Assembly (NCBI GenBank): GCA_937922235.1
Contig: CAKZVC010000009.1
Coordinates: 35,096 to 99,095, forward strand
Direction of reading: 5' to 3'
Source of the DNA: an uncultured Acidimicrobiales bacterium
Lineage (GTDB): Bacteria > Actinomycetota > Acidimicrobiia > Acidimicrobiales > SHLQ01
Length of the DNA stretch: 64,000 bases
Below, one piece after another: positions 1 through 64,000 of this stretch. The notes beneath the pieces are model-generated. The model did no database searches, had not been told where the DNA came from, and was given only the letters and a program-made list of their open reading frames with translations. A program made the translations under genes and the position numbers. Within the stretch, counting starts at the first letter, position 1; the number at the start of each line of letters is the position of its first letter.

Positions 1-65
1 GGCCGGTCGTTGCGAGGCGTACGGATGGGCGTAGTTTCGATCGTGCGTAGATCGGTCATAGTCTG

Positions 66-788
66 ATGTCCGGTCGTAGTAGGCGAGCCCCATGGGCGTT
101 CACCACACAGACCAGCGAAATACGAATCCGTTACAGGTACCGAAGAGATTTCTTGACGAACGTACTCCCTCCGAATCACCCCGACGCAGGCACGGTCGCC
201 GCGCTCGGCCGCGGTGATCGCGAGGCGTTCACGTGCATCGTGACCGAGCTGAACCCGGGCCTGACTCGACTCGCTCGCAGTTACGTGCCCGAGGCCCTCG
301 CCGACGAGATCGTGCAAGAGACGTGGATGGCGGTCATCAAATCGATCGAGACCTTCCAGGGCCGATCGTCGCTCAAGTCCTGGATCTACCGCATCATGCT
401 CAACAAGGTTCGAACGCTTGCCGTCCGAGAAGCGAAGATCGTTCCCTTCACCTCGGTTGGCCCCCAAACCGATGATGCCCGCCCATCGGTCGAGCCCGAA
501 CGGCTGATGAACCCCGACCTCGGACAGGGCTATTGGCCAGAGGCTCCCGTGCGCTGGCATACCGCTCCAGACGAGCGAGTCGAAACAAAGGAAACCCTCG
601 AGCGGGTCCACGCCGCGATTCAGGCGCTGCCAGCAGCGCAACGAGAAGTTGTCGCAATGCGTGATATCGAGGGTTGGTCTGCCGAAGAAGTCTGTAACGC
701 TCTAGGTATCTCATCAGTCAATCAACGAGTGCTACTTCATCGCGGTCGAGTCGCGGTGCGAGAAGCGGTCGAGGAGTATCTGTCATGA
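66..788 (+). CDS. ECF-type (sigma-70 family) RNA polymerase sigma factor
   Basis: 240-aa ORF. Region 2 is DEIVQETWMAVIKSIETFQGRSSLKSWIYRIMLNK. Region 4 HTH is LPAAQREVVAMRDIEGWSAEEVCNALGISSVNQRVLLHRGR. ATGA overlap with the downstream anti-sigma ORF. The real start may be internal (e.g. TTG at 153). Confidence 0.85.
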   Translation: MSGRSRRAPWAFTTQTSEIRIRYRYRRDFLTNVLPPNHPDAGTVAALGRGDREAFTCIVTELNPGLTRLARSYVPEALADEIVQETWMAVIKSIETFQGRSSLKSWIYRIMLNKVRTLAVREAKIVPFTSVGPQTDDARPSVEPERLMNPDLGQGYWPEAPVRWHTAPDERVETKETLERVHAAIQALPAAQREVVAMRDIEGWSAEEVCNALGISSVNQRVLLHRGRVAVREAVEEYLS

Positions 789-1060
789 CCGACGATCAGG
801 AGTTCATCAAGAACGATCTGCGAATCGCGTGCGCTGACGCGGTCGAACTCGTCACCGACTACCTCGATGACGCATTGGCTCCTCGCGACCTCGACGATTT
901 CCAAGTACACCTCGGCCTGTGCGAAGGCTGCCAGGTCTTCGTCGATCAGATTCGCAAGACGGTGACGCTCACCAGCCAGACGCAAGACCTCACCGTTCCT
1001 GTCGAGCCGGCGAACATGGACGCCCTGTTTGCTGCGCTCGACGAGAAGCGCACTGACTAG
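785..1060 (+). CDS. Zinc-finger (ZAS, zf-HC2) anti-sigma factor, short soluble RsrA-like type
   Basis: 91 aa with an H-x3-C-x2-C motif (HLGLCEGC) preceded by CADAVELVTDYLDDAL. Translationally coupled (ATGA) to the ECF sigma gene. No TM segment. Confidence 0.75.
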   Translation: MTDDQEFIKNDLRIACADAVELVTDYLDDALAPRDLDDFQVHLGLCEGCQVFVDQIRKTVTLTSQTQDLTVPVEPANMDALFAALDEKRTD

Positions 1061-1114
1061 CTGCTCAACTTTTTTCGAGTTTCTCTGTAACGGTCGGCCC
1101 GTTGGGTGGTCTTA

Positions 1115-1155
1115 GTCCTTGAACGTGCCGAAATGGGTGCGTCTGATTCAAGGAC
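1115..1155 (+). promoter_or_regulatory. 9-bp perfect inverted repeat whose 3' arm covers the Shine-Dalgarno of the DUF4383 gene
   Basis: GTCCTTGAA (1115-1123) and TTCAAGGAC (1147-1155) with a 23-nt loop. AAGGA at 1150-1154 is the only SD-like sequence before the ATG at 1162. Confidence 0.35.
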
Positions 1156-1161
1156 AGAGAC

Positions 1162-1578
1162 ATGACCTCACTCACCCGCAACCAGCAGTTCGCCCTCGCA
1201 TCTGCCGTCATCTACCTCCTCGTTGGAGCCTCCGGCTTCCTCGTGACCGGGTTCGACGACTTCGCTGGCGACACCGATGAGAAGCTGCTCATCTTTGGCG
1301 TCAACCCGCTGCACAACATCGTGCACTTCGTCTTCGCCGGAGCGTGGTTCGCCGCTTCTCGCACGGCAGCAAATGCCAAGCTTGGCAACATCGCCCTCGG
1401 GGGAGCGCTGCTTGCAGCATTCGTGGTTGGCATGTTCGGCGGAGGTTTCTTCCTAAACATCGACAACGCCGCTGAGCCGGACAACTACCTACACCTCATC
1501 TACGGCGCACTGAGCCTGTACGTCGGCCTCAAGATCGTCGACGACCCCGCCACCAACGCCAGCCCATCGATCTCATGA
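1162..1578 (+). CDS. DUF4383 family membrane protein
   Basis: 138 aa. Pattern typical of DUF4383: FALASAVIYLLVGASGFLVTGFDDFAG...FGVNPLHNIVHFVFAG...DNYLHLIYGALSLYVG, about 4 TM helices. Confidence 0.75.
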   Translation: MTSLTRNQQFALASAVIYLLVGASGFLVTGFDDFAGDTDEKLLIFGVNPLHNIVHFVFAGAWFAASRTAANAKLGNIALGGALLAAFVVGMFGGGFFLNIDNAAEPDNYLHLIYGALSLYVGLKIVDDPATNASPSIS

Positions 1579-1748
1579 GCCTCTTCGCACAGAATCTCCT
1601 CGTACAGAATCTTCTTGCCCACAACGGCGTAACGACCTGGGATGAGCTGCTCCTCTTCGTCGCTCCGTTCATCCTGGCGGCGGTGATCTTTGTGTGGGGT
1701 CGCCGAAACGCCCGAGACGTCGTGATGATTGAACGAGAGCCAGACTGA
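1575..1748 (+). CDS. Candidate small membrane protein (57 aa), not in the ORF track
   Basis: The ATG overlaps the DUF4383 stop (ATGA at 1575-1578). Translation is MSLFAQNLLVQNLLAHNGVTTWDELLLFVAPFILAAVIFVWGRRNARDVVMIEREPD, i.e. one TM helix followed by basic residues. GC-rich third positions. Confidence 0.4.
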   Translation: MSLFAQNLLVQNLLAHNGVTTWDELLLFVAPFILAAVIFVWGRRNARDVVMIEREPD

Positions 1749-1769
1749 GATAGTCACAGAGGAGAACAC

Positions 1770-2795
1770 ATGGACTACCTGCCAGCAGCAGACCGCTACG
1801 ACTCGATGCCCTACCGCCGCACCGGCCGCAGCGGGCTGAAACTTCCGGCAGTGTCACTTGGCCTCTGGCACAACTTCGGCGGCGTCGACACCGAGGAGAA
1901 TGCACGCGAAATGCTGCGAGGCGCATTCGACCTCGGTGTCACGCACTTCGACCTAGCCAACAATTACGGCCCGCCGTACGGCTCGGCAGAAGAGACGTTC
2001 GGGCGCATCCTGGCGACCGACTTTCGAAGCCTCCGTGATGAGCTCATCATCTCGAGCAAAGCGGGCTACGACATGTGGCCTGGACCCTATGGCGAGTGGG
2101 GATCTCGCAAATACCTGATCGCCAGCTGCGACCAGAGCTTGAAGCGAATGGGCGTCGACTACGTCGACATCTTCTACTCGCATCGCTACGACCCCGAGAC
2201 CCCACTCGAAGAAACCATGGGTGCACTCGACACCATCGTGAAGCAGGGCAAGGCGTTGTACGTCGGTATCTCGTCGTACTCGGCTGAGAAGACGGCGGAG
2301 GCCGCGGCGATTCTGAAGGAGCTCGGCACGCCGTGCCTCATTCATCAGCCGTCGTACTCGATGCTCAACCGGTGGGTTGAGGAGGACTTGCTCGACACGC
2401 TCGGCGATCTCGGGATTGGCTGCATTGCCTTCTCGCCGCTGGCGCAGGGAATGCTGTCGAAGAAGTACCTCGGCGGCCTCCCGGAGGGATCGCGGGCGAC
2501 CAAGGGGACATCGCTCAGTCCTGACCTCATCACCGACACTGCCCTCGAGCACATCCGGGCACTTGACCAGATCGCCAGCGATCGCGGACAAAGTCTGGCG
2601 CAGTTGGCGATCGCTTGGGTGCTGCGGCACAACACGATGACCTCGGCGCTCATTGGGGCCAGCAAGCTCTCGCAGATCGAGGAGTGCGTGGCGGCTGCAG
2701 CCAACACGTCGTTCACCGACGACGAGCTCGCTCGAATCGACCAGCACGCGACCGACACCGGCATCAACCTGTGGGCTCGTTCCAGCGATAGCTGA
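1770..2795 (+). CDS. Aldo/keto reductase, YghZ/Gpr (L-glyceraldehyde 3-phosphate reductase)-like
   Basis: 341 aa. The N-terminus DRYDSMPYRRTGRSGLKLPAVSLGLWHNFG closely resembles the YghZ family. AKR motifs follow throughout. Confidence 0.85.
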   Translation: MDYLPAADRYDSMPYRRTGRSGLKLPAVSLGLWHNFGGVDTEENAREMLRGAFDLGVTHFDLANNYGPPYGSAEETFGRILATDFRSLRDELIISSKAGYDMWPGPYGEWGSRKYLIASCDQSLKRMGVDYVDIFYSHRYDPETPLEETMGALDTIVKQGKALYVGISSYSAEKTAEAAAILKELGTPCLIHQPSYSMLNRWVEEDLLDTLGDLGIGCIAFSPLAQGMLSKKYLGGLPEGSRATKGTSLSPDLITDTALEHIRALDQIASDRGQSLAQLAIAWVLRHNTMTSALIGASKLSQIEECVAAAANTSFTDDELARIDQHATDTGINLWARSSDS

Positions 2796-2813
2796 GTGGA
2801 GTACGGTTCGAAC

Positions 2814-3743
2814 ATGTTGGTTGCATCGGTTCAACACGCACCCGTCTACCTCGATCGAGATGCCACGATCGACAAATCGGTCGGGCTCATTCACGAAGCT
2901 GCCAGCAACGGCGCTGAGCTCATTGCGTTCCCCGAGACGTTCGTTGCCGGGTATCCGTCGTGGGCTGACTTCTCGAACGCCTCCGCGTTCGACGACCCCG
3001 ACCAGAAGCGTGCCTTCAGCATGTACCTCGACTCTGCGGTCGACGTAGCCCGAGGCGACCTCGATCCGGTAGTCGAGGCGTCAGCGGCGACAGGCACGTT
3101 CATCTACTTGGGCATTGCCGAACGGTCGATGTCGTCGGGATCGATCTACTGCACGCTCGCCGCGATCCATCCTGAGCACGGTCTTGTCGGAACGCACCGG
3201 AAGCTGAAGCCGACCTACGGCGAACGGATGATGTGGGCTGACGGCGACGGCAACGGGCTCCGCGCACACGACTTCAACGGCACCCGAGTGAGCGGACTCA
3301 ATTGCTGGGAGAACTGGATGCCGCTGGCCCGAGCGGCCATGTACGCCCAGGGCCCACAAGTACATGTGGCCACCTGGCCCGGCTCGCCCGCCATCAGCCT
3401 CGACATCAGTCGGTTCGTTGCCATGGAGGGTCGGCTGTTCGTCGTGAGCTCGGGCGCCGTGCTACGTGACGATCATCTGCCCGATGACTTTCCTGTTCGT
3501 CAGCAGATGCTCGATATCCATCATCGGTTCGCCAGTGGCGGAGCGATCATCGTCGCCCCAACCGGTGAGGTTCTCGCCCAAGCCGACAAGCATGAAGAGA
3601 CAATCATTTACGCCGACCTCGACCTCGACCTGGTGCGGCAAGAACGCCAGAACTTCGACCCGACCGGCCATTACAGCCGACCCGATGTGCTCGAGCTCAA
3701 CGTCGACCGTCGCCGGCGCGACCCGGCCAACTTCACCGACTGA
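2814..3743 (+). CDS. Nitrilase / carbon-nitrogen hydrolase family protein
   Basis: Glu-Lys-Cys triad context: FPETF, HRKLKPT, GLNCWENWMPLAR. ATG 2814 (MLVASVQHAPV) is preferred over GTG 2796. Confidence 0.85.
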   Translation: MLVASVQHAPVYLDRDATIDKSVGLIHEAASNGAELIAFPETFVAGYPSWADFSNASAFDDPDQKRAFSMYLDSAVDVARGDLDPVVEASAATGTFIYLGIAERSMSSGSIYCTLAAIHPEHGLVGTHRKLKPTYGERMMWADGDGNGLRAHDFNGTRVSGLNCWENWMPLARAAMYAQGPQVHVATWPGSPAISLDISRFVAMEGRLFVVSSGAVLRDDHLPDDFPVRQQMLDIHHRFASGGAIIVAPTGEVLAQADKHEETIIYADLDLDLVRQERQNFDPTGHYSRPDVLELNVDRRRRDPANFTD

Positions 3744-3755
3744 CATACTGCATTC

Positions 3756-4172
3756 GTGGCCCCACATCTCTCACTCTCCCCAAGCGAGCTCGCCGAACTT
3801 GTCGCTTCATTCGAAGATGGCACGATCGACAATTGCGAGTTCAGCCATCCCGAGCACATCCACGTGATCTGGTCGCTCGTTCGCTCGCGCGGAACCCTCG
3901 GCGGCATCGCCCAATTCGAGACGTGCCTGAAGCGCATCACCGAAGCTGAAGGGCACCCCGAGAAATATCACGCCACGATCACCCATGCGCTCGGCATCGT
4001 GATGGGCGAACGCGTTGCCGCGCAACCCGACGACGAGTGGATGGCGTTTATGGACGCGAACCCCGACCTCTTCGAATGGCCGAGCTCGTTACTGAAAGAG
4101 CTCTACCCCAACGGCGAGCTCGATACGCCCGAGGCTCGAGCTCGGTTCGTGTTGCCTCCAACACACTCCTGA
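3756..4172 (+). CDS. Hypothetical protein (138 aa)
   Basis: ORF in the operon frame between the nitrilase and PhnD-like genes, with coding-like composition. No motif I can name. Confidence 0.5.
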   Translation: MAPHLSLSPSELAELVASFEDGTIDNCEFSHPEHIHVIWSLVRSRGTLGGIAQFETCLKRITEAEGHPEKYHATITHALGIVMGERVAAQPDDEWMAFMDANPDLFEWPSSLLKELYPNGELDTPEARARFVLPPTHS

Positions 4173-4188
4173 GTACCGACCGACAGCG

Positions 4189-4896
4189 ATGGCACTCTCT
4201 GCGACGACGTACCTGGCCGACGGGGCTAACCAGCTCTTTGATGAGTGGTTGGTGTTGCTGCGCGACCTCGGGTTCGAGCTTGAAGGTTCACCCGGAGGTG
4301 ATCGTCCGCTCGATGCCGCACTTGTCTTCGCGTGCGGGCTACTGAGTATTCAGAGCATCTACGACGGGGCGCAGCGCGAAATCGTCGCCCGGCCGGTGTT
4401 CGATGGCGAGACCGAGGCGGTCTACCGATCCGTGATTATCGGCCAGAAGGACCACGCAATCGGGTCGCTCGATCAGGCAAGTGGTCTACGCCTTGCGGTC
4501 AATGAATACGGATCCTGGTCTGGGTGGCATTGCCTGAAGCATCACGTCCGAAGGGCAGGCCTTCCCGCTGACGTAGTTGGTGATCACGTCATGACCGGCG
4601 GACACATGTTGTCGATCAACGCGGTGCTCGACGGCGAGGCCGACATTGCCAGCATCGACTCGTCGGTATGGAACTATCGGGCTGCCCTCGACCCCAGCTG
4701 CGCCCAGCTCGAGATTCTCGACACGACCGTCGATTGGCCAGCTCCGCCAATCTCGATCAGCACCACGCTGCCGAACGCCACCCGCGACGAGCTTGCGCTT
4801 GCGATCCTGTCGCTCGACGGAATCGAACCGGCCGCCATTGCCGACTACGCCGACATGCTGAGTGAGTTCCACCTCCCATGGGGGCCCGCTGCGTAG
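4189..4896 (+). CDS. PhnD-like (phosphonate-binding PBP fold) protein without a signal peptide
   Basis: 235 aa. YGSWSGWHCLKHHVRRAGLP...MTGGHMLSINAVLDGEADIASIDSSVW matches the PhnD/Phosphonate-bd pattern. No export signal and no adjacent ABC permease or ATPase. Confidence 0.6.
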   Translation: MALSATTYLADGANQLFDEWLVLLRDLGFELEGSPGGDRPLDAALVFACGLLSIQSIYDGAQREIVARPVFDGETEAVYRSVIIGQKDHAIGSLDQASGLRLAVNEYGSWSGWHCLKHHVRRAGLPADVVGDHVMTGGHMLSINAVLDGEADIASIDSSVWNYRAALDPSCAQLEILDTTVDWPAPPISISTTLPNATRDELALAILSLDGIEPAAIADYADMLSEFHLPWGPAA

Positions 4897-5016
4897 TGTC
4901 AACACATCGCTACGAACACTGACACTCCGGCCGATCCCCACATCGGCACGCTCAACGAAGGCTCGCTCCACGCTGCGCTGAAGCAGCTATACGCCGAACC
5001 CGGTGATGAGTTTGAG

Positions 5017-5595
5017 GTGCGCCTCGACGGGTTCGTCATCGATATTCGGCGACCAGATCTGCTCATCGAAATCCAAACGAGCTCGTTTGGTGCCATGGGC
5101 AAGAAGCTCGACCGACTCCTCGAAGAGCACGAGATTTTGCTTGTCCATCCGATCGCTGTCGAGTCCTACCTCACCCGACCGAGTGCGAAAGCTCGCCGAT
5201 CGCCGAAGCGAGGGTCGATCTACAGCCTGTTCAATGAGCTCGTCAGTATCCCAACGTTGCTCGATCACCCGAACCTCACCCTCGACATCGTTCTTGTATC
5301 GGTCGACAAGATGCAGGTCCATGACCCGAAGGCCCGACGCGGGCGAGGGGGATGGCGGACGACCGACCGGGTTTTGCGCGAGATCCTCGAGCGCCACCGG
5401 TTCCGTACCGCAACCGACCTACTTGAGCTGCTTCCCGACAATTTGCCTCCGGTCTTCACGACCGCCGACATGGCCGAAGCTGGCACGTTTGATCGGGACA
5501 CTGCCCGCCAGATCGCTTACTGCTTTCGGGCGCTCGGGTTCTTCGACGAGGTTGGCCGGACCAAGGCTGGCTACAACTATCGGTTGTCGATCTAG
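5017..5595 (+). CDS. Hypothetical protein with a CoiA-like PD-(D/E)XK nuclease motif (D...IEIQTS)
   Basis: 192 aa from GTG 5017; FVIDIRRPDLLIEIQTSSF. The conserved-looking N-terminal extension (GTLNEGSLHAALKQLY) lies upstream in frame but has no canonical start codon (see findings). Confidence 0.5.
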   Translation: MRLDGFVIDIRRPDLLIEIQTSSFGAMGKKLDRLLEEHEILLVHPIAVESYLTRPSAKARRSPKRGSIYSLFNELVSIPTLLDHPNLTLDIVLVSVDKMQVHDPKARRGRGGWRTTDRVLREILERHRFRTATDLLELLPDNLPPVFTTADMAEAGTFDRDTARQIAYCFRALGFFDEVGRTKAGYNYRLSI

Positions 5596-5600
5596 CTGAC

Positions 5601-7328
5601 CTACACGTGCGCGGTGAGCAGCGTCGTCACGTCATGGGGATCGAGCGGGGCCCCAACGTGGTATCCCTGTACGAGATCCCACCCGCGGCTCTGCAGCCAG
5701 TCCATCTGAAGTTCGTTTTCGACGCCCTGGACAATCGGCGTGATGCCCTGGGTCGACAGCACTGATCCGAGCGCGTCGATGATTGGTTCGTCGTTGCCGG
5801 CAACGATGCGGCTGGCGAGTCGTCGATCCACCTTTGCGATGTCGATTGGAAGGTTCTCGACGCTCGACACTGACGAGTGACTGGCGCCGAAGTTGTCGAT
5901 GGCGACCCGCACGCCGGCGTCGCGCAACGCCGCTAGGTCCTTGAGTAGCTCCATCGATGGATCGGCTACTGCTGACTCGACGACTTCAATGACCAGCATG
6001 TCCGGACTGACACCAGTGTTCTCGAGCGTGCTGATTATGTCGGTGGCCAGCAATCCACTCATGAACTGGCGAGCGGAAACGTTCACATGGACCGGAATCG
6101 GAGCCTTGATCGAGTTGTGTTCGCGCCACGCAATGTGCTGACGACAGGCTTCCTCGATCACGAACTGTCCGAGCTGGACGATCAAGCCCGAACGTTCAAG
6201 GAATGGAAAGAACTCGGCAGCCGGGAGAATCTGCGAGCCTCCAGCCGGCCGCCAGCGGAGGAGGGCCTCGAAGCCCGCCGTTCGCCCGCTTATCGAGCTC
6301 ACGATGGGCTGCCAATGAAGGTTGAACTCCTTGTCGGCAACGGCACGACGAACGAGCATCTGCTGCGCGAGCTGGTCATCAGCATTGCGGCGCTGCTCGG
6401 GGGAGTACACAGCCACCTGGCTTCCGCCGCTGCGTTTGGCTTCGTTGACAGCAAGCTCTGCATCTTGCAGCACAAGGCTGGCGCGAGTGCGATCAGCGAG
6501 CGAGGTCATGCCAACGCTGATGCTGCCGTAGATGTGGTTGCCATCGATGACCAGCGCCTGACGCCACTTGTTCAACATCATCTGGCCGATGTCGGCGAGC
6601 TGGGCGGGATCGGTCGTCGGGAGGACGACCGCGAACTCATCCTCCCGGTTGCGGAAGAGAAGCGGGCCAAAGGCAGTGGTCAATCGGCGTGCCGCAGCAC
6701 GAAGCAACATGTCACCAAACTCGAGACCGAGCGAGTCGCTGACGATGCCGTGGTCGTCCAGCGAGAAGAGCACGAGCGATCCGGGTTCTTCGGAGTCGAT
6801 CAACTCGGACAAGCGGTCGATCAGCGCTGCCTTCACGCCGACGCCGGTGATCGGGTCGATCTCGAGCGGCGTCTCCGGCGTTGGTGCCTCGGTTGGTGCG
6901 GGCTCGGTCGCTTGGGTGAACCCGAGCGCGCCAACGATGTGTTGGTCGGCATCACGAATCGGCATCCGGGTGGTGCGAAGTGTTTGAGCTTCGCCGTTGC
7001 GCTCGACGATGTCGGCAGTGATCAGCGGACGTCCCTCATCGAGCATCTCCCAGTCGCGGCGAATGCTCGCGGCCGCACGAACAGCTTCGAACAGGTCGTA
7101 GTCGTTCTTACCCGCAACATCGGCGACGGAGTCGAACGCCTCGTCATCGAGCCATTGCTGGTTCGCTCCGACATAGCGGCCCTGCGCATCTTTGACCCAC
7201 AGAGCAACGGGGAGCTGGTCGAGCAGCAGCGACATGTTGTGCTGCGCAAAGAACGCAGTATGGACTCGTTCAATGTCCTCAGCAGTGAGTTCGGTAGTGG
7301 CTGAACGTGGCTGTTCGGGTCCCGGCAT
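5601..7328 (-). CDS. PAS-GGDEF(degenerate)-EAL signalling protein, probable c-di-GMP phosphodiesterase
   Basis: 575 aa. The EAL motifs are intact (FEALLRW, DNFG, KVDR, QGVEN, QGY). The GGDEF site reads REDEF (FRNREDEFAVVL). A PAS-like region sits at the N-terminus. Confidence 0.85.
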   Translation of the reverse strand: MPGPEQPRSATTELTAEDIERVHTAFFAQHNMSLLLDQLPVALWVKDAQGRYVGANQQWLDDEAFDSVADVAGKNDYDLFEAVRAAASIRRDWEMLDEGRPLITADIVERNGEAQTLRTTRMPIRDADQHIVGALGFTQATEPAPTEAPTPETPLEIDPITGVGVKAALIDRLSELIDSEEPGSLVLFSLDDHGIVSDSLGLEFGDMLLRAAARRLTTAFGPLLFRNREDEFAVVLPTTDPAQLADIGQMMLNKWRQALVIDGNHIYGSISVGMTSLADRTRASLVLQDAELAVNEAKRSGGSQVAVYSPEQRRNADDQLAQQMLVRRAVADKEFNLHWQPIVSSISGRTAGFEALLRWRPAGGSQILPAAEFFPFLERSGLIVQLGQFVIEEACRQHIAWREHNSIKAPIPVHVNVSARQFMSGLLATDIISTLENTGVSPDMLVIEVVESAVADPSMELLKDLAALRDAGVRVAIDNFGASHSSVSSVENLPIDIAKVDRRLASRIVAGNDEPIIDALGSVLSTQGITPIVQGVENELQMDWLQSRGWDLVQGYHVGAPLDPHDVTTLLTAHV

Positions 7329-7389
7329 CCACCACCATCGGCGCTTTCCGGAACGTGAAAAGGCAAGCTAGTAAATCGGGCAGGACGGC

Positions 7390-8160
7390 CTAGATCTGAC
7401 GGGTCATGGCCTTGCGCACGTCGTCATAATGGTCGACCCCTACCTCGATTAAGTGCGACAGTGATGCCGCTTTCAACTCGGCTTGAACGTCTGGGTGTGA
7501 TGACGCCTCGAGCAAGCGTCGCCGGATGTCGTCGATTTGCTCTGAATTCATGGTTGAACGGGCCACAAGAGGCTGCACCGGCCATGGGCCAAGGCGCTCG
7601 AGGATTCGCAGATCGGCCACCTCAGAGTCGAGACGAGCTCGCCCGGTGCGCACCACCGAGTCGACGACGGCCGCATCGATTTCACCAGCGAGAAGTAGGT
7701 CGATCGACCGATGATGCCCACCGGTGAAGGTGAGGTCAGCGAAGTCTTCCGGAAGGCCCCGATCGTGCAGCGCGAAGCGCATCGAGTGATAGCCGCTCAA
7801 GCTGACCGGGTCGTTGCAGCCAACGGTCTTTTCGGAGAGGTCGTCGAACGAGGTGATCCCCGAGTCGGGCCGCGTAATCAGGTCGCCGAAGTAGATGGGG
7901 CGGCCGTTTGCATCGGGGTCGTCGGGAACCCAGGCGACACCGGTGAGCGTGATGCTCGGATCATCGGCACGCGTCGCGAGGTCGACGAACGACGTTGAGC
8001 AGATCCACCCGAGGTCGGTGCTTTCGTCAGCGAACGGATCTTCACCTGGAGCAGGCCCCGACATGGTTTCGTCGAACGTCACCTCGGCGCCGATGACCTC
8101 ACCCAACCGCTCAAAGAGCGAATGCGGAAAGCCCGGTGACATGTAGCTGATCAGTCGCAC
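7390..8160 (-). CDS. PhnD-like (phosphonate-binding PBP fold) protein without a signal peptide
   Basis: 256 aa. SLSGYHSMRFALHDRGLPEDF...FTGGHHRSIDLLLAGEIDAAVVDSVV. Paralogous in pattern to 4189-4896. Confidence 0.6.
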   Translation of the reverse strand: MRLISYMSPGFPHSLFERLGEVIGAEVTFDETMSGPAPGEDPFADESTDLGWICSTSFVDLATRADDPSITLTGVAWVPDDPDANGRPIYFGDLITRPDSGITSFDDLSEKTVGCNDPVSLSGYHSMRFALHDRGLPEDFADLTFTGGHHRSIDLLLAGEIDAAVVDSVVRTGRARLDSEVADLRILERLGPWPVQPLVARSTMNSEQIDDIRRRLLEASSHPDVQAELKAASLSHLIEVGVDHYDDVRKAMTRQI

Positions 8161-8222
8161 CTCGACAGGGTAACTATCTCGACGACCGGGGAAGCGACGT
8201 GGGCGGGGTGTTCATTGTTCGT

Positions 8223-9074
8223 TCAGACGAGGCGTCCCAATAGTTCGCCCGGAGCCTCGATCGGGGCGACGCCGATCTCTTTGAACATCGCCCAGTACAA
8301 GGTGGTGTCCGATGCGATGACCGGCTTGCCTACGGCGGCTTCCATGGCCTCGATGTGATGCAGTGCTCGCTCGGCAATCCCGTCATCGTCACGGCGGAAG
8401 TTTGGCATGCCGTTGATGACGATGATGTCGGCGTCTGGCGCTCGCTCGGCGGTGCGGACTACCGACTCGACAGCAAAGCTCTCCGGGAAGCACCAGTGCC
8501 GGTTGTTGCAGTCTTCTTGGTTGGGGAGCATGCCGAGGTCGACGAAGTTGCCGGCGTACCGCACGTCGAGGTCGGCGCTTCGCAAGAACCGGGCGAGCCC
8601 GTCGCGCCAGTCAGGCCAGTAGTAAACCGAGTTCAACGCGATCTTTTCGGCGCCGAGCTCCTGGGCGGCGTCGACCAGCGTCATGCCAGCCATGTGGAAC
8701 GGCGTCTCGTAGGTCTCGCTGATGCGGGCCGTGAACTCTCGAATGTCGTTCGCATCGGTGCCGCTTGCGTGGACCCAGTTCGATCCCACCTGGCCGACAG
8801 CGTCGCACCCGTTGTTCGCCATGCAATGGACGAACTCTTCGATCAACGCAAAGTTGTCGACGCGCTGGGTCAGCTCGTGGGCATAGACCGGAGCGTGCAT
8901 CATCCGTCCGTGCACGCCGACGCTGCGAGGCGCTATGCGCAGAAAGTCTGACGGTGCTGCGTCGAAGTCGTGTGGCGGACCGGTGAAGCCGACCTGATGC
9001 GGGAAGAGTTTGTTGTTGGGGTCCTTCCAGTGCTCGGACTTCGTGTACTCGGTCGGTGTCGACATGATGTCCAT
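8223..9074 (-). CDS. Asp/Glu/hydantoin racemase superfamily protein (maleate isomerase / arylmalonate decarboxylase-like)
   Basis: 283 aa. Family-like layout: VGQVGSNWVHASG...AAQELGAEKIALNSVY...ADIIVINGMP...GKPVIASDTTLYWAMF. Assigned from pattern memory only. Confidence 0.45.
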   Translation of the reverse strand: MDIMSTPTEYTKSEHWKDPNNKLFPHQVGFTGPPHDFDAAPSDFLRIAPRSVGVHGRMMHAPVYAHELTQRVDNFALIEEFVHCMANNGCDAVGQVGSNWVHASGTDANDIREFTARISETYETPFHMAGMTLVDAAQELGAEKIALNSVYYWPDWRDGLARFLRSADLDVRYAGNFVDLGMLPNQEDCNNRHWCFPESFAVESVVRTAERAPDADIIVINGMPNFRRDDDGIAERALHHIEAMEAAVGKPVIASDTTLYWAMFKEIGVAPIEAPGELLGRLV

Positions 9075-9084
9075 TCGATTGGGC

Positions 9085-9831
9085 TTACGGCTTGATCCGG
9101 TGAGCGTGGAGGTGTTCGTAGTGCGGCATCAACTCATCGACAACGGCCTTCACCCGGTCGGGAGCGTCAGCGATGTCGATCGAGGTCTTGGGCTGCGGCT
9201 TCAAGCCATCGGAGCCTCGCAGGTTCTCGTGAAACGAACCACCATCCCACCAGCTCACCTCGTCGCGAGCTCCAGGTTCCCAGCTCAGCGCTTCGGCGAC
9301 GAACGGGATGTCGACCGCGTTGCACCAGCGTTCGACCATGGTGTGTGGGTCGGCGAGTAGATCGTCGCTGTCGATTACCGGGGGAGGGGTGCCGTGGATC
9401 TCGGTGAGCTTGTCGAAGAGCTCGCGCTGCTCGGCAAACGCGGTTTCCCGGATATCGAAGTCAGGCCAGTGCTTGAACATCGACGTGACGGTCTTGGCCG
9501 GGTTACGGATCAAGAACGAGTGACGGAAGTTCGCCAGCCATTCAGGAGTCCACAGGCTCGTGATGTAATGCGGGAAGTCCTTCGTAAAGACCGGTCCGTC
9601 CTTCGCCAGCGCCAGCATGTCGGCCCATGTCGATTCGTACGTGAGCCCCGGTGTTCGGACACTGTCTTCTTGGAGTCGGGGCCAGTCAGGGTCTTCGCCC
9701 TGATACCAAACCTCGCCGAACGGTTCATGCAGACAGTGAAAGTCGCCGCGCTGGCGCATCATCCATTCGAAGGCGGTCGACGTCGATCGGGGTACTGCCC
9801 ACAGGGCGAGTATGAGCTGCTCGCTTGCCAT
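9085..9831 (-). CDS. Sulfotransferase-family (P-loop-like PRSxSTA) protein
   Basis: 248 aa. The N-terminal LILALWAVPRSTSTAFEWMMRQRGDFHCLHEPF is typical of a widespread sulfotransferase-like family. Confidence 0.55.
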   Translation of the reverse strand: MASEQLILALWAVPRSTSTAFEWMMRQRGDFHCLHEPFGEVWYQGEDPDWPRLQEDSVRTPGLTYESTWADMLALAKDGPVFTKDFPHYITSLWTPEWLANFRHSFLIRNPAKTVTSMFKHWPDFDIRETAFAEQRELFDKLTEIHGTPPPVIDSDDLLADPHTMVERWCNAVDIPFVAEALSWEPGARDEVSWWDGGSFHENLRGSDGLKPQPKTSIDIADAPDRVKAVVDELMPHYEHLHAHRIKP

Positions 9832-9930
9832 CGACGCACCTTACTGGACGATCGTTCAGGGAAACAGGGGTTGCGTTCGAATAAACCTGTAGGCAGAATC
9901 GGTTTAGAAGAACAACACTTAGGGGGAAGC

Positions 9931-10848
9931 GTGAACGTCGACCGGCTACGGGTTCTCGTCGCGGTAGAGCGAGCTGGGTCGTTGACCGCCGCCGCGAAGT
10001 CGCTCGGAATCGGAACCTCCGCGGTGTCGCAGCAAGTCACCGCGTTCGAACGCGAAGTTGGAGCCGACCTGCTCGATCGCTCGACCCGACCGATCTCCCT
10101 TACCGCACTCGGCCACGAGCTCGTCGGGCATGGTCAGCGAATCGTCGATGAGCTCGAACGCGCCCAAGCCACAGCCGAACGCTCGCGTGACTCGCTGTCA
10201 GGCACCTTCACCATCGCGGCACTTCCGACCGTCGCGGTGGCCTTTCTCGCCGAAGTGGTGGAAGAGCTCGCAGCGTCGGCACCCGACATCGACCTCCGCA
10301 TCCGCGACCTCGACACCAACGAGAGCCTCGATGCGCTCGAAGCCCAACGCATCGATATGGCCATCGTCGACACCTACGCATCCGACCCACACCCATTGCC
10401 TGACTCGGTTCGGTCGGTCGCCCTCGGCGTCGAACCACTGCAATTATTCGGCGCCAAGAACCTGCTCGATGGCGCTACCGGTGGGCAGTCGCTCAGTGAT
10501 TTCGCCGATCAGCCTTGGGTGCTCGCCCCCGAGACCGCATCGTGTGGGCGGGCGTCTCGCCACCTCTGCCGAACAGCTGGCTTCGATCCGCAATCGGTGC
10601 TCGAGAGCAATGACCTGCTCCTTCTTCGCACGTCGGTAGCGGGTGGGCTCGGCATCACTATCCTTCCACGCCTTGCGCTGTTCGACCCCGCGCCGAACAC
10701 GATGGTCCTTCCGATTGAAATGCCGAACGCCGAACGTTCACTGCATGCCGTAATGCGGTGGTCAACCACCGGGCGTCGTGTTGAAGAAGCTGTCCTCGAG
10801 ACCGTGACTGCTGTTGCTGGCCGTCACCTCGAAGGAGCCCCCGCATGA
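9931..10848 (+). CDS. LysR-family transcriptional regulator
   Basis: GTG 9931 is preceded by AGGGGGAAG. HTH is LRVLVAVERAGSLTAAAKSLGIGTSAVSQQVTAFEREVG. Divergent from the sulfotransferase operon. The 484-aa ORF in the track is over-extended upstream. Confidence 0.85.
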   Translation: MNVDRLRVLVAVERAGSLTAAAKSLGIGTSAVSQQVTAFEREVGADLLDRSTRPISLTALGHELVGHGQRIVDELERAQATAERSRDSLSGTFTIAALPTVAVAFLAEVVEELAASAPDIDLRIRDLDTNESLDALEAQRIDMAIVDTYASDPHPLPDSVRSVALGVEPLQLFGAKNLLDGATGGQSLSDFADQPWVLAPETASCGRASRHLCRTAGFDPQSVLESNDLLLLRTSVAGGLGITILPRLALFDPAPNTMVLPIEMPNAERSLHAVMRWSTTGRRVEEAVLETVTAVAGRHLEGAPA

Positions 10849-12209
10849 GTTCGACTCCACTCGCATCCCCAAACGACATGCGAGCGTCTCTGGCTGCGCG
10901 GTTGTCAGCGATGTACGCCGAAGAGGTTCCCAAGTACGGCCATCTTGTCGACGCCACGAACCGGATCAACGCAAACCATGGCGATACCCGAGATGCCGAC
11001 CGGCTTGGCACCGAGCGTCATGGAGCGATTCGGGTGGCGAGCTTCGACGAGCTCGAACAGATCTCGGCCATCTTCTCCCTGTTCGGGATGGAGGCTGTCG
11101 GCTACTACGACCTGCGAACAAGTGGCACGCCGATCCCTGTGGTGTCGACGGCGTTTCGCCCGACCGCCGTAGGAGACCTTGCCGCGAGTCCGTTTCGCAT
11201 GTTCACCTCGACGCTTGTCGCAGACGACGAGCGCTTCTTTTCCTCCGACCTGCAAGCTGAGCTCGCTCGTCGCATCGCCGAACGCACGCTCGTGTCTGAC
11301 GAGCTCGTCGATCTGGTCGACGCGTCGGTCGCTGCTGGGGGAGTAGCCGAAGCTGACTCTGCTCGATTCGTTGCCCTCACTGTCGATGTCTTCCGGTTGA
11401 ACGCTGAACCGATCGACGAGGCATGGCATGCCCAGCTCGACGCCGTGTCGCCAGTGGCGTCCGACATCGCCGCCGCAGCCGGGACACACCTCAACCACCT
11501 GACGCCGCGCGTCGTCGACATCGCTGCGCTGCATGCGTTGATGGAAGCCGAGGGCGTCACCATGATCGACCGCATCCAAGGTCCACCGTCGTGGGACGGC
11601 CCCGATGTGCTCTTGCGGCAGACGTCGTTCCGGGCGCTCGACGAGACCCGTTCGTTTATCGACGCTGATGGGCATGCGGCGGAGAAGGTCGTGCGTGTCC
11701 GGTTCGGCGAGGTCGAGCAGCGGGGCATCGCGCTCACGCCGCAGGGTCGGGCGAAGGTCGACGCAGCGATGGATGTCGCGAAGACTGCCGCCCCCGCGAC
11801 TGAAGCTGAACGACTTGACATCATTCGCGCCGAGCTCAACGCGTCCCTCGGTTCGACGATCGAGGCGCTCGCAGCGGCGGGCGACGCCTACGTTGAATAT
11901 CAGCCAGGTGTCAGCGCCGTCGATGGGCAGGCGACCGTTGACGATCTCGTCGCAGCCGGGTGCATCACCGTTGCGCCGATCACATACGAAGACTTTCTGC
12001 CAGCAAGTGCCGCAGGCATCTTCGCGTCCAACCTCACCCACGACGGAGCGCAGGTCGACGACACCAGCGCGCGCCTCGACGACGCTGATCGACTACGGGA
12101 AGCCGTTGGAACGTTGCACGATCCGTACGCCCTGTATGCCGCCCAACAGCACGAATCGCTCACCCGAACCCTCGAGGCCCTCGGCCTCTCCCTAGAGGAG
12201 ATCTCATGA
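10845..12209 (+). CDS. hglS: DUF1338/YdcJ-HglS family 2-oxoadipate dioxygenase/decarboxylase-like protein
   Basis: 454 aa. Long collinear resemblance to E. coli YdcJ: LSAMYAEEVPKYGHLV, ERHGAIRVAS, YYDL, STAFRP, PFRMFTS, INHLTPR, LLRQTSFRAL, RFGEVEQRGIALTP, ITYEDFLPASAAGIF. ATGA overlap with LysR. Confidence 0.8.
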   Translation: MSSTPLASPNDMRASLAARLSAMYAEEVPKYGHLVDATNRINANHGDTRDADRLGTERHGAIRVASFDELEQISAIFSLFGMEAVGYYDLRTSGTPIPVVSTAFRPTAVGDLAASPFRMFTSTLVADDERFFSSDLQAELARRIAERTLVSDELVDLVDASVAAGGVAEADSARFVALTVDVFRLNAEPIDEAWHAQLDAVSPVASDIAAAAGTHLNHLTPRVVDIAALHALMEAEGVTMIDRIQGPPSWDGPDVLLRQTSFRALDETRSFIDADGHAAEKVVRVRFGEVEQRGIALTPQGRAKVDAAMDVAKTAAPATEAERLDIIRAELNASLGSTIEALAAAGDAYVEYQPGVSAVDGQATVDDLVAAGCITVAPITYEDFLPASAAGIFASNLTHDGAQVDDTSARLDDADRLREAVGTLHDPYALYAAQQHESLTRTLEALGLSLEEIS

Positions 12210-13285
12210 CAGAACTTTCGACGATTGCCGTGCTCGGCCTAGGCAAGGTTGGCAACCTCGTTGCGACTCTCCTGGTTGAAGGCGGCTTCACCGTGCGCGG
12301 TGTCGACGTCGACGACAGCCGATCAGTCGATGGGGTAACGGTCGTTGCTGCCGACCTTGGCGACCCCACGGCGATTGCCGACGCAGTCGACGGATGCGAC
12401 GCGATCGTTTCGTGCCTTCCGTACAGCCTGAACATCGCCATCGCCGATGTCGCTGCCGAGAAGGGTCTGCACTACTTCGACCTCACCGAAGACGTACCGA
12501 CCACCGACCACATTCGCGCCTTGGCTGCTGACGCCGATGTATTGATGGCTCCGCAGTGCGGGCTCGCTCCAGGCTTCATTGGCATCGTGGGTGCATCGCT
12601 TGCCGCCGAGCTCGACACGTGTCGTTCGCTGAAGATGCGTGTTGGCGCGCTGCCCCAGCACCCAACCGGCCTGTTGGGCTACGCGTTCAACTGGTCGGCC
12701 GAGGGTGTCGTCAACGAGTACCTCAACGATTGCGAGGTCATCGAGGAAGGCGTTCGCAAGTTCGTCTCGCCAATGGAATGGCACGAGACGATCTACCTCA
12801 ACGGCACCGAGCTCGAGGCCTTCACGACATCGGGTGGGTTGGGCACGATGTGCGAAACGCTCATCGATACCGTCGAGAACCTCGACTACAAATCGCTTCG
12901 TTATCCGGGCCATATGAAGCAGATGAACTTCTTCTTCCATGAACTGCTCATGCGTGAAGACCGGGCCAAAGCCACCGAGATACTCACGTCGGCGAAGCCG
13001 CCGGTTGAGGCCGACGTCGTGCATGTGCACGTTGCCGCTGAAGGCACCGTCGACGGACGTCTGATCCGCAAGGAGTTCGTCCGCTCGTATATGCCGATGG
13101 AAATCGCCGGCGAAATGCGCACGGCCATTGCCTGGACAACGGCCGCGTCGCTCGTCGGCGTGATCGAGATGGTTGCCGCCGGCAACCTGCCGAACAGCGG
13201 CTTTCTCCACCAAGAACACATCCCGCTGGATGCGTTCCTCGCCTCGCGCACCGGCAACTACTACGACGCCAACCAAGATGCCTAA
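12206..13285 (+). CDS. Saccharopine dehydrogenase-family NAD(P)-binding protein
   Basis: 359 aa. Rossmann N-terminus IAVLGLGKVGNLVATLL. The length and C-terminal domain are typical of the Sacchrp_dh family. ATGA-coupled to hglS. Confidence 0.7.
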   Translation: MTELSTIAVLGLGKVGNLVATLLVEGGFTVRGVDVDDSRSVDGVTVVAADLGDPTAIADAVDGCDAIVSCLPYSLNIAIADVAAEKGLHYFDLTEDVPTTDHIRALAADADVLMAPQCGLAPGFIGIVGASLAAELDTCRSLKMRVGALPQHPTGLLGYAFNWSAEGVVNEYLNDCEVIEEGVRKFVSPMEWHETIYLNGTELEAFTTSGGLGTMCETLIDTVENLDYKSLRYPGHMKQMNFFFHELLMREDRAKATEILTSAKPPVEADVVHVHVAAEGTVDGRLIRKEFVRSYMPMEIAGEMRTAIAWTTAASLVGVIEMVAAGNLPNSGFLHQEHIPLDAFLASRTGNYYDANQDA

Positions 13286-13386
13286 CCCGTGGTACCAGGT
13301 ACCCAATCGCAAAAAGGAACGTGGCACCTGTTTCGAGAAAGGTACCAGGTTCCCTCAATGCTTGATTGAGGTCTGGGCGGCCGGGG

Positions 13387-13417
13387 TTGACTTCGTTCGT
13401 ATAACAGGTTAGTTATA
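13387..13417 (+). promoter_or_regulatory. Candidate promoter (TTGACT-17 nt-TAGTTA) with an overlapping TATAAC-N6-GTTATA palindrome; implies a leaderless arsR-type gene
   Basis: TTGACT at 13387-13392, TAGTTA at 13410-13415 and the ATG at 13423, only 7 nt after the -10. Palindrome arms at 13400-13405 and 13412-13417. Confidence 0.4.
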
Positions 13418-13422
13418 TAGCT

Positions 13423-13749
13423 ATGTCGCTTGCTGAAGAAGTCTCAATCGATCTCGAAGTCATGTTCAAGGCCCTGGCCAGCGAACGTCGACTGCAGATT
13501 TTGGACTGGTTGAAAGACCCATCCGAGAACTTCCCTCCTCAAGAACATGGCGACCCCGATGAGCATGGCGCGTGCAATCAGTTCATCGTCGAGAAGCTTG
13601 GCGTCAGCCAGCCCGCAGCGTCGAGACACCTCAAGGTGCTCACCGACGCTGGCCTCGTCATCGCCACCTCCCGCAAGGGCTGGACCTACTACCGCCGTAA
13701 CGAAGAAGCGATCGCAGACCTCACCCGTCAGATCGCCAACCACCTCTAG
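13423..13749 (+). CDS. ArsR/SmtB-family transcriptional regulator
   Basis: 108 aa. ALASERRLQILDWL...VEKLGVSQPAASRHLKVLTDAGLV wHTH. No canonical metal-site cysteine pair. Confidence 0.85.
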   Translation: MSLAEEVSIDLEVMFKALASERRLQILDWLKDPSENFPPQEHGDPDEHGACNQFIVEKLGVSQPAASRHLKVLTDAGLVIATSRKGWTYYRRNEEAIADLTRQIANHL

Positions 13750-13764
13750 GAAGAGAACCACAAC

Positions 13765-14577
13765 ATGACCAACACCTACGCTTCACTCAACGGCAAGGTC
13801 GTCATCGTGACGGGCGCCGGCAAGGGCATCGGCCGAGCAATCGCCGAGCGTTTCGCTGGGCAGGGCTGCCCGGTTGTCATCAACGACATCGACGAGGCGA
13901 TCGTCGCTGAAACCGTCGGCGCCATCAACGCCAGCGGCGGCAACGCCATGGCCGCAATCGCCGACGTCTCCAAGTCCGACCAGGTCCAAGCAATGATCGA
14001 TGCCACCATGGAGGCACACGGCCGCATCGATGTCGTCGTCAACAACGCTGGCATCGTCAGCCCGATGCTTCACTTCTTCGAAGCCGACGAGGACTGGTGG
14101 CGCCGCATCGTCGACGTCAACCTCACCGGACACTTCCTCGTCTCTCACCCAGCTGCCCGCATCATGGCCAAACAAGGTGGTGGCTGCATCATCAACATGA
14201 GCTCCGGCGGCGCAACCCGGGCACACCGTGCCTTCACCGCATACGACGCCACCAAGGGCGGCATCGAAGCACTCACCCGGGCAATGGCCATCGACCTTGC
14301 TGGTTACGGCATCCGGGTCAACGCACTCATGCCCGGCTCGATCGACACCAACAGCCAAGGTGAGGAATACCGCAAGATCAGCGGCGTCAACATCCCAATG
14401 GGAACCGTTGGCGAGCCTGAGGACATGACTGGCGCAGCGCTCTTTCTTGCCTCCGACGATGCGTCGTACATCACTGGCGACGTCATCAAGATCGACGGAG
14501 GCATGCTCGCTCAGCAGCGGTCAGCAACTGTCGACATCCGTCCACCCGCAAACTTCCCGAAAGTCGAGGACCTCTAA
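13765..14577 (+). CDS. Short-chain dehydrogenase/reductase (SDR)
   Basis: 270 aa. TGAGKGIGRAIA cofactor motif, NNAG, and the YDATKGG catalytic Tyr/Lys. Confidence 0.9.
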   Translation: MTNTYASLNGKVVIVTGAGKGIGRAIAERFAGQGCPVVINDIDEAIVAETVGAINASGGNAMAAIADVSKSDQVQAMIDATMEAHGRIDVVVNNAGIVSPMLHFFEADEDWWRRIVDVNLTGHFLVSHPAARIMAKQGGGCIINMSSGGATRAHRAFTAYDATKGGIEALTRAMAIDLAGYGIRVNALMPGSIDTNSQGEEYRKISGVNIPMGTVGEPEDMTGAALFLASDDASYITGDVIKIDGGMLAQQRSATVDIRPPANFPKVEDL

Positions 14578-16667
14578 TGGGAGTCCGTATTGGTGCTGAC
14601 GTCGGTGGCACGTTCACCGATGTCGTAATCGAGCTGGACGATGGCTCGTTCAAGTCGACCAAGGTGCTCACCACGCACGGCGGCCCCGACGAGGGAATCC
14701 TGCTCGGTATCGAACGCATTGCGACCGAGCACGACGTCGACATGGCCGACGTCGAGCAGATCATCCACGGCACGACGCTCGCAACCAACGCGCTTATCGA
14801 GCGTCGCGGTGCCAAGACCGCACTCGTCACGACCGAAGGCTTCCGCGACGTCATCGAGACCCGCACCGAGGGTCGCTTCGAGCAGTACGACCTCAACATC
14901 GTCTTGCCGACGCCTCTCATCGAGCGCAATGATCGCTTCACCGTCCCCGAGCGCCTCAACGCTCGCGGCGAGGTGCTCATCGAATTCGACGAGGCCGCTG
15001 CGTCTGCGGTGATCGACACGATCGCCGAGCGTGAGTACGAGGCGGTCGCTGTTGGCTTCATGCACAGCTACCGCAACTCGATGCACGAGCAACGCTTTCG
15101 CACGATGCTGCTCGAGCGCCTGCCGAACATCTCGGTGTCGATCAGCGCTGAGGTCTCGCCCCAGATGCGCGAGTTCGAACGCTTCAACACCGTGTGCGCC
15201 AACGCCTACGTCCAGCCGCTCATGGCGAGCTACCTGTTCAAGCTCGCCGAACAGCTCAAGGTTCGTGGCGCCGACTGCCCGCTCTACCTCATCCACTCTG
15301 GCGGTGGCCTTGTCAGCGTCGAGACCGCAGCAGCGTTCCCGGTTCGCCTCGTCGAGTCCGGTCCAGCCGGTGGCGCAATCTTTGCCGCCGATCTTGCCGC
15401 CAGGTACGGCCGCGACCGGGTGCTCAGCTACGACATGGGTGGCACCACCGCCAAGATCGCGCTGATCGAGGACTACACGCCACAGACCGCGAAGACCTTC
15501 GAGGTTGCTCGCACGACTCGCTTCAAGAAGGGCAGTGGCATGCCCATCTCGATCCCGGTTATCGAGATGATCGAGATCGGTGCCGGCGGTGGCTCGATCG
15601 CTAGCGTCGACTCGCTTGGCCAGATCCGCATCGGCCCACACAGTGCTGGTTCAGAACCTGGCCCGGCCGCATACGACCGTGGCGGCGTCGACCCCACCGT
15701 CACCGACGCCAACCTTCAGCTCGGACGTCTGCACTCCGACAACTTTGGAGCGAAAGACATCACCTTGTCGCCCGAGAAGACGGCCGTGGCTATCCGCACC
15801 GCAATCGGCGAACCGCTTGGCATGGACGACCAGACCGCAGCCGTCGGCATTGCCGAGGTTGTCGACGAGAACATGACCAACGCGGCCCGAGTGCACGCAG
15901 TCGAGAACGGCAAGGACCTTGCTGGCTTCTCGATGATCGCCTTCGGCGGCGGCGCTCCGCTTCATGCATCTCGCCTGATGGACAAGCTCGGGCTCGACGA
16001 GCTCTTCATCCCAACCGGCGCCGGCGTTGGTTCGGCGATTGGTTTCCTCCGGGCACCGTTCGCCTACGAAGCGGTCCGAAGCCTTTACACCCGAATCGAA
16101 GACTTCGACTTCGACGCGGTGAACCAGGTTCTGGCCGAGCTCACCAACGAAGCTGAGACGTTTGTCCGCCAAGGCACCGATGCTGAGCTCGTGGTCGAAA
16201 GGCAGGTCAGCATGCGGTACAAGGGACAGGGCTGGGAGATTCCGGTCAAGCTGCCCGATGGCGACTTCGATGCGTTCGCGGCTGAAGGCTTGGGCGCCAC
16301 GTTCACCAAAGCCTACGAAGAATTCTTCGGCCGGGCCATCGACGACCTCACCATCGAGACCGTCAGCTGGGCTGTTCGAGTTGCTTCGGTGCTTGAGCTT
16401 CCAGACGCACTCGAGCTCACGAGCGAGCAGAACCGCATCGAAGCCTCCAACACCCGCCCGATCTTCGACCCGGTCACCGGCGATATGGCCGACTCGTTCG
16501 TCATCGAACGCGACGACCTTTCACCGGGCGATGCCGTTGCTGGCCCCGGCGTCATCGTCGAACAACAAACCACGACCGTGCTTAGCTCGCACCATGTCGC
16601 AGTCATGCAAACCGACGGAACCCTCCTCGTCACTAGGGGTTCCGCCTCGTTGGGAGACCTCCTGTGA
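14577..16667 (+). CDS. hyuA: Hydantoinase/oxoprolinase A-family subunit (ATP-dependent)
   Basis: 696 aa. GADVGGTFTDVV N-terminus and DMGGTTAKIALIE. Stop/start overlap with the SDR gene and with hyuB. Confidence 0.9.
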   Translation: MGVRIGADVGGTFTDVVIELDDGSFKSTKVLTTHGGPDEGILLGIERIATEHDVDMADVEQIIHGTTLATNALIERRGAKTALVTTEGFRDVIETRTEGRFEQYDLNIVLPTPLIERNDRFTVPERLNARGEVLIEFDEAAASAVIDTIAEREYEAVAVGFMHSYRNSMHEQRFRTMLLERLPNISVSISAEVSPQMREFERFNTVCANAYVQPLMASYLFKLAEQLKVRGADCPLYLIHSGGGLVSVETAAAFPVRLVESGPAGGAIFAADLAARYGRDRVLSYDMGGTTAKIALIEDYTPQTAKTFEVARTTRFKKGSGMPISIPVIEMIEIGAGGGSIASVDSLGQIRIGPHSAGSEPGPAAYDRGGVDPTVTDANLQLGRLHSDNFGAKDITLSPEKTAVAIRTAIGEPLGMDDQTAAVGIAEVVDENMTNAARVHAVENGKDLAGFSMIAFGGGAPLHASRLMDKLGLDELFIPTGAGVGSAIGFLRAPFAYEAVRSLYTRIEDFDFDAVNQVLAELTNEAETFVRQGTDAELVVERQVSMRYKGQGWEIPVKLPDGDFDAFAAEGLGATFTKAYEEFFGRAIDDLTIETVSWAVRVASVLELPDALELTSEQNRIEASNTRPIFDPVTGDMADSFVIERDDLSPGDAVAGPGVIVEQQTTTVLSSHHVAVMQTDGTLLVTRGSASLGDLL

Positions 16668-18418
16668 GCGCAACAGATGTCCATAACCAAATCATGTGGA
16701 ATCGACTGATCTCGATTCTCGAAGAGCAGGCACTCACGCTTGTGCGTACCGCGTTCAGTACGTCGGTTCGTGAAGCGGGCGACTTGTCCGCTGGCGTGTT
16801 CGACCGCGAAGGACGGATGGTCGCCCAGGCGGTCACCGGGACTCCCGGTCACGTCAACACCATGGCCGCGGCAGTTCCGCACTTCATCAACGACATCGGC
16901 CCCGAGCGCATCTACCCCGGCGACGTGTACCTCACCAACGATCCGTGGAAGGGCACGGGCCATCTTCACGACATCACGGTCGTTACACCTGTATTTCGCT
17001 CCGCACTTCCGGCGGAGATCCGCGGAGACCTACATGGTCACTCCGCTTCGCTACGTTCCCCACAGGAACGTTCTGAAAGCGCTCAAGGGGAGCGGAGCTC
17101 GCGTAGCGACCAAGATGGCGGTGTGGGGTCGTCGACCGGAAGTGTCGACAACTTGATTGGTTTCTTTGCGTGCACGGCGCACGTGGTGGACGTTGGCGGT
17201 CGTGGCTACGGCCCCGACGGTATGGAGATCTACGAAGAGGGCATCCGCATTCCGATCATGAAGTGGGCCGAGCGCTGGGAGCTCAACCACGATCTCGTCA
17301 ACATCTTGCGTAACAACGTGCGTGAGCAAGACCAGGTGCTTGGCGACATTCACGGCCTCGCAGCCTGTAATGAAACCGGTCGCCGTCGCCTCCTCGAGAT
17401 GCTCGACGAGTTCAACATGGACAACCTCGATGATCTCGCCGAGTTCATCTTCGATCGTACTCGCAAAGCCACGATGGCCGCGCTCGCTCCAGTCGAGAAG
17501 GGCGTCTACCGCAACGAGATGACCGTCGACGGATACGAAGAGGCCGTCGACCTTGTCGTCGAGCTCACCGTCACCGACGAAGGTATGCATGCCGACTTCA
17601 CCGGCACGTCACCGCTCAGCCAGTTCGGCATCAACGTGCCGATCGTCTACGCCCAGGCGTACTTCACCTACGGCATGTTGGTGGCGCTCGCCCCCGAGCT
17701 GCCAAACAACTACGCGTCGCTGTTCCCGTTCACCGTGAGCGCCCCCGACGGTGTGATCCTCAACGCACAAGACCCCGACCCCGTGTCGGTCCGTCACGTG
17801 CTTGGCCACTTCGTCACCGACTTGTGCCTCGGCGCAATCGCCCAGGCGCTACCCGACGTCGTTCCGGCCGAGGGTGCTGGTGCGTTGTGGAACTTCCAAG
17901 CCAGCGCTCGCTCAGCCGATCCGTCAGCGTTGCTACCACCGGTCGAGATGCTCATGTTCAACAGCGGCGGCACCGGAGCTCGTCCGAGCCTCGACGGTCT
18001 CACTGCAACCGCGTTCCCATCGGGCGTTATGACGATGAGCGCCGAAGCCACCGAGCAGGTTGGTCCGATCATCATCTGGCGCAAGGAGATCCGCGAGAAC
18101 AGCGGCGGTGCTGGTAAGTACCGCGGCGGTCTGGGTCAGATCATCGAAGTGGGCCCAACCGACGGCTACCAGTTCGAGTTCTCGGCCATGTTCGACCGGG
18201 TCGACAACCCCGCACGTGGCCGTGCTGGTGGCGGCGATGGCGCCGCAGGCAAGGTCTACCTCGACGACGGCACGCCGTTCTCGGCCAAGGGCAAGCAACT
18301 CGTTCCCGCCGATCGCAAGCTCATCCTCGAGCTGCCGGGCGGCGGTGGGTTCGGCGACCCGAGCGAGCGCGACGCCGCCGCAGCCGAAAACGATAAGAAA
18401 CAGGGGTACGTTTCGTGA
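16664..18418 (+). CDS. hyuB: Hydantoinase B/oxoprolinase-family subunit, carrying a 49-codon in-frame insertion
   Basis: 584 aa. LTNDPWKGTGHLHDITVVTPVF ... LIGFFACTAHVVDVGG are typical HyuB blocks, separated here by an atypical Ser/Arg/Gly-rich segment. Confidence 0.9.
   Translation: MSATDVHNQIMWNRLISILEEQALTLVRTAFSTSVREAGDLSAGVFDREGRMVAQAVTGTPGHVNTMAAAVPHFINDIGPERIYPGDVYLTNDPWKGTGHLHDITVVTPVFRSALPAEIRGDLHGHSASLRSPQERSESAQGERSSRSDQDGGVGSSTGSVDNLIGFFACTAHVVDVGGRGYGPDGMEIYEEGIRIPIMKWAERWELNHDLVNILRNNVREQDQVLGDIHGLAACNETGRRRLLEMLDEFNMDNLDDLAEFIFDRTRKATMAALAPVEKGVYRNEMTVDGYEEAVDLVVELTVTDEGMHADFTGTSPLSQFGINVPIVYAQAYFTYGMLVALAPELPNNYASLFPFTVSAPDGVILNAQDPDPVSVRHVLGHFVTDLCLGAIAQALPDVVPAEGAGALWNFQASARSADPSALLPPVEMLMFNSGGTGARPSLDGLTATAFPSGVMTMSAEATEQVGPIIIWRKEIRENSGGAGKYRGGLGQIIEVGPTDGYQFEFSAMFDRVDNPARGRAGGGDGAAGKVYLDDGTPFSAKGKQLVPADRKLILELPGGGGFGDPSERDAAAAENDKKQGYVS
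17000..17146 (+). repeat. 147-bp inverted-repeat element inserted in frame in hyuB (copy A)
   Basis: 9-bp terminal inverted repeat: CACTTCCGG 17004-17012 and CCGGAAGTG 17136-17144. The 27-nt core at 17086-17112 is identical to 33690-33716. Length is a multiple of 3 with no stop. Confidence 0.7.
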
Positions 18419-19599
18419 GTGACACCTATGACGTGATCTGCATCGGTGGTGCTGCCATCGGAAGTGCCGTTGCGTACTACCTCACCGAGAACCCAGACTT
18501 CGACGGGACCGTTGCGGTCATCGAACCCGACCCGAGCTATGACCTCGCTCAGACCTCACGGGCGCAGAACTCGATCCGTGAGCAGTTCAGCCAGCCGGTC
18601 AACATCGCTATCAGCCAGTACGGCCTCGACTTCATCGAGAACTTCCACGAGAACACTCAGGTCGAGGGTGAGTCACCCGAGCTGAACTATCGCGGCACCG
18701 GCTATCTGTTCCTCGCTCGAGACGACAACGACCTCGAGAACTTTGAAGCGCAGATGAGGGTCCAGCATGAGTGCGGCGCCATGACGCGCATGCTCACTCC
18801 TGAAGAGACCCTCGCCGAGTTCCCCTACATGGATGTCAGCGAGATCGCCGGAGCTCGCATGGGCACCATGAAGGAAGGCTCGTTCGACGGTTGGGCGTTC
18901 TTCCAGGGCTATCGCCAGCGCGCCATTCACAACGGCTCCGACTACATCAAGGATCGGGTTGTCGATATCGAGACCGACGGCACGACGGCCACGGCGGTTG
19001 TTCTTGAGTCGGGACGTCGCATCGCCGCCGGCCACATCGTGAATGCCGCGGGTCCACGGGCCAAGCTGATTGCCGACATGGTTGGGCTTGATCTTCCCGT
19101 CGAGCCCAGAGCTCGCACCAGCTTCGTCTTCGACTGTCGGACCCAGATCGAGCACAACGTGCCGCTGACGATTACTCCCGAGGGGGTGCATTTCCGCCGC
19201 GAGCAGCATCACTTCATGACCGGTGGCGTGCCCGACCCCGACATCGCGATCGACTACACCGACTGGGAGATACGCCACGACGAGTTCGAAGAGCAGATCT
19301 GGCCAACGGTTGCCAAATACGTTCCGGTCTTCGATCAGATCGCCAAGGTCACGGCATGGGGTGGGCAGTACGCCTACAACACGCTCGACCACAATCTGAT
19401 TATCGGTAACTCACCCGAGGTCACGAACTTCTGGTTCGCGAACGGCTTCAGCGGACACGGCCTGCAGCAGGGTCCCGCCGTTGGTCGCGCCGTGAACGAG
19501 CTCATCACCTATGGCGAGTTCCGCACCATCGACATGTCGATGCTCTCCTACGAGCGCATTGCTAAGAACGAACCGTTCTACGAAAACGTCGTTATCTAA
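18415..19599 (+). CDS. FAD-dependent oxidoreductase (DAO / sarcosine oxidase-like family)
   Basis: 394 aa. YDVICIGGAAIGSAVAYYL dinucleotide-binding motif. GTGA-coupled to hyuB. Confidence 0.85.
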   Translation: MSDTYDVICIGGAAIGSAVAYYLTENPDFDGTVAVIEPDPSYDLAQTSRAQNSIREQFSQPVNIAISQYGLDFIENFHENTQVEGESPELNYRGTGYLFLARDDNDLENFEAQMRVQHECGAMTRMLTPEETLAEFPYMDVSEIAGARMGTMKEGSFDGWAFFQGYRQRAIHNGSDYIKDRVVDIETDGTTATAVVLESGRRIAAGHIVNAAGPRAKLIADMVGLDLPVEPRARTSFVFDCRTQIEHNVPLTITPEGVHFRREQHHFMTGGVPDPDIAIDYTDWEIRHDEFEEQIWPTVAKYVPVFDQIAKVTAWGGQYAYNTLDHNLIIGNSPEVTNFWFANGFSGHGLQQGPAVGRAVNELITYGEFRTIDMSMLSYERIAKNEPFYENVVI

Positions 19600-20432
19600 C
19601 CGAGAGCGATCAGCACGCTTGCCGTGATAGCTCCCACGAGCCCGGCGAGCTGGGTTCTCGACATCTTCTCGTCGAGGACGAGTCGCGCCAGCACCACGGT
19701 GATTGCCGGGTAGAGGCTGCTGAGCACCGCAACGACCGAAAGGTCGCCCATCTTCGTCGCAAAGAGGAACAGCATGTTCGACCCCGTGTCGAATAGGCCC
19801 GTAAGGACGATCGTTCCGAGGGCTGGGCGCGCCGTTGCCAATCCGTTGCGTGCTTGCGTGAGGATGTAGCTGAGCAATAGGCCGCTCGTCAGCACGCGGG
19901 CGCCGACGACCGGCCATGGCGCGGTTGCTTCTGCCGTGGCATCGAAGACGATAAACATGCTGCCAAAGCACGCTCCGGCAAGGAGCGATTCTCCGATGAC
20001 CCGCGCCGTGACCGGGGCATCATCCCTCTCGTTCGGCATCGATGACAGGCCGATCGCAACAACTGCCACAGCCACGCCAATCCAGGCGATAGCGGTGAGC
20101 GTCTCGCCGCCAGCGACGCCCCAGATCGCAGGGACTGCTGCCGACGTAATGGCAGTGAGCGGTGCCACTACCGCCATCGGGCCGACAGCAAGGCCGCGGT
20201 AGAGAAGCGACACGCCGACACCGCCGAGGGCTCCACCGGCCATGCCCAAGCCGAAGTCGGTCCAGGTGAACGCATCGGCAAGAAACGGGGTGAGGATCGC
20301 CACGCCGATGAGGCCGACCAGGTGCGAGAACGCTACGACGTTGATCACCGAGGTCTTCTTGGCCGAGATGCCGCCGAAGAAGTCGCCTGAACCAAAGAAG
20401 AGGGCGGTCAGAAGCCCGAACAGCACAGCCAC
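19596..20432 (-). CDS. EamA/DMT-family transporter
   Basis: 278 aa, about 10 TM helices, two EamA-like halves. Convergent 4-nt overlap with the FAD oxidoreductase gene. Confidence 0.8.
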   Translation of the reverse strand: MAVLFGLLTALFFGSGDFFGGISAKKTSVINVVAFSHLVGLIGVAILTPFLADAFTWTDFGLGMAGGALGGVGVSLLYRGLAVGPMAVVAPLTAITSAAVPAIWGVAGGETLTAIAWIGVAVAVVAIGLSSMPNERDDAPVTARVIGESLLAGACFGSMFIVFDATAEATAPWPVVGARVLTSGLLLSYILTQARNGLATARPALGTIVLTGLFDTGSNMLFLFATKMGDLSVVAVLSSLYPAITVVLARLVLDEKMSRTQLAGLVGAITASVLIALG

Positions 20433-20465
20433 CGCTGCACCATACCCGGTTGCTATGTGCCGTCG

Positions 20466-21767
20466 TTAGGTGCGTTGCTTCAGATGCAGTGTGAGCCCGC
20501 CATCAGCGCGTAGCGATGGGGCAACGATCGGTTTCGGTGGCGTGTTCTGGGTGTAACTCATCTGCCACGTTGCACAGATGAGGCCGAGCGCAATGTGCAT
20601 TTCGGTGCGAGCAAAGCGGGCGCCCAGGCAGCGCCGTGGCCCAAGGCCGAACGGCAGAAAACCAGCGCCGGCGTCAGCATGGTTGCGGGTCGGGTTGAAG
20701 TCGTTGGGGCTTTGCCAGACTAACGACGAGCGTTGCATGGCATACACCGGGATCATGACCATCGTGCCACGGCGAACCTTTGTGCCTTCGAGCTCGGTAG
20801 CACGACGCGCTGTTCTCACGATCGAGATGCCAGCGGGATACAAACGCAGTGCCTCCTCGATCACTCCGCTCGTCCGTTGCATTGACTGGACGGTTTCGAC
20901 GAGTTCACCCGATCCGGCTTGGAGCAGGCGGCTTCCCTCGGCAGCAACTTCGGCTTGAAGAGTCGGATATTGGGAGAGCTCGAACAACGCCCATGTCAAC
21001 GTGGCGGCGGTCGTCTCGTGGCCAGCGAACATGAAGCCGATGCATTCATCGACGATCGCTTCGTCCGTGAGGTTGGTGGAGTCGTCCTGCTGTGCTCGAA
21101 CGAGTTGGCTGAGGATGTCGAGCGAGCCGTCATCGTTCGCCTGGCGGTATTCGATGAGCTTCGCTATCGACGCTTGCATTCTCCCGAGCGCCGCACGATG
21201 CCTACGATTTCGGCCGGTCGGCACGGTTGCGGGGAGGGACGCAGGGTTGTTCAGCCGGTACGCGACCCAGTCGAGGATCTCTTCGAACTCGCGCCGCACA
21301 TCTGCTGCCACATCGGCGGTCTCGTTGGTCGCGCCTAGGAGGCCTCGCAGCGCAATCCGGATGGTCAGGTCGGTGACAGCATCTTGGATGTCGAGGTCGC
21401 CTGCCTGCCAGTGTTGCGCCGCCTGTGCGGTGGTTGCTGCCATCGTGTCGGCGAGTGCTTCGACGTTGTGCAGTGCGAAAACCGGCGACACGGTCTTTCG
21501 TCGCGTCAGCCAGTCGGCATCTTCCGCGGTGAACAGGTTCTGGCCGAGGCCTTCTTGAATGATCCGGCGAACCACTCCGGGCTTCTTGTACGAATCAGCA
21601 TCGGTAACCAGCACCTGCTGGGCTGCCGATGCGTGCTGGGCGATGACGAACGGTACCCCTCTCACGTTCGCCACCGGCGTCGTCATCGGGAGCAAGTCCA
21701 TTGCCGCCAACATGTCTGTGCGTGCCGTCTTTGCCAGAGACAGCAGCCCAACCTGATCAATCGCCAT
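20466..21767 (-). CDS. Cytochrome P450
   Basis: 433 aa. Heme loop FLPFGLGPRRCLGARFA, I-helix FMFAGHETT, and ExxR (EEALRLYP). Confidence 0.95.
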   Translation of the reverse strand: MAIDQVGLLSLAKTARTDMLAAMDLLPMTTPVANVRGVPFVIAQHASAAQQVLVTDADSYKKPGVVRRIIQEGLGQNLFTAEDADWLTRRKTVSPVFALHNVEALADTMAATTAQAAQHWQAGDLDIQDAVTDLTIRIALRGLLGATNETADVAADVRREFEEILDWVAYRLNNPASLPATVPTGRNRRHRAALGRMQASIAKLIEYRQANDDGSLDILSQLVRAQQDDSTNLTDEAIVDECIGFMFAGHETTAATLTWALFELSQYPTLQAEVAAEGSRLLQAGSGELVETVQSMQRTSGVIEEALRLYPAGISIVRTARRATELEGTKVRRGTMVMIPVYAMQRSSLVWQSPNDFNPTRNHADAGAGFLPFGLGPRRCLGARFARTEMHIALGLICATWQMSYTQNTPPKPIVAPSLRADGGLTLHLKQRT

Positions 21768-21842
21768 GCGCGAACGCTACCCGCTCCTACAAAATCGGAG
21801 AGGGCCCCTGTTCATTTGAACAGGGGCCGCACTCCCACCGAA

Positions 21843-24002
21843 TTAGCCGCAGGCGATGTCGTTGCGAGAGCCGGCCTGCCAATACCGCACGATGTAAGAG
21901 GCCCCGATGTTCGGCTCGGTATACGTCGTTCCGGTTACGCCCGCACGCCAGCTGCCGTTTCGGCGAATCTGATATTCGCTGGCGCCGACATCGGTCCAGT
22001 TGAGTGTGACCTGGCCGTTGGCGATAGTTGCCGTGCATGTCGGCCCGCCGTTGCCGCCATCGTCGATCGTGACCGATCCGCAGTCGGCGTCGAAGCGAGT
22101 TGTTCCCACGAATCCTCGCAGCGCGTAGGAGAAGGTTCCGACCCCGGGTGAGTCGACGAATGAGGTGCCGCCGTTGCGAACCATGGCTCGATAGCTGCCG
22201 TCGCGTCGGACCGCTACTCGGGTGAAGCCTTGGTCGTTCCAGCTGATCTGTACATCGTCCCCAACGACTTGCGCAGTGCACGTGAAGGAGACGTTCGGGA
22301 TGCTCACTGAGCCACACGGCGCGACCTGGTTCGTACCGCCTCGCACGTAGCGAAGCTCATACGACACTGACGTTCCGGCTGCCGAGGAGGTGTCGGTGAG
22401 CGACGTGCCGGTCGTCGAGCCCACGACCGTTCCATTGCCGACGACGTCCCACGAGCTCACGCCACCAGGGTTCACCCAACTGATAACCGGACGTCCGCCC
22501 GCGTTGAGCGCAACCTGGCAGTTCGGGTTGCCGGCATTCGGGTTGTCATCAAAGAACGCTGACCGTCCGGTGAAGATGCCGTTGACTCGTCCGTTGTCTT
22601 GACCGAGGAGTAGGCCTCGTTCGGTGACGGTGAGGGCCAGCACTCCCTTGAACGCGTCGGACCCTGGTTCCCACGACGGAATGCCCTTGCCGGTCGAGAT
22701 GCTGAGCGCACCGATTTGGTTGGCCGGGTAGACGTAGCCCGGGTTCAACAAGTCGTTGACGAACTCGATTGCGGCCGGGCGATCATCTTCGGGGTCTGCG
22801 ATGTACCACTGTCCTCGCGGAGGACGTTCACCGTTGGGCCCGTTGTCGCCGGGGTAGGCGCTCGGGGCGCTCGGGTGGACGAGGTAACGGAAGTGGCCCC
22901 CGACGTAGATGGCATCGTCGGCAATACCGACGGCGAAGACCGAGTCGAATGCACGCGAGACCCACGTTGGCCGCGATGGTGAGTCGCTGAGCGGGAATCG
23001 GGTGATCGTGTCGCACTGGAACCCAAGGTCTGCACCCTGGCTGACGAGCACGATGAACTGTCCATCGGGGCTGACTTCCATATCGCGGATCTGCGTACCG
23101 CGGTCGTTGCACTGACCGGCGTGGAAGAACTCCTGGATTGGGTCGTTCGGGTCGGGGTAGAGCGCTTCGAAACCGGTGACGCTGTGCGACTGGCCATCAG
23201 TGTTCATCGAGATGATCGCTAGGCCTCCAGCGTCGGTGGTTGTGCCGCGGGCAACGTCGAAGATCTCGGCGCCGCGATGGGCCACCACAAGGCGGCGTCC
23301 ATCAGGACGCATCTCGATGTTCGACACACCGAACGTGCCGTCTCGGCCAATGTCGTTCCGGCTCTCGTAGCGGAAGCTCTGGTCGTAGGCGCCTGTCGCG
23401 GCGTCGACCCGGATCATTCCGCGAACCGGCCGGTTGATCTGCGATCCGCTCTGCTTGTCGTACACCGTGACGAAGTTGCCGCCGAAGTAGATGTCGTCGC
23501 CAAACCGTTCGATCGTCTGAACCTTGGCGTTAACACCACTTTGCGCGAAGTTGCGATCGACCCGACCGTTGATGGTGTCGATCAGCGCCATACGAGTACG
23601 GAATCGCACTCGGCCATCTGTTTGATCGTCGATCGTGGTGAACCGGCCGCCGAGGTAGACGCTTCGGCCGTCAGCCGCAGCTTCGAGATCGAGGACTTCG
23701 GGGTCACCGCCGTTGTTGCGAATGATGGGCCGGAAGTCGGCATTGAACTCGCCCGTATTCGCGTCGTACGAGAAAAGGCCGGGCTGGGTAACCGTTGCTC
23801 CACCGCGGGTGATCTGCACTTGGGTGAAGTTGCCGGCCACAACGACTTGCTGGCCGATCTGTTCGACGTCCCAGACTTCGCCGTCGAGCACGATGGGTGT
23901 GTCGCGTCGAGGCTGCTCGGGGACGATTGCTTGGGCGATTGCTGCCGGGACTAGTACTCCGAACGCAATCACGAAAAAGGCGATGAGAGGTCGCTTGAAC
24001 AT
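21843..24002 (-). CDS. Secreted repeat (beta-propeller-like) protein with three C-terminal Cys-bracketed Ig/FN3-like modules
   Basis: 719 aa. Signal peptide MFKRPLIAFFVIAFGVLVPAAIAQA. Repeated ..YLGGRFTTI../..YFGGNF..-type blades. The last 226 aa form 3 modules of about 70 aa, each C...SW/NW...Y.(L/I)R...CG. Confidence 0.75.
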   Translation of the reverse strand: MFKRPLIAFFVIAFGVLVPAAIAQAIVPEQPRRDTPIVLDGEVWDVEQIGQQVVVAGNFTQVQITRGGATVTQPGLFSYDANTGEFNADFRPIIRNNGGDPEVLDLEAAADGRSVYLGGRFTTIDDQTDGRVRFRTRMALIDTINGRVDRNFAQSGVNAKVQTIERFGDDIYFGGNFVTVYDKQSGSQINRPVRGMIRVDAATGAYDQSFRYESRNDIGRDGTFGVSNIEMRPDGRRLVVAHRGAEIFDVARGTTTDAGGLAIISMNTDGQSHSVTGFEALYPDPNDPIQEFFHAGQCNDRGTQIRDMEVSPDGQFIVLVSQGADLGFQCDTITRFPLSDSPSRPTWVSRAFDSVFAVGIADDAIYVGGHFRYLVHPSAPSAYPGDNGPNGERPPRGQWYIADPEDDRPAAIEFVNDLLNPGYVYPANQIGALSISTGKGIPSWEPGSDAFKGVLALTVTERGLLLGQDNGRVNGIFTGRSAFFDDNPNAGNPNCQVALNAGGRPVISWVNPGGVSSWDVVGNGTVVGSTTGTSLTDTSSAAGTSVSYELRYVRGGTNQVAPCGSVSIPNVSFTCTAQVVGDDVQISWNDQGFTRVAVRRDGSYRAMVRNGGTSFVDSPGVGTFSYALRGFVGTTRFDADCGSVTIDDGGNGGPTCTATIANGQVTLNWTDVGASEYQIRRNGSWRAGVTGTTYTEPNIGASYIVRYWQAGSRNDIACG

Positions 24003-24186
24003 GAGGTTTCCTCAGGGGGAAGGCGACGAAAAGTCGCGTGGAGATAACGCCTTACAGGGTCAAGAATCGGAGGTGCGCAGTGCCGCCGCGCCCGAACTTG
24101 GGAATTGCACGAGACATTAGTGCGAAATGTTTCGGTGAGTAGGGAAGTTGTTCGAGTGTTCGACACGCAACTTCTAGACTGGGCTC

Positions 24187-24777
24187 GTGACAAACGAACC
24201 ACTGATCGAAGGCTTGCGACGCTTCCACGATGAGGTCATGCCGACGAAGGCTGAACTCTTCGGTGCGCTCGCGAATGGGCAATCGCCTCCCACGTTGTTC
24301 ATCACGTGTGCTGATTCCCGGATCGACCCATCGCTCCTGACCCAGACCGATCCGGGGGATATGTTCGTTGTCCGCAATGCCGGCAACATTGTTCCTGCCC
24401 TCGACGATGACCAGACATCGAACGACGGCACGGCAGCGTCGATCGAGTACGCAGTCGCGGCGCTCGGCGTTGCGCACATCGTCGTGTGCGGTCATTCATG
24501 CTGCGGCGCAATGACTGCCGTGGCTCAGCCCGAACTTGTCGATTCGTTGCCTTCGGTGGCCCGGTGGCTCGATCGCAGCGGCGTCGTTGCAAATGGTGAG
24601 TCGTTGCCGGAGCTCCTCGAGCAGAACGTTCTGGTCCAGCTCGACCGTCTTCGTACATACCCTTCAGTCAAGGCAGCCCTCGACGCGGGTTCGATCGAGC
24701 TTCATGGGTGGGTCTACGACATTGGCTCGGGCCAGGTTCGGGCCTATGACGGTTCGACCTTCGCTGTTCTGAGCTAG
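24187..24777 (+). CDS. Beta-class carbonic anhydrase
   Basis: 196 aa. Zn ligand motifs CADSR and GHSCCGA, plus VVRNAGNIV. Confidence 0.9.
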   Translation: MTNEPLIEGLRRFHDEVMPTKAELFGALANGQSPPTLFITCADSRIDPSLLTQTDPGDMFVVRNAGNIVPALDDDQTSNDGTAASIEYAVAALGVAHIVVCGHSCCGAMTAVAQPELVDSLPSVARWLDRSGVVANGESLPELLEQNVLVQLDRLRTYPSVKAALDAGSIELHGWVYDIGSGQVRAYDGSTFAVLS

Positions 24778-25310
24778 GAGTCGGTGCGCCGCCGGTAGGT
24801 GGTCTGGACGAGAAGGTCGTTGATGACCTCGGTGCTGACATGTTCGAACCAGGCGTAGGCGTCGAGCTCGCCGAAGATCGGCACGCCTGAGCCAAGGGCG
24901 ACTGGCAGGATCGTGGCGGTGAGCTCGTCGAGAAGACCGTCGTTGACGAAGCTTGTAACCAGCGCTCCACCGTCGACGTACAGCTTGGTCCAACCCCGGT
25001 CGGCGGCCAGCGAAATGATCTCGGCCGGAGTTCCGGTGACGATCTCGGAGTCCACAGCCTTGTCTGGCACTTCGGTCAGCGAGCTCGACGCAACAAGGAC
25101 CGGCTTTGTGTACGGCCAATCACCATCGAAGTTCACAACGAAGTCGAACGTGTTGCGTCCCATCACGAGCGCATCCACGGAATCCATGAAGGCAAAGAAG
25201 CCGTAGTCGGACTCAGTTGGGTTCGCTGGTTCGTCCAGCCAAGCCAGGTCGTTGTTCGGGCCCGCAATGAACCCGTCGAGGCTCATGCCGAGGAAGGCTG
25301 CGCAGGTCAC
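24774..25310 (-). CDS. Dihydrofolate reductase-like (RibD C-terminal domain) family protein
   Basis: GTG 25310 gives 177 aa: VTCAAFLGMSLDGFIAGPNNDLAWL...DALVMGRNTF...LYVDGGALVTSF...LPVALGSGVPIFG. The 483-aa ORF in the track is an over-extension across the nicO gene. Confidence 0.8.
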   Translation of the reverse strand: MTCAAFLGMSLDGFIAGPNNDLAWLDEPANPTESDYGFFAFMDSVDALVMGRNTFDFVVNFDGDWPYTKPVLVASSSLTEVPDKAVDSEIVTGTPAEIISLAADRGWTKLYVDGGALVTSFVNDGLLDELTATILPVALGSGVPIFGELDAYAWFEHVSTEVINDLLVQTTYRRRTDS

Positions 25311-25330
25311 CCCGCCGGCCGGAGTCGATG

Positions 25331-26281
25331 TCACGACAGGGCGGGAAGGATGTCGAGGTCGAAGAGGTAGAGGGTGCCGAGCGCAATGCTCAAGACGCTG
25401 ACGATCACGGCCAAGGTTGCGTACACCGGGAAGCTTCGTTCGGCGCTGAGTAGGCCGGCACCTGCGATGAGCGCCAGAACTGCGTTGGCGACGATGAGCC
25501 CGAGCACCCACGCGCCGAGCAGAACCAATCCGAAGCCCACGCCGGTTGCTGCAGAGGAAGCTACGAAGATCGCGATCTGTGTTGGGCTCTCGATGCCGAC
25601 GCCGTGGAGCATGCCAATGCCGGTGGCCGTTCCATGGCCGTAGCTCGCTTCGGGAGTTTCTGGGAGGAGCAGTTCGTGGCTGTGGCGATGACTGTGGGTG
25701 TGACCATGCGAATGGCCGTGTGCAGATCGTTCGCGCCAGGTACGTCGGGCTGTAGGTGCGGCGGCAAGTGCTGGTTCCGGCACGGCAACCTGTTCGCTGA
25801 CATGGGCGTGATCGTGTGCTGGGGCTGAGTCGTGGGTGAGGTCGATCACGTCGTCGTCGTGCCCATGATCGTGGTCGTGCTCGACGCTGATCGACCGGCC
25901 AGTGAGCCCGTTGCGAACGCGGCGGAGGCCAGCGAAGGTGCCGTCGATGACGAGCATCCAGCGACTGCGAAGTCGGAAGTCGCGGCCGCGGCGGGCTAAC
26001 TCGAACAGGATCCAGCCTCCGAGCATGATCAGCGTGACGCCAACGATTCGGCCCATCCACATATCGAGGCTGTCCGGAATGGCGAGCCCAAACAAGATCG
26101 CCAGCGTGCCCAGCATGAACACGACCGCGCCGTGGCCAATCGCGTAGGTCATCGACAACGCAAAACCGCGCCGCCGGTTCGGTGCAGTACCGCTCAAGTC
26201 GGAGATCGCTGCGATGTGGTCCCAATCGACGCCATGTCGAAGACCAAGCCCGAGAGCGGTGAGAAGAAGGCCGAGTGTCAT
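25331..26281 (-). CDS. NicO/RcnA-like nickel/cobalt transporter with a His-rich loop
   Basis: 316 aa. LGLRHGVDWDHIAAISDL signature, TM-rich, with central HDHDHGHDDD...HDHAH...HGHSHGHTHSHRHSH. Confidence 0.8.
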   Translation of the reverse strand: MTLGLLLTALGLGLRHGVDWDHIAAISDLSGTAPNRRRGFALSMTYAIGHGAVVFMLGTLAILFGLAIPDSLDMWMGRIVGVTLIMLGGWILFELARRGRDFRLRSRWMLVIDGTFAGLRRVRNGLTGRSISVEHDHDHGHDDDVIDLTHDSAPAHDHAHVSEQVAVPEPALAAAPTARRTWRERSAHGHSHGHTHSHRHSHELLLPETPEASYGHGTATGIGMLHGVGIESPTQIAIFVASSAATGVGFGLVLLGAWVLGLIVANAVLALIAGAGLLSAERSFPVYATLAVIVSVLSIALGTLYLFDLDILPALS

Positions 26282-26404
26282 TACCTACTCGTCTATCCCG
26301 CCCAGCATCGCCTCGACAACCCGTACGCCCGAACCGGTCAGGATGGCAGCAAGAAATTTCGGCAAACGTGGGAACCGAACCTGCATGGAGAGCGTGTAAC
26401 CAGT

Positions 26405-27034
26405 ATGAAACGCCTACTAACCCCCCTTTTCCTCATGGTCCTTGTGCTTGCGGCCTGTGGTGACACCACGAACGAAGTTGGCACCGGCGCCCAAATTGAC
26501 GCACCACTACCCGAAGAGCCCGCCGACCCTAATGCCCCCATCCCGGTTGAGCCTGACGGTGGCATTGGCGACGGCTCCGGCCCGATCCCCGATGATCTCC
26601 CGATCTCCGATCCCGCAGACGACGAGGTCATCACCGACAACAAGCCGGTCGACCCGAAGGTGGTCACGCCAACCGAGGTGCTGATCAACCCGGACGATCA
26701 GAGCGAGCTGTGGGTGCGCTTCGTTGGCGGGGCCGCTCCGTGTACGGCAGCGAACGTCACGATCATCACCGAGACCCCTGACGTCGTCGAGATCGAGCTC
26801 GTTGTCGGCATCACCGAAGATGCCCTGGTGAAGAGCTGCCTCGCTGGCGAATTCAACCTTCGGGTCAACGTGCCACTCAACGAGCCAGCGACGAGCAAGA
26901 GCATTGCGTGGGTTCAGGCAGAGCCTGCCGGCGATGAGCCGGTCTTGGTCACCCCCGATTTGTCGACGGACGACTTCATTGGTCTCACCGAGGCCGAGGC
27001 TGCGGCGATCGCAGATGAGAACATCATCGACTGA
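26405..27034 (+). CDS. Lipoprotein whose C-terminal I78 inhibitor-like domain is cut by an in-frame TGA
   Basis: MKRLLTPLFLMVLVLAACGDTT (lipobox LAAC) and a Pro/Asp-rich linker. The ORF ends ...FIGLTEAEAAAIADENIID at TGA 27032-27034. Confidence 0.7.
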   Translation: MKRLLTPLFLMVLVLAACGDTTNEVGTGAQIDAPLPEEPADPNAPIPVEPDGGIGDGSGPIPDDLPISDPADDEVITDNKPVDPKVVTPTEVLINPDDQSELWVRFVGGAAPCTAANVTIITETPDVVEIELVVGITEDALVKSCLAGEFNLRVNVPLNEPATSKSIAWVQAEPAGDEPVLVTPDLSTDDFIGLTEAEAAAIADENIID

Positions 27035-27145
27035 CGAGTCGTTCGTGTTGACGACGAGTGGTTTGCCGTCACCGAAGATCTCCGGCCTGGGCGTCTCAAC
27101 TTCGAAATCGACGATGGGAAGATCAGCGCCGTCACCCTCGGGTAA
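27035..27145 (+). other. In-frame continuation after the TGA, encoding the rest of the I78 inhibitor-like domain
   Basis: RVVRVDDEWFAVTEDLRPGRLNFEIDDGKISAVTLG then TAA. It matches the ..RV....T.D.r..RLN..id.g.I..v..G pattern of Inhibitor_I78. Confidence 0.6.
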
Positions 27146-27157
27146 CGGCGCCCGCCG

Positions 27158-27850
27158 TCACCAGTCGACTACAGCGGGTATGTCGTTCAGCGCACCGACC
27201 GTCATGGTCGGTGCGCTCGTGTTTTCGGGCAGCGTGTCCGGATCAACGCCGTGGCGGTTGAACCAGCACGTCGCAAAACCGGCGTTGTTGCCGGCGGCGA
27301 TATCGGACGTCAGGCTGTCGCCGATCATGAGCGTTGATGTCGGGTCGAGGTCACCAAACCCCAGATGATCGAAGATGGCCGGGTCGGGTTTGGACACTCC
27401 GACTTCCCCGCTGATGGCGAGCCCGTCGAAGTAGTGCGCAATTTCGAGGCGGTCGATTCGTTGGCGCTGCACCGAGCCGATGCCGTTGGTGACAAGGCCC
27501 AGGCGGGCAACGCTGCAGGCCGCGAGCACGTCGAGTGCACCGGGGTAGAGCTCGCCATGGGCGCCGAGCCCGTCGAGGAAGGTCTGGCCCATCACGTGCG
27601 CATCGCCGTCGAGGCCGAGGTGATCAAGAAGTTGGGCCCAGCGGATGTGCTTGACGTCGTTTGGGCTGAGCTCGCCGCGTTCGACCTGCTTCCAGAGAGC
27701 AGTGTTTAGCTCGCGATACGCCGGCAGGTGCGCGGCTGGGTCATCGATGCCGATCGACTGCAGGGTTACGTCGAACGCGCGAGCTTCCGACGCATCGCTG
27801 TCGAGCAGGGTGTGATCAAGATCGAACAGGATCGTCGTCCATCGGCTCAT
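27158..27850 (-). CDS. HAD-superfamily hydrolase (YjjG-like nucleotidase type)
   Basis: ATG 27850 gives 230 aa: TILFDLDHTLLD (motif I) and MIGDSLTSDIAAGNNAG (motif IV). The longer ORF in the track is an over-extension. Confidence 0.8.
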   Translation of the reverse strand: MSRWTTILFDLDHTLLDSDASEARAFDVTLQSIGIDDPAAHLPAYRELNTALWKQVERGELSPNDVKHIRWAQLLDHLGLDGDAHVMGQTFLDGLGAHGELYPGALDVLAACSVARLGLVTNGIGSVQRQRIDRLEIAHYFDGLAISGEVGVSKPDPAIFDHLGFGDLDPTSTLMIGDSLTSDIAAGNNAGFATCWFNRHGVDPDTLPENTSAPTMTVGALNDIPAVVDW

Positions 27851-27852
27851 CG

Positions 27853-28782
27853 CTAGCTGCCTTGTTCGGCGTGGGCAGTCAGGATGCAGTTCGCAATGGC
27901 GATGTCTTGGGCCGCGGTGCCGGTGAGGTCGGCGATCGACAGCTGGTCGTCGGAGCGCACCGGGGGAGAGGTGATGAGCGTGCCGAGCTCGACCACATCG
28001 CCGTGTCGGCTCGATTCGAGCATCGAGAACTCGCCGTGGTCGAGGCATTGCTCGATGCTGTCGGCTGCGAGGTGGTCGGCCAGGTTGATGAGCTCGAATG
28101 CAAGCTCGTGCTTGCCGGGCGCGTCGGCGCCGACGGCGGTGATGTGCGTGCCGGGCTGAATCCAGTCGCTGGCGATGATGGGCGATCGAGCTCCGGTGAC
28201 CGACACGATGATGTCAGCGTTGCGGCATGCGGCTTCGAGGTCGGTTGCGACGTCTGCATCGTGTTTGGCTGCCATCCCTGATGCCTTCTCGGGCGATCGT
28301 CCCCAGATCGAGATGTCGAGCTCACGGTCGAGGAGCTCGCGATGCGCCTTGATCTGCTGGCCGGCTTGCGCGCCCGTGCCGACGACAAGCAGCTTGCATG
28401 CATCGGGTCGGGCGAGGAGCCGAGTGGCGATTGCCGACCCGACCGCGGTGCGGACATCGGTGAGCAGCATCTGGTCGTAGAGGATCGCCAGGGTCTCGCC
28501 GGTCTCGGCCGACATGACGATCGAGACGCCGTTCCCAGTTGGAGCACGCGCCGGGTCGTTGTTTGGGAATCCGGTTGCGACCTTGATGACGAACGTGGGC
28601 TGGCTGCGGTGGTGGCCGAACTTAATGTGGCAGTCGGCGTTATGGTCGGGGAACGTGATGTGCCCGACCGGGGGAAGCTCGATTTCGTTGGCCGTCGATG
28701 CTTGGTACGCGGCCTCGATCGCCGGTGCCGCCAACCGCATGTCGACGAGTGCAGCGATTTCGTCTCGTTCGAGAAAGATCAC
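27853..28782 (-). CDS. Ornithine cyclodeaminase / mu-crystallin family protein
   Basis: 309 aa. LLVVGTGAQAGQQIKAH Rossmann motif and a family-typical length and layout. ATGA-type overlap with the aminotransferase gene. Confidence 0.8.
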   Translation of the reverse strand: MIFLERDEIAALVDMRLAAPAIEAAYQASTANEIELPPVGHITFPDHNADCHIKFGHHRSQPTFVIKVATGFPNNDPARAPTGNGVSIVMSAETGETLAILYDQMLLTDVRTAVGSAIATRLLARPDACKLLVVGTGAQAGQQIKAHRELLDRELDISIWGRSPEKASGMAAKHDADVATDLEAACRNADIIVSVTGARSPIIASDWIQPGTHITAVGADAPGKHELAFELINLADHLAADSIEQCLDHGEFSMLESSRHGDVVELGTLITSPPVRSDDQLSIADLTGTAAQDIAIANCILTAHAEQGS

Positions 28783-29912
28783 CCGAAGGTCTTCTCCATG
28801 TGCGTGGTCATTACGGCAAGGCCTTCGTCCAAGCCGCGGCGGCCGTAGCCCAGGCGGAACCGGTCGGAGATGCTCGGCCCGACATCGGACTTGTAGATCG
28901 TCGATGGGAGGAGCAGCACGCCCGAGTCTTCGACGAGTGAACGCGTGAATGACTCAACGTCGCCGGGCCCGGTGTACTTGGGGAAGCCCATGCACGAGCC
29001 GTCGGGTCGATTCCATTTGAAGTGATCGGGGAACTGGGCGAAGAACGCATCCCACTTGGGCAGGTTCTCATCGACGATGCCGCAGTTGCGGGCGAGGATC
29101 TGCTCGCGGTTCTCCAGCGCGATGATCGCAAGGCGTTCGCTCGGGCCCGAGCTGCAGATGGAGAGGTAGTGCTTCAACCGTTCCATCCGATCGAGCACGT
29201 CGGCGTCCTGGCACGCAATCCAACCGATGCGCAGGCCGGGAAGTCCGTAGGCCTTGGAGGTGACGTTGAGCGAGAGACCCCGTTCATACACGTCGGCGAT
29301 GAACGGCAGGTGTTCGGTTCCGGTTGGGCCGAGGCCGTGGAAGATCTCGTCGTGGAGGATGTAGATGCCGTGGTGGCGGCAGAGCTCGACGAGTGCGTCG
29401 TAGCGGTCTCTCGACAAGATCGCCCCGGTTGGGTTGTGCGGGAAGTTGATGGTGACGAGCTTGGTGTTCGGCTTGATCGCTGCGGCGACCCGATCGATGT
29501 CGAGCGACCAGCCGTCGTCAGGGTCGAGTGGAATGCCGCTGGCTTCGCAGATCGCCGCGGGCAACGTCTCGTGGCTCTGATAGTTCGGGGTAACCACGAT
29601 GGCGTGACTGTCAGAGTCGAGGATCACGTTGTTCGCAGCGAAGATGCCTTCGCTCGCACCAGCGAAGCCGAGGATCTGATCGGCCTGCATCGTGGCGTAC
29701 GTGTTGGCGATGGTTTCCCGAAGGTCTGGGGCGCCCCAGGTCTCGGTGTATCCGAGCCACATGTTGTCAAAGTCGTGGCGTTGCTCGGGCGTTGCCATGG
29801 CCAACAAGTCGGGGAGAGACATGCTCTCGGCGTCCGATGCCGTCATGTGGTACTTGGCTTTGAACTCCCAGTCAGAGAAGTGTCGTTCGAGCCGAAAGTC
29901 GGGTAGCTGCAC
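28779..29912 (-). CDS. Class I/II PLP-dependent aminotransferase
   Basis: 377 aa. NFPHNPTG, and SKAYGLPGLRIGW (the PLP lysine). Confidence 0.85.
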   Translation of the reverse strand: MQLPDFRLERHFSDWEFKAKYHMTASDAESMSLPDLLAMATPEQRHDFDNMWLGYTETWGAPDLRETIANTYATMQADQILGFAGASEGIFAANNVILDSDSHAIVVTPNYQSHETLPAAICEASGIPLDPDDGWSLDIDRVAAAIKPNTKLVTINFPHNPTGAILSRDRYDALVELCRHHGIYILHDEIFHGLGPTGTEHLPFIADVYERGLSLNVTSKAYGLPGLRIGWIACQDADVLDRMERLKHYLSICSSGPSERLAIIALENREQILARNCGIVDENLPKWDAFFAQFPDHFKWNRPDGSCMGFPKYTGPGDVESFTRSLVEDSGVLLLPSTIYKSDVGPSISDRFRLGYGRRGLDEGLAVMTTHMEKTFG

Positions 29913-29921
29913 GCGCCTTTC

Positions 29922-30365
29922 TTAGCAGCAAGCGGAGGCTTGCGGCGTGTCGTCGGTGGGGCAGCACGAGGTGCCTTCGCTCGACACGATGACGTTCTCA
30001 AGGACGTCGGCGTCGCCAGTCTTGACGTACCACTCCCACTTGGTGTCGGGGCCTTCGACCCAGGTCTCGGTCTTCTCGGCGTAGCAGCACATCGTGTCGT
30101 CGATGCCGGTGGTTTCCAGGCCGCTTCGGCTGATGCGAATCTCTGCATCGCTGACCTGAGACTTCTCTTCAACCTCGACGCCGAGGTGGTTGAGGGTGCC
30201 GCCGTCGCCCTGGCCTTCGAAGAGGACGAGCTTGAGGGGAGGGTTGGCGATTTCGAAGTTGGCGTAGCCGGGCTTCTTCTTGGCGACGGGGGTGTCGAAC
30301 ATCTTCTCGTAGAAGTTGATCGACTCGTCGAGGTCGGTGACATTGAGGGCGAGTTGTAAACGCAT
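29922..30365 (-). CDS. cadI: ArsI/CadI-family VOC metalloprotein (cadmium-induced protein CadI-like)
   Basis: MRLQLALNVTDLDESINFYEKMF...LNHLGVEV, with a Cys-rich tail SCCPTDDTPQASACC. ATG 30365 has a GAAGGA SD. The alternative ATG 30380 adds 5 aa. Confidence 0.75.
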   Translation of the reverse strand: MRLQLALNVTDLDESINFYEKMFDTPVAKKKPGYANFEIANPPLKLVLFEGQGDGGTLNHLGVEVEEKSQVSDAEIRISRSGLETTGIDDTMCCYAEKTETWVEGPDTKWEWYVKTGDADVLENVIVSSEGTSCCPTDDTPQASACC

Positions 30366-30394
30366 GGCTGAATCCTTCATATTGATGATCGTCT

Positions 30395-30441
30395 ATATGA
30401 CGTAGTTCGCATCGTACTGTCATATCGACAGATGTCAATAT
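30395..30441. promoter_or_regulatory. Candidate ArsR/SmtB operator(s) in the cadI-arsR divergent region
   Basis: ATATGAC (30395-30401) and GTCATAT (30419-30425). An overlapping 9-2-9 imperfect palindrome ATATcGACA-ga-TGTCaATAT lies at 30422-30441. Confidence 0.45.
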
Positions 30442-30459
30442 GTTTTGTAGAGTTGTTTT

Positions 30460-30789
30460 ATGGAAACGTCTCCGCTGGCTTTGGAACCACTGTGCTGCTC
30501 TCCCATTTTGTCAGCACCGCTCAGCGACGATGACGCCGCGGCGCTGGCCCATGTGCTGAAGGCGCTGGCCGATCCGATTCGCATCAAGCTCGTGAGCATC
30601 ATCGCTGCGGCGGGCGAAGGCTGCGCGTGCGACTTCCCCAAGATGCTCGGCAAGAGCCAACCAACGATCAGTCATCATCTCCGTCAGCTCGTCGACGCCG
30701 GCATCCTCGAACGAGAGCAGCGCGGCAAGTGGGCCTGGTACACGGTGAGTGATGAGCGCCTAGCTGAGGTTTGCTCGATCCTCTGCTGA
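30460..30789 (+). CDS. ArsR/SmtB-family metalloregulator (CadC/ArsR-like cysteine sites)
   Basis: 109 aa. N-terminal CC, an alpha-3 GCACDF motif, HTH LGKSQPTISHHLRQLVDAGIL, and C-terminal CSILC. Confidence 0.85.
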   Translation: METSPLALEPLCCSPILSAPLSDDDAAALAHVLKALADPIRIKLVSIIAAAGEGCACDFPKMLGKSQPTISHHLRQLVDAGILEREQRGKWAWYTVSDERLAEVCSILC

Positions 30790-32052
30790 GGCGTCGGTCT
30801 TGCTGAACGGCGGAAGCAATGCGAAGACGAGCACTGCTGCGGGAATGGTCGCCAGCAACATGATCGCTGGCGGATATGAACCCATCGAGCTCTGAAGTAG
30901 CGCCAGCGCAACCGGGCCGATCGCCGAGCCGACAACGTTGATGAACGTGAGCGTGCCCTGAATCGACCCGAGGTGCTTCGTGCCGAACCACGCTGGCAGC
31001 AATGCTGAAGTGACGGTGCGGATCGAACCGCCCGCAGCGCCGAGCACGATCGCATAGGTGATGACCGACAGTCCCGGCGCAGCGACCGCTGCCAGCACGT
31101 GAGCCAACCCGAGTAGCGAAATGCTGATCGCCGGCAGGTATCGACTACCGACGCGATCGAGGGTGGTGCCGAACAACAAGCCAGCAACCGTCGAGCCAAG
31201 TACCTGTGGCAGGAACATCCCTGCCGCCGCGGTTTCGCTGAGGCCGGCGTCTTGAAGCAAGTCGATCTGGTGGAAGTTGAGCGCCGTGCTCAACATGCCT
31301 GCCGCCGAGCTGATCGACGCCAAGATCCAGAACGCCCGGCTGCGAAGGGCCTCGCCGCGGGTGAAGCTGTCGGCCTCGTCTTCGAGCACGACCTTTTCCG
31401 ACTCGTGCTGTTCACTGCTTCGAGGCATCGAACGAAGCCCGAACCACGCGAGCGGCGACACGGTCGCAGCGATGATGACAGCAGCGATGAGCCACGTGCT
31501 GCGCCAGCCGACCTGAGAGATCAGCGCTGCAAGGCCGATCGGCACGAGCGCCATGAGCCCGGCGGTGAGCATCGAGAACAGGCCGAGCGCGGTGCCGCGG
31601 TTCTCGTTGAATCGCAGCGAGACCGTGACCGTGCTCGCCAGTGACAGTGAACCCTGCCCGAGTAGACGAATGCCGATGAAACCAATCGCCAGGGTCACGA
31701 ACCCTTGGACGAACGACATGTTGACAAGGGCAGCGGCGAACAGCACACCGATGATCAGCTGTGCGTGGCGGACGCCCCGACGATCGATGAACCGGCCAAC
31801 GAACGGCAGAAAGAACGAGCCGGTGAGCGTGCCGATCAGATAGGCCGTGCTGACGAGCTCGCGCTTACGGTCGGGGTCGGTCGTGCCAAAGCTGAGCTCG
31901 TCGACGAAGTGGTCGATGAAGACCGACACGCCGATCGTCTGACCCGGGCCGGTCAGTGTTGCCGCAAGAACCGCGCAACCAAAGATGACGCCCGACTGCC
32001 CGCGAAAGATCGATTCGCGTTGGGGAGCCTTCGGCGCCTGGGTGCTGGTCAC
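30760..32052 (-). CDS. MFS transporter
   Basis: 430 aa, 12 predicted TM helices. Convergent 30-nt overlap with the arsR 3' end. Confidence 0.8.
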   Translation of the reverse strand: MTSTQAPKAPQRESIFRGQSGVIFGCAVLAATLTGPGQTIGVSVFIDHFVDELSFGTTDPDRKRELVSTAYLIGTLTGSFFLPFVGRFIDRRGVRHAQLIIGVLFAAALVNMSFVQGFVTLAIGFIGIRLLGQGSLSLASTVTVSLRFNENRGTALGLFSMLTAGLMALVPIGLAALISQVGWRSTWLIAAVIIAATVSPLAWFGLRSMPRSSEQHESEKVVLEDEADSFTRGEALRSRAFWILASISSAAGMLSTALNFHQIDLLQDAGLSETAAAGMFLPQVLGSTVAGLLFGTTLDRVGSRYLPAISISLLGLAHVLAAVAAPGLSVITYAIVLGAAGGSIRTVTSALLPAWFGTKHLGSIQGTLTFINVVGSAIGPVALALLQSSMGSYPPAIMLLATIPAAVLVFALLPPFSKTDASAEDRANLS

Positions 32053-32071
32053 CCGGTAACGCTAAGGGCGT

Positions 32072-32959
32072 TTACCCCTCCGCGCGCTTTTTCATGAGCC
32101 GCTCGATGCGGGCCAGCTGGCGCTCGGCGTCGATCGACGCTGTGAACTCAGCAAAGCCCTCGGTCGGGCCCGTCCATTCGAGCTCATCGACGCTCTCGCT
32201 TACGGGAGCATCGAGCTCGATCGTGGCGATGCGCCGGAACAAGAAGGCAAGGTCGCGGTTGTCGGCGAACGTCTGGGCCAGCTTGGCGCCACCTCGAACG
32301 GTGATGTCCCACTGACCTGCGGCGAGCGGAATGTCTTCGAGCTTGCCGTAGCGAGTGAGCACCGTGCTGGTCGACTTTGCGCCCCAGCCAGCGAGGCCTG
32401 GGAAACCGTCGGCGGTGTCGCCGACGAGCCCGAGGTAGTCGGGAATCGACGCAGGCTCGACGCCGAACTTTTCGCGCACGCCAGCCTCGTCGTAGCGAAC
32501 TTCCTTGCGGCGATCGAACTGCACGATGTTGCGCGAGTCGTCGACGCACTGGGCGAGGTCTTTGTCTGGCGTGCAGATCATGACCTCGTCGACACGAGGA
32601 TCGTCGGCGTACTTGTTGGCCGCAGCGCCGAGTGCATCGTCGGCTTCAACCTCGACCATCGGCCAGACGGTGAAGCCAGCAGCTTCGAGCGTGTCTTCGA
32701 GCAGCTGGAACTGCGACGCAATGCCTTCTTCGATGCCCGAGCCATCTTTGTAGTCATCCCACAGTTCGTTGCGGAACGACTCGATGACATGGTCGGTAGC
32801 AATGCCCACATGCGTGGCGCCCTGTTCGAGGAGCAGGATCATCGACCCCAGCACACCTCGCACCGCGCCCACTTCCTGGCCCGAGTCGGTCACGTGCGAC
32901 GGCGCCGCAAAGTAGTACCGGAAGAGTTCGTAGGTTCCGTCGATCAGATGCACACGCAT
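32072..32959 (-). CDS. 5'-3' exonuclease / flap endonuclease (Pol I N-terminal domain-like)
   Basis: 295 aa. MRVHLIDGTYELFRYYFA, acidic clusters (EADDALG, TPDKDL) and an H3TH region (IPDYLGLVGDTADGFPGLAGWGAKS). Confidence 0.85.
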   Translation of the reverse strand: MRVHLIDGTYELFRYYFAAPSHVTDSGQEVGAVRGVLGSMILLLEQGATHVGIATDHVIESFRNELWDDYKDGSGIEEGIASQFQLLEDTLEAAGFTVWPMVEVEADDALGAAANKYADDPRVDEVMICTPDKDLAQCVDDSRNIVQFDRRKEVRYDEAGVREKFGVEPASIPDYLGLVGDTADGFPGLAGWGAKSTSTVLTRYGKLEDIPLAAGQWDITVRGGAKLAQTFADNRDLAFLFRRIATIELDAPVSESVDELEWTGPTEGFAEFTASIDAERQLARIERLMKKRAEG

Positions 32960-33075
32960 GACCGGACAGTATCGGCTGGCACCGAAATGCCCGAATTAGA
33001 ACGTGTGAGCCATCACGGAGACCGCGAACTTCAGTGCGTAGGATTGGGATATCCGTTTGCTACTTCGAGTGAGTC

Positions 33076-33660
33076 ATGCATCTGACACCTGAACAGATTG
33101 ACCGTCAGCCCTTCCGCATGACGCGGCGTGGGTACGACATTGTCCAGGTTCGGAACTTCCTGCGCGAGATCGCCGACGAGATGCGTGCTCGCCAAGAAGT
33201 GCGTGAGCGTCTTGCCGAGAGCGGCGAAGACACGGCGGTCGCCGAGCACCAGGCGCATCAGATTCTCGAAGAGGCACGCCAGGAAGCTGCGGCCATTCTG
33301 GCCAACGCCGAAACACAGGCTGGTTCTGCTGAAGCGCTCGCTCTTGCTGATGGCCGTGCAGCCGAAGTGATCGCCGAGGCGAACGCGCAGGCCGAGCAGC
33401 TGGCCGAAGAGGCTGAGACTCGAGCTCGCGAACGAAGCGACGCTGTTATCTCTGCCGCGCAGGCCCGACTCGATCAGCTGCTTGAAGCTGAACGCGAAGT
33501 GTCGGAGCGAGTGGAGAAGGCACGCGCCGAGCTCGAGCCGAAGCCAGCCGAGCCGATCCTTTCGGATAGCCGTGACGTGGTCCCGATCGAGATGGTGCCA
33601 GACACGTCTCTTGCCGACTTCATGAAGTCAACGCTGCGCCATGAAGTCCACCCTGATTAA
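33076..33660 (+). CDS. DivIVA domain-containing protein
   Basis: 194 aa. LTPEQIDRQPFRMTRRGYDIVQVRNFLREIADEM followed by a coiled-coil region. Confidence 0.85.
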   Translation: MHLTPEQIDRQPFRMTRRGYDIVQVRNFLREIADEMRARQEVRERLAESGEDTAVAEHQAHQILEEARQEAAAILANAETQAGSAEALALADGRAAEVIAEANAQAEQLAEEAETRARERSDAVISAAQARLDQLLEAEREVSERVEKARAELEPKPAEPILSDSRDVVPIEMVPDTSLADFMKSTLRHEVHPD

Positions 33661-33678
33661 GACCCAACATCGCGAAGA

Positions 33679-33752
33679 GAAACCGCTCGAGGGGAGCGGA
33701 GCTCGCGTAGCGACCATGTCGGCTACCGCGGATCTCGACCGGGAGTGTCGAG
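33679..33752 (+). repeat. Copy B of the inverted-repeat element (partial), directly after the divIVA-like stop
   Basis: 36/38 identity to 17075-17112, including a 27/27 core at 33690-33716. The 3' end TCGACCGGGAGTGTCGA matches 17131-17147 with one mismatch. CCGCGGATCTC is the reverse complement of copy A's left arm. Confidence 0.65.
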
Positions 33753-33760
33753 AAAGAAAC

Positions 33761-33835
33761 TGGGGGTTGCTGCTCCGGCTAGTCAGGCGCGGGCGGTCGT
33801 ATGGTCTGACCAGCCGAAGCAGCGAACAAACCCCA
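33761..33835. other. 75-nt extended imperfect hairpin (about 22 bp in 4 helical segments)
   Basis: GGGG/CCCC, TTGCTGCT/AGCAGCGA, CGGCT/AGCCG and GTCAG/CTGAC pair around the loop GCGGGCGGTCGTAT. No U-tract follows. Confidence 0.4.
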
Positions 33836-33885
33836 TGTCGAATCCGGAAGAGACCCTGATCACTTCTGACTTCGACGTTGCAATT

Positions 33886-33960
33886 ATGTTACGAAAGTTA
33901 CGAACAGAAGTCAAGTACATCTTTTAGAAATCCTCGAAATCGGCGAAATCGTTGATTTCT
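33886..33960. repeat. 9-bp-periodic short repeats in an AT-rich spacer
   Basis: GTTACGAA x2 at 33888 and 33897. GAAATC x3 at 33927, 33936 and 33945, followed by the inverted GATTTC at 33954. All on a 9-bp register. Confidence 0.5.
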
Positions 33961-34119
33961 GACGGTCTTTATGGGGACAGGCCCCATGACGAACATGTCA
34001 CAACTGGTAGATCACGGTGTGTGCGACTAGTGAGCATTTGGCGTCACAGGGTGGTTCCCACGGAACTTTGGGGGGAAACCACCAAGCCGTAGGGGCTCGG
34101 TGTTCTTCAGGGTTGAGGT

Positions 34120-35952
34120 ATGCACAACAGCCGTGAAACCCGGATTGCCGAGTTGGAAGAACTTCTCGTCGAGACCGAACGTCAACTCATCTCCCTGCAC
34201 CGGGACGAACTGGATGCGGAGATGCCCCCACCTCCTCCTCCACCTCCGCCGCCTCCCTCTCAAGCACCGCCGCCCCCGCCCCCTCCGACATCACCGCCGC
34301 CACCCGCCGGATCATCGGCTGGGCCGAACTCGTCTGGCATCAACTTGCCGGGCGCCGAGTTCCTTCTCCGCTACGGCGGCATCAGCCTCGTGGTTGCCTC
34401 GGCGGTCTTCTTTGTTTCGACCGCCATCAGCCGTGGCTGGGTTGGCCCACTTGCTCAGCTCGTGCTCGCCACGCTGGCATCGTTCGCCCTCATTGGTCAG
34501 TCGTTCCGATTCGATGACGACCAGCGGCGTTGGACGATCACCTTGGCCATCGGCGGAACCGCCGCACTCTTCGCCAGCGGCGTTGTTGGCTTCGTCGGTC
34601 TGGAGATCTTGACCTTCGCCACCGCCATCAGCTGGCTCCTCGCATCGGTCGGGTTGTTCCTGGCGCTCTCGCGAATCCACGACGCACAGTCGATAGCGAT
34701 CGCTAGCGTCCCGGCGGCACTCATCGGTGCCTACCTACTGTTCGAAGGCGAATGGTATGAGCCGACACTGCTCGGCATCGTCGGGCTTGTGTACACGCTT
34801 GCCGTGGTCGCTACGACGCACGGTCGTTCGTGGTTCATCGCTCGAGCACTCGGAGCATCGGCCGGGTGTTTCCTCGCCGGTAGCGCCGTGCTCGACACAA
34901 TCGATAACACTGCCGTGGCCGCTAGCGTCGAAGCGCTGCTGCTCGGAGCGATGGCAATCGTCGCCGCACTCGTGGCGGCAGCCTCACAGGTCATCGAGTT
35001 CAAGGGCCAAGAAGCGCTCGACACGCCACGCTTCAGTGCACTTGTCGAAGCTCGCCTTGCCGCACTTACGATCCCGTTCATGACGGTGATCATCGCTGGC
35101 ATCTCGAACGAGCTCAGTCTCGTCCCCATGAACGGGTTCTGGGTCGCAACCATCGTCGCAACGGCCCTTGGTCTTGCGGTTGGCTCGATGACCAAACTTC
35201 CCGAGACGATGCGCTTACTTCACTTTGCCGCCGCGTTGTCGACCGTCGCCGTTTCCCTCATCGGTATTGCTGAGGGCCCCGTGCTCCTGGTCGCACTGCT
35301 CGGTCAAGCGGTCGTCGCTGGTTGGTTGGCGCATCGCTTCGACTCGCCTGACCTCACCCTGCTCGCTGCAACGCTTGCCGCTGGCGTCATCTTGTTGACC
35401 GGCACCTACTTGGTCCTGGGTGTCTTCGTCGAAGGCCTGACGATCGGCGAGTCCATTGCGGTGTTGCTCGTGGTCATCGCCAGTGGCGTCGGCGTGAAGG
35501 TCCTCCGAGACCGGAACCTCATCGACGAGGCGTGGTATGTCACGTGGGCATTGACGCTGGCGTGGAGCACGGCAACGTTCCGAGACCTGCCCCAGGGCCA
35601 GATGTTCATCACCCTGATCTGGGCGATGGTTGGTGCGGCCATGATCGTGCTCGCAAGCCGGATCATCGACCGTCAGATTCTGACCGTCGGACTGTTCACG
35701 CTCACGCTGACGGCAGGCAAGCTCATCTTCGTCGACCTGGTCGCCGTCGACGTGCTGTGGCGAGCAGCGCTCTTCTTCATCGTCGGCATGTTGTTCATGC
35801 GCCTGGCATTCGTGTTGCCGAAGATGATGGACACCGGCGACGACACGCAAGACGCGCCGCCACCTGCTCCTCCAACTCCACCCGCCCCACCAACGCCTTC
35901 TCCGAAGGGCCCGGGCCGCGTGCGGGTTGACTCAGGTGCTGGGGTCGGCTGA
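34120..35952 (+). CDS. DUF2339 family polytopic membrane protein
   Basis: 610 aa. N-terminal coiled coil ([16 protein letters not shown]), a poly-Pro tract, more than 15 TM helices and a Pro-rich C-terminus. GAGG SD before the ATG. Confidence 0.7.
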
Positions 35953-36552
35953 TCCCATTCGTTGACGGCCCTCGAGTGCCCGACCGAGCGTGAGCTCATC
36001 GGCGTACTCGAGGTCGCCGCCGACGGGAAGTCCCGAAGCGATTTTGCTGACCGTGATTCCGAGCGGCTCGAGCAACCGTGCGAGATACATCGCCGTCGCT
36101 TCGCCCTCGATGTTTGGGTTTGTGGCGAGGATGATCTCGTCGATGCCCTCGGCCGTGATGCGCTGAAGAAGCTCGGTGATGCGGAGCTGCTCGGGGCCGA
36201 TGCCCTCGATCGGGCTGATCGCTCCCTGAAGGACGTGGTAGCGGCCCTTGAATTCACGAGTTCGCTCGACCGCCACGATGTCACGAGACTCCTCGACCAC
36301 GCAGACCATGGCGCCGTTGCGGCTGGGGTCGCGGCAGATTTGGCACTCCTGGCCTTCGGCGATGTTGAAGCACCGGTCGCAGAATGAGATGCGCTCTTTG
36401 ACCTCGGTGATCGCCGTCGACAGGCGAGTTGCGTCGACCGTCGAGATTTTGAGGATGTGGTAGGCGATGCGCTGAGCAGACTTTGGACCTACGCCCGGAA
36501 GCCGACCAAGCTCATCGATGAGGTCCTGAACCGGACCAGCAAAGACGGCCAA
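35932..36552 (-). CDS. recR: Recombination protein RecR
   Basis: 206 aa. HhH ([15 protein letters not shown]), C4 zinc finger ([16 protein letters not shown]) and a Toprim domain. recR-ybaB-dnaX synteny. Confidence 0.95.
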
Positions 36553-36555
36553 GGG

Positions 36556-36933
36556 TTATCCGCCGAGCATTCCGCCGAGGCCATCGAGATCCATGCCGCC
36601 CATAGCGTCGGTCTGCGATTCCTGGATCTGGGTTGCGGCGTCACGAAGTGCGGCGAGCACGAGGTCGTTGAGCATCTCGACGTCATCGGCGTTCACTACG
36701 GACGGGTCGATCTTCACCGAGTGGAAGTTGAAGCCTCCGTCGACCTCGATCTTGACCATGCCGCCACCGCTGCTGCCCTCGACGATTTCGGCGGCTGCCT
36801 CCTGCGCTCCCGCGAGCATTGCTTGAGCCTGCTCCATCAGACCGCCGAGGTCGAGACCACCGGCGCCTCCACCGAGGAGAGCTCCGAGGTCGGGCATGGC
36901 GGCGGCTTCGTTTGGATCGTTCTGTTCAGACAT
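36556..36933 (-). CDS. ybaB: YbaB/EbfC nucleoid-associated protein
   Basis: 125 aa. GGGMVKIEVDGGFNFHSVKIDPSVV. Located between dnaX and recR. Confidence 0.9.
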   Translation of the reverse strand: MSEQNDPNEAAAMPDLGALLGGGAGGLDLGGLMEQAQAMLAGAQEAAAEIVEGSSGGGMVKIEVDGGFNFHSVKIDPSVVNADDVEMLNDLVLAALRDAATQIQESQTDAMGGMDLDGLGGMLGG

Positions 36934-36938
36934 GTGGT

Positions 36939-38921
36939 TCAGCTTTCTTGGTCGAGCACTTCAGCGCCAGGGAATACGTCGGTAATTCTGTCGACGACCG
37001 AGGCGTTGCCAACGTCGGCGTCGGTGAGATCGTGGATGTCGATGTCGGCTTCTTCTTGCACAGGTTCGGCAGGTGCAGCCTTGGCCGGGCCAGCGAAGTT
37101 CGACGGTGTTGGTGCGTCGCTGGCTCGCATGACGAGCGTGAGCGGCGTGCCGAACGAGTTCGACAGCGCAGACTCGACCTCGCGGCGGAACTTCTCGCAT
37201 CGCTGGACTTGAGTGTCGGTTGGGAGCACGAAGTGGATCTTGTCGCCATCGACGGCGTCGACCTGGCCAGCGAGAAAGCGAGCTCGAGCTGGTGTCGACT
37301 GCGTGTCGAGCATGGGGCCCCATGCTGCAGTGACCGAGTCGAGGGTGATGGCGCCGCCGCCCGACGGTGCGGGAGCTGGGGCCGGTGCCTGTTCGGTTGG
37401 TGGTGCTTCAGCTGGCGGTGCCTCAGTCGGAGGTGCTGCTGGAGCTTCCGCGGCGGGCGCTGCTGGTTCGGGCTGAGGCTCGGGTGCTGGAGTTGGTGCT
37501 GGTTCGGGCGCGGCGGCTCGCATCGACGGGGGAGGGGGAGCTCCACCCGGTCGGCTCGGCGGGGCCGCAGGCGCGGCAGCTGCCGGGGGCGGAGTGGGGG
37601 TGCTTTTCTTGCCGTCGCGTGGCTTCAACGCGGCGCGGGCGGCGTCGGCTGGGCGGCCACCTGGCTTGGGTGCTGCCGGAGCGGGTGCAGGTGCGGGCGC
37701 CGGGGCTTCTGTTGCGACAGGTGCGGGCGCTGCTTCAGTGGGTGCCTCGGCAGGTGCTGGAGCTGCGGCTGGCCCGGGAGCAGGGGCAGCCGCGACAGCA
37801 GGTGCTGTGGGCATTGCCCCGCCGGCGAGTGCAGCTTCGAGCTGTTCGACGCGGGCGGCGAGCGCGGCAGCGCTGGCATCGGCAGTGACCGAGCAGATGC
37901 GAACGAACGCAACCTCAAGGTCGATGCGAGGATCGGGAGCTTGACGCATCTCGACGAGCGCCTTGCCGACCGTTTCGAGGCTGCGGGTGATCGTGCCAGG
38001 GTTCAGGCGTTCGGCGTAGGTGCTCGAAAGCAGCTGCTCGGGTTCGGACAAGCGAGCCGGCGCTGCGTTCATCTTGACGAGGAAAACCGAACGGAGCGCA
38101 TCGATGAAGCTCTCGCCGATTCGGCGGGGGTCGGCGCCGCGACTGGTGGCGGCCTCGATCGCTTGGAGTGCAACGCCAGGGTCTTGCGCAGCGAGCGCTT
38201 CGAGCAGATCGGCGGTTGACGTGTCGACGTCGGCAACACCACCGGCGGCAACGACCTGGTCGAGCGCAGACAGCGTGTCACGAGCTGAACCGCCGCCAAC
38301 TTTGACGACGTGGCCAACAGCTTCTTCGCTGACCTCGAGGCCTGCATCTGCTGCGATCTCGTGAACGAGAGCGGTCATCTGGTCGGCAGGAATGAGCGTG
38401 AGGGTCAGGTGCTGGGTGCGGCTCCGGATCGTGGGAACAACCTTGTGAGGTTCGGTCGTGGCCAGCACAAACACCACATGGTCTGGTGGCTCTTCGAGCG
38501 TCTTGAGCAGCGCGTTCTCCGCGCCAGACGTGAGCATGTGAACCTCATCGAGGAGGTACACCTTCGTGCGGCCGGGAGTTCCGAGTGCCACCTTCGACAG
38601 GAGGTCACGAATGTCGTCGACCTTATTGTTCGACGCAGCATCGAGCTCGTGAAGATCGAAGCTGGTGCCCGCTTCGATCGACAGGCACGAGTCGCAGGTT
38701 CCGTCGGGTTCGCCATCGACAGGGTTCGCGCAGTTGAGCACCTTGGCAAGAACGCGAGCTGCAGTGGTTTTGCCGGTTCCGCGAGGCCCACTCAGCAAGT
38801 AGGCGTGCCCGACACGATCGTCGCGCACCGCATTACGAAGTGCTTTGACGACGTGTTCTTGGCCACGCATGTCGCTGAAGGTCTGCGGCCGGTACCGACG
38901 ATAGAGAGACTGATAGGCCAC
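36939..38921 (-). CDS. dnaX: DNA polymerase III subunit gamma/tau
   Basis: 660 aa with a GTG start. RPQTFSDMRGQEHV, Walker A GPRGTGKTT, a Zn module (CDSC) and a long Ala/Pro-rich linker. Confidence 0.95.
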   Translation of the reverse strand: MAYQSLYRRYRPQTFSDMRGQEHVVKALRNAVRDDRVGHAYLLSGPRGTGKTTAARVLAKVLNCANPVDGEPDGTCDSCLSIEAGTSFDLHELDAASNNKVDDIRDLLSKVALGTPGRTKVYLLDEVHMLTSGAENALLKTLEEPPDHVVFVLATTEPHKVVPTIRSRTQHLTLTLIPADQMTALVHEIAADAGLEVSEEAVGHVVKVGGGSARDTLSALDQVVAAGGVADVDTSTADLLEALAAQDPGVALQAIEAATSRGADPRRIGESFIDALRSVFLVKMNAAPARLSEPEQLLSSTYAERLNPGTITRSLETVGKALVEMRQAPDPRIDLEVAFVRICSVTADASAAALAARVEQLEAALAGGAMPTAPAVAAAPAPGPAAAPAPAEAPTEAAPAPVATEAPAPAPAPAPAAPKPGGRPADAARAALKPRDGKKSTPTPPPAAAAPAAPPSRPGGAPPPPSMRAAAPEPAPTPAPEPQPEPAAPAAEAPAAPPTEAPPAEAPPTEQAPAPAPAPSGGGAITLDSVTAAWGPMLDTQSTPARARFLAGQVDAVDGDKIHFVLPTDTQVQRCEKFRREVESALSNSFGTPLTLVMRASDAPTPSNFAGPAKAAPAEPVQEEADIDIHDLTDADVGNASVVDRITDVFPGAEVLDQES

Positions 38922-39026
38922 GAGCCGACTCTATCTTGTTCTGCTGTCGCAATCCCTCGGCTAGCGCCTCGTCGATGCTCGGCGTTACCGCTCGATTTTT
39001 GGGCGTGGTTTGCCGATAGGCACAGT

Positions 39027-40313
39027 GTGTACACCGGACTGGGCGCGCGCCCAAAGGAAGCAGCTGGCAAGAAGTCCCGCAAAGGGGCCTTGAACGGCAC
39101 CGTCATTGCCCTTGGCATGACCAGCTTCTTCAGCGACATCAGTTCCGAGATGGTCGCTGCCGTGATTCCACTCTTCCTGACGGTGCAGCTGGGCTTCTCG
39201 CCCGCCGCGTTCGGTCTATTCCAGGGCGCCTACGAGCTCGCGAACTCACTGCTTCGGCTGGTTGGCGGAACCATTGCTGATCGAACCCGCCGTCCAAAGG
39301 AAACCGCAGCTGCTGGCTATGGACTGTCGACGCTGACCCGAGTGGGCTTGCTCTGCTCGGCCATCGTCAGCAGTGTGCCCGCCGTGCCATTCCTTCTTGC
39401 CGACCGGCTGGGCAAGGGTCTGCGAACTGGCCCGCGCGACGCCATGATCTCGTTGGCCACGCCCGAGCAGTCGTGGGGCACTGCGTTTGGCTTTCATCGA
39501 ACGCTCGACGCAACCGGTGCGCTGCTCGGTCCGCTCATCGCGTTCGGCCTGTTGTGGGCGCTCCCCGGATCGTATGACTCGGTGTTCATGTTCAGCGTTG
39601 GATTCGGGCTGCTCGGCTTCGCCGTCATCATGACTTGGGTCCGCAATCCAAAGGTCGTCGAGGTTGACCCCGCCAAATCCGAGAAGGTCACCGGAGCAAT
39701 GGCCGCCCATTGGCAGAACTCCGCCTTCCGTCGCGTGCTGTTCGTGGGCACCGCATTCGGTTTGTTCTCGATCGGAGACTCGTTCGCCTATCTGGTGATC
39801 TTCGAGGCAGCGAAGTCGTCCGATGGTCTGGGCATCAGCGGGTTTGGAGCTCAATACTTCCCGCTGCTCTTTGCAGGCACGGCTGTCGTCTTCTTGCTTT
39901 CGGCAACCCCACTTGGCCGCCTGGCCGATCGGGTTGGGCGAGCCCGCGTGTGGGTCGTTGGCCAAGTCCTCCTCGCTGGCACATACGCGGCGCTGCTGTT
40001 CCAGCCGACATCGGTCCTCGCGATCGTGGGTGTGCTGACGCTCCTGGGCCTCTACTACGGAGCGACCGACGGCGTGCTTCCTGCACTTGCCGCTGGCGTT
40101 GTGCCCGAATCACTTCGAAGCAGCGGCCTTGCACTTCTCGCAACCTGTGTCGCCGTCGCTCGAATGGTCTCGGCCCTGTCCTTTGGCCTCATCTGGCAGT
40201 GGGTTGGTGTCGATAGGGCACTAGCGCTCGCGTGCGTTGGATTGGTGCTGACAATCGGTGCCGTTTCGTTCACCGCGATCGTTCGAGAACGACCGACCGA
40301 AGCGAACCTATGA
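39027..40313 (+). CDS. MFS transporter
   Basis: The TM-rich region begins ALNGTVIALGMTSFFSDISSEMV. The start is uncertain (GTG 39027 or TTG 39090). The 667-aa ORF in the track is over-extended upstream across the dnaX antisense. Confidence 0.75.
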   Translation: MYTGLGARPKEAAGKKSRKGALNGTVIALGMTSFFSDISSEMVAAVIPLFLTVQLGFSPAAFGLFQGAYELANSLLRLVGGTIADRTRRPKETAAAGYGLSTLTRVGLLCSAIVSSVPAVPFLLADRLGKGLRTGPRDAMISLATPEQSWGTAFGFHRTLDATGALLGPLIAFGLLWALPGSYDSVFMFSVGFGLLGFAVIMTWVRNPKVVEVDPAKSEKVTGAMAAHWQNSAFRRVLFVGTAFGLFSIGDSFAYLVIFEAAKSSDGLGISGFGAQYFPLLFAGTAVVFLLSATPLGRLADRVGRARVWVVGQVLLAGTYAALLFQPTSVLAIVGVLTLLGLYYGATDGVLPALAAGVVPESLRSSGLALLATCVAVARMVSALSFGLIWQWVGVDRALALACVGLVLTIGAVSFTAIVRERPTEANL

Positions 40314-41599
40314 GCAACGAGCACGACGACGAAACAACCCCAGACGAAGACGGCATGACCGCCGACGAACGCTTGGCGTCCGAACGCGAAGAGCTCGAAG
40401 CTCTCGGCGGATCCGTCGACGGCGACGGCGGCGCTCCCGCGGCCAGTGAGGACGACCTCGACAACACGTCGTTTGCGTTGCTTGCCGTTGCACTCTTGGT
40501 GCTCGTAGGCGGATCGGTGTTCTTCGTTGGGAAGCTTCTCAACTCGCAGAACGAAACCGCTCAGGCGCAGTCTCAGGCCGAAGGCATCATTGCCGGATTC
40601 GAGTCGGACCTTCCAACGACGGTTCCGATCTTGCCGTTCGACGATGATGCGTCGTTCGAAACGTTCCCCGACCCATCAACGTCGAGCACAACAACAACCA
40701 CTCGAGCTCCGCGCACGACGACAACGGTGGTGCAACCAACCGTCGACCCATCCCAGATCGCTCTGGCGTTCGTGAACCGAGTGCCCGGCGATGACTACGC
40801 CAAGGTCGGATACATCGACCCCGAAGGCGAGCGTCATATCACCGAGCTCGAATGCGACCGACTCGATCTGAACGAGAACCGTGGCATCTGCCTTTCTGCG
40901 ACTGCTGGCCTTGCTGGCACTGGTCGTGGCTTCATCCTCGACGCGAATCTCAACCCGACGACCCGGTTCGGTGTGAACAAGCCAAGCCGCGCCGCCGCAT
41001 CTCCCGATGGCACCGTCGTTGCGTGGACCGGGTTCTCGCTCGGCCACTCGTACCTCGTCCAAGGCGAGTTCGCGACGACGACACAGCTCATCTCAGTCGA
41101 CCGTTCGATCGCTGCCAATGTCGAGACGATCTTCGACACCTTCCGCGGTGACGAGCGAGTGCTCGATATCGACCGGAACTACTGGGGAGTGTCGTTTTTC
41201 GACAGCGACCTGTTCTACGCAACCCTTGGTACGGCGAACTCCGGTACCGAAATCGTTGCTGGCCGCGTGTCGACAACGCGCATCGACGTGGTCGCCTCGA
41301 ATGCGTCGTGCCCTGAGGTATCACCTGACGGCAAGACGATCGTGGCCAAGGAGCAACGGGGCGACAAGTTCCAGCTGATCGCTATCGATTTGGAGTCGGG
41401 AGCTCGTCGCGACCTGGGCGAGACTCGCTCGGTCGACGACCAGGTTGAGTGGATCGACAACCAGACGATTCTGTACGGCATGCCGAACCCCGACGAGGGC
41501 ACCGAAGCCCAGCCAGTTTTCGACATCTACGCGCTGAATACTGCACCTGGTTCGGCACCGCGGCTTATCGTGCCGTTCGCTGACTCACCTGCTGCATAG
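40310..41599 (+). CDS. Membrane-anchored TolB-like beta-propeller protein
   Basis: The ATG overlaps the MFS stop (ATGA). Acidic N-terminus, one TM helix, a Thr/Ser linker, then SPDGTVVAWTG and SPDGKTIVAKE-type WD40-like repeats. Confidence 0.6.
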   Translation: MSNEHDDETTPDEDGMTADERLASEREELEALGGSVDGDGGAPAASEDDLDNTSFALLAVALLVLVGGSVFFVGKLLNSQNETAQAQSQAEGIIAGFESDLPTTVPILPFDDDASFETFPDPSTSSTTTTTRAPRTTTTVVQPTVDPSQIALAFVNRVPGDDYAKVGYIDPEGERHITELECDRLDLNENRGICLSATAGLAGTGRGFILDANLNPTTRFGVNKPSRAAASPDGTVVAWTGFSLGHSYLVQGEFATTTQLISVDRSIAANVETIFDTFRGDERVLDIDRNYWGVSFFDSDLFYATLGTANSGTEIVAGRVSTTRIDVVASNASCPEVSPDGKTIVAKEQRGDKFQLIAIDLESGARRDLGETRSVDDQVEWIDNQTILYGMPNPDEGTEAQPVFDIYALNTAPGSAPRLIVPFADSPAA

Positions 41600-41640
41600 A
41601 GCGCCCAAGCCCTTTGGGGCCCAGCCACTAGCCTTCCCGT

Positions 41641-43065
41641 GTGGTCTTCTCCTCGCCGATCTTCCTGACGGTCTTTTTGCCCGTTGTGGTCGTCGCGATG
41701 GTGCTGTCACCGAAGACGTTCCGCAATACCCTTCTTCTCCTCGCAAGCGTCGTCTTCTACTACTGGGGTGCGGCGCTCGACACGTGGGTGCTTCTGTGGG
41801 TTGTCGGGGCGTCGTTCCTCGGTGCCCGCCTGCTTGCCAAAGACGACAGCTCGACGGGCGCATTCGTCGTCACGATGGCGGCGATCCTGGCGCCGCTTCT
41901 GTGGTTCAAGTACGCAGCGTTCTTCTCTGATGTTGGGCTCGACGCGCTGTCGGTGTTTGGCGTCGAGGGCACGCCGCTGGCTGGGCGGGTATTGCCAGTC
42001 GGTATCTCGTTCTTCACGTTCCAGGCGCTGTCGTATGTGCTCGACGTGCGCCGGGGCGTGGCCGAACCGCTCGATCGCCCCGACCGTCACCTGCTGTACA
42101 TTGCGCTCTTCCCGCAGCTCATCGCCGGCCCGATCGTTCGCTACGCCGAGATCCGAGAGCAGTTGTACGAGCGGGTAATCACCGCCGATCGGCTCGCCGT
42201 CGGCGCGACCCGTTTCGCCCACGGGCTCGCCAAGAAGGTCATCGTTGCCGACTCGGTCGCTCCAATTGCCGATGCCGCGTTCGCCACCGGTGACGGTCGG
42301 ACGATGTTCGCTGCATGGATCGGGCTCTTGGCGTACACCGTGCAGATCTACTTCGACTTCTCGGGCTACTCCGACATGGCCATCGGCCTCGGCACGATGT
42401 TCGGGTTCACGTTCCCCGAGAACTTCGCCCGGCCCTACTCGTCGACCTCGATCACCGAGTTCTGGCGGCGGTGGCACATCACCTTGTCGTCGTGGTTCCG
42501 CGACTACGTCTACATCCCACTCGGTGGGTCGCGTGGGGGAGCGGGGGCGACGTACCGCAACCTTGCCATCGTCTTCTTCCTGACCGCGCTATGGCACGGC
42601 GCGGCGTGGACGTTCTTGGTGTGGGGCGGCATCCATGGGGTGTGGCTGATCGTCGAGCGAGTCACCGGACTGGGCTCCGCCGAGCGAGCTCCGGTCGCCC
42701 GTCGAGCGCTCACGCTGTTCATCGTCATGGTGGCGTGGGTGTTCTTCCGGGCGCTGACCCTTAGCGACGCAGTCAGCTATGTCGGCGACCTGTTCTCGTT
42801 CTCAGGCGGGGCGATCAACCCGCAGATCATCACCGCAATGACCGCACCAAACACGCTCATGTTGTTGGTCGGTGTGCTGTCGTTCGCGCTGCCGAAGACG
42901 TGGGTGGCTGGCCCGAAGCTGAACCAGCTCGACGTCGACGGGCTCGCGTCGACTGCTGCCAAGCCACAGGTACTTCGATTCGCCTACGTACTCATCGCCG
43001 TGCCACTAAGCATGGCCCTGATCTTTGCGAACGGGTTTAGCCCGTTCCTGTACTTCCAGTTCTGA
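41641..43065 (+). CDS. MBOAT-family O-acyltransferase (AlgI/DltB/PatA-like)
   Basis: 474 aa. VVFSSPIFL N-terminus, FFTFQALSYVLDVRRG, and RRWHITLSSWFRDYVYIPLGGSR (the conserved His). Confidence 0.9.
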   Translation: MVFSSPIFLTVFLPVVVVAMVLSPKTFRNTLLLLASVVFYYWGAALDTWVLLWVVGASFLGARLLAKDDSSTGAFVVTMAAILAPLLWFKYAAFFSDVGLDALSVFGVEGTPLAGRVLPVGISFFTFQALSYVLDVRRGVAEPLDRPDRHLLYIALFPQLIAGPIVRYAEIREQLYERVITADRLAVGATRFAHGLAKKVIVADSVAPIADAAFATGDGRTMFAAWIGLLAYTVQIYFDFSGYSDMAIGLGTMFGFTFPENFARPYSSTSITEFWRRWHITLSSWFRDYVYIPLGGSRGGAGATYRNLAIVFFLTALWHGAAWTFLVWGGIHGVWLIVERVTGLGSAERAPVARRALTLFIVMVAWVFFRALTLSDAVSYVGDLFSFSGGAINPQIITAMTAPNTLMLLVGVLSFALPKTWVAGPKLNQLDVDGLASTAAKPQVLRFAYVLIAVPLSMALIFANGFSPFLYFQF

Positions 43066-44612
43066 TGTCTCGCACCAAGCCGCTCCATATCGTCACCTTC
43101 GTGCTGTTCATCGGCGTGCTCGTGTTCCCGTGGGTCGCCGGGGTATTTGGGGCGTCGTCGGACACGGTCGAGCGCCGTCGGCCGGCGGCGTTTCCCGCGG
43201 TGGGTAGCAGCACGGTTGGTGAGGCCCGCACGTTCGCGCAGATCAATGAGTATGTGCGCGATCGAACTCCGCTTCGCGGGCAGATGACCGGCTGGGTCAA
43301 CGGCGCCTGGTTGCCGTTCGGATTGTCCGGTGATCCAACGGTCGTCGAAGGGCCGGACGACTATTACTTCTTGGCGGAAGACTTCACCGGTCCATGCAAT
43401 CGGGAGTACGAGCTCGACGACATGGTTGATCAGTTCGAGCTGATCGATGCGGCGGCGCAACGTGGAGGCAAGGACTTTCTCTTCCTCGTCGCCTCCGACA
43501 AGGGTGCGGTGTTGGACTATCGCCTCGGAGAACGAGCTCGCCTCGCCGCGCAGTGCAGCCGCGAGGCACGGCCCGAGTTTCGGGCAGCGCTCGACAGCAC
43601 CGGTGTGTCGTTCGATCTGGCGCCGAGCTTGATCGCTGCTGATCGAGCCTTTCCCGATGCAGGGCGCTGGTATTACGAGCACGACTCACACTGGACGTTT
43701 GAGGCGGGTGGAATCGTGGCTGGCGACATCGTCGGGTACTTCGATGACGACCTCTACGATCCGAAGGTCATCCGCAAGATCGAGCGTGCGCTTCCCATCA
43801 ACGGCGATGTGTATCGGCGTATGGGGATTCAGCGATCACTCGATGTTCCCGACAACGTGCGCATCTCGGATCGAGAAGGTGTTTTCACCGATCGCAGCGA
43901 AGAGAACATCGACGGCACTCGCACCGTGCGCACCTACTTGAGCGGTGGTGACGGCGAGACGATCAGTGGAAGCACAGTCATCATCCACGACTCGATGATG
44001 AACTTCGTCGAACGCCAGCTTGCCCCGTACTTCGAAGAGGCCGTGTTCATCCATTGGGACGACCTCGAGCTCGACCGGGCAAAGTTCCTCGACCGGGTGG
44101 CGTTGTCCGACCGGCTGATCATGGTCAGCGTGGAGCGTCAGGTGCATCGAGTCATCGCCGGGCGGATACTCGAAGAGTCGTTCGCCCAGCCATTGATGGA
44201 TGCGCTCGAGATTGCGCCCGATGTCGACCTTAAGAGCGGGCTTATCGAGTCGGCCGGCGCCGTGCGCAACTACACCCGTGACACCGGCACGTTTGTCGAG
44301 AGCTTCGACGACCTGTTCGTCGACCCCGGAGTCGAAGGATGGGCGGGGCCCTATCTAGATGTCGATGTCGCCGGCGTGTGGTATCCGGAGGTCGCGGGCG
44401 ATTGGGGCACGGTCCACGAACCTATGCCGACATCGCCGCTCACCGATTGCGCCGACTACAACAGCGGCGACTGTGCCGTCTGGCTGACGCTCACCGGCGT
44501 GCCCGAAGCGTCGTTCGCTGAGCTCGATGCCGAGCTCGACGGCAGCGACGGTGCAACCGCCGGCCGCGTCCGCTTTGACGACGGCACGCTCTACTTCTAC
44601 TCGCTGGCTTAG
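43065..44612 (+). CDS. AlgX/AlgJ (DHHW) -like O-acyltransferase partner with an extra C-terminal domain
   Basis: 515 aa. N-terminal TM anchor, YYEHDSHWT (D-x-H-W motif) and VIIHDSMMNF. TGATG overlap with the MBOAT gene. Confidence 0.65.
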   Translation: MSRTKPLHIVTFVLFIGVLVFPWVAGVFGASSDTVERRRPAAFPAVGSSTVGEARTFAQINEYVRDRTPLRGQMTGWVNGAWLPFGLSGDPTVVEGPDDYYFLAEDFTGPCNREYELDDMVDQFELIDAAAQRGGKDFLFLVASDKGAVLDYRLGERARLAAQCSREARPEFRAALDSTGVSFDLAPSLIAADRAFPDAGRWYYEHDSHWTFEAGGIVAGDIVGYFDDDLYDPKVIRKIERALPINGDVYRRMGIQRSLDVPDNVRISDREGVFTDRSEENIDGTRTVRTYLSGGDGETISGSTVIIHDSMMNFVERQLAPYFEEAVFIHWDDLELDRAKFLDRVALSDRLIMVSVERQVHRVIAGRILEESFAQPLMDALEIAPDVDLKSGLIESAGAVRNYTRDTGTFVESFDDLFVDPGVEGWAGPYLDVDVAGVWYPEVAGDWGTVHEPMPTSPLTDCADYNSGDCAVWLTLTGVPEASFAELDAELDGSDGATAGRVRFDDGTLYFYSLA

Positions 44613-44669
44613 CTTCTGCAGCCACGACCCCGACCTCGCGGTTGTCGTCTTGCGTCGTACTCTGGCCGC

Positions 44670-45982
44670 ATGCGGACTCAGTTGATGGCGATCATGATGA
44701 CGGCGGCACTCGTAGCAGCGGCGTGTAGCGGAGGGTCGAACTCTGCTTCTCCTCCGACGAGCGTGCCGGCGATCCCAGACGAGCCCGGTGGGGTGGTGGT
44801 CAACGACAAGGGTGTTTCGCTCCGAGTCGGAACGCTCCTTGAGCGTTCAATCGACATCAACGCAGATGGCACGAATACGACAGCGGCCATCGCCGGCATG
44901 AACGAATTCTCTGTCGACCTGTATCGCGCTGTATCGGCAAAAGAATCTGGCAACGTGCTGATCAGTCCCTACAGCGTGACGTTCGCATTGAGCATGATCT
45001 ACGCAGGTGCTGAGGGACAGACGAAGGACGAGATGACTGCCGTGCTTCACGCCGATGGTGTGGCGGATTGGCACGAGGGGATCAACGCATATGACCTGTC
45101 GCTCGACGCACGAACCGCCGGAAGTCCGACGGAGTGGAACTCAGCGAACAAGGTCTGGACGACTCCAGGCCTCGACCTGACGGTGGAGTACCTCGACGTA
45201 CTCACTGGCGACTACGGCTCGCCGCTTGCCGTCGCGGACTTTGGGGCGAATGCCGACGGCGAGCGAAGGATCATCAACGAGTGGATTTCTCAGGAGACGA
45301 ACGAGCTCATCCCGAATTGTTTTCTGCGGGTTCACTCGGTCCAGCGACCGCAATGGTCTTAGTGAACGCGATCGCGCTTGATGCACCCTGGGAGTTCCCT
45401 TTTGATCCCAATCGAACATCGATGGGACCGTTCACCCGTCAAGACGGTTCGTCGGTGGATGTTGACATGATGCACTACGACGAGTTCCTGCCAACCGCAT
45501 TCTCGGGGAGTTATCAAGCAGTGGAGTTGCCGTATGGTGGTGGCGCTTTGTCGATGGTTGTTATCGTGCCGAATGACTTCGATGACTTCGAATCCACACT
45601 CACGGCTGATGTTGTCGACGAGGTGGTGGAGTCGATCTCCGACGGTGGAATTCACCTCAGCATGCCAAAGTGGTCAGCCCGTACCAAGGTGACGCTCAAT
45701 GAGGTTCTCACCGAGCTTGGCATGCCGAGCGCCTTCGGCGGAGGGGCTGACTTCAGCGGTATGACCGGAAGCCCTGGGCTCTTTCTTGACAGAGTCGAAC
45801 ATGAGGCGTTCATCGAGGTCGATGAGGCAGGCACCCGAGCAGCCGCCGCAACCGGAGCAAGCATGGCAATGTCGCACGGTCCAACGATCATTGTTGATCG
45901 CCCGTTCCTCTACGTAATTCGCGACAAGAACGCCGGCACGACACTGTTCATCGGCCGCGTCTTGGACCCAACCGCTGGCTGA
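44670..45982 (+). pseudogene. Serpin (lipoprotein-type signal) split by a 1-nt frameshift
   Basis: Frame 0: MRTQLMAIMMTAALVAAAC..., NVLISPYSVTFALSMIYAGAEGQT and INEWISQETNELIP. Frame -1 from about 45314: ELFSAGSLGPATAMVLVNAIALDAPWEF... with hinge EAGTRAAAATGA and PFLYVIRD. Confidence 0.85.
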
Positions 45983-46021
45983 TTGCTGAAACTTCAAGAT
46001 TTTTCGGCTGAGACGTTGGAA

Positions 46022-46037
46022 TCGAACATATGTTCTA
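46022..46037. promoter_or_regulatory. LexA (Cheo/actinobacterial-type) SOS box
   Basis: TCGAACATATGTTCTA against the consensus TCGAAC-N4-GTTCGA (11 of 12 defined positions). It lies 88 nt upstream of the DUF222-HNH ATG in a low-GC spacer. Confidence 0.6.
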
Positions 46038-46124
46038 GTTAGACTCGCAGTCCCTGCTCGCCCCCCACGAAGAGTTCTCTTCAGGTTTAAGGACCTGACT
46101 GTCACTTTTCGAAAGGGGGAAACC

Positions 46125-47375
46125 ATGAGCATCTTCGAACACGAGGCACCGACACATCCGGCGCTGGCCGAATTTCGAGGCGGGTTCGATGCTGTCGACG
46201 GGGTTCCCCTTTCCACCCTCGAAGTTGACGAACTCAACGAGTTCCTGATCGAGGCGTATCGGGCTCAGCAGCAGATCAAGGGCCTGTTGGCCAAGGTCGT
46301 GCACGAAGCGATCAACCAGCAGTTGGCGAAGCGGCACGGCGAGCATTCGTTGTCGGTGCATATCGCGGGCCAGGTGCACGGCAACAGCAAACGCGTCGCC
46401 AGCGAGTTGGCGTTTGCACGTTGGCTGCACCGTTTCCCCGAACTGCACGCAGCGCTGATCGCTGGTGATGTCACGGTTGCGCATCTCAACGAGCTCCGAC
46501 AGCTCGAGAACAAACACCCCAAAGCGTCGCCGCACATGGAGCGCGCTCAAGACTTCTTTGTCGACGCCGCGGCCAAGCTCCAGTTCCCACAATGGGTCGA
46601 TTCCGTTGGCTATTGGTTCAAGGCGCTCGACCCTGACGGCAAGCTCAACGACCCGAAAGACCCGAAGTACGGCACCGTCGTCACCGAACTCCCGAGCGGC
46701 GATGTCCTTGTGCAGATGCGTATGGACACCATCACCGGCGAAGCGTTCCTCATCGCGGTTGAGCACGAAGAAAAGAAGATCACCGACGCTGAAGCCGACC
46801 TCGAACCCGACGAGAAGCTGTCGCCGAAGCAGCGCACGCAGACGGCGATCATGTTGCTCATCGTCCGGGGGTTCCAGAAAGAGGACGGCACGTTCCCTGA
46901 GCCCCTGGTTCAGCTTGTCATGTCGACGAAAGTCGCTGAAGACCTTCTTGCCCGTGCACTGGGTTGTATCGACCCCGACACAAATGGCCCGATGGACTTC
47001 GATCCGTTCGAGCTCCCAATCAACTACGACGACCTCGACGGCCGTTGCGAGACCATCCGAGGTAAACCCGTCCATCCGATGCACGCGCTGATCCCGCTGC
47101 TGATCTCCAAAATGCGCCGCCTGGTAATTGATGAATACAACCAGGCCACCGAAGAACCCGACCACGTTCCCGAATTCAGATTCTTCAACAAGAAGCAGCG
47201 ACAGGTATTGCTCGCCCTTGCACGCGGCAAGTGCGGAATCGCCGGCTGCAACAACCCATACGCCTGGCTCCAGATGGACCACATCCACCCCCACAGTCGG
47301 GGCGGCCAAACACTCCTGCCCAACGGCAAGCCACTCTGCCAACCCCACAACAAGGCCAAAGGCGACCGCATCTGA
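46125..47375 (+). CDS. DUF222 + HNH endonuclease protein (REP13E12-like family)
   Basis: 416 aa. C-terminal HNH: CGIAGCNNPYAWLQMDHIHPHSRGGQTLLPNGKPLCQPHNKAKG. The N-terminal region is typical of DUF222. GGGGGAAAC SD. Confidence 0.85.
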   Translation: MSIFEHEAPTHPALAEFRGGFDAVDGVPLSTLEVDELNEFLIEAYRAQQQIKGLLAKVVHEAINQQLAKRHGEHSLSVHIAGQVHGNSKRVASELAFARWLHRFPELHAALIAGDVTVAHLNELRQLENKHPKASPHMERAQDFFVDAAAKLQFPQWVDSVGYWFKALDPDGKLNDPKDPKYGTVVTELPSGDVLVQMRMDTITGEAFLIAVEHEEKKITDAEADLEPDEKLSPKQRTQTAIMLLIVRGFQKEDGTFPEPLVQLVMSTKVAEDLLARALGCIDPDTNGPMDFDPFELPINYDDLDGRCETIRGKPVHPMHALIPLLISKMRRLVIDEYNQATEEPDHVPEFRFFNKKQRQVLLALARGKCGIAGCNNPYAWLQMDHIHPHSRGGQTLLPNGKPLCQPHNKAKGDRI

Positions 47376-47381
47376 AAACAA

Positions 47382-47413
47382 GTAGGGCTCCCGCACGAAT
47401 GCGAGAGCCCTAC
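47382..47413. terminator. Bidirectional hairpin between the convergent HNH and EF-G-like genes
   Basis: GTAGGGCTC-c-CGCA-cgaa-TGCG-a-GAGCCCTAC, a 13-bp stem with a CGAA tetraloop. No U-tract. Confidence 0.55.
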
Positions 47414-47423
47414 CGGTTGAGTG

Positions 47424-49430
47424 TTAGCTCGGTGCTGGTCGATACCCAGCTGGTGTCATCGTTGCGCTGGCCCGTCCCTGACTTACCGAACGGATTGCAT
47501 CGGTAAACCCGAAGAGTTCAGCGAGTGGAACGATGGCCTTGCAGATCGACGAACCGTTGCGTTCGGTCAGCTCGCTGACCTCGCCACGACGGCTATTGAT
47601 CGATCCAATGACCGCACCGAGATGGTCTCCCGGTGCTTCGGCTTCAACCATCATGACCGGCTCGAGTAGCACGGTTCCCGCTTGCTCCGTCGCCAGGCGT
47701 AGTGCCTGGCCTCCGGCAATGCGGAAGGACCGCTCGCTCGAGTCGTTCGAGTGGATCGCCCCGTCGGTCAGCGTCATTTTGATGCCGACCAATGGGAAGC
47801 CCTGGGGCCTTGCCGTCAGCGCATCTCGCGCACCGTCGGCAACTGCCTTGGCAAACTCGGCCGGGACTGCGCCACCACTTGTCGTGTTGACGAAGTCGAG
47901 CTCGCCGACGGTGATCGAACCGGTTGGTTCGACGTCGACGACGACCCGGGCAAACATGCCCGGACCACCGGTTTGTTTGTTGAGCTTGTGATCAAGACCA
48001 AACACCGGAGCGGCGATGGTCTCTCGATAGGCCACTTCTGGCTCACCAGTGTTGAGCTCTACGCCATGATCGTCGGCCAAACGGTCGACAACGACTTGGA
48101 GATGAAGCTCGCCCATTCCGGCGATCAGCGTCTGACCAGTTTCGTTGTTCGTCCGCACCGTGAAGGTTGGGTCTTCGTCAGCGACACGACTAAGCGCAAC
48201 GCTGAGCTTCTCCTGATCCTCCGTGGTGGCAGGCTCGACCGCAATGGACATGACCGGCTCGGGAAACTCCATCGACTCGAACTCCACCACTGCGCGTGGA
48301 TCGCACAGCGTCTGTCCGGTGACGGTGTCGCCCAATCCGAAGATCGCAGCGATATCGCCTGCTTCAACCTTGTCGACGTCAGCTGTTCGACCGGCCTTCA
48401 GTCGCACGATTCGACTCGCCCGTACGGACGAGCCGGTCGATGCGTTGAGGACCTTGTCGCCCTTGGCGAGCACGCCGCCATAGACGCGAATCCACGTGAG
48501 CTTGCCGCCTTGGCCGTGCACGACCTTGAAGGCCAACGCCGAGAAGGGTTGGTCTTGTCCGGTCGGTACGTCGTCCATTGAGCTGATGTCATCTGGGCTC
48601 GGCAAGTAGTCGACCACTGCGTTGAGCAATGGTTGGACGCCGATGCCGGCCAACGCCGACCCGCACAACACAGGAACGACCTGACCAGCGATGGTCAGTC
48701 GTCGAAGTGCCGCACGAACGTCGTCGAGCTCAACAACACCACGAACCCAATCTTCGAGGAGCTCCTCGTCGAGCCCTGCCAGGCTGTCGATCAGCCGCTG
48801 GCGAAGCGCGGAGAGTTGTTCCACGTCGTCGGGTGGAGTGTCGAATTGCTCAACGTCTGTCGGGTCGTCGGAGAGCCAACGCCAGACCGTGCCGCTCAGT
48901 ACATCGATGATGCCGACGAAGTCGTCGCCGTCATGGAGAGGAACTTGAAGCTGCATGGGAGTGGCATCGAGGCGATCGGTGATCTCGGCAATACATGCGT
49001 CGAGATCGGCGCCCGGTCGGTCCATCTTGTTGATGAACACGAGCCGTGGAACGCCATGCCGATCGGCCTGTCGCCAAACCGTTTCGCTTTGTGGTTCGAC
49101 CCCGGCCACGGCGTCAAACACCGCAATGGCACCGTCGAGTACGCGTAGCGACCGTTCGACTTCAACAGTGAAGTCGACGTGGCCAGGCGTGTCGATGAGG
49201 TTGATCTGATAGCCGTCCCACTCACAGGTGTGAGCTGCAGCCGTAATGGTGATGCCCCGTTCTTGTTCGGCCTTCAGGTGATCGAGCTCGGCTTGTCCGT
49301 GGTGGACTTCGCCGATGCGATGGATCTGCCCGGTGAGGAACAAGATGCGTTCGGAGCAGGTGGTCTTGCCGGCGTCGACATGAGCCATGACGCCGAGGTT
49401 TCGGGTGTTAGTGCGCGTGTTAGCACGCAT
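47424..49430 (-). CDS. Elongation factor G paralogue (EF-G2-like translational GTPase)
   Basis: RNLGVMAHVDAGKTT, DTPGHVDF, INKMD, and EF-G domains II-V. ATG 49430 (MRANTRTNTRNLG) has an AAAGGA SD. The GTG at 49490 is less likely. Confidence 0.9.
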   Translation of the reverse strand: MRANTRTNTRNLGVMAHVDAGKTTCSERILFLTGQIHRIGEVHHGQAELDHLKAEQERGITITAAAHTCEWDGYQINLIDTPGHVDFTVEVERSLRVLDGAIAVFDAVAGVEPQSETVWRQADRHGVPRLVFINKMDRPGADLDACIAEITDRLDATPMQLQVPLHDGDDFVGIIDVLSGTVWRWLSDDPTDVEQFDTPPDDVEQLSALRQRLIDSLAGLDEELLEDWVRGVVELDDVRAALRRLTIAGQVVPVLCGSALAGIGVQPLLNAVVDYLPSPDDISSMDDVPTGQDQPFSALAFKVVHGQGGKLTWIRVYGGVLAKGDKVLNASTGSSVRASRIVRLKAGRTADVDKVEAGDIAAIFGLGDTVTGQTLCDPRAVVEFESMEFPEPVMSIAVEPATTEDQEKLSVALSRVADEDPTFTVRTNNETGQTLIAGMGELHLQVVVDRLADDHGVELNTGEPEVAYRETIAAPVFGLDHKLNKQTGGPGMFARVVVDVEPTGSITVGELDFVNTTSGGAVPAEFAKAVADGARDALTARPQGFPLVGIKMTLTDGAIHSNDSSERSFRIAGGQALRLATEQAGTVLLEPVMMVEAEAPGDHLGAVIGSINSRRGEVSELTERNGSSICKAIVPLAELFGFTDAIRSVSQGRASATMTPAGYRPAPS

Positions 49431-49530
49431 GAGAATTGTCCTTTCAAAAGCTGTTGATGAGAGCAAAGAGCTCCGCAACCCAAGGTCCACTGACGTAAAG
49501 GACCTCGCATCTAGCTGGGCGCGGAGGCCG

Positions 49531-49596
49531 CTAGGACAGCTTCAGAACCTCGCGAACGAGAGACATGGTGATGGTGTTGCTCAGACGAGTACGCAT
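49531..49596 (-). CDS. Candidate 21-aa leader peptide upstream of the EF-G paralogue
   Basis: AAAGGGA SD 4 nt before the ATG. Translation MRTRLSNTITMSLVREVLKLS. Followed by two hairpins in the 100-nt spacer before the EF-G start. Confidence 0.25.
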   Translation of the reverse strand: MRTRLSNTITMSLVREVLKLS

Positions 49597-49677
49597 GATG
49601 TCCCTTTCGTTTCGACGAGTGACAACGAGAGTCGACGGTACGGGAAGGTGCTCGATCTGGCAAGGGCCGATTTGTAA

Positions 49678-50748
49678 CTACCGAAGAACGGTGGAGATGT
49701 CGATTGGCTTGAGCGTGGGGAACTGGTCGATCGTGGCCGACTCGGGTTCTCGGTCAGGACGCCACCGCACAAAGCGGGTCGTGCCTCGGAAGCGGCCGTC
49801 GGTCGCAAGCACATACTTCACCTCGACCACACGCTCGGGCCGGACCGGGAACCACGACTGGTCGCGGCCGTTCGCTCCGCTCCACCGGTTCGGAGCTCCG
49901 GGCATCGAACCGTCGCTCTTGTGCGCTTCGGGGTTCATCCAGCTGGCCCACGGATGCTCCGACATGTCGTCGAGCACGTACGGCTTCATCTCTTCGACCA
50001 ACTCGACGCGCTTCTTCGCCGTAAACGACGACGACACGCCAACGTGTCGCAGGCCGCCATCTTCGTCGTAAAGGCCGAGCACGAGCGAGCCGATCCCATC
50101 GCCGCTCTTGTGGATCCGATAGCCCGCAACCACACAATCGATTGTGCGGACGTGCTTCAGCTTGAACTGCACTCGCTTGTCCTCGACATAGACACCATCG
50201 AGCGGCTTGGCGATCAACCCATCGAGGCCTGCCCTCTCGAGTGTGTGGAACCACTCCATTGCCTGATCGCGATCGGTCGTCATCGGGGCCAAGTAGACCG
50301 TCTGCTTAAAGTTCGGCCCCAACGCTTCGAGTGCTTTGCGCCGATCTGCGAATGGTGTTTCCATGAACGACTCGTCGCCAAGCGCGAGCAGGTCGAACGC
50401 AATGAACGACACCGGGGTCTTCTCGGCCAGCATGTTGACCCGAGACTCTGCCGGGTGAATGCGCTGCCCGAGCGCATCGAAGTCGAGCTTTCCATCGATC
50501 TCCACGATCAGCTCGCCATCCACCACACACCGATCGGGAAGTGAAGCTCGTAGCGGCTCCATGATCTCGGGGAAGTAGCGGTTGAACGGTTTCTGATTGC
50601 GGCTGCCAAGCACAATCTCGTCACCGTCTTTGAACACGATGCAACGAAACCCATCCCATTTCGGCTCGAGCGCCAACTCGCCGTCGGGCAGCTTCTCAAG
50701 CGCCTTTGCGAGCATTGGTTTGATCGGAGGCATCACCGGCAGATCCAT
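49678..50748 (-). CDS. ligC: ATP-dependent DNA ligase (LigC-type, adenylation + OB domains only)
   Basis: 356 aa. MDLPVMPPIKPMLAK and motif I EPKWDGFR. Size and layout match LigC. Confidence 0.85.
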   Translation of the reverse strand: MDLPVMPPIKPMLAKALEKLPDGELALEPKWDGFRCIVFKDGDEIVLGSRNQKPFNRYFPEIMEPLRASLPDRCVVDGELIVEIDGKLDFDALGQRIHPAESRVNMLAEKTPVSFIAFDLLALGDESFMETPFADRRKALEALGPNFKQTVYLAPMTTDRDQAMEWFHTLERAGLDGLIAKPLDGVYVEDKRVQFKLKHVRTIDCVVAGYRIHKSGDGIGSLVLGLYDEDGGLRHVGVSSSFTAKKRVELVEEMKPYVLDDMSEHPWASWMNPEAHKSDGSMPGAPNRWSGANGRDQSWFPVRPERVVEVKYVLATDGRFRGTTRFVRWRPDREPESATIDQFPTLKPIDISTVLR

Positions 50749-50841
50749 ACGGCAACCCTAGATCTCGCCGCTGGTCGATTGTGACGGTTTTGTCATCGCA
50801 GGTGAGGAAGCTTCGGGGCGTGCGCGTGGTTGGATGACTAC

Positions 50842-51381
50842 ATGACCAAGAACGTTCTCGCCATCGTCGGAAGTCTTCGCGCCGGATCGGTGAATCGGGC
50901 GACCGCTCGGGCTGCCGCAGCGCTTGCGCCGGATGACGTTTCTCTCACGATCTTGCCTATTGCTGACGTGCCGCTCTACAACGGCGACGTCGAAGATCGC
51001 GGTCTGCCGGAGAGCGTCGTTGCTCTTCACGAAGCCGTGAGCTCAGCCGACGGCGTCATCTTCTTCACTCCCGAATACAACAGCTCGCTTCCCGCAGTCA
51101 CCAAGAACATCATCGACTGGCTCAGCCGTCCACCGCACGCACTTCAGGCCACACCGGTCGCCGCCGTCGCCACGACACCAGGCGGCCGTGCCGGAGCCGG
51201 AGTGCTTGGTCACCTCGAACCAATTCTCGATCACATGCAGGGCGTTGTCCGGTTCGATTCGCACGGCATTGGTGGCTACCCCGGCAAGCTTGACGAAGAC
51301 GGCGAGCTTGCCGACCCCGACACCAGGGCTGAGCTCGCCGCATGGCTTGGTCGCTTCGCTGAGTCACTCGACGCCGCGTAG
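50842..51381 (+). CDS. NADPH-dependent FMN reductase family protein
   Basis: MTKNVLAIVGSLRAGSVNR...FFTPEYNSSLPAVTKNIIDW. The TTG at 50830 is a possible alternative start. Confidence 0.85.
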   Translation: MTKNVLAIVGSLRAGSVNRATARAAAALAPDDVSLTILPIADVPLYNGDVEDRGLPESVVALHEAVSSADGVIFFTPEYNSSLPAVTKNIIDWLSRPPHALQATPVAAVATTPGGRAGAGVLGHLEPILDHMQGVVRFDSHGIGGYPGKLDEDGELADPDTRAELAAWLGRFAESLDAA

Positions 51382-51398
51382 TCGACCCCGAATGGCCA

Positions 51399-51430
51399 AC
51401 GCCCCGACCATCCGAAGATGGCCGGGGCGT
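51399..51430. terminator. Bidirectional hairpin between the convergent FMN reductase and large secreted protein genes
   Basis: ACGCCCCG-a-CCATC-cgaa-GATGG-c-CGGGGCGT, a 13-bp stem with a CGAA tetraloop. Confidence 0.55.
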
Positions 51431-51476
51431 CTAGGGGAACCGCCGATTTTGGATTAGGTGCGTGCTGCCAGCGCCA

Positions 51477-54400
51477 TCACGATGCTGCTGCGAGTAGCTG
51501 TTCGAGCGTTGCCCCGTTCTGGAGCAGTCGAGCAAAGTCGGCAGGGATGACGAACTCGCGTCTGCCAGAAGCATCGAGCTCAAGGGCATCTGCAATCTGC
51601 TCGTTGAGGCTCTTCTCAAGCTCTGGAGAGATTCCAGCGGCCTCTTGTTGAGCCTTGCGCTCAGCCCAATCCTCGATGAGCTCACCAATGAATGTTGAGG
51701 TGACGACGTCGGCCGCCGTCACACCAATCGGGACGCCGAGGTTTATGAGATTGCCGTTCACCGAGTCGGGCACGCTGTCGCCCTCAAAGCCAGCCACGAT
51801 GCCTTCGGTAATCAACGAGCTCAAGCTGACAAGAAACGACAGCACCTGGGCGATTGGATTGACTCCGCTGGTTTTGAAGTTGAGGTGCGGGTCGTGAAGG
51901 TTCAGTGCAACGTGTGCTCTCGGTTCAACCGTCACTACGAGCTCACCTTGTGCGTTCGTAGAGAAGGTCGGATCGAGTTCGAACGCAACGAAGACGTCGG
52001 CGCGACCGCTAGCACGTGCCCGCGCCCAGTAGCTGTCGCTGGCGTATCGCTGGCAGCCAAAGAATCGGGTGCCGAAGGTCGTCTTGAACCGAGCGTTGTA
52101 TGCGGCTTCGAACGGCACTTGGACGCTCAACCCGATCGGCTCGGTGATCGACGGTGCGCTGAGGTCAAAGCTCGCGTCCTGGGTGATGCGAACCTGTCCG
52201 TTCTGGTCGGTGACCTTCGTGGGGTTGCTGCAAGAAGACGAGTTGACCTTGATATCCGTCGAGTCTTGGTACGTGAACAGCAGGCCGTTCTTATCTAGAG
52301 AGATGCGACCTCCATCGAGTTCAGCGTCGAGCCGTTGCATGATGAGCTCGCACAGTTTCGCTTCACTGCCGGTGACGTCCTTGCAGTCGACGTCTTCGGG
52401 AGTGAAGTCTGGAACGGCGACACAGGTGAGGCCGTTCTCGTAACCCCATCCGTCAGCATCAGGGTCGACAGCGGTGCTCGAGCACTCGGGCGCCGTACCC
52501 AGGTTGGTCGGGCTTCCGGTTGGCGATCCGCCGAGACGCATGCTGTCTGGCCCACGGCCGTTGTTGTAACACTTGTGCAGACGGTTGCCGCTGGTGAAGG
52601 CAAGACCGACACACTTGCCGATCGCACGTTGACCAAGAGCGTTCGGGTGGACGCTTTCAGAGCCGACACCGGTGCTCGTGGTGCGGATACCTGTGGCCCA
52701 CTCGAGGTTTGCATGGTTCGAGCTGTTGTCACGGCTCGTCACCTTTGGTGAACACAGCTCCTTACCGTCGAACGCGTTCGACAGTGAAAGGAAGTCCACG
52801 CCACGTCGGTCAGCGATCTGGCGCATGGTCGAGTCGATGAGCGGCACGAACGTGTTGTTCACGTAGCGCATGTCCGAGTTGCCGAACGGGCAACCATGGT
52901 TGAAACGTTGTGCCTGGTCGTAGCTCGCGCTTGCCGGAACTGGTGACGGGTACGACATAAGGACGATTCGAGCATCGGATTGTCCTGCGTTGTTGAGTAC
53001 TCGCTTGATGTCTTCGACGGTTTCAGAGACTCGTGGCCGCAAGGTGTTCGTGACCTGAGCCTCGAAGTAGGAACTTGTGGCTTCGCACCTATTGCCAGTG
53101 GTGTAGGCCACTGCGCAGGCCGCGACGAACCTGTCGAAACCAATGTCGTTGCCACCGACGGAAACAACGACCATCTCGACGTCATTCGCCTCGACGATGT
53201 CACGCAGCTGGTGAATCTGAAGTCGTTCACCAAAGCGGCCAGTCGTGTTTGCTGGCTGGGACAGTCGGCCAATGTCGCGGGTCGTTGCCCCTGAGCATGC
53301 AATGTTGAGTGCGGTGACACCGGGGATGTTTGCGCTGTGGATCGGCGCTACATCGCTACGGCGGCAGGTATTTGCTGTCCCCGCCTCGTAGGCGCCTGCA
53401 CGCTTCTCTGCTGAGTTGTTGCCGATCAAATGGCCCGACTCACCAGAGATGTATGAATCACCCATCGACACCACGACGTTGCGTCGCGGCGCTTCGTTGA
53501 CGACTTCGTTGGCCGCTTCGTCGGCCTCGTCGGCGGCTTCGGCCAGGTCCACGAGCTCATCCTCGACGTCGCTTGGAAACACCTGCGTTGGCTTCTCGGG
53601 AACGGGAACCGTCGGGCGTGCGGGGGACTCGACCTTGTCGACCGGTCCGGTGCATTGCCACCCGCCTGTCACCCAGTCACATCGGAAGGCCGTGGTGCTC
53701 TCGAACGGTCGACCACAGTCGTTGATGTAGTTGTTCTTCGCTTCCTCGGCCGTTGGGTACAGGCCTCCCTTGCCGTTCTCGCAAGCGATCTGGATTGGCG
53801 TTTTCGTCGGGGCGATCTTCGACGTCACTACCGCCTTCTTCTCCTGGCTCGGAGCTTCGGTCGGCGTTGGCTCCGTCTTGGCGACGTTCGAGTCGGTGGT
53901 GGTCGCCGTGACTCGGTTGGATGCTGCTGATTCGACGTTGCGGCTGTCGACGGCCTTGACCATGTAGCTGTACTGGCCAGGGTTGGTGATGTCGTCGTAC
54001 GGCATCTCGTCGGTGCCGATGGTCTCGATTCGGTTTCCGTTTCGGTACACGTTGTACGCAACAGCTCCCTCGACCTGGTCCCAGGTGAGGATGGCCGTGC
54101 GGCCGTTGGTCTCGACCGTGTGAATCTTCGGAGCATCGATGCGAAGATCCTCCGGTTCCGGTTGCGGTTCCGGCTTGTCCTCAACAGCTGGAGCTTCGAC
54201 AGCTGCTGCGAGCTCAGGCGTTTCGGCCGGAGCTTCTTCAACAACCGCTACCTCGGGCGTGCCGTCCGCGACTGGTGCTTCCTGCACCGGTGCGTCTTCG
54301 ATCGACGCTTCGCCGCCGTCGATGTTCCAGTTCGTGTTACGAGTGGTGTCGGCGTCTACTCGGTTCGAGGCGTCTGATTCGACGTTGCGAGAGTCAACAG

Positions 54401-55085
54401 CTTTGATCATGTAGCTGTACTTGCCAGCAGCATTGATGTCGTCATACGGCATCTCATCGGTGCCGATGGTCTCGATGCGGTTTCCGTTTCGGTACACGTT
54501 GTACGCAACGGCGCCGTCGACTGGGTCCCACGTGAGGATCGCTTTCCGGTTTTCGGTGACAACAGTGAGGATCTGCGGAGCGTCGATCTTCTCGACGGCA
54601 ACAGGCTCAACCTCTGGTTCAGGCTCTGGCTCTGGCTCTGGCTGAGGTTCAGGTTCAGGTTCTGGCTCGGGCTCTGGCTCTGGTTCCGGCTCTGGCTCAG
54701 GTTCATTGGATGGGCGAACCCACGACGTCTTCTTGGTCGTGTCAGCTTCGACCTTTTCCGATCGTTGCGACTCGTCGTTCTCGGCACCGAGCGCAGAGAC
54801 CTCGTAGGTGTAGATGCCAGCCGCGTTGATGTCGTCGTACGGCATCTCGTCGGTGCCGATCGTTTCAAGCAACTTTGAGTTGCGGTAGATGTTGTATCCG
54901 ACCGCACCGTCAACCGGCGCCCACGTGAGGATCGCAAGCCGGTTGCGCGTCTCAACGGAATCGATCACCGGTGCATCGGGAGTTTTGGCAGCCCCCACCT
55001 GTGTGAGCGGGATACCCGCAGCTAAGACAAGCACTGCCAACAGTGCCCAAAGGTGCTTTCTCATGTCTGTCTCCTTGAGTTTCAC
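51477..55085 (-). CDS. Secreted multidomain protein: signal peptide, 3 FN3 modules, (PE)n linker, Cys-rich module, SGNH/GDSL hydrolase, and a 302-aa uncharacterised C-terminal domain
   Basis: 1202 aa. MRKHLWALLAVLVLAAGIPLTQVGA signal. Three LTW.PV.GAV.YN.YRN modules. GDS motif VVVSMGDSYISGESG and His block SESVHPNALGQ. Confidence 0.85.
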   Translation of the reverse strand: MKLKETDMRKHLWALLAVLVLAAGIPLTQVGAAKTPDAPVIDSVETRNRLAILTWAPVDGAVGYNIYRNSKLLETIGTDEMPYDDINAAGIYTYEVSALGAENDESQRSEKVEADTTKKTSWVRPSNEPEPEPEPEPEPEPEPEPEPQPEPEPEPEPEVEPVAVEKIDAPQILTVVTENRKAILTWDPVDGAVAYNVYRNGNRIETIGTDEMPYDDINAAGKYSYMIKAVDSRNVESDASNRVDADTTRNTNWNIDGGEASIEDAPVQEAPVADGTPEVAVVEEAPAETPELAAAVEAPAVEDKPEPQPEPEDLRIDAPKIHTVETNGRTAILTWDQVEGAVAYNVYRNGNRIETIGTDEMPYDDITNPGQYSYMVKAVDSRNVESAASNRVTATTTDSNVAKTEPTPTEAPSQEKKAVVTSKIAPTKTPIQIACENGKGGLYPTAEEAKNNYINDCGRPFESTTAFRCDWVTGGWQCTGPVDKVESPARPTVPVPEKPTQVFPSDVEDELVDLAEAADEADEAANEVVNEAPRRNVVVSMGDSYISGESGHLIGNNSAEKRAGAYEAGTANTCRRSDVAPIHSANIPGVTALNIACSGATTRDIGRLSQPANTTGRFGERLQIHQLRDIVEANDVEMVVVSVGGNDIGFDRFVAACAVAYTTGNRCEATSSYFEAQVTNTLRPRVSETVEDIKRVLNNAGQSDARIVLMSYPSPVPASASYDQAQRFNHGCPFGNSDMRYVNNTFVPLIDSTMRQIADRRGVDFLSLSNAFDGKELCSPKVTSRDNSSNHANLEWATGIRTTSTGVGSESVHPNALGQRAIGKCVGLAFTSGNRLHKCYNNGRGPDSMRLGGSPTGSPTNLGTAPECSSTAVDPDADGWGYENGLTCVAVPDFTPEDVDCKDVTGSEAKLCELIMQRLDAELDGGRISLDKNGLLFTYQDSTDIKVNSSSCSNPTKVTDQNGQVRITQDASFDLSAPSITEPIGLSVQVPFEAAYNARFKTTFGTRFFGCQRYASDSYWARARASGRADVFVAFELDPTFSTNAQGELVVTVEPRAHVALNLHDPHLNFKTSGVNPIAQVLSFLVSLSSLITEGIVAGFEGDSVPDSVNGNLINLGVPIGVTAADVVTSTFIGELIEDWAERKAQQEAAGISPELEKSLNEQIADALELDASGRREFVIPADFARLLQNGATLEQLLAAAS
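53907..54974 (-). repeat. Three tandem FN3-encoding repeats within the 1202-aa gene
   Basis: Modules 2 and 3 are near-identical at the protein level (AILTWD.V.GAVAYNVYRNGNRIETIGTDEMPYDDI....Y.YM.KAVDSRNVES.ASNRV). Module 1 is more diverged. Confidence 0.8.
54618..54704 (-). repeat. (Pro-Glu)n-coding hexanucleotide microsatellite
   Basis: The plus strand reads (CTCTGG/TTCAGG)n, encoding EPEPEPEPEPEPEPEPEPQPEPEPEPEPE. Confidence 0.9.
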
Positions 55086-55156
55086 CTCAAGGTAAAGACG
55101 ACACGAACTCCTGTGAACGGGCAGGGGTACCCATCAAATCAGCGTTGAAAAATCAA

Positions 55157-56377
55157 CTACTTTGCAGGCTTTGGAGCCTTCGGAAGACCAAGCACCATCT
55201 CGCCGATGATGTTGCGCTGTACCTGCGACGTACCCGCGTAGATCGTTCCCGCACGCGCGTTGTAGAAGGTGCCCACCCAGCTCGCTGCATCGTTCTCGGC
55301 GCCGACAAGATCGGTACCGAACGAGGTCTTCGCAATGCCAGTCGGGGTGGTCGCAGCCATACCCAAGATGTCGACCGAGAGCTCGGTGATCTTCTTGTGG
55401 TACTCGCTCCAGTAGAGCTTGAACGTCGACTCGCCCGGTCCAGGATGACCGCCGCCGAGGAACTTCGTGAGCGTCTGCATGCCCATGAGGCGCATGATCT
55501 CGACCTCGGTGTACAGCTTGGCCAAACGGTCCTTGATGATCGGATCGTCGATCTTGCCGTTCGAGCGGGCGAGCTCGACAAGCTTGTCCCACTCAGCACG
55601 GAAGGCAATCGGCGTCGTCGCGGCGGCTTCGCCACGCTCGTAACCGAGGAGCGTCATCGCGACACCCCAACCGCCGTTCACTTCGCCAATAACGTTTTCT
55701 TTTGCGGTACGAGCATCGGTGAAGAAGGTTTCGTTGAAGTCGGCGTCGCCGCTGAGCATTTCGATTGGGCGAACCTCGACACCCTCTTGGTCCATTGGGC
55801 AGAGCATGAAACTGATGCCGCGGTGCTTCGGGGCGTCGGGGTCGGTGCGAGTGAGCACGAAGATCCAGTTGGCGAGCTGTCCGGCCGAGGTCCAGATCTT
55901 CTGGCCGTTGATGATCCACTCATCGCCATCGAGAACTGCGCGGCAGCCGAGGCCTCCGAGGTCAGAACCAGCGTCAGGCTCGCTGTAGCCCTGACACCAC
56001 ACATCTTCACCCGAGATAATGCGAGGAAGGAAGTGGTCCTTCTGCTCATCGGTGCCCCAGTGAAGGATCGTGTTGCCGACCATCTGGATGCTGAAGGCGT
56101 CGTTGCCGCTACCGGTTGGTGCACCAGCCTTGGTGAACTCCTCGGCCAGGATGACCTGCTCGAGCTCGGTGAGGCCACCGCCGCCGTACTGCTTTGGCCA
56201 GGACGGCGCGAGAAGCCCATTCGCAGCCAGCTTCTGGCGCCAATCAAGGCTGAATTCGTGACCAGCCTCGCGATCGAGTGCGCCGATGCCCTTCCACCCG
56301 TCGGGGAGGTTTTCCTTCAAGAAGGTCTGGATTCGAGTCCGGAAAGCTTCGGCTTCTTCGGAGTATGTGGGGTCCAT
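55157..56377 (-). CDS. Acyl-CoA dehydrogenase family protein
   Basis: 406 aa. ACAD three-domain pattern (WCQGYSEPDAGSD, the C-terminal YAGTSQVQRNIIGE). Confidence 0.9.
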   Translation of the reverse strand: MDPTYSEEAEAFRTRIQTFLKENLPDGWKGIGALDREAGHEFSLDWRQKLAANGLLAPSWPKQYGGGGLTELEQVILAEEFTKAGAPTGSGNDAFSIQMVGNTILHWGTDEQKDHFLPRIISGEDVWCQGYSEPDAGSDLGGLGCRAVLDGDEWIINGQKIWTSAGQLANWIFVLTRTDPDAPKHRGISFMLCPMDQEGVEVRPIEMLSGDADFNETFFTDARTAKENVIGEVNGGWGVAMTLLGYERGEAAATTPIAFRAEWDKLVELARSNGKIDDPIIKDRLAKLYTEVEIMRLMGMQTLTKFLGGGHPGPGESTFKLYWSEYHKKITELSVDILGMAATTPTGIAKTSFGTDLVGAENDAASWVGTFYNARAGTIYAGTSQVQRNIIGEMVLGLPKAPKPAK

Positions 56378-56443
56378 CGTCGCTCCTGATGCTGGTTATT
56401 ACTCCACAGTAACAAGTTGGATGGGGGTAACGACGAGCTGTAC

Positions 56444-57994
56444 TCAGGTTGATGTCAGCTCGTTCTCGCCATCACCGACCACACCGAAGTCATCGCTGTA
56501 CTCAGAATCGATCCACGCGATCCAGTCGTCGTACATCTCGGCCTCGTCGGGGGAGTAGCAACGATCGACGGCATCGAACAGGGAAGAGATGATTCCGTCG
56601 GCCTCGACGTAGGACATCGAGTCATCGAACGTGACGAACCAGTCGAGAGCATCGGCAGCATCTTCGGCGGGGCTCTTCGCAAGAACACATTCGAGCGTCT
56701 CATCACTGAAGCCCGCCCGCTGCAAGTCACCCATGCCGTACACAAAGTCGCCTGAACACGTACGGAGCTCAAGGGCCATCTTCGAGACGATTGCCTCCGC
56801 TTGTTCGATCACCCACGCTGGGGGATCAATCCCGTCGACCTCGAACCGCAAGATGTGCCCGGCCCACTCGTCGATGTCTTCACCTTGCAATGCTCCAAAC
56901 GATGCGCAACTCGTTTCCGACAAGGTCGCACCAAATCGTTCGATTCCAGGGTCGAGCGCAACGATCGATCCATAGAGTCCCTCGGCGAAGTCTTTTGACC
57001 AGCCAAACTCTCCACGCTCGGGCTCGCCGTAGAGCTCGGTGACCTTCATCAACAGGCAGTCATCGAGTGCGTTGGACTCGCGCGATTCGACGTTTTTGAT
57101 GGCATTGTCGACACCAAAGGCGCCGCGAACGCTGGCCAGTTTCCATTCTTGCTCGGCTCGGAGTTCATCGATGACGCACGGTCCAAACGTTGGTTCGGTG
57201 AGCCGAAGCTCGGCGACCTTGAGATCGTCGAACGACCCACAGTTGAAAAGGTCGAGCATGAAGTCATCGAGCTCTTCGCCGGAGAGCCCAATACTTGTCA
57301 GCGTGAACGACGGATCCTCCACCGTGATGCCGAGTTCGTTTGCGGCCTCGGCTGAGCCGAGCTCGTCGAGTAGGGCCGAGCCAACGCACGGGTCGCCGTC
57401 GCTGCTGCTCAGGGTGTCATCGAGCTCTGCGTCGATCGCCACGATGAGATCGTCGGCGAGGTCGATGCCGAATGTGCTGCCAAACGCTGCTTCGGGCACA
57501 CACGGTCGAAGCATGTCACGGTTGTCTTCGGTGTCGGCGATGACGAGGTCGCGGTCGATGCCGTCGAATCGCTGCGTGAGGTATGCGTCGACAAGGGCAT
57601 TACCCGGAGCAAACGCCGCATCGCATTCGATCAAGTCGATATCGAGCTGCTCAGCAAGGTGTGTTCGGAACGCGGCATCAACATCCAGGCAATCGATAAA
57701 GCCGGACCGTAGGTCATCGGAGTTGTGGGCATCGACAATCGTTTCGATGACCGTTGGCTCCACAGCTAAGCCGTCACTGGTGAATCCGTTTTCGGCGAGC
57801 TGCTCAAAGCCCACGTTGGTGAGGATCGCCTCTGCGGCGCACGGAGCATGCTCTTCATCGAAGTACGCGAGAACCGGCGCAGCGTTGCTGAGTTCTTGTT
57901 GCATAGCTTCGGGACTGTCACCGGCACACGCCGATAGGACAGCTCCCAACGCGAACAATCCGGCAAGAGTCTGTGTCGTTCGTAACAAGCCCAT
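56444..57994 (-). CDS. Acidic lipoprotein with about 12 regularly spaced single cysteines (unknown function)
   Basis: ATG 57994 gives MGLLRTTQTLAGLFALGAVLSACAGDS (lipobox LSAC). Very Asp/Glu-rich. Recurrent ..C....(L/F)...(L/F)G.. segments. Confidence 0.65.
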   Translation of the reverse strand: MGLLRTTQTLAGLFALGAVLSACAGDSPEAMQQELSNAAPVLAYFDEEHAPCAAEAILTNVGFEQLAENGFTSDGLAVEPTVIETIVDAHNSDDLRSGFIDCLDVDAAFRTHLAEQLDIDLIECDAAFAPGNALVDAYLTQRFDGIDRDLVIADTEDNRDMLRPCVPEAAFGSTFGIDLADDLIVAIDAELDDTLSSSDGDPCVGSALLDELGSAEAANELGITVEDPSFTLTSIGLSGEELDDFMLDLFNCGSFDDLKVAELRLTEPTFGPCVIDELRAEQEWKLASVRGAFGVDNAIKNVESRESNALDDCLLMKVTELYGEPERGEFGWSKDFAEGLYGSIVALDPGIERFGATLSETSCASFGALQGEDIDEWAGHILRFEVDGIDPPAWVIEQAEAIVSKMALELRTCSGDFVYGMGDLQRAGFSDETLECVLAKSPAEDAADALDWFVTFDDSMSYVEADGIISSLFDAVDRCYSPDEAEMYDDWIAWIDSEYSDDFGVVGDGENELTST

Positions 57995-58056
57995 ATGCAA
58001 GTAGTCGGAATATTTGGCAGGTGACCTGACTGAGTCAAACGACCTACGATTGCCCC

Positions 58057-58794
58057 ATGACAATCAAGTGGCTGAACGCCGTGATCGACATCCCCGCGGA
58101 GCACTTCGACGAGGCGGGTGAGTTCTGGGTGCAGCTCACCAATTCCACCCGTGGTGAGATTCACCCCGACCACGACGAGTTCGTGCACCTGCTTCCCGAG
58201 TCAGGCGACATGCACCTCGAGCTCCAGCGAATTAGCAGCGGACCTGCTGGGGCTCACCTCGACCTGGTCGTTGACGGCATCGATGAGATCGCCGCGCTTA
58301 CCGAGCAGGCCGAAGCGCTTGGCGCCACGGTCGTTGCTCGGCCAGGACACACGGTTCTGCACACACCTGGGGGAGTGCCCTTCTGCATCGTGCCTGGGGG
58401 TTCGGAGTTCGAACGGGCGTCGGTCATCGACGCGGAACGCCCACATGCCGTCGACCAGATCTGCCTCGACGTTCCGTACGAGCATTTTGACGCCGACGTC
58501 GAGTTCTGGTCGGCGCTCACCGGGTGGGACATCAACGACCCCTCGCTCCCCGAGTATCGCTCGTTCGCTCAGCCCGAGGAGCTGCCGCTTCGGATTTTGA
58601 TCCAACGCCTGGGCGAAGACGACACCCGCGGTGCCCGTTCGCACCTCGACCTCTCATCGGGAACGCACTTGGGTGAGCTCACCGAAGAACATCGTGCAGC
58701 CGGCGGTGAAGTGCTCGAGGCACACACCCATTGGACTGCCATGACCGACCCCGCTGGGATGGTCTACTGCATCACGACTCGTCCGCCGTTCTAG
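58057..58794 (+). CDS. Two-domain VOC/glyoxalase-like family protein
   Basis: 245 aa. Repeated (F/H)FD....FW..LTG and HLDL.. halves, typical of Glyoxalase-like_dom proteins. Confidence 0.65.
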   Translation: MTIKWLNAVIDIPAEHFDEAGEFWVQLTNSTRGEIHPDHDEFVHLLPESGDMHLELQRISSGPAGAHLDLVVDGIDEIAALTEQAEALGATVVARPGHTVLHTPGGVPFCIVPGGSEFERASVIDAERPHAVDQICLDVPYEHFDADVEFWSALTGWDINDPSLPEYRSFAQPEELPLRILIQRLGEDDTRGARSHLDLSSGTHLGELTEEHRAAGGEVLEAHTHWTAMTDPAGMVYCITTRPPF

Positions 58795-59369
58795 CTATCC
58801 CACTTCGGCGCCGTGCCGCCATCATCGGCAAGGAACAGGTCGAGCAGCTCGCCGGGTGTCTCGGCCTCATGGATCTGCGCACGGTTCTCCGAGCTCAGCA
58901 GCCCGTCGTCGACAACTCGGTCGAGCCATGCGAGCAGGTGCGTGAAATAGCCGTCGATGTTGAGCACACCGACCGGCTTGTGATGGACACCGATCTGTCG
59001 CCAGGTGGCCGACTCGGCGAGCTCGTCGAGCGTCCCGATGCCTCCGGGCAAGGCAATGAAGGCATCCGACCGGTCGTACATGAGCGCCTTGCGTTCGTGC
59101 ATGCCGTCGGTCTCGATGAGCTCGGTCAACCCCTGATGCGCTACTTCCCGACTGAACAAGTTGCGCGGGATCATGCCGACGACCCGGCCTCCAGCTTCGA
59201 GCGCCGTGTCGGCCAGCAAACCCATCAACCCAACCGCTCCGCCGCCGTACACCACGGTCAGGTCGCGGGCGACGAGCTCGTGTGCAAGCGCGATCGTGGC
59301 TTCAGCATTTGCCGGGTTTGATCCGGTGGATGATCCAAGGAAAACGCAGACGCTTGTCATTTCAGGCAT
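58791..59369 (-). CDS. LOG family protein (TIGR00730, nucleotide 5'-monophosphate nucleosidase)
   Basis: 192 aa. VCVFLGSS, VYGGGAVGLMG, PGGIGTLDEL. Confidence 0.9.
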   Translation of the reverse strand: MPEMTSVCVFLGSSTGSNPANAEATIALAHELVARDLTVVYGGGAVGLMGLLADTALEAGGRVVGMIPRNLFSREVAHQGLTELIETDGMHERKALMYDRSDAFIALPGGIGTLDELAESATWRQIGVHHKPVGVLNIDGYFTHLLAWLDRVVDDGLLSSENRAQIHEAETPGELLDLFLADDGGTAPKWDS

Positions 59370-59394
59370 CCGCTGAGGCTAGTGGGCCAAGGGG

Positions 59395-62300
59395 TTAGTC
59401 AGCCTCGACGATGAGGATGTCGGTCGACGAACGGCCGAACGTTTCTGGGGCATACATCTCTTCGGCCTTCGTTGGCGGCACGACGAACGTGCCAGGCGTG
59501 GTGGCCCGAGCGATGTAGGAGTAGTCGTACGTTCCCGCTCGCAAGTAACTCGTAAACGCTTCGGCCCGATCATCGCGGAGGTTCTGATGACTGAACCACT
59601 GCCACCACCACCAGCTGTTCGACGAACGAGCATTCGGGCTCAGCTCTTCGGTTGGGGTGAGCGCAGGATTCAGAATTTCGAGACCAGCTGGCAGCGGATC
59701 GACGAGTGCCACGTGCGTCCGGCGACTATCAGCTGTCATGTCGAGCGTCACCCGAACCTCGGCGCCAGCCTTCACGTGCCAGTTGCCGTCGTCGTCCTTC
59801 CAGACATCTTCGGGGTCGTTCACCGCCTCATAGGTGCGTTGCACCACAAAGCCCCGATCGAGGGGATCGAGGTTCAGGTCCTCGGGGGCATAGTCGAGAC
59901 CCAGTCGGTAGTAGAGGCGCCCGGCGCCGGTCTTGTTGAGGACGATGTTCGTGTCGCCCTCGTCGATTAGCACCGACATCGGCACTACCGTCTGGTTCTG
60001 CTCGGTCGTGCGGCCCTTGTAGGTGTGCTCCGCAACGTAGGTGCCGCCGAGCCACACGCGAGCAACAAAGTCGGGGTCGGCATCTTCGAACGTGTCGAAG
60101 TACTCGTTGAGCGCAAGCAGGATGAACGTGTTCTCCTGCAGGTTGCCCCAGCGTCCCTTCGTCTTGTTGGCCAACAGTCCATTTACGATCTTTGGAATGA
60201 GATCGCTGTCGGGGTCCTCGGTGATGAGAGCGCCAAGGACGATGCCGTCAGTGCGACGGTTGGAGTGCAACAACACGTAGTCGTCATCGCTGTAGTTGTT
60301 GACGAAGGTTGCGCCAGCCGCTGTCTCGGTGACTCGGTTGTTGAACGTGCGGGCGATCTCGGTTCGAATGCCGCTGTTGCTCACGACCGGGAACAGCCAC
60401 GCCAACGCGTCGAGTGAGTGATCGCTGTAGCTGTTGTAGATGTTCTCGGCCTTCGCGGCGTCTCGGTCGTTGTTCAGCGCCCGCACACGGAGCGCATATG
60501 CGCTCACGGTCGTGCGAGATGCGGCGCTCCACTCGGTGAGATGTTCCTCGATGTTTTGGAGGTACGACAGCGCCGAGTTCAGCGTCTGCTGCGGAACATC
60601 GAAGCCAGCCTGACGGGCAACCACCAGGGCATGGGCTGCGTGCACCGAGTTGTACGGCGCACTTCGGCGTCCACGCTGCCAGTAGGGAAAGCCACCGTCG
60701 CGGTTCTGCATGCCGACGAGCGTTTCGATCGAGTTGTTCACCGACTGATTTAGCTCGGCTTCTGTTGGCATGTCTGCAGCATCGAACTCGCTCAGTACAT
60801 CGCGAAGCGCTGCGATGCTGAGAATCTGCGATGCTGCGGCATCGGAGCTGCGATATTCGTACTCGTGTACGTAGATGACCGCGTCGGTCAGAGCCTGAAC
60901 CGCCGTTGATGACGTATTGATCTCAAGACCGCCAAACTGCGGCCACACTTCCGCTGGCCCGATCAACGGCTGGAAGACCGCGCCGTCATCGATCACGCCG
61001 TAGGTGGCGAACGCTTCGGACGTCGCGGGTGTGTATACCGGCAGCGAAATGGTTGCCGCGTCGGCGTTGTCGCCCGAGACGGCCGCGGCCTGGAAGCGAG
61101 CGGTCCCCGCCTCGTTCGCCTCTGCGTCGAATCGAACTTCGACCCGGTCGTTTGCTGGGACGGTTACCTGCTTGCCCGACGGCCCGGTGAGCGTAAGGTT
61201 CGTTGCCTCAAGCACGACGTCGACCACCATGTCGTCGTCGGTTTGATTCTGTACGACAACTGGAAGCTCGAACACGTCGCCGAAGTTCAAGAAGCGTGGA
61301 GCCGACGGACGGACCTGAAGCGGCAAGCGAGCCGTGATGTTCGACTCGCCCGACCCGAAGGTGTCATCGCCTGCGACCGCGACGATCATTACGCGGTAGC
61401 GAGTGAGGTTGTCGGGCATGGTGAACGACATGGTCGCCGTGCCATCGGCATCGGTAGTGAGCTCAGGTTCAAAGACGGCAAGCGCATCGAAGTTCGAACG
61501 AACCTCGATTGGCTCGCCGTCAGCCTTTTGTCGAACCGCGGCTCGTGCTGAAGTCGCCGCGGTGAAGTCCGCGCTCTCCTCCATGGCCTCGTCGACTGCT
61601 TCCATTGCGTCGCCGTCTGCAGCGATCTGAGCAACGTCGCCGCTTTGCGGGGAAACGGGCCCTGGCAGGTTGGGAAGCTCGGGCTTGCTGAGGCGGATGA
61701 GTCGGCGAGTGTGGGCTGATCGGAGGTTCGACTGCAGTGGGCGGTAGAACGTTTCGATCGGGTCGGTGAGCTCATAGCTCGACAGGGCGAGCACGGCCTC
61801 GTCAACGACGACCATCAGCAGCTCCGCACCTTCGACCGGCGCCCCGGTTGCGTCGCGCACGGTTACGTCGACCTCGGTCTCGGCGCCTGGCTCGATCGCG
61901 TCTGATGCCGGAGTAGCGACGACCTCAAGTGTGCGGCTGATCGGCGGAATCCGCAGGCTCAGCTGACCCGAGGCGTACGCGGGGCGAGGCTTCGCTCCAG
62001 CGACCGGCTCGCCGTCATCATCCAAACGAGGTGCGGTACCCGTGAGCTCGACGTGTACGTCGATGTTCGGGATCTGCGAGGCATCGATCGGTATGTCGAG
62101 CACGGTGGTGTCGTTCTCAATCGTGAAGCGGCGCGTCTCGACGATCTTGTTGCGGGTGAGGATCAGGAGACCTTCAGCAGGACCGAACGGCGACTGCACC
62201 AGAACCTCGGCGGTGTCGCCCGGCTGATACGTCTCCTGGTCGGGGACGAGCTCGGCGGACTGACGCTCGACGCTGGTGCTTGGGCGGCTCTTGCCACCGC

Positions 62301-64000
62301 TGACCCAACGAGTGAGCTCGGTGCGGTTCTTGCCGCCGTTCTCATCGGTGACGACGGCGCTCACCCGGTACTGACCGCCGGTTTCGGTGTCGAACGAGCA
62401 GCGTTGTGCTTCATCGGACGAGGTCAATGGGCACGTTTGCGTGTTGGTAGCTACCTGGCTCCACTCGCCATCGACGCGGCGCCACTCCAGAACCTCGGCA
62501 AGGACATCGAACGACACTCCATCGACGTTGGCTCCATCGATATCGGTAACGATCGCGTTGATCTCCATCGGCTCGCCGCGGCGAACGAATGTGCTCTGGC
62601 CCTGAAGGCCGACGTAGTTCTGACCCGAGTGCACCAGCAGGGAAGTGTCCGCTGACCACACCTGACGGTTGACGTCCATGACCGCCGCGTTCGCAGTCAC
62701 GGTCGATGGGGTTTCGGTTGACGCTTCGCCGAAGGCGATCTGCAGATAGTGGCTGCCGGTTGCGTCGGTGGTGCCGGTGAACTGCTCGAACGATGCGTTC
62801 TCGCTGCCGGGGAAGCCGTTGTCAAAGCCACCGTCAAAGCCGTTGGTGCTGGCGTACCACCACGGGATCCAGCGTCCGAAGGTGAAGTCGGCCCAGTTCG
62901 GCGGGCGGTAGGTGGTCTCTTGCGTGGTGACTGTCCAGTCGACCTGGGCGTTCGGCAATGGGCCGCCGGAGAAGTAGCTCGCCTCGACCGCAACCGTTGC
63001 CGGTTCGGAGGTGAAGTACGGGCCCGATGTTTCGTTGCGAGCAGACACCTCGAACTCGGGGCGTCGGAACTCCTGCACCTGGAAGCTGTGCTGATGGCGA
63101 GCGTTAGAGGTCGAGATCTGCACTCGAGCCTGTCCGAGGTTCGTGCCCTCAGGAAGGTCGAACTCGGCATCGAACCCACCGAGCACGCTGACATCGCTGG
63201 TGCCGGTAGCGAGCTCGTTGCCCTGGGGCCCAAAGACGATCCAGTCAACCGACGTCGCCTCGGCTGGCAATTCGAGCTCGGCATCTTCGATGTTGTTGCG
63301 GGTTCGCATCCAGCCCTTCAGTCGGACCGATTCGCCCGGCTTGTAGATGCCTCGGTCGTCAATGACATACCACTGGGTCTGGTTGACGATGGTCTGCTTG
63401 TCGCCGCCGCCCCACAGCCATACGAGGTCGTCGCCCTTGCGTGCAACGAGTCCTTCGTAGACTCCGGTGATCGGCAGGCGAGCCGTGCCATCAGCTCCGG
63501 TCGTGAGCGACTGCGTGCTGCTCGTCAGCTGGACGGTCACACCGCTGAGTGGCTCGCCGGTGTCGAGGGCAGTCGTCACGACGACGACATCGCGCCCGTC
63601 GTTGTACGTGTCGAGGCCGATGTTGGTGCGCTGGGCCCACGTGGTTTGGCGACGGTTGTTCCAGTAGAGGTTGTCATTGCGATCGAGGTCGCCGAGGCGT
63701 CCGACCGGTTCGACCGAAACGACGATCTGGCCCGTGCTGTTCTCGAAGTAGGTGCCAAGCGGGATCTCGAAGAAGGTGAGCTCGTTCTCTTCGGCTCCGG
63801 TGTCGATCTCTTCGTTGACGATCTCTCGTCCAGGCGCAGGCGGTGGGTTGTCGTCGTCGAAGCGGTTACGCCACGTGACGTACGGTCGCCAATCGTCCGG
63901 CGTGACTTCTCGAATTCGGATTCGGAGCTTCTCGTGATTCATGACCGGCACGGTGAGTGTTGGGTTGTCGGCCATTGGGTCGAGGACGATCGGATCTCCC
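59395..64000 (-). CDS. Alpha-2-macroglobulin family protein, thioester-less; 5' end probably outside the window
   Basis: More than 1526 aa. MG-domain repeats, a TED-like region (GMQNRDGGFPYWQRG) and a C-terminal receptor-binding-like end (GAGRLYYRLGLDYAP). The frame stays open from the ATG at 63975 to the window edge. Confidence 0.85.
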   Translation of the reverse strand, partial: GDPIVLDPMADNPTLTVPVMNHEKLRIRIREVTPDDWRPYVTWRNRFDDDNPPPAPGREIVNEEIDTGAEENELTFFEIPLGTYFENSTGQIVVSVEPVGRLGDLDRNDNLYWNNRRQTTWAQRTNIGLDTYNDGRDVVVVTTALDTGEPLSGVTVQLTSSTQSLTTGADGTARLPITGVYEGLVARKGDDLVWLWGGGDKQTIVNQTQWYVIDDRGIYKPGESVRLKGWMRTRNNIEDAELELPAEATSVDWIVFGPQGNELATGTSDVSVLGGFDAEFDLPEGTNLGQARVQISTSNARHQHSFQVQEFRRPEFEVSARNETSGPYFTSEPATVAVEASYFSGGPLPNAQVDWTVTTQETTYRPPNWADFTFGRWIPWWYASTNGFDGGFDNGFPGSENASFEQFTGTTDATGSHYLQIAFGEASTETPSTVTANAAVMDVNRQVWSADTSLLVHSGQNYVGLQGQSTFVRRGEPMEINAIVTDIDGANVDGVSFDVLAEVLEWRRVDGEWSQVATNTQTCPLTSSDEAQRCSFDTETGGQYRVSAVVTDENGGKNRTELTRWVSGGKSRPSTSVERQSAELVPDQETYQPGDTAEVLVQSPFGPAEGLLILTRNKIVETRRFTIENDTTVLDIPIDASQIPNIDVHVELTGTAPRLDDDGEPVAGAKPRPAYASGQLSLRIPPISRTLEVVATPASDAIEPGAETEVDVTVRDATGAPVEGAELLMVVVDEAVLALSSYELTDPIETFYRPLQSNLRSAHTRRLIRLSKPELPNLPGPVSPQSGDVAQIAADGDAMEAVDEAMEESADFTAATSARAAVRQKADGEPIEVRSNFDALAVFEPELTTDADGTATMSFTMPDNLTRYRVMIVAVAGDDTFGSGESNITARLPLQVRPSAPRFLNFGDVFELPVVVQNQTDDDMVVDVVLEATNLTLTGPSGKQVTVPANDRVEVRFDAEANEAGTARFQAAAVSGDNADAATISLPVYTPATSEAFATYGVIDDGAVFQPLIGPAEVWPQFGGLEINTSSTAVQALTDAVIYVHEYEYRSSDAAASQILSIAALRDVLSEFDAADMPTEAELNQSVNNSIETLVGMQNRDGGFPYWQRGRRSAPYNSVHAAHALVVARQAGFDVPQQTLNSALSYLQNIEEHLTEWSAASRTTVSAYALRVRALNNDRDAAKAENIYNSYSDHSLDALAWLFPVVSNSGIRTEIARTFNNRVTETAAGATFVNNYSDDDYVLLHSNRRTDGIVLGALITEDPDSDLIPKIVNGLLANKTKGRWGNLQENTFILLALNEYFDTFEDADPDFVARVWLGGTYVAEHTYKGRTTEQNQTVVPMSVLIDEGDTNIVLNKTGAGRLYYRLGLDYAPEDLNLDPLDRGFVVQRTYEAVNDPEDVWKDDDGNWHVKAGAEVRVTLDMTADSRRTHVALVDPLPAGLEILNPALTPTEELSPNARSSNSWWWWQWFSHQNLRDDRAEAFTSYLRAGTYDYSYIARATTPGTFVVPPTKAEEMYAPETFGRSSTDILIVEAD

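Follow-up and report, generated by a model that had tools for sequence, protein, structure and literature searches.

Why should the gene for a hydantoinase subunit carry roughly fifty extra codons between two conserved blocks of its protein, and what kind of DNA has supplied them? The question is raised by a hyuB gene (16664-18418, plus strand) in a 64,000-nucleotide stretch of DNA from an uncultured Acidimicrobiales bacterium; this whole stretch is called the window here. The 584-amino-acid product belongs to the hydantoinase B / N-methylhydantoinase B family and gives a full-length match to Pfam PF02538 (Hydantoinase_B; E = 1e-134) that is split only at the insert. Upstream lies the operon partner hyuA (14577-16667, plus strand), which codes for the hydantoinase/oxoprolinase A subunit (Pfam Hydant_A_N and Hydantoinase_A), and the operon around the insert is composed of genes for an SDR, hyuA, hyuB, and a DAO-type oxidoreductase.

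A first-pass annotation of this DNA had reported 49 extra codons between the TPVF and LIGFF motifs of HyuB and had attributed them to a small non-autonomous palindromic element. The extra codons are indeed present in the 16664-18418 open reading frame. They number about 49-50 in the TPVF/LIGFF interval, where RSALPAEIRGDLHGHSASLRSPQERSESAQGERSSRSDQDGGVGSSTGSVDN separates the conserved blocks ...GTGHLHDITVVTPVF (TPVF) and LIGFFACTAH. As described below, this insert is a back-to-back pair of ~75-nt units from an interspersed, hairpin-forming repeat family of marine Acidimicrobiales.

The insert falls at a turn of the HyuB fold

HMMER alignments of the HyuB product to two solved chains, 7hk5_A (N-methylhydantoinase) and 6yra_B (hydantoinase), are interrupted at query residues 112/163, where 2-3 residues are present in the solved chains. 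Mapping onto HyuB-type structures, which the first-pass annotation had recommended, thus places the insert at a very short turn. Likewise, the PF02538 match is broken between profile positions 110 and 111, with HyuB residues 163-566 corresponding to profile positions 111-519. In an AlphaFold2 model of HyuB (mean pLDDT 65.6), strands at residues 103-111 and 164-173 flank the loop, and residues 115-159 have pLDDT values below 50 and are without secondary structure. The insert is predicted to replace the tip of a beta-hairpin with a disordered loop, and the enzyme apparently accommodates it as a flexible loop on its surface.

Two tail-to-tail copies of one repeat unit

The first-pass annotation had also noted a 27-nt identity between positions 17086-17112 and intergenic DNA at 33690-33716. 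This identity is exact, none of 100 shuffles gave such a match, and the similarity between the two loci extends further than had been claimed. In forward orientation, 17075-17151 matches 33679-33754 (80%). In reverse-complement orientation, 33691-33763 is matched by 16988-17061 (72%). Because the insert resembles the 33.7-kb locus in both directions, it can be recognized as two tail-to-tail copies of one unit.

The left unit (17000-17074, plus strand) comprises a hairpin that we call H1, a ATCCGCGG tail, a middle part, and an inner hairpin (ACGTTCC-CCACA-GGAACGT), and it matches both the reverse complement of the 33.7-kb copy and the family consensus. Its H1 occupies 16999-17017 (plus strand), with the stem C-TCCGC / GCGGA-G and the loop ACTTCCG. 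The right unit (17075-17149, minus strand) contains the 27-mer shared with the 33.7-kb locus. Its H1 lies at 17131-17149 (minus strand; G-TCGAC CGGAAGT GTCGA-C), and the ATCCGCGG tail is degenerate here.

Given this anatomy, the 9-bp inverted repeat that had been proposed to bound the element takes on a different meaning. Its two halves, CACTTCCGG (17004-17012) and CCGGAAGTG (17136-17144), show the perfect (100%) complementarity that had been reported. They are not transposon ends, but instead represent the H1 loop and closing pairs of two oppositely oriented units, and a typical copy of the family consists of one unit that has no terminal inverted repeats. The best limits for the doublet are about 17000-17149, with a possible 5' extension from 16989. 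The segment CTGTATTTCGC (16989-16999, plus strand) is similar to the 5' extension of the unit, a weakly conserved region (consensus CTGTwwyTTC) where information content begins to rise at about -10, counted from the start of the hairpin; the same segment encodes the (P)VFR of HyuB. In locus L066, TTATTTCGC precedes TCCGC and can be compared with this extension.

The intergenic copy in the window is a single unit (33679-33763, minus strand; H1 at 33734-52, loop ACTCCCG) that begins ~20 nt past the stop codon of a DivIVA-domain open reading frame (33076-33660). With the full doublet as the query, nhmmer found just two copies within the 64-kb window. A 149-nt stretch of the insert folds at -72 kcal/mol (z = -3.9), and its G+C content and skew are unremarkable. 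A scan of the whole window for tRNAs and tmRNA found none.

An abundant repeat family of Acidimicrobiales

To define the family, the core pattern TCNNNACTTCCGNNNGANATCCGCGG was derived from orthologous hyuB inserts and searched in a representative collection with one genome per species. It matched at least 108 stretches, and nearly all of the matches listed come from Acidimicrobiales or Acidimicrobiia MAGs, representing about 15 or more assemblies. With these many further copies, the earlier proposal of a small, non-autonomous, palindromic interspersed repeat is supported. The loci that were fetched yielded 129 exact and 167 relaxed copies. Among 117 non-redundant copies, the conserved unit spans about -10 to +62, with the start of the hairpin as reference, and this is the only region where information content is above zero. 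The unit consensus is (CTGTwwyTTC)TCGNNACTTCCGNNCGA(G/C)ATCCGCGGAAaCCgACATGGTCGCTaCGCGAGCTCCGCTCCCC, often extended by a third small hairpin, and a second subfamily has exchanged the distal half for GGGCCTCCGGCGCAGCCTCCGGCCCC. A comparison of unit identity within genomes and between genomes was uninformative.

No Rfam family covers the unit, either at gathering score (whole window and seven loci) or at an E-value threshold (33.7-kb copy), and a search of viral contigs for the repeat gave 0 matches. Spread of the repeat across phyla was considered because some of the MAGs are labelled Chthoniobacterales or Verrucomicrobiales. The one such contig that was examined, L020 (labelled Chthoniobacterales), encodes a PolA that is 85% identical to that of an Acidimicrobiia genome, which indicates that the label is wrong or that the contig has been mis-binned, and spread across phyla is rejected for this contig. 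The units constitute a real REP/MITE-like family that is apparently undescribed.

A strongly covarying hairpin begins each unit

The H1 hairpin at the start of each unit has a 6-bp stem in which 98.1% of cells are paired and five of the six pairs have changes on both sides. Its covariation score is 0.562, whereas shuffles scored 0.171 and slid controls did not exceed 0.084, and G-U pairs are rare (6 of 588 cells). The stem takes the form CTCGAC / GTCGAG in 45 copies, GTCGGG / CCCGAC in 24, CTCGGC / GCCGAG in 13, and CTCCGC / GCGGAG in 9, with other paired forms making up the remaining copies. At the base 5' of H1, which is paired with position +17, the copies have C or G.

Because the search pattern itself specified the loop ACTTCCG and the tail ATCCGCGG, their constancy is no independent evidence of conservation. 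The pattern placed no constraint on the outermost pair or on the stem positions that vary. Since the stem covaries very strongly, the family is a good entry point for finding a partner protein.

Genomic context and arrangement of the copies

When genes were assigned with a crude gene caller, 35 copies were located in convergent spacers, 44 in unidirectional spacers, and 11 in divergent spacers. Copies often reside directly 3' of stop codons, and some are found between tRNA genes. The 179 H1 hairpins analyzed include 88 singletons, 43 tandem neighbour pairs, 10 tail-to-tail pairs, and 0 head-to-head pairs. The hyuB orthologues account for seven of the ten tail-to-tail pairs, and the inverted doublet is atypical for the family. 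In two intergenic composites of ~215 nt (L026 and L033), a GTGCGTATACA...TGTATACGCAC palindrome has a unit on one side and an inverted unit on the other; these composites, along with GGGGTCAGACCCC motifs, suggest mosaic repeat clusters.

Genuine coding copies, among ~170 that were sampled, are confined to the hyuAB operon. Three coding sites are present in this operon, namely the internal site of hyuB and the 3' ends of hyuB and hyuA. In relatives, SSPLPGDIRGG is encoded one or two times at the 3' end of hyuB. In L112 and L116, a reverse unit makes up the 3' end of hyuA, so that the HyuA protein of L116 terminates with ...SGVGTSTGSVEKDKGDLL and the stop; the hyuA gene of the window has no repeat. 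Other long open reading frames that run over units (L026, L033, L108, L110, L030, L072, L081, L086, and L020) were rejected as gene insertions and represent read-through of 5' leaders or spacers.

The loop peptide was likewise used to look for other host proteins. A word-index protein search gave no candidates, and an exhaustive phmmer search of 1.84 billion representative proteins revealed no other host protein. The single phmmer hit, a translated CRISPR-like array, was judged spurious. Because coding copies occur only in hyuAB and no other host protein was found, the family is REP-like in habit and not RPE-like. The parallel that had been drawn with Rickettsia palindromic elements (RPEs) thus does not extend to their habit of entering genes, as all sampled copies outside the hyuAB operon are intergenic.

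Alleles and evolution of the hyuB site

At the insertion site, 50 orthologues that are 76-95% identical outside the loop have 2-4 amino acids, 7-8 amino acids (VGEADDAT-like), or 10 to more than 75 amino acids. All of the orthologue inserts are in frame and stop-free, with lengths that are a multiple of three. Nothing but two H1 modules remains in L001, the left arm has been duplicated in L002 and L007, and other orthologues are partially deleted. The orthologue alignment called for in the first-pass annotation shows that the loop is lineage-specific, with distant HyuB proteins being without the insert. That annotation had named two observations that would speak against its proposal, a homologous loop in distant orthologues and a lack of other copies in the genome, and the opposite was found in both instances.

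In a neighbour-joining tree built from the rest of HyuB, filled forms do not group apart from empty ones but are intermixed with them at the tips. L115 is empty and L007 carries an insert of 231 nt; downstream of the site, the two share 98.8% identity across 1.4 kb, and they differ at 7 of 18 nt immediately upstream of it. Because of these upstream differences, the pair does not demonstrate current mobility. L116 (filled) and L112 (empty) are 95.7% identical upstream and 87.9% identical downstream. The Val-Phe codons are GTA TTT in filled alleles, in agreement with the unit's own 5' extension, versus GTC TTC/TTT in empty alleles. A target-site duplication had been suggested as a feature to look for, and none that is convincing was recognized at the hyuB junctions. 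Judging from these alignments, the history of the site looks like one of whole-allele exchange by recombination, which seems to fit better than clean insertion or excision.

The empty allele GTCGGCGAAGCCGAC forms a small hairpin that resembles the H1 stem. This hairpin may be a relic, a target, or a coincidence.

The insert and the remainder of the gene have evolved very differently. Between the window and L003, dN/dS is 0.71 for the insert (dS 0.24) versus 0.04 for the rest of hyuB (dS 0.67), which is under strong purifying selection. Across nine pairs, amino-acid identity is 0.56-0.81 for the insert versus 0.92-0.98 for the rest of the protein, and at the nucleotide level identity is higher in the insert (0.72-0.83) than at third codon positions of the gene (0.54-0.75). 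In the right H1, the TCGAC/GTCGA stem of the window corresponds to TCGGG/CCCGA in L003, a double compensatory change that rewrites the encoded peptide from SSTGSV to MSGGSP. Because pairing is kept while the peptide is rewritten, the hairpins are probably maintained by selection at the nucleic-acid level or by conversion from other copies. The peptide encoded by the insert thus appears to be nearly unconstrained, whereas its hairpins stay paired. From the intact frame and from purifying selection on the remaining gene only, we infer that HyuB is likely made and active with the loop.

A tolerated passenger and the alternatives

The explanation we favor, and consider to be quite probable, is that the hyuB insert is a tail-to-tail pair of interspersed repeat units that is carried as a tolerated in-frame passenger and whose family is mobilized in trans in the manner of REP elements. 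The enzyme would tolerate the insert as a passenger without a catalytic role, and the family would spread, or once have spread, as a non-autonomous element. Mobilization would involve a trans-acting protein that recognizes the H1 hairpin in single-stranded nucleic acid, for which the closest analogy is the pairing of REP elements with HUH tyrosine transposases. Conservation of the hairpins within the gene would result from nucleic-acid-level constraint or from gene conversion by other copies. The sampled loci, ~0.9 Mb in all, gave no transposase of any kind adjacent to units or in the intervals separating them, and a regular-expression search of these loci for RAYT-like open reading frames (Y..NP motif) likewise found none. 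The open reading frames present between inverted units code for a thiolase and a membrane protein.

A bolder proposal, which we regard as rather doubtful, is that H1 is the recognition hairpin of an uncharacterized Acidimicrobiia protein that acts on single-stranded DNA or RNA. Such a protein could belong to the first REP/RAYT-type mobilization system in Actinomycetota, or to a mechanistically different system, that is still active, and the hyuAB copies would be kept paired by selection on the nucleic acid. If H1 were to have this role, the presence of filled and empty hyuB alleles in backgrounds that are 98.8% identical would be a hint of ongoing activity.

Alternatively, the repeat might function in RNA, where it could serve as a transcript-stabilizing or terminating hairpin, or as a site for an RNA-binding protein or RNase, with the hyuAB copies kept for mRNA processing or translation control. 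Copies located just past stop codons and between tRNA genes are very probably transcribed, and the combination of covarying stems with a constant loop (albeit one fixed by the search pattern) is reminiscent of protein-bound RNA hairpins. The three separate sites in the hyuAB operon, and an insert whose nucleotide identity exceeds that of third positions in the gene, are also consistent with an RNA-level role. However, units in unidirectional spacers have no preferred strand with respect to the adjacent genes (17 share the strand of these genes and 27 lie opposite to it), and hyuB contains one arm in each orientation. Furthermore, there is no Rfam match, and the hyuB copy is absent from many close relatives. 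Due to the lack of gene strand bias and the rarity of G-U pairs (the 6 of 588 cells noted above), we lean toward a DNA-level over an RNA-level role, and consider the latter to be unlikely.

Far less credible is the possibility that the loop is a functional extension of HyuB evolved by the host, such as a flexible linker or an interaction arm, whose resemblance to intergenic DNA is secondary. The insert is in frame in more than 25 distinct orthologues, and the motifs S(A/G)LP(A/P)(E/D)IRGD and VG(S/T)STGS recur, as might be expected of a functional segment. However, these recurring motifs are translated H1 hairpins, which are also present in more than 100 non-coding copies. The dN/dS value of 0.71 for the insert, the variation in its presence between sister orthologues, the predicted disorder of the loop, and the compensatory stem changes that alter the peptide (SSTGSV to MSGGSP) all argue in the same direction, and this explanation is largely refuted.

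Least plausible of all is that the segment is removed before or during expression (as an intron, an intein, or by translational bypass) or is an assembly artefact, because the strong 150-nt hairpin (-72 kcal/mol) that might suggest such an origin is without intein motifs and has no group I or II intron match in Rfam, every variant is stop-free with a length that is a multiple of three, and the same insert and flanks are present in independent ENA, NCBI, and JGI assemblies.

Implications of the repeat and its hyuB alleles

The passenger in hyuB is a clear natural case in which selfish or structural repeat DNA has become part of an enzyme fold that looks essential, at a permissive beta-turn. The hyuB alleles constitute a graded series for comparison, with inserts of none, 8 aa, 23 aa, 52 aa, and 79 aa. 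More broadly, uncultured marine Acidimicrobiales carry an abundant, structured, and apparently undescribed repeat. This repeat will confuse gene calling because open reading frames read through it, and it can also break or mis-join assemblies. In addition, it could be used as a strain-typing marker. The most useful features of the system are its covarying hairpin and its allele series.

Comparison with known repeat elements

The hallmarks of REP and REPIN elements are an imperfect palindrome of 20-40 bp, a GTAG/CGTC tag, inverted doublets, and an associated RAYT (HUH Y1 transposase). Like REP elements, the Acidimicrobiales repeat is high-copy, short, hairpin-forming, and mostly extragenic. It is enriched in convergent and unidirectional spacers, close to stop codons (35/44/11 convergent, unidirectional, and divergent with the crude gene caller). 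Also like REP elements, it exists as singletons, dimers, and arrays, mixes with other repeat modules, and occasionally forms in-frame dimers or clusters.

Several features set the repeat apart. The Acidimicrobiales unit is 62-75 nt long with two or three stem-loops, compared with 20-40 nt for REP elements, and H1 alone is a 19-nt hairpin. No conserved GTAG/CGTC tag is located beside H1. Specifically, CGTC is present only in part of the GTCGGG subtype, and GTAG (as CTAC) lies inside subfamily A units and is absent in subfamily B. The stem covaries strongly even among the copies of one genome, with loop and tail constant in the sampled copies. Inverted dimers, which are typical of REPINs, are rare, and no RAYT gene was found in the ~0.9 Mb of sampled loci.

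The placement of such repeats inside genes has precedents. For several phyla, REP dimers or clusters located in frame within genes, where they encode 20-82 aa, have already been described (PMC3733652, Di Nocera et al. 2013). GTAG repeats were surveyed in Proteobacteria, Cyanobacteria, Chloroflexi, and the PVC group, and Actinomycetota, the phylum to which the Acidimicrobiia hosts of the present repeat belong, is outside the survey's list (PMC3733652). The first-pass annotation had been aware of no such element described for high-GC genomes of this type. This holds for the repeat itself, in that a literature search for a REP or MITE description from Acidimicrobiia found none and the family is apparently new, whereas the phenomenon of an in-frame repeat inside a gene was already known from other bacteria.

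The RPEs of Rickettsia are in-frame palindromic elements (PMC10969869, PMC3184786) that are found in many unrelated open reading frames, with about half the copies of some families being coding (PMC10969869). The hyuB insert is similar in that a ~150-bp palindrome resides in frame within a metabolic enzyme at a permissive surface position, and in that the added peptide is without evident function. Unlike RPEs, the Acidimicrobiales repeat affects one operon among ~170 copies, its normal form is a single 75-nt unit and not a 150-bp palindrome, and there is no sequence similarity between the two. The hyuB doublet and the ~215-nt L026/L033 composites are comparable to MITEs in size and in having long terminal inverted repeats, but most copies are single units without inverted termini. 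No target-site duplication was recognized at the hyuB junctions or at the L026/L033 composites, and no related autonomous IS was seen.

Thus, no named family fits, because the repeat lacks the GTAG/CGTC tag, the inverted doublet as its usual form, terminal inverted repeats accompanied by a duplication, and a distribution over many open reading frames. Although it is a demonstrable member of no named family, the Acidimicrobiales repeat works like a REP-type element.

Repeat units within the hyuAB operon

In relatives of the uncultured Acidimicrobiales bacterium, the hairpin-forming repeat unit also occupies the 3' ends of genes in the hyuAB operon. The final 10-30 codons of HyuB at three fetched loci (L001:11668-11745, L002:11806-11840, and L012) consist of the repeat unit, read as SSPLPGDIRGG once or twice. 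Likewise, in L112 and L116:2921-2962 the unit makes up the C-terminal codons of HyuA, within the same 10-30 codon range, and reads SGVGTSTGSVEKDKGDLL followed by the stop. In the window, the hyuA/hyuB and hyuB/DAO junctions are both empty of the unit, and each is a 4-nt overlap.

Empty alleles at the internal hyuB site in L112:3304-3327, L114:3334-3357, and L069 take an 8-aa form with the sequence GTCGGCGAAGCCGAC. This sequence forms a 6-bp hairpin whose stem is that of TCGGC-type H1, the first hairpin of the repeat unit, with a GAA loop instead. The hairpin may be a relic of the unit, a preferred target, or a coincidence.

A weak match of the loop peptide, translated from the hyuB insert, to the database "protein" P0121 was rejected as spurious. 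P0121 is composed of FQSTLPAEARGD, CFNPLSPPKRGET, and VSIHSPRRSEGR repeats, and resembles the three-frame translation of a CRISPR array.

Other proteins of the window include a secreted-looking 1202-aa product (51477-55085, minus strand), in which three ~80-aa repeats, corresponding to 245-nt DNA repeats at 53896-54980, are separated by long (EP)n linkers and followed by a large C-terminal region. The N-terminal region of a membrane protein (34120-35952, plus strand) contains more than 25 consecutive prolines.

Composite forms and distribution of the repeat

The repeat unit joins other repeat modules in mosaic clusters (L026, L033, and many further loci). Its companions are the palindrome GTGCGTATACA...TGTATACGCAC and GGGGTCAGACCCC motifs. 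Two ~215-nt composites (L026:2373-2587 and L033:93-308) carry inverted repeat units at either end.

Short tandem arrays with a period of ~40-60 nt (L018:1057-1291, L087:1613-2014, L090:6770-6923, and L091:288-493) are built from the H1 plus ATCCGCGG module alone and lack the unit's distal half.

The repeat is also present in MAGs under Chthoniobacterales or Verrucomicrobiales labels, namely CAXMRH01 (L011, L020, L031, L032, L050, L055, L057, and L061) and JBLIMK01 (L064, L068, L082, and L083). Because PolA on L020 is 85% identical to PolA of an Acidimicrobiia genome, at least this contig is Acidimicrobiial, and is either wrongly labeled or mis-binned.
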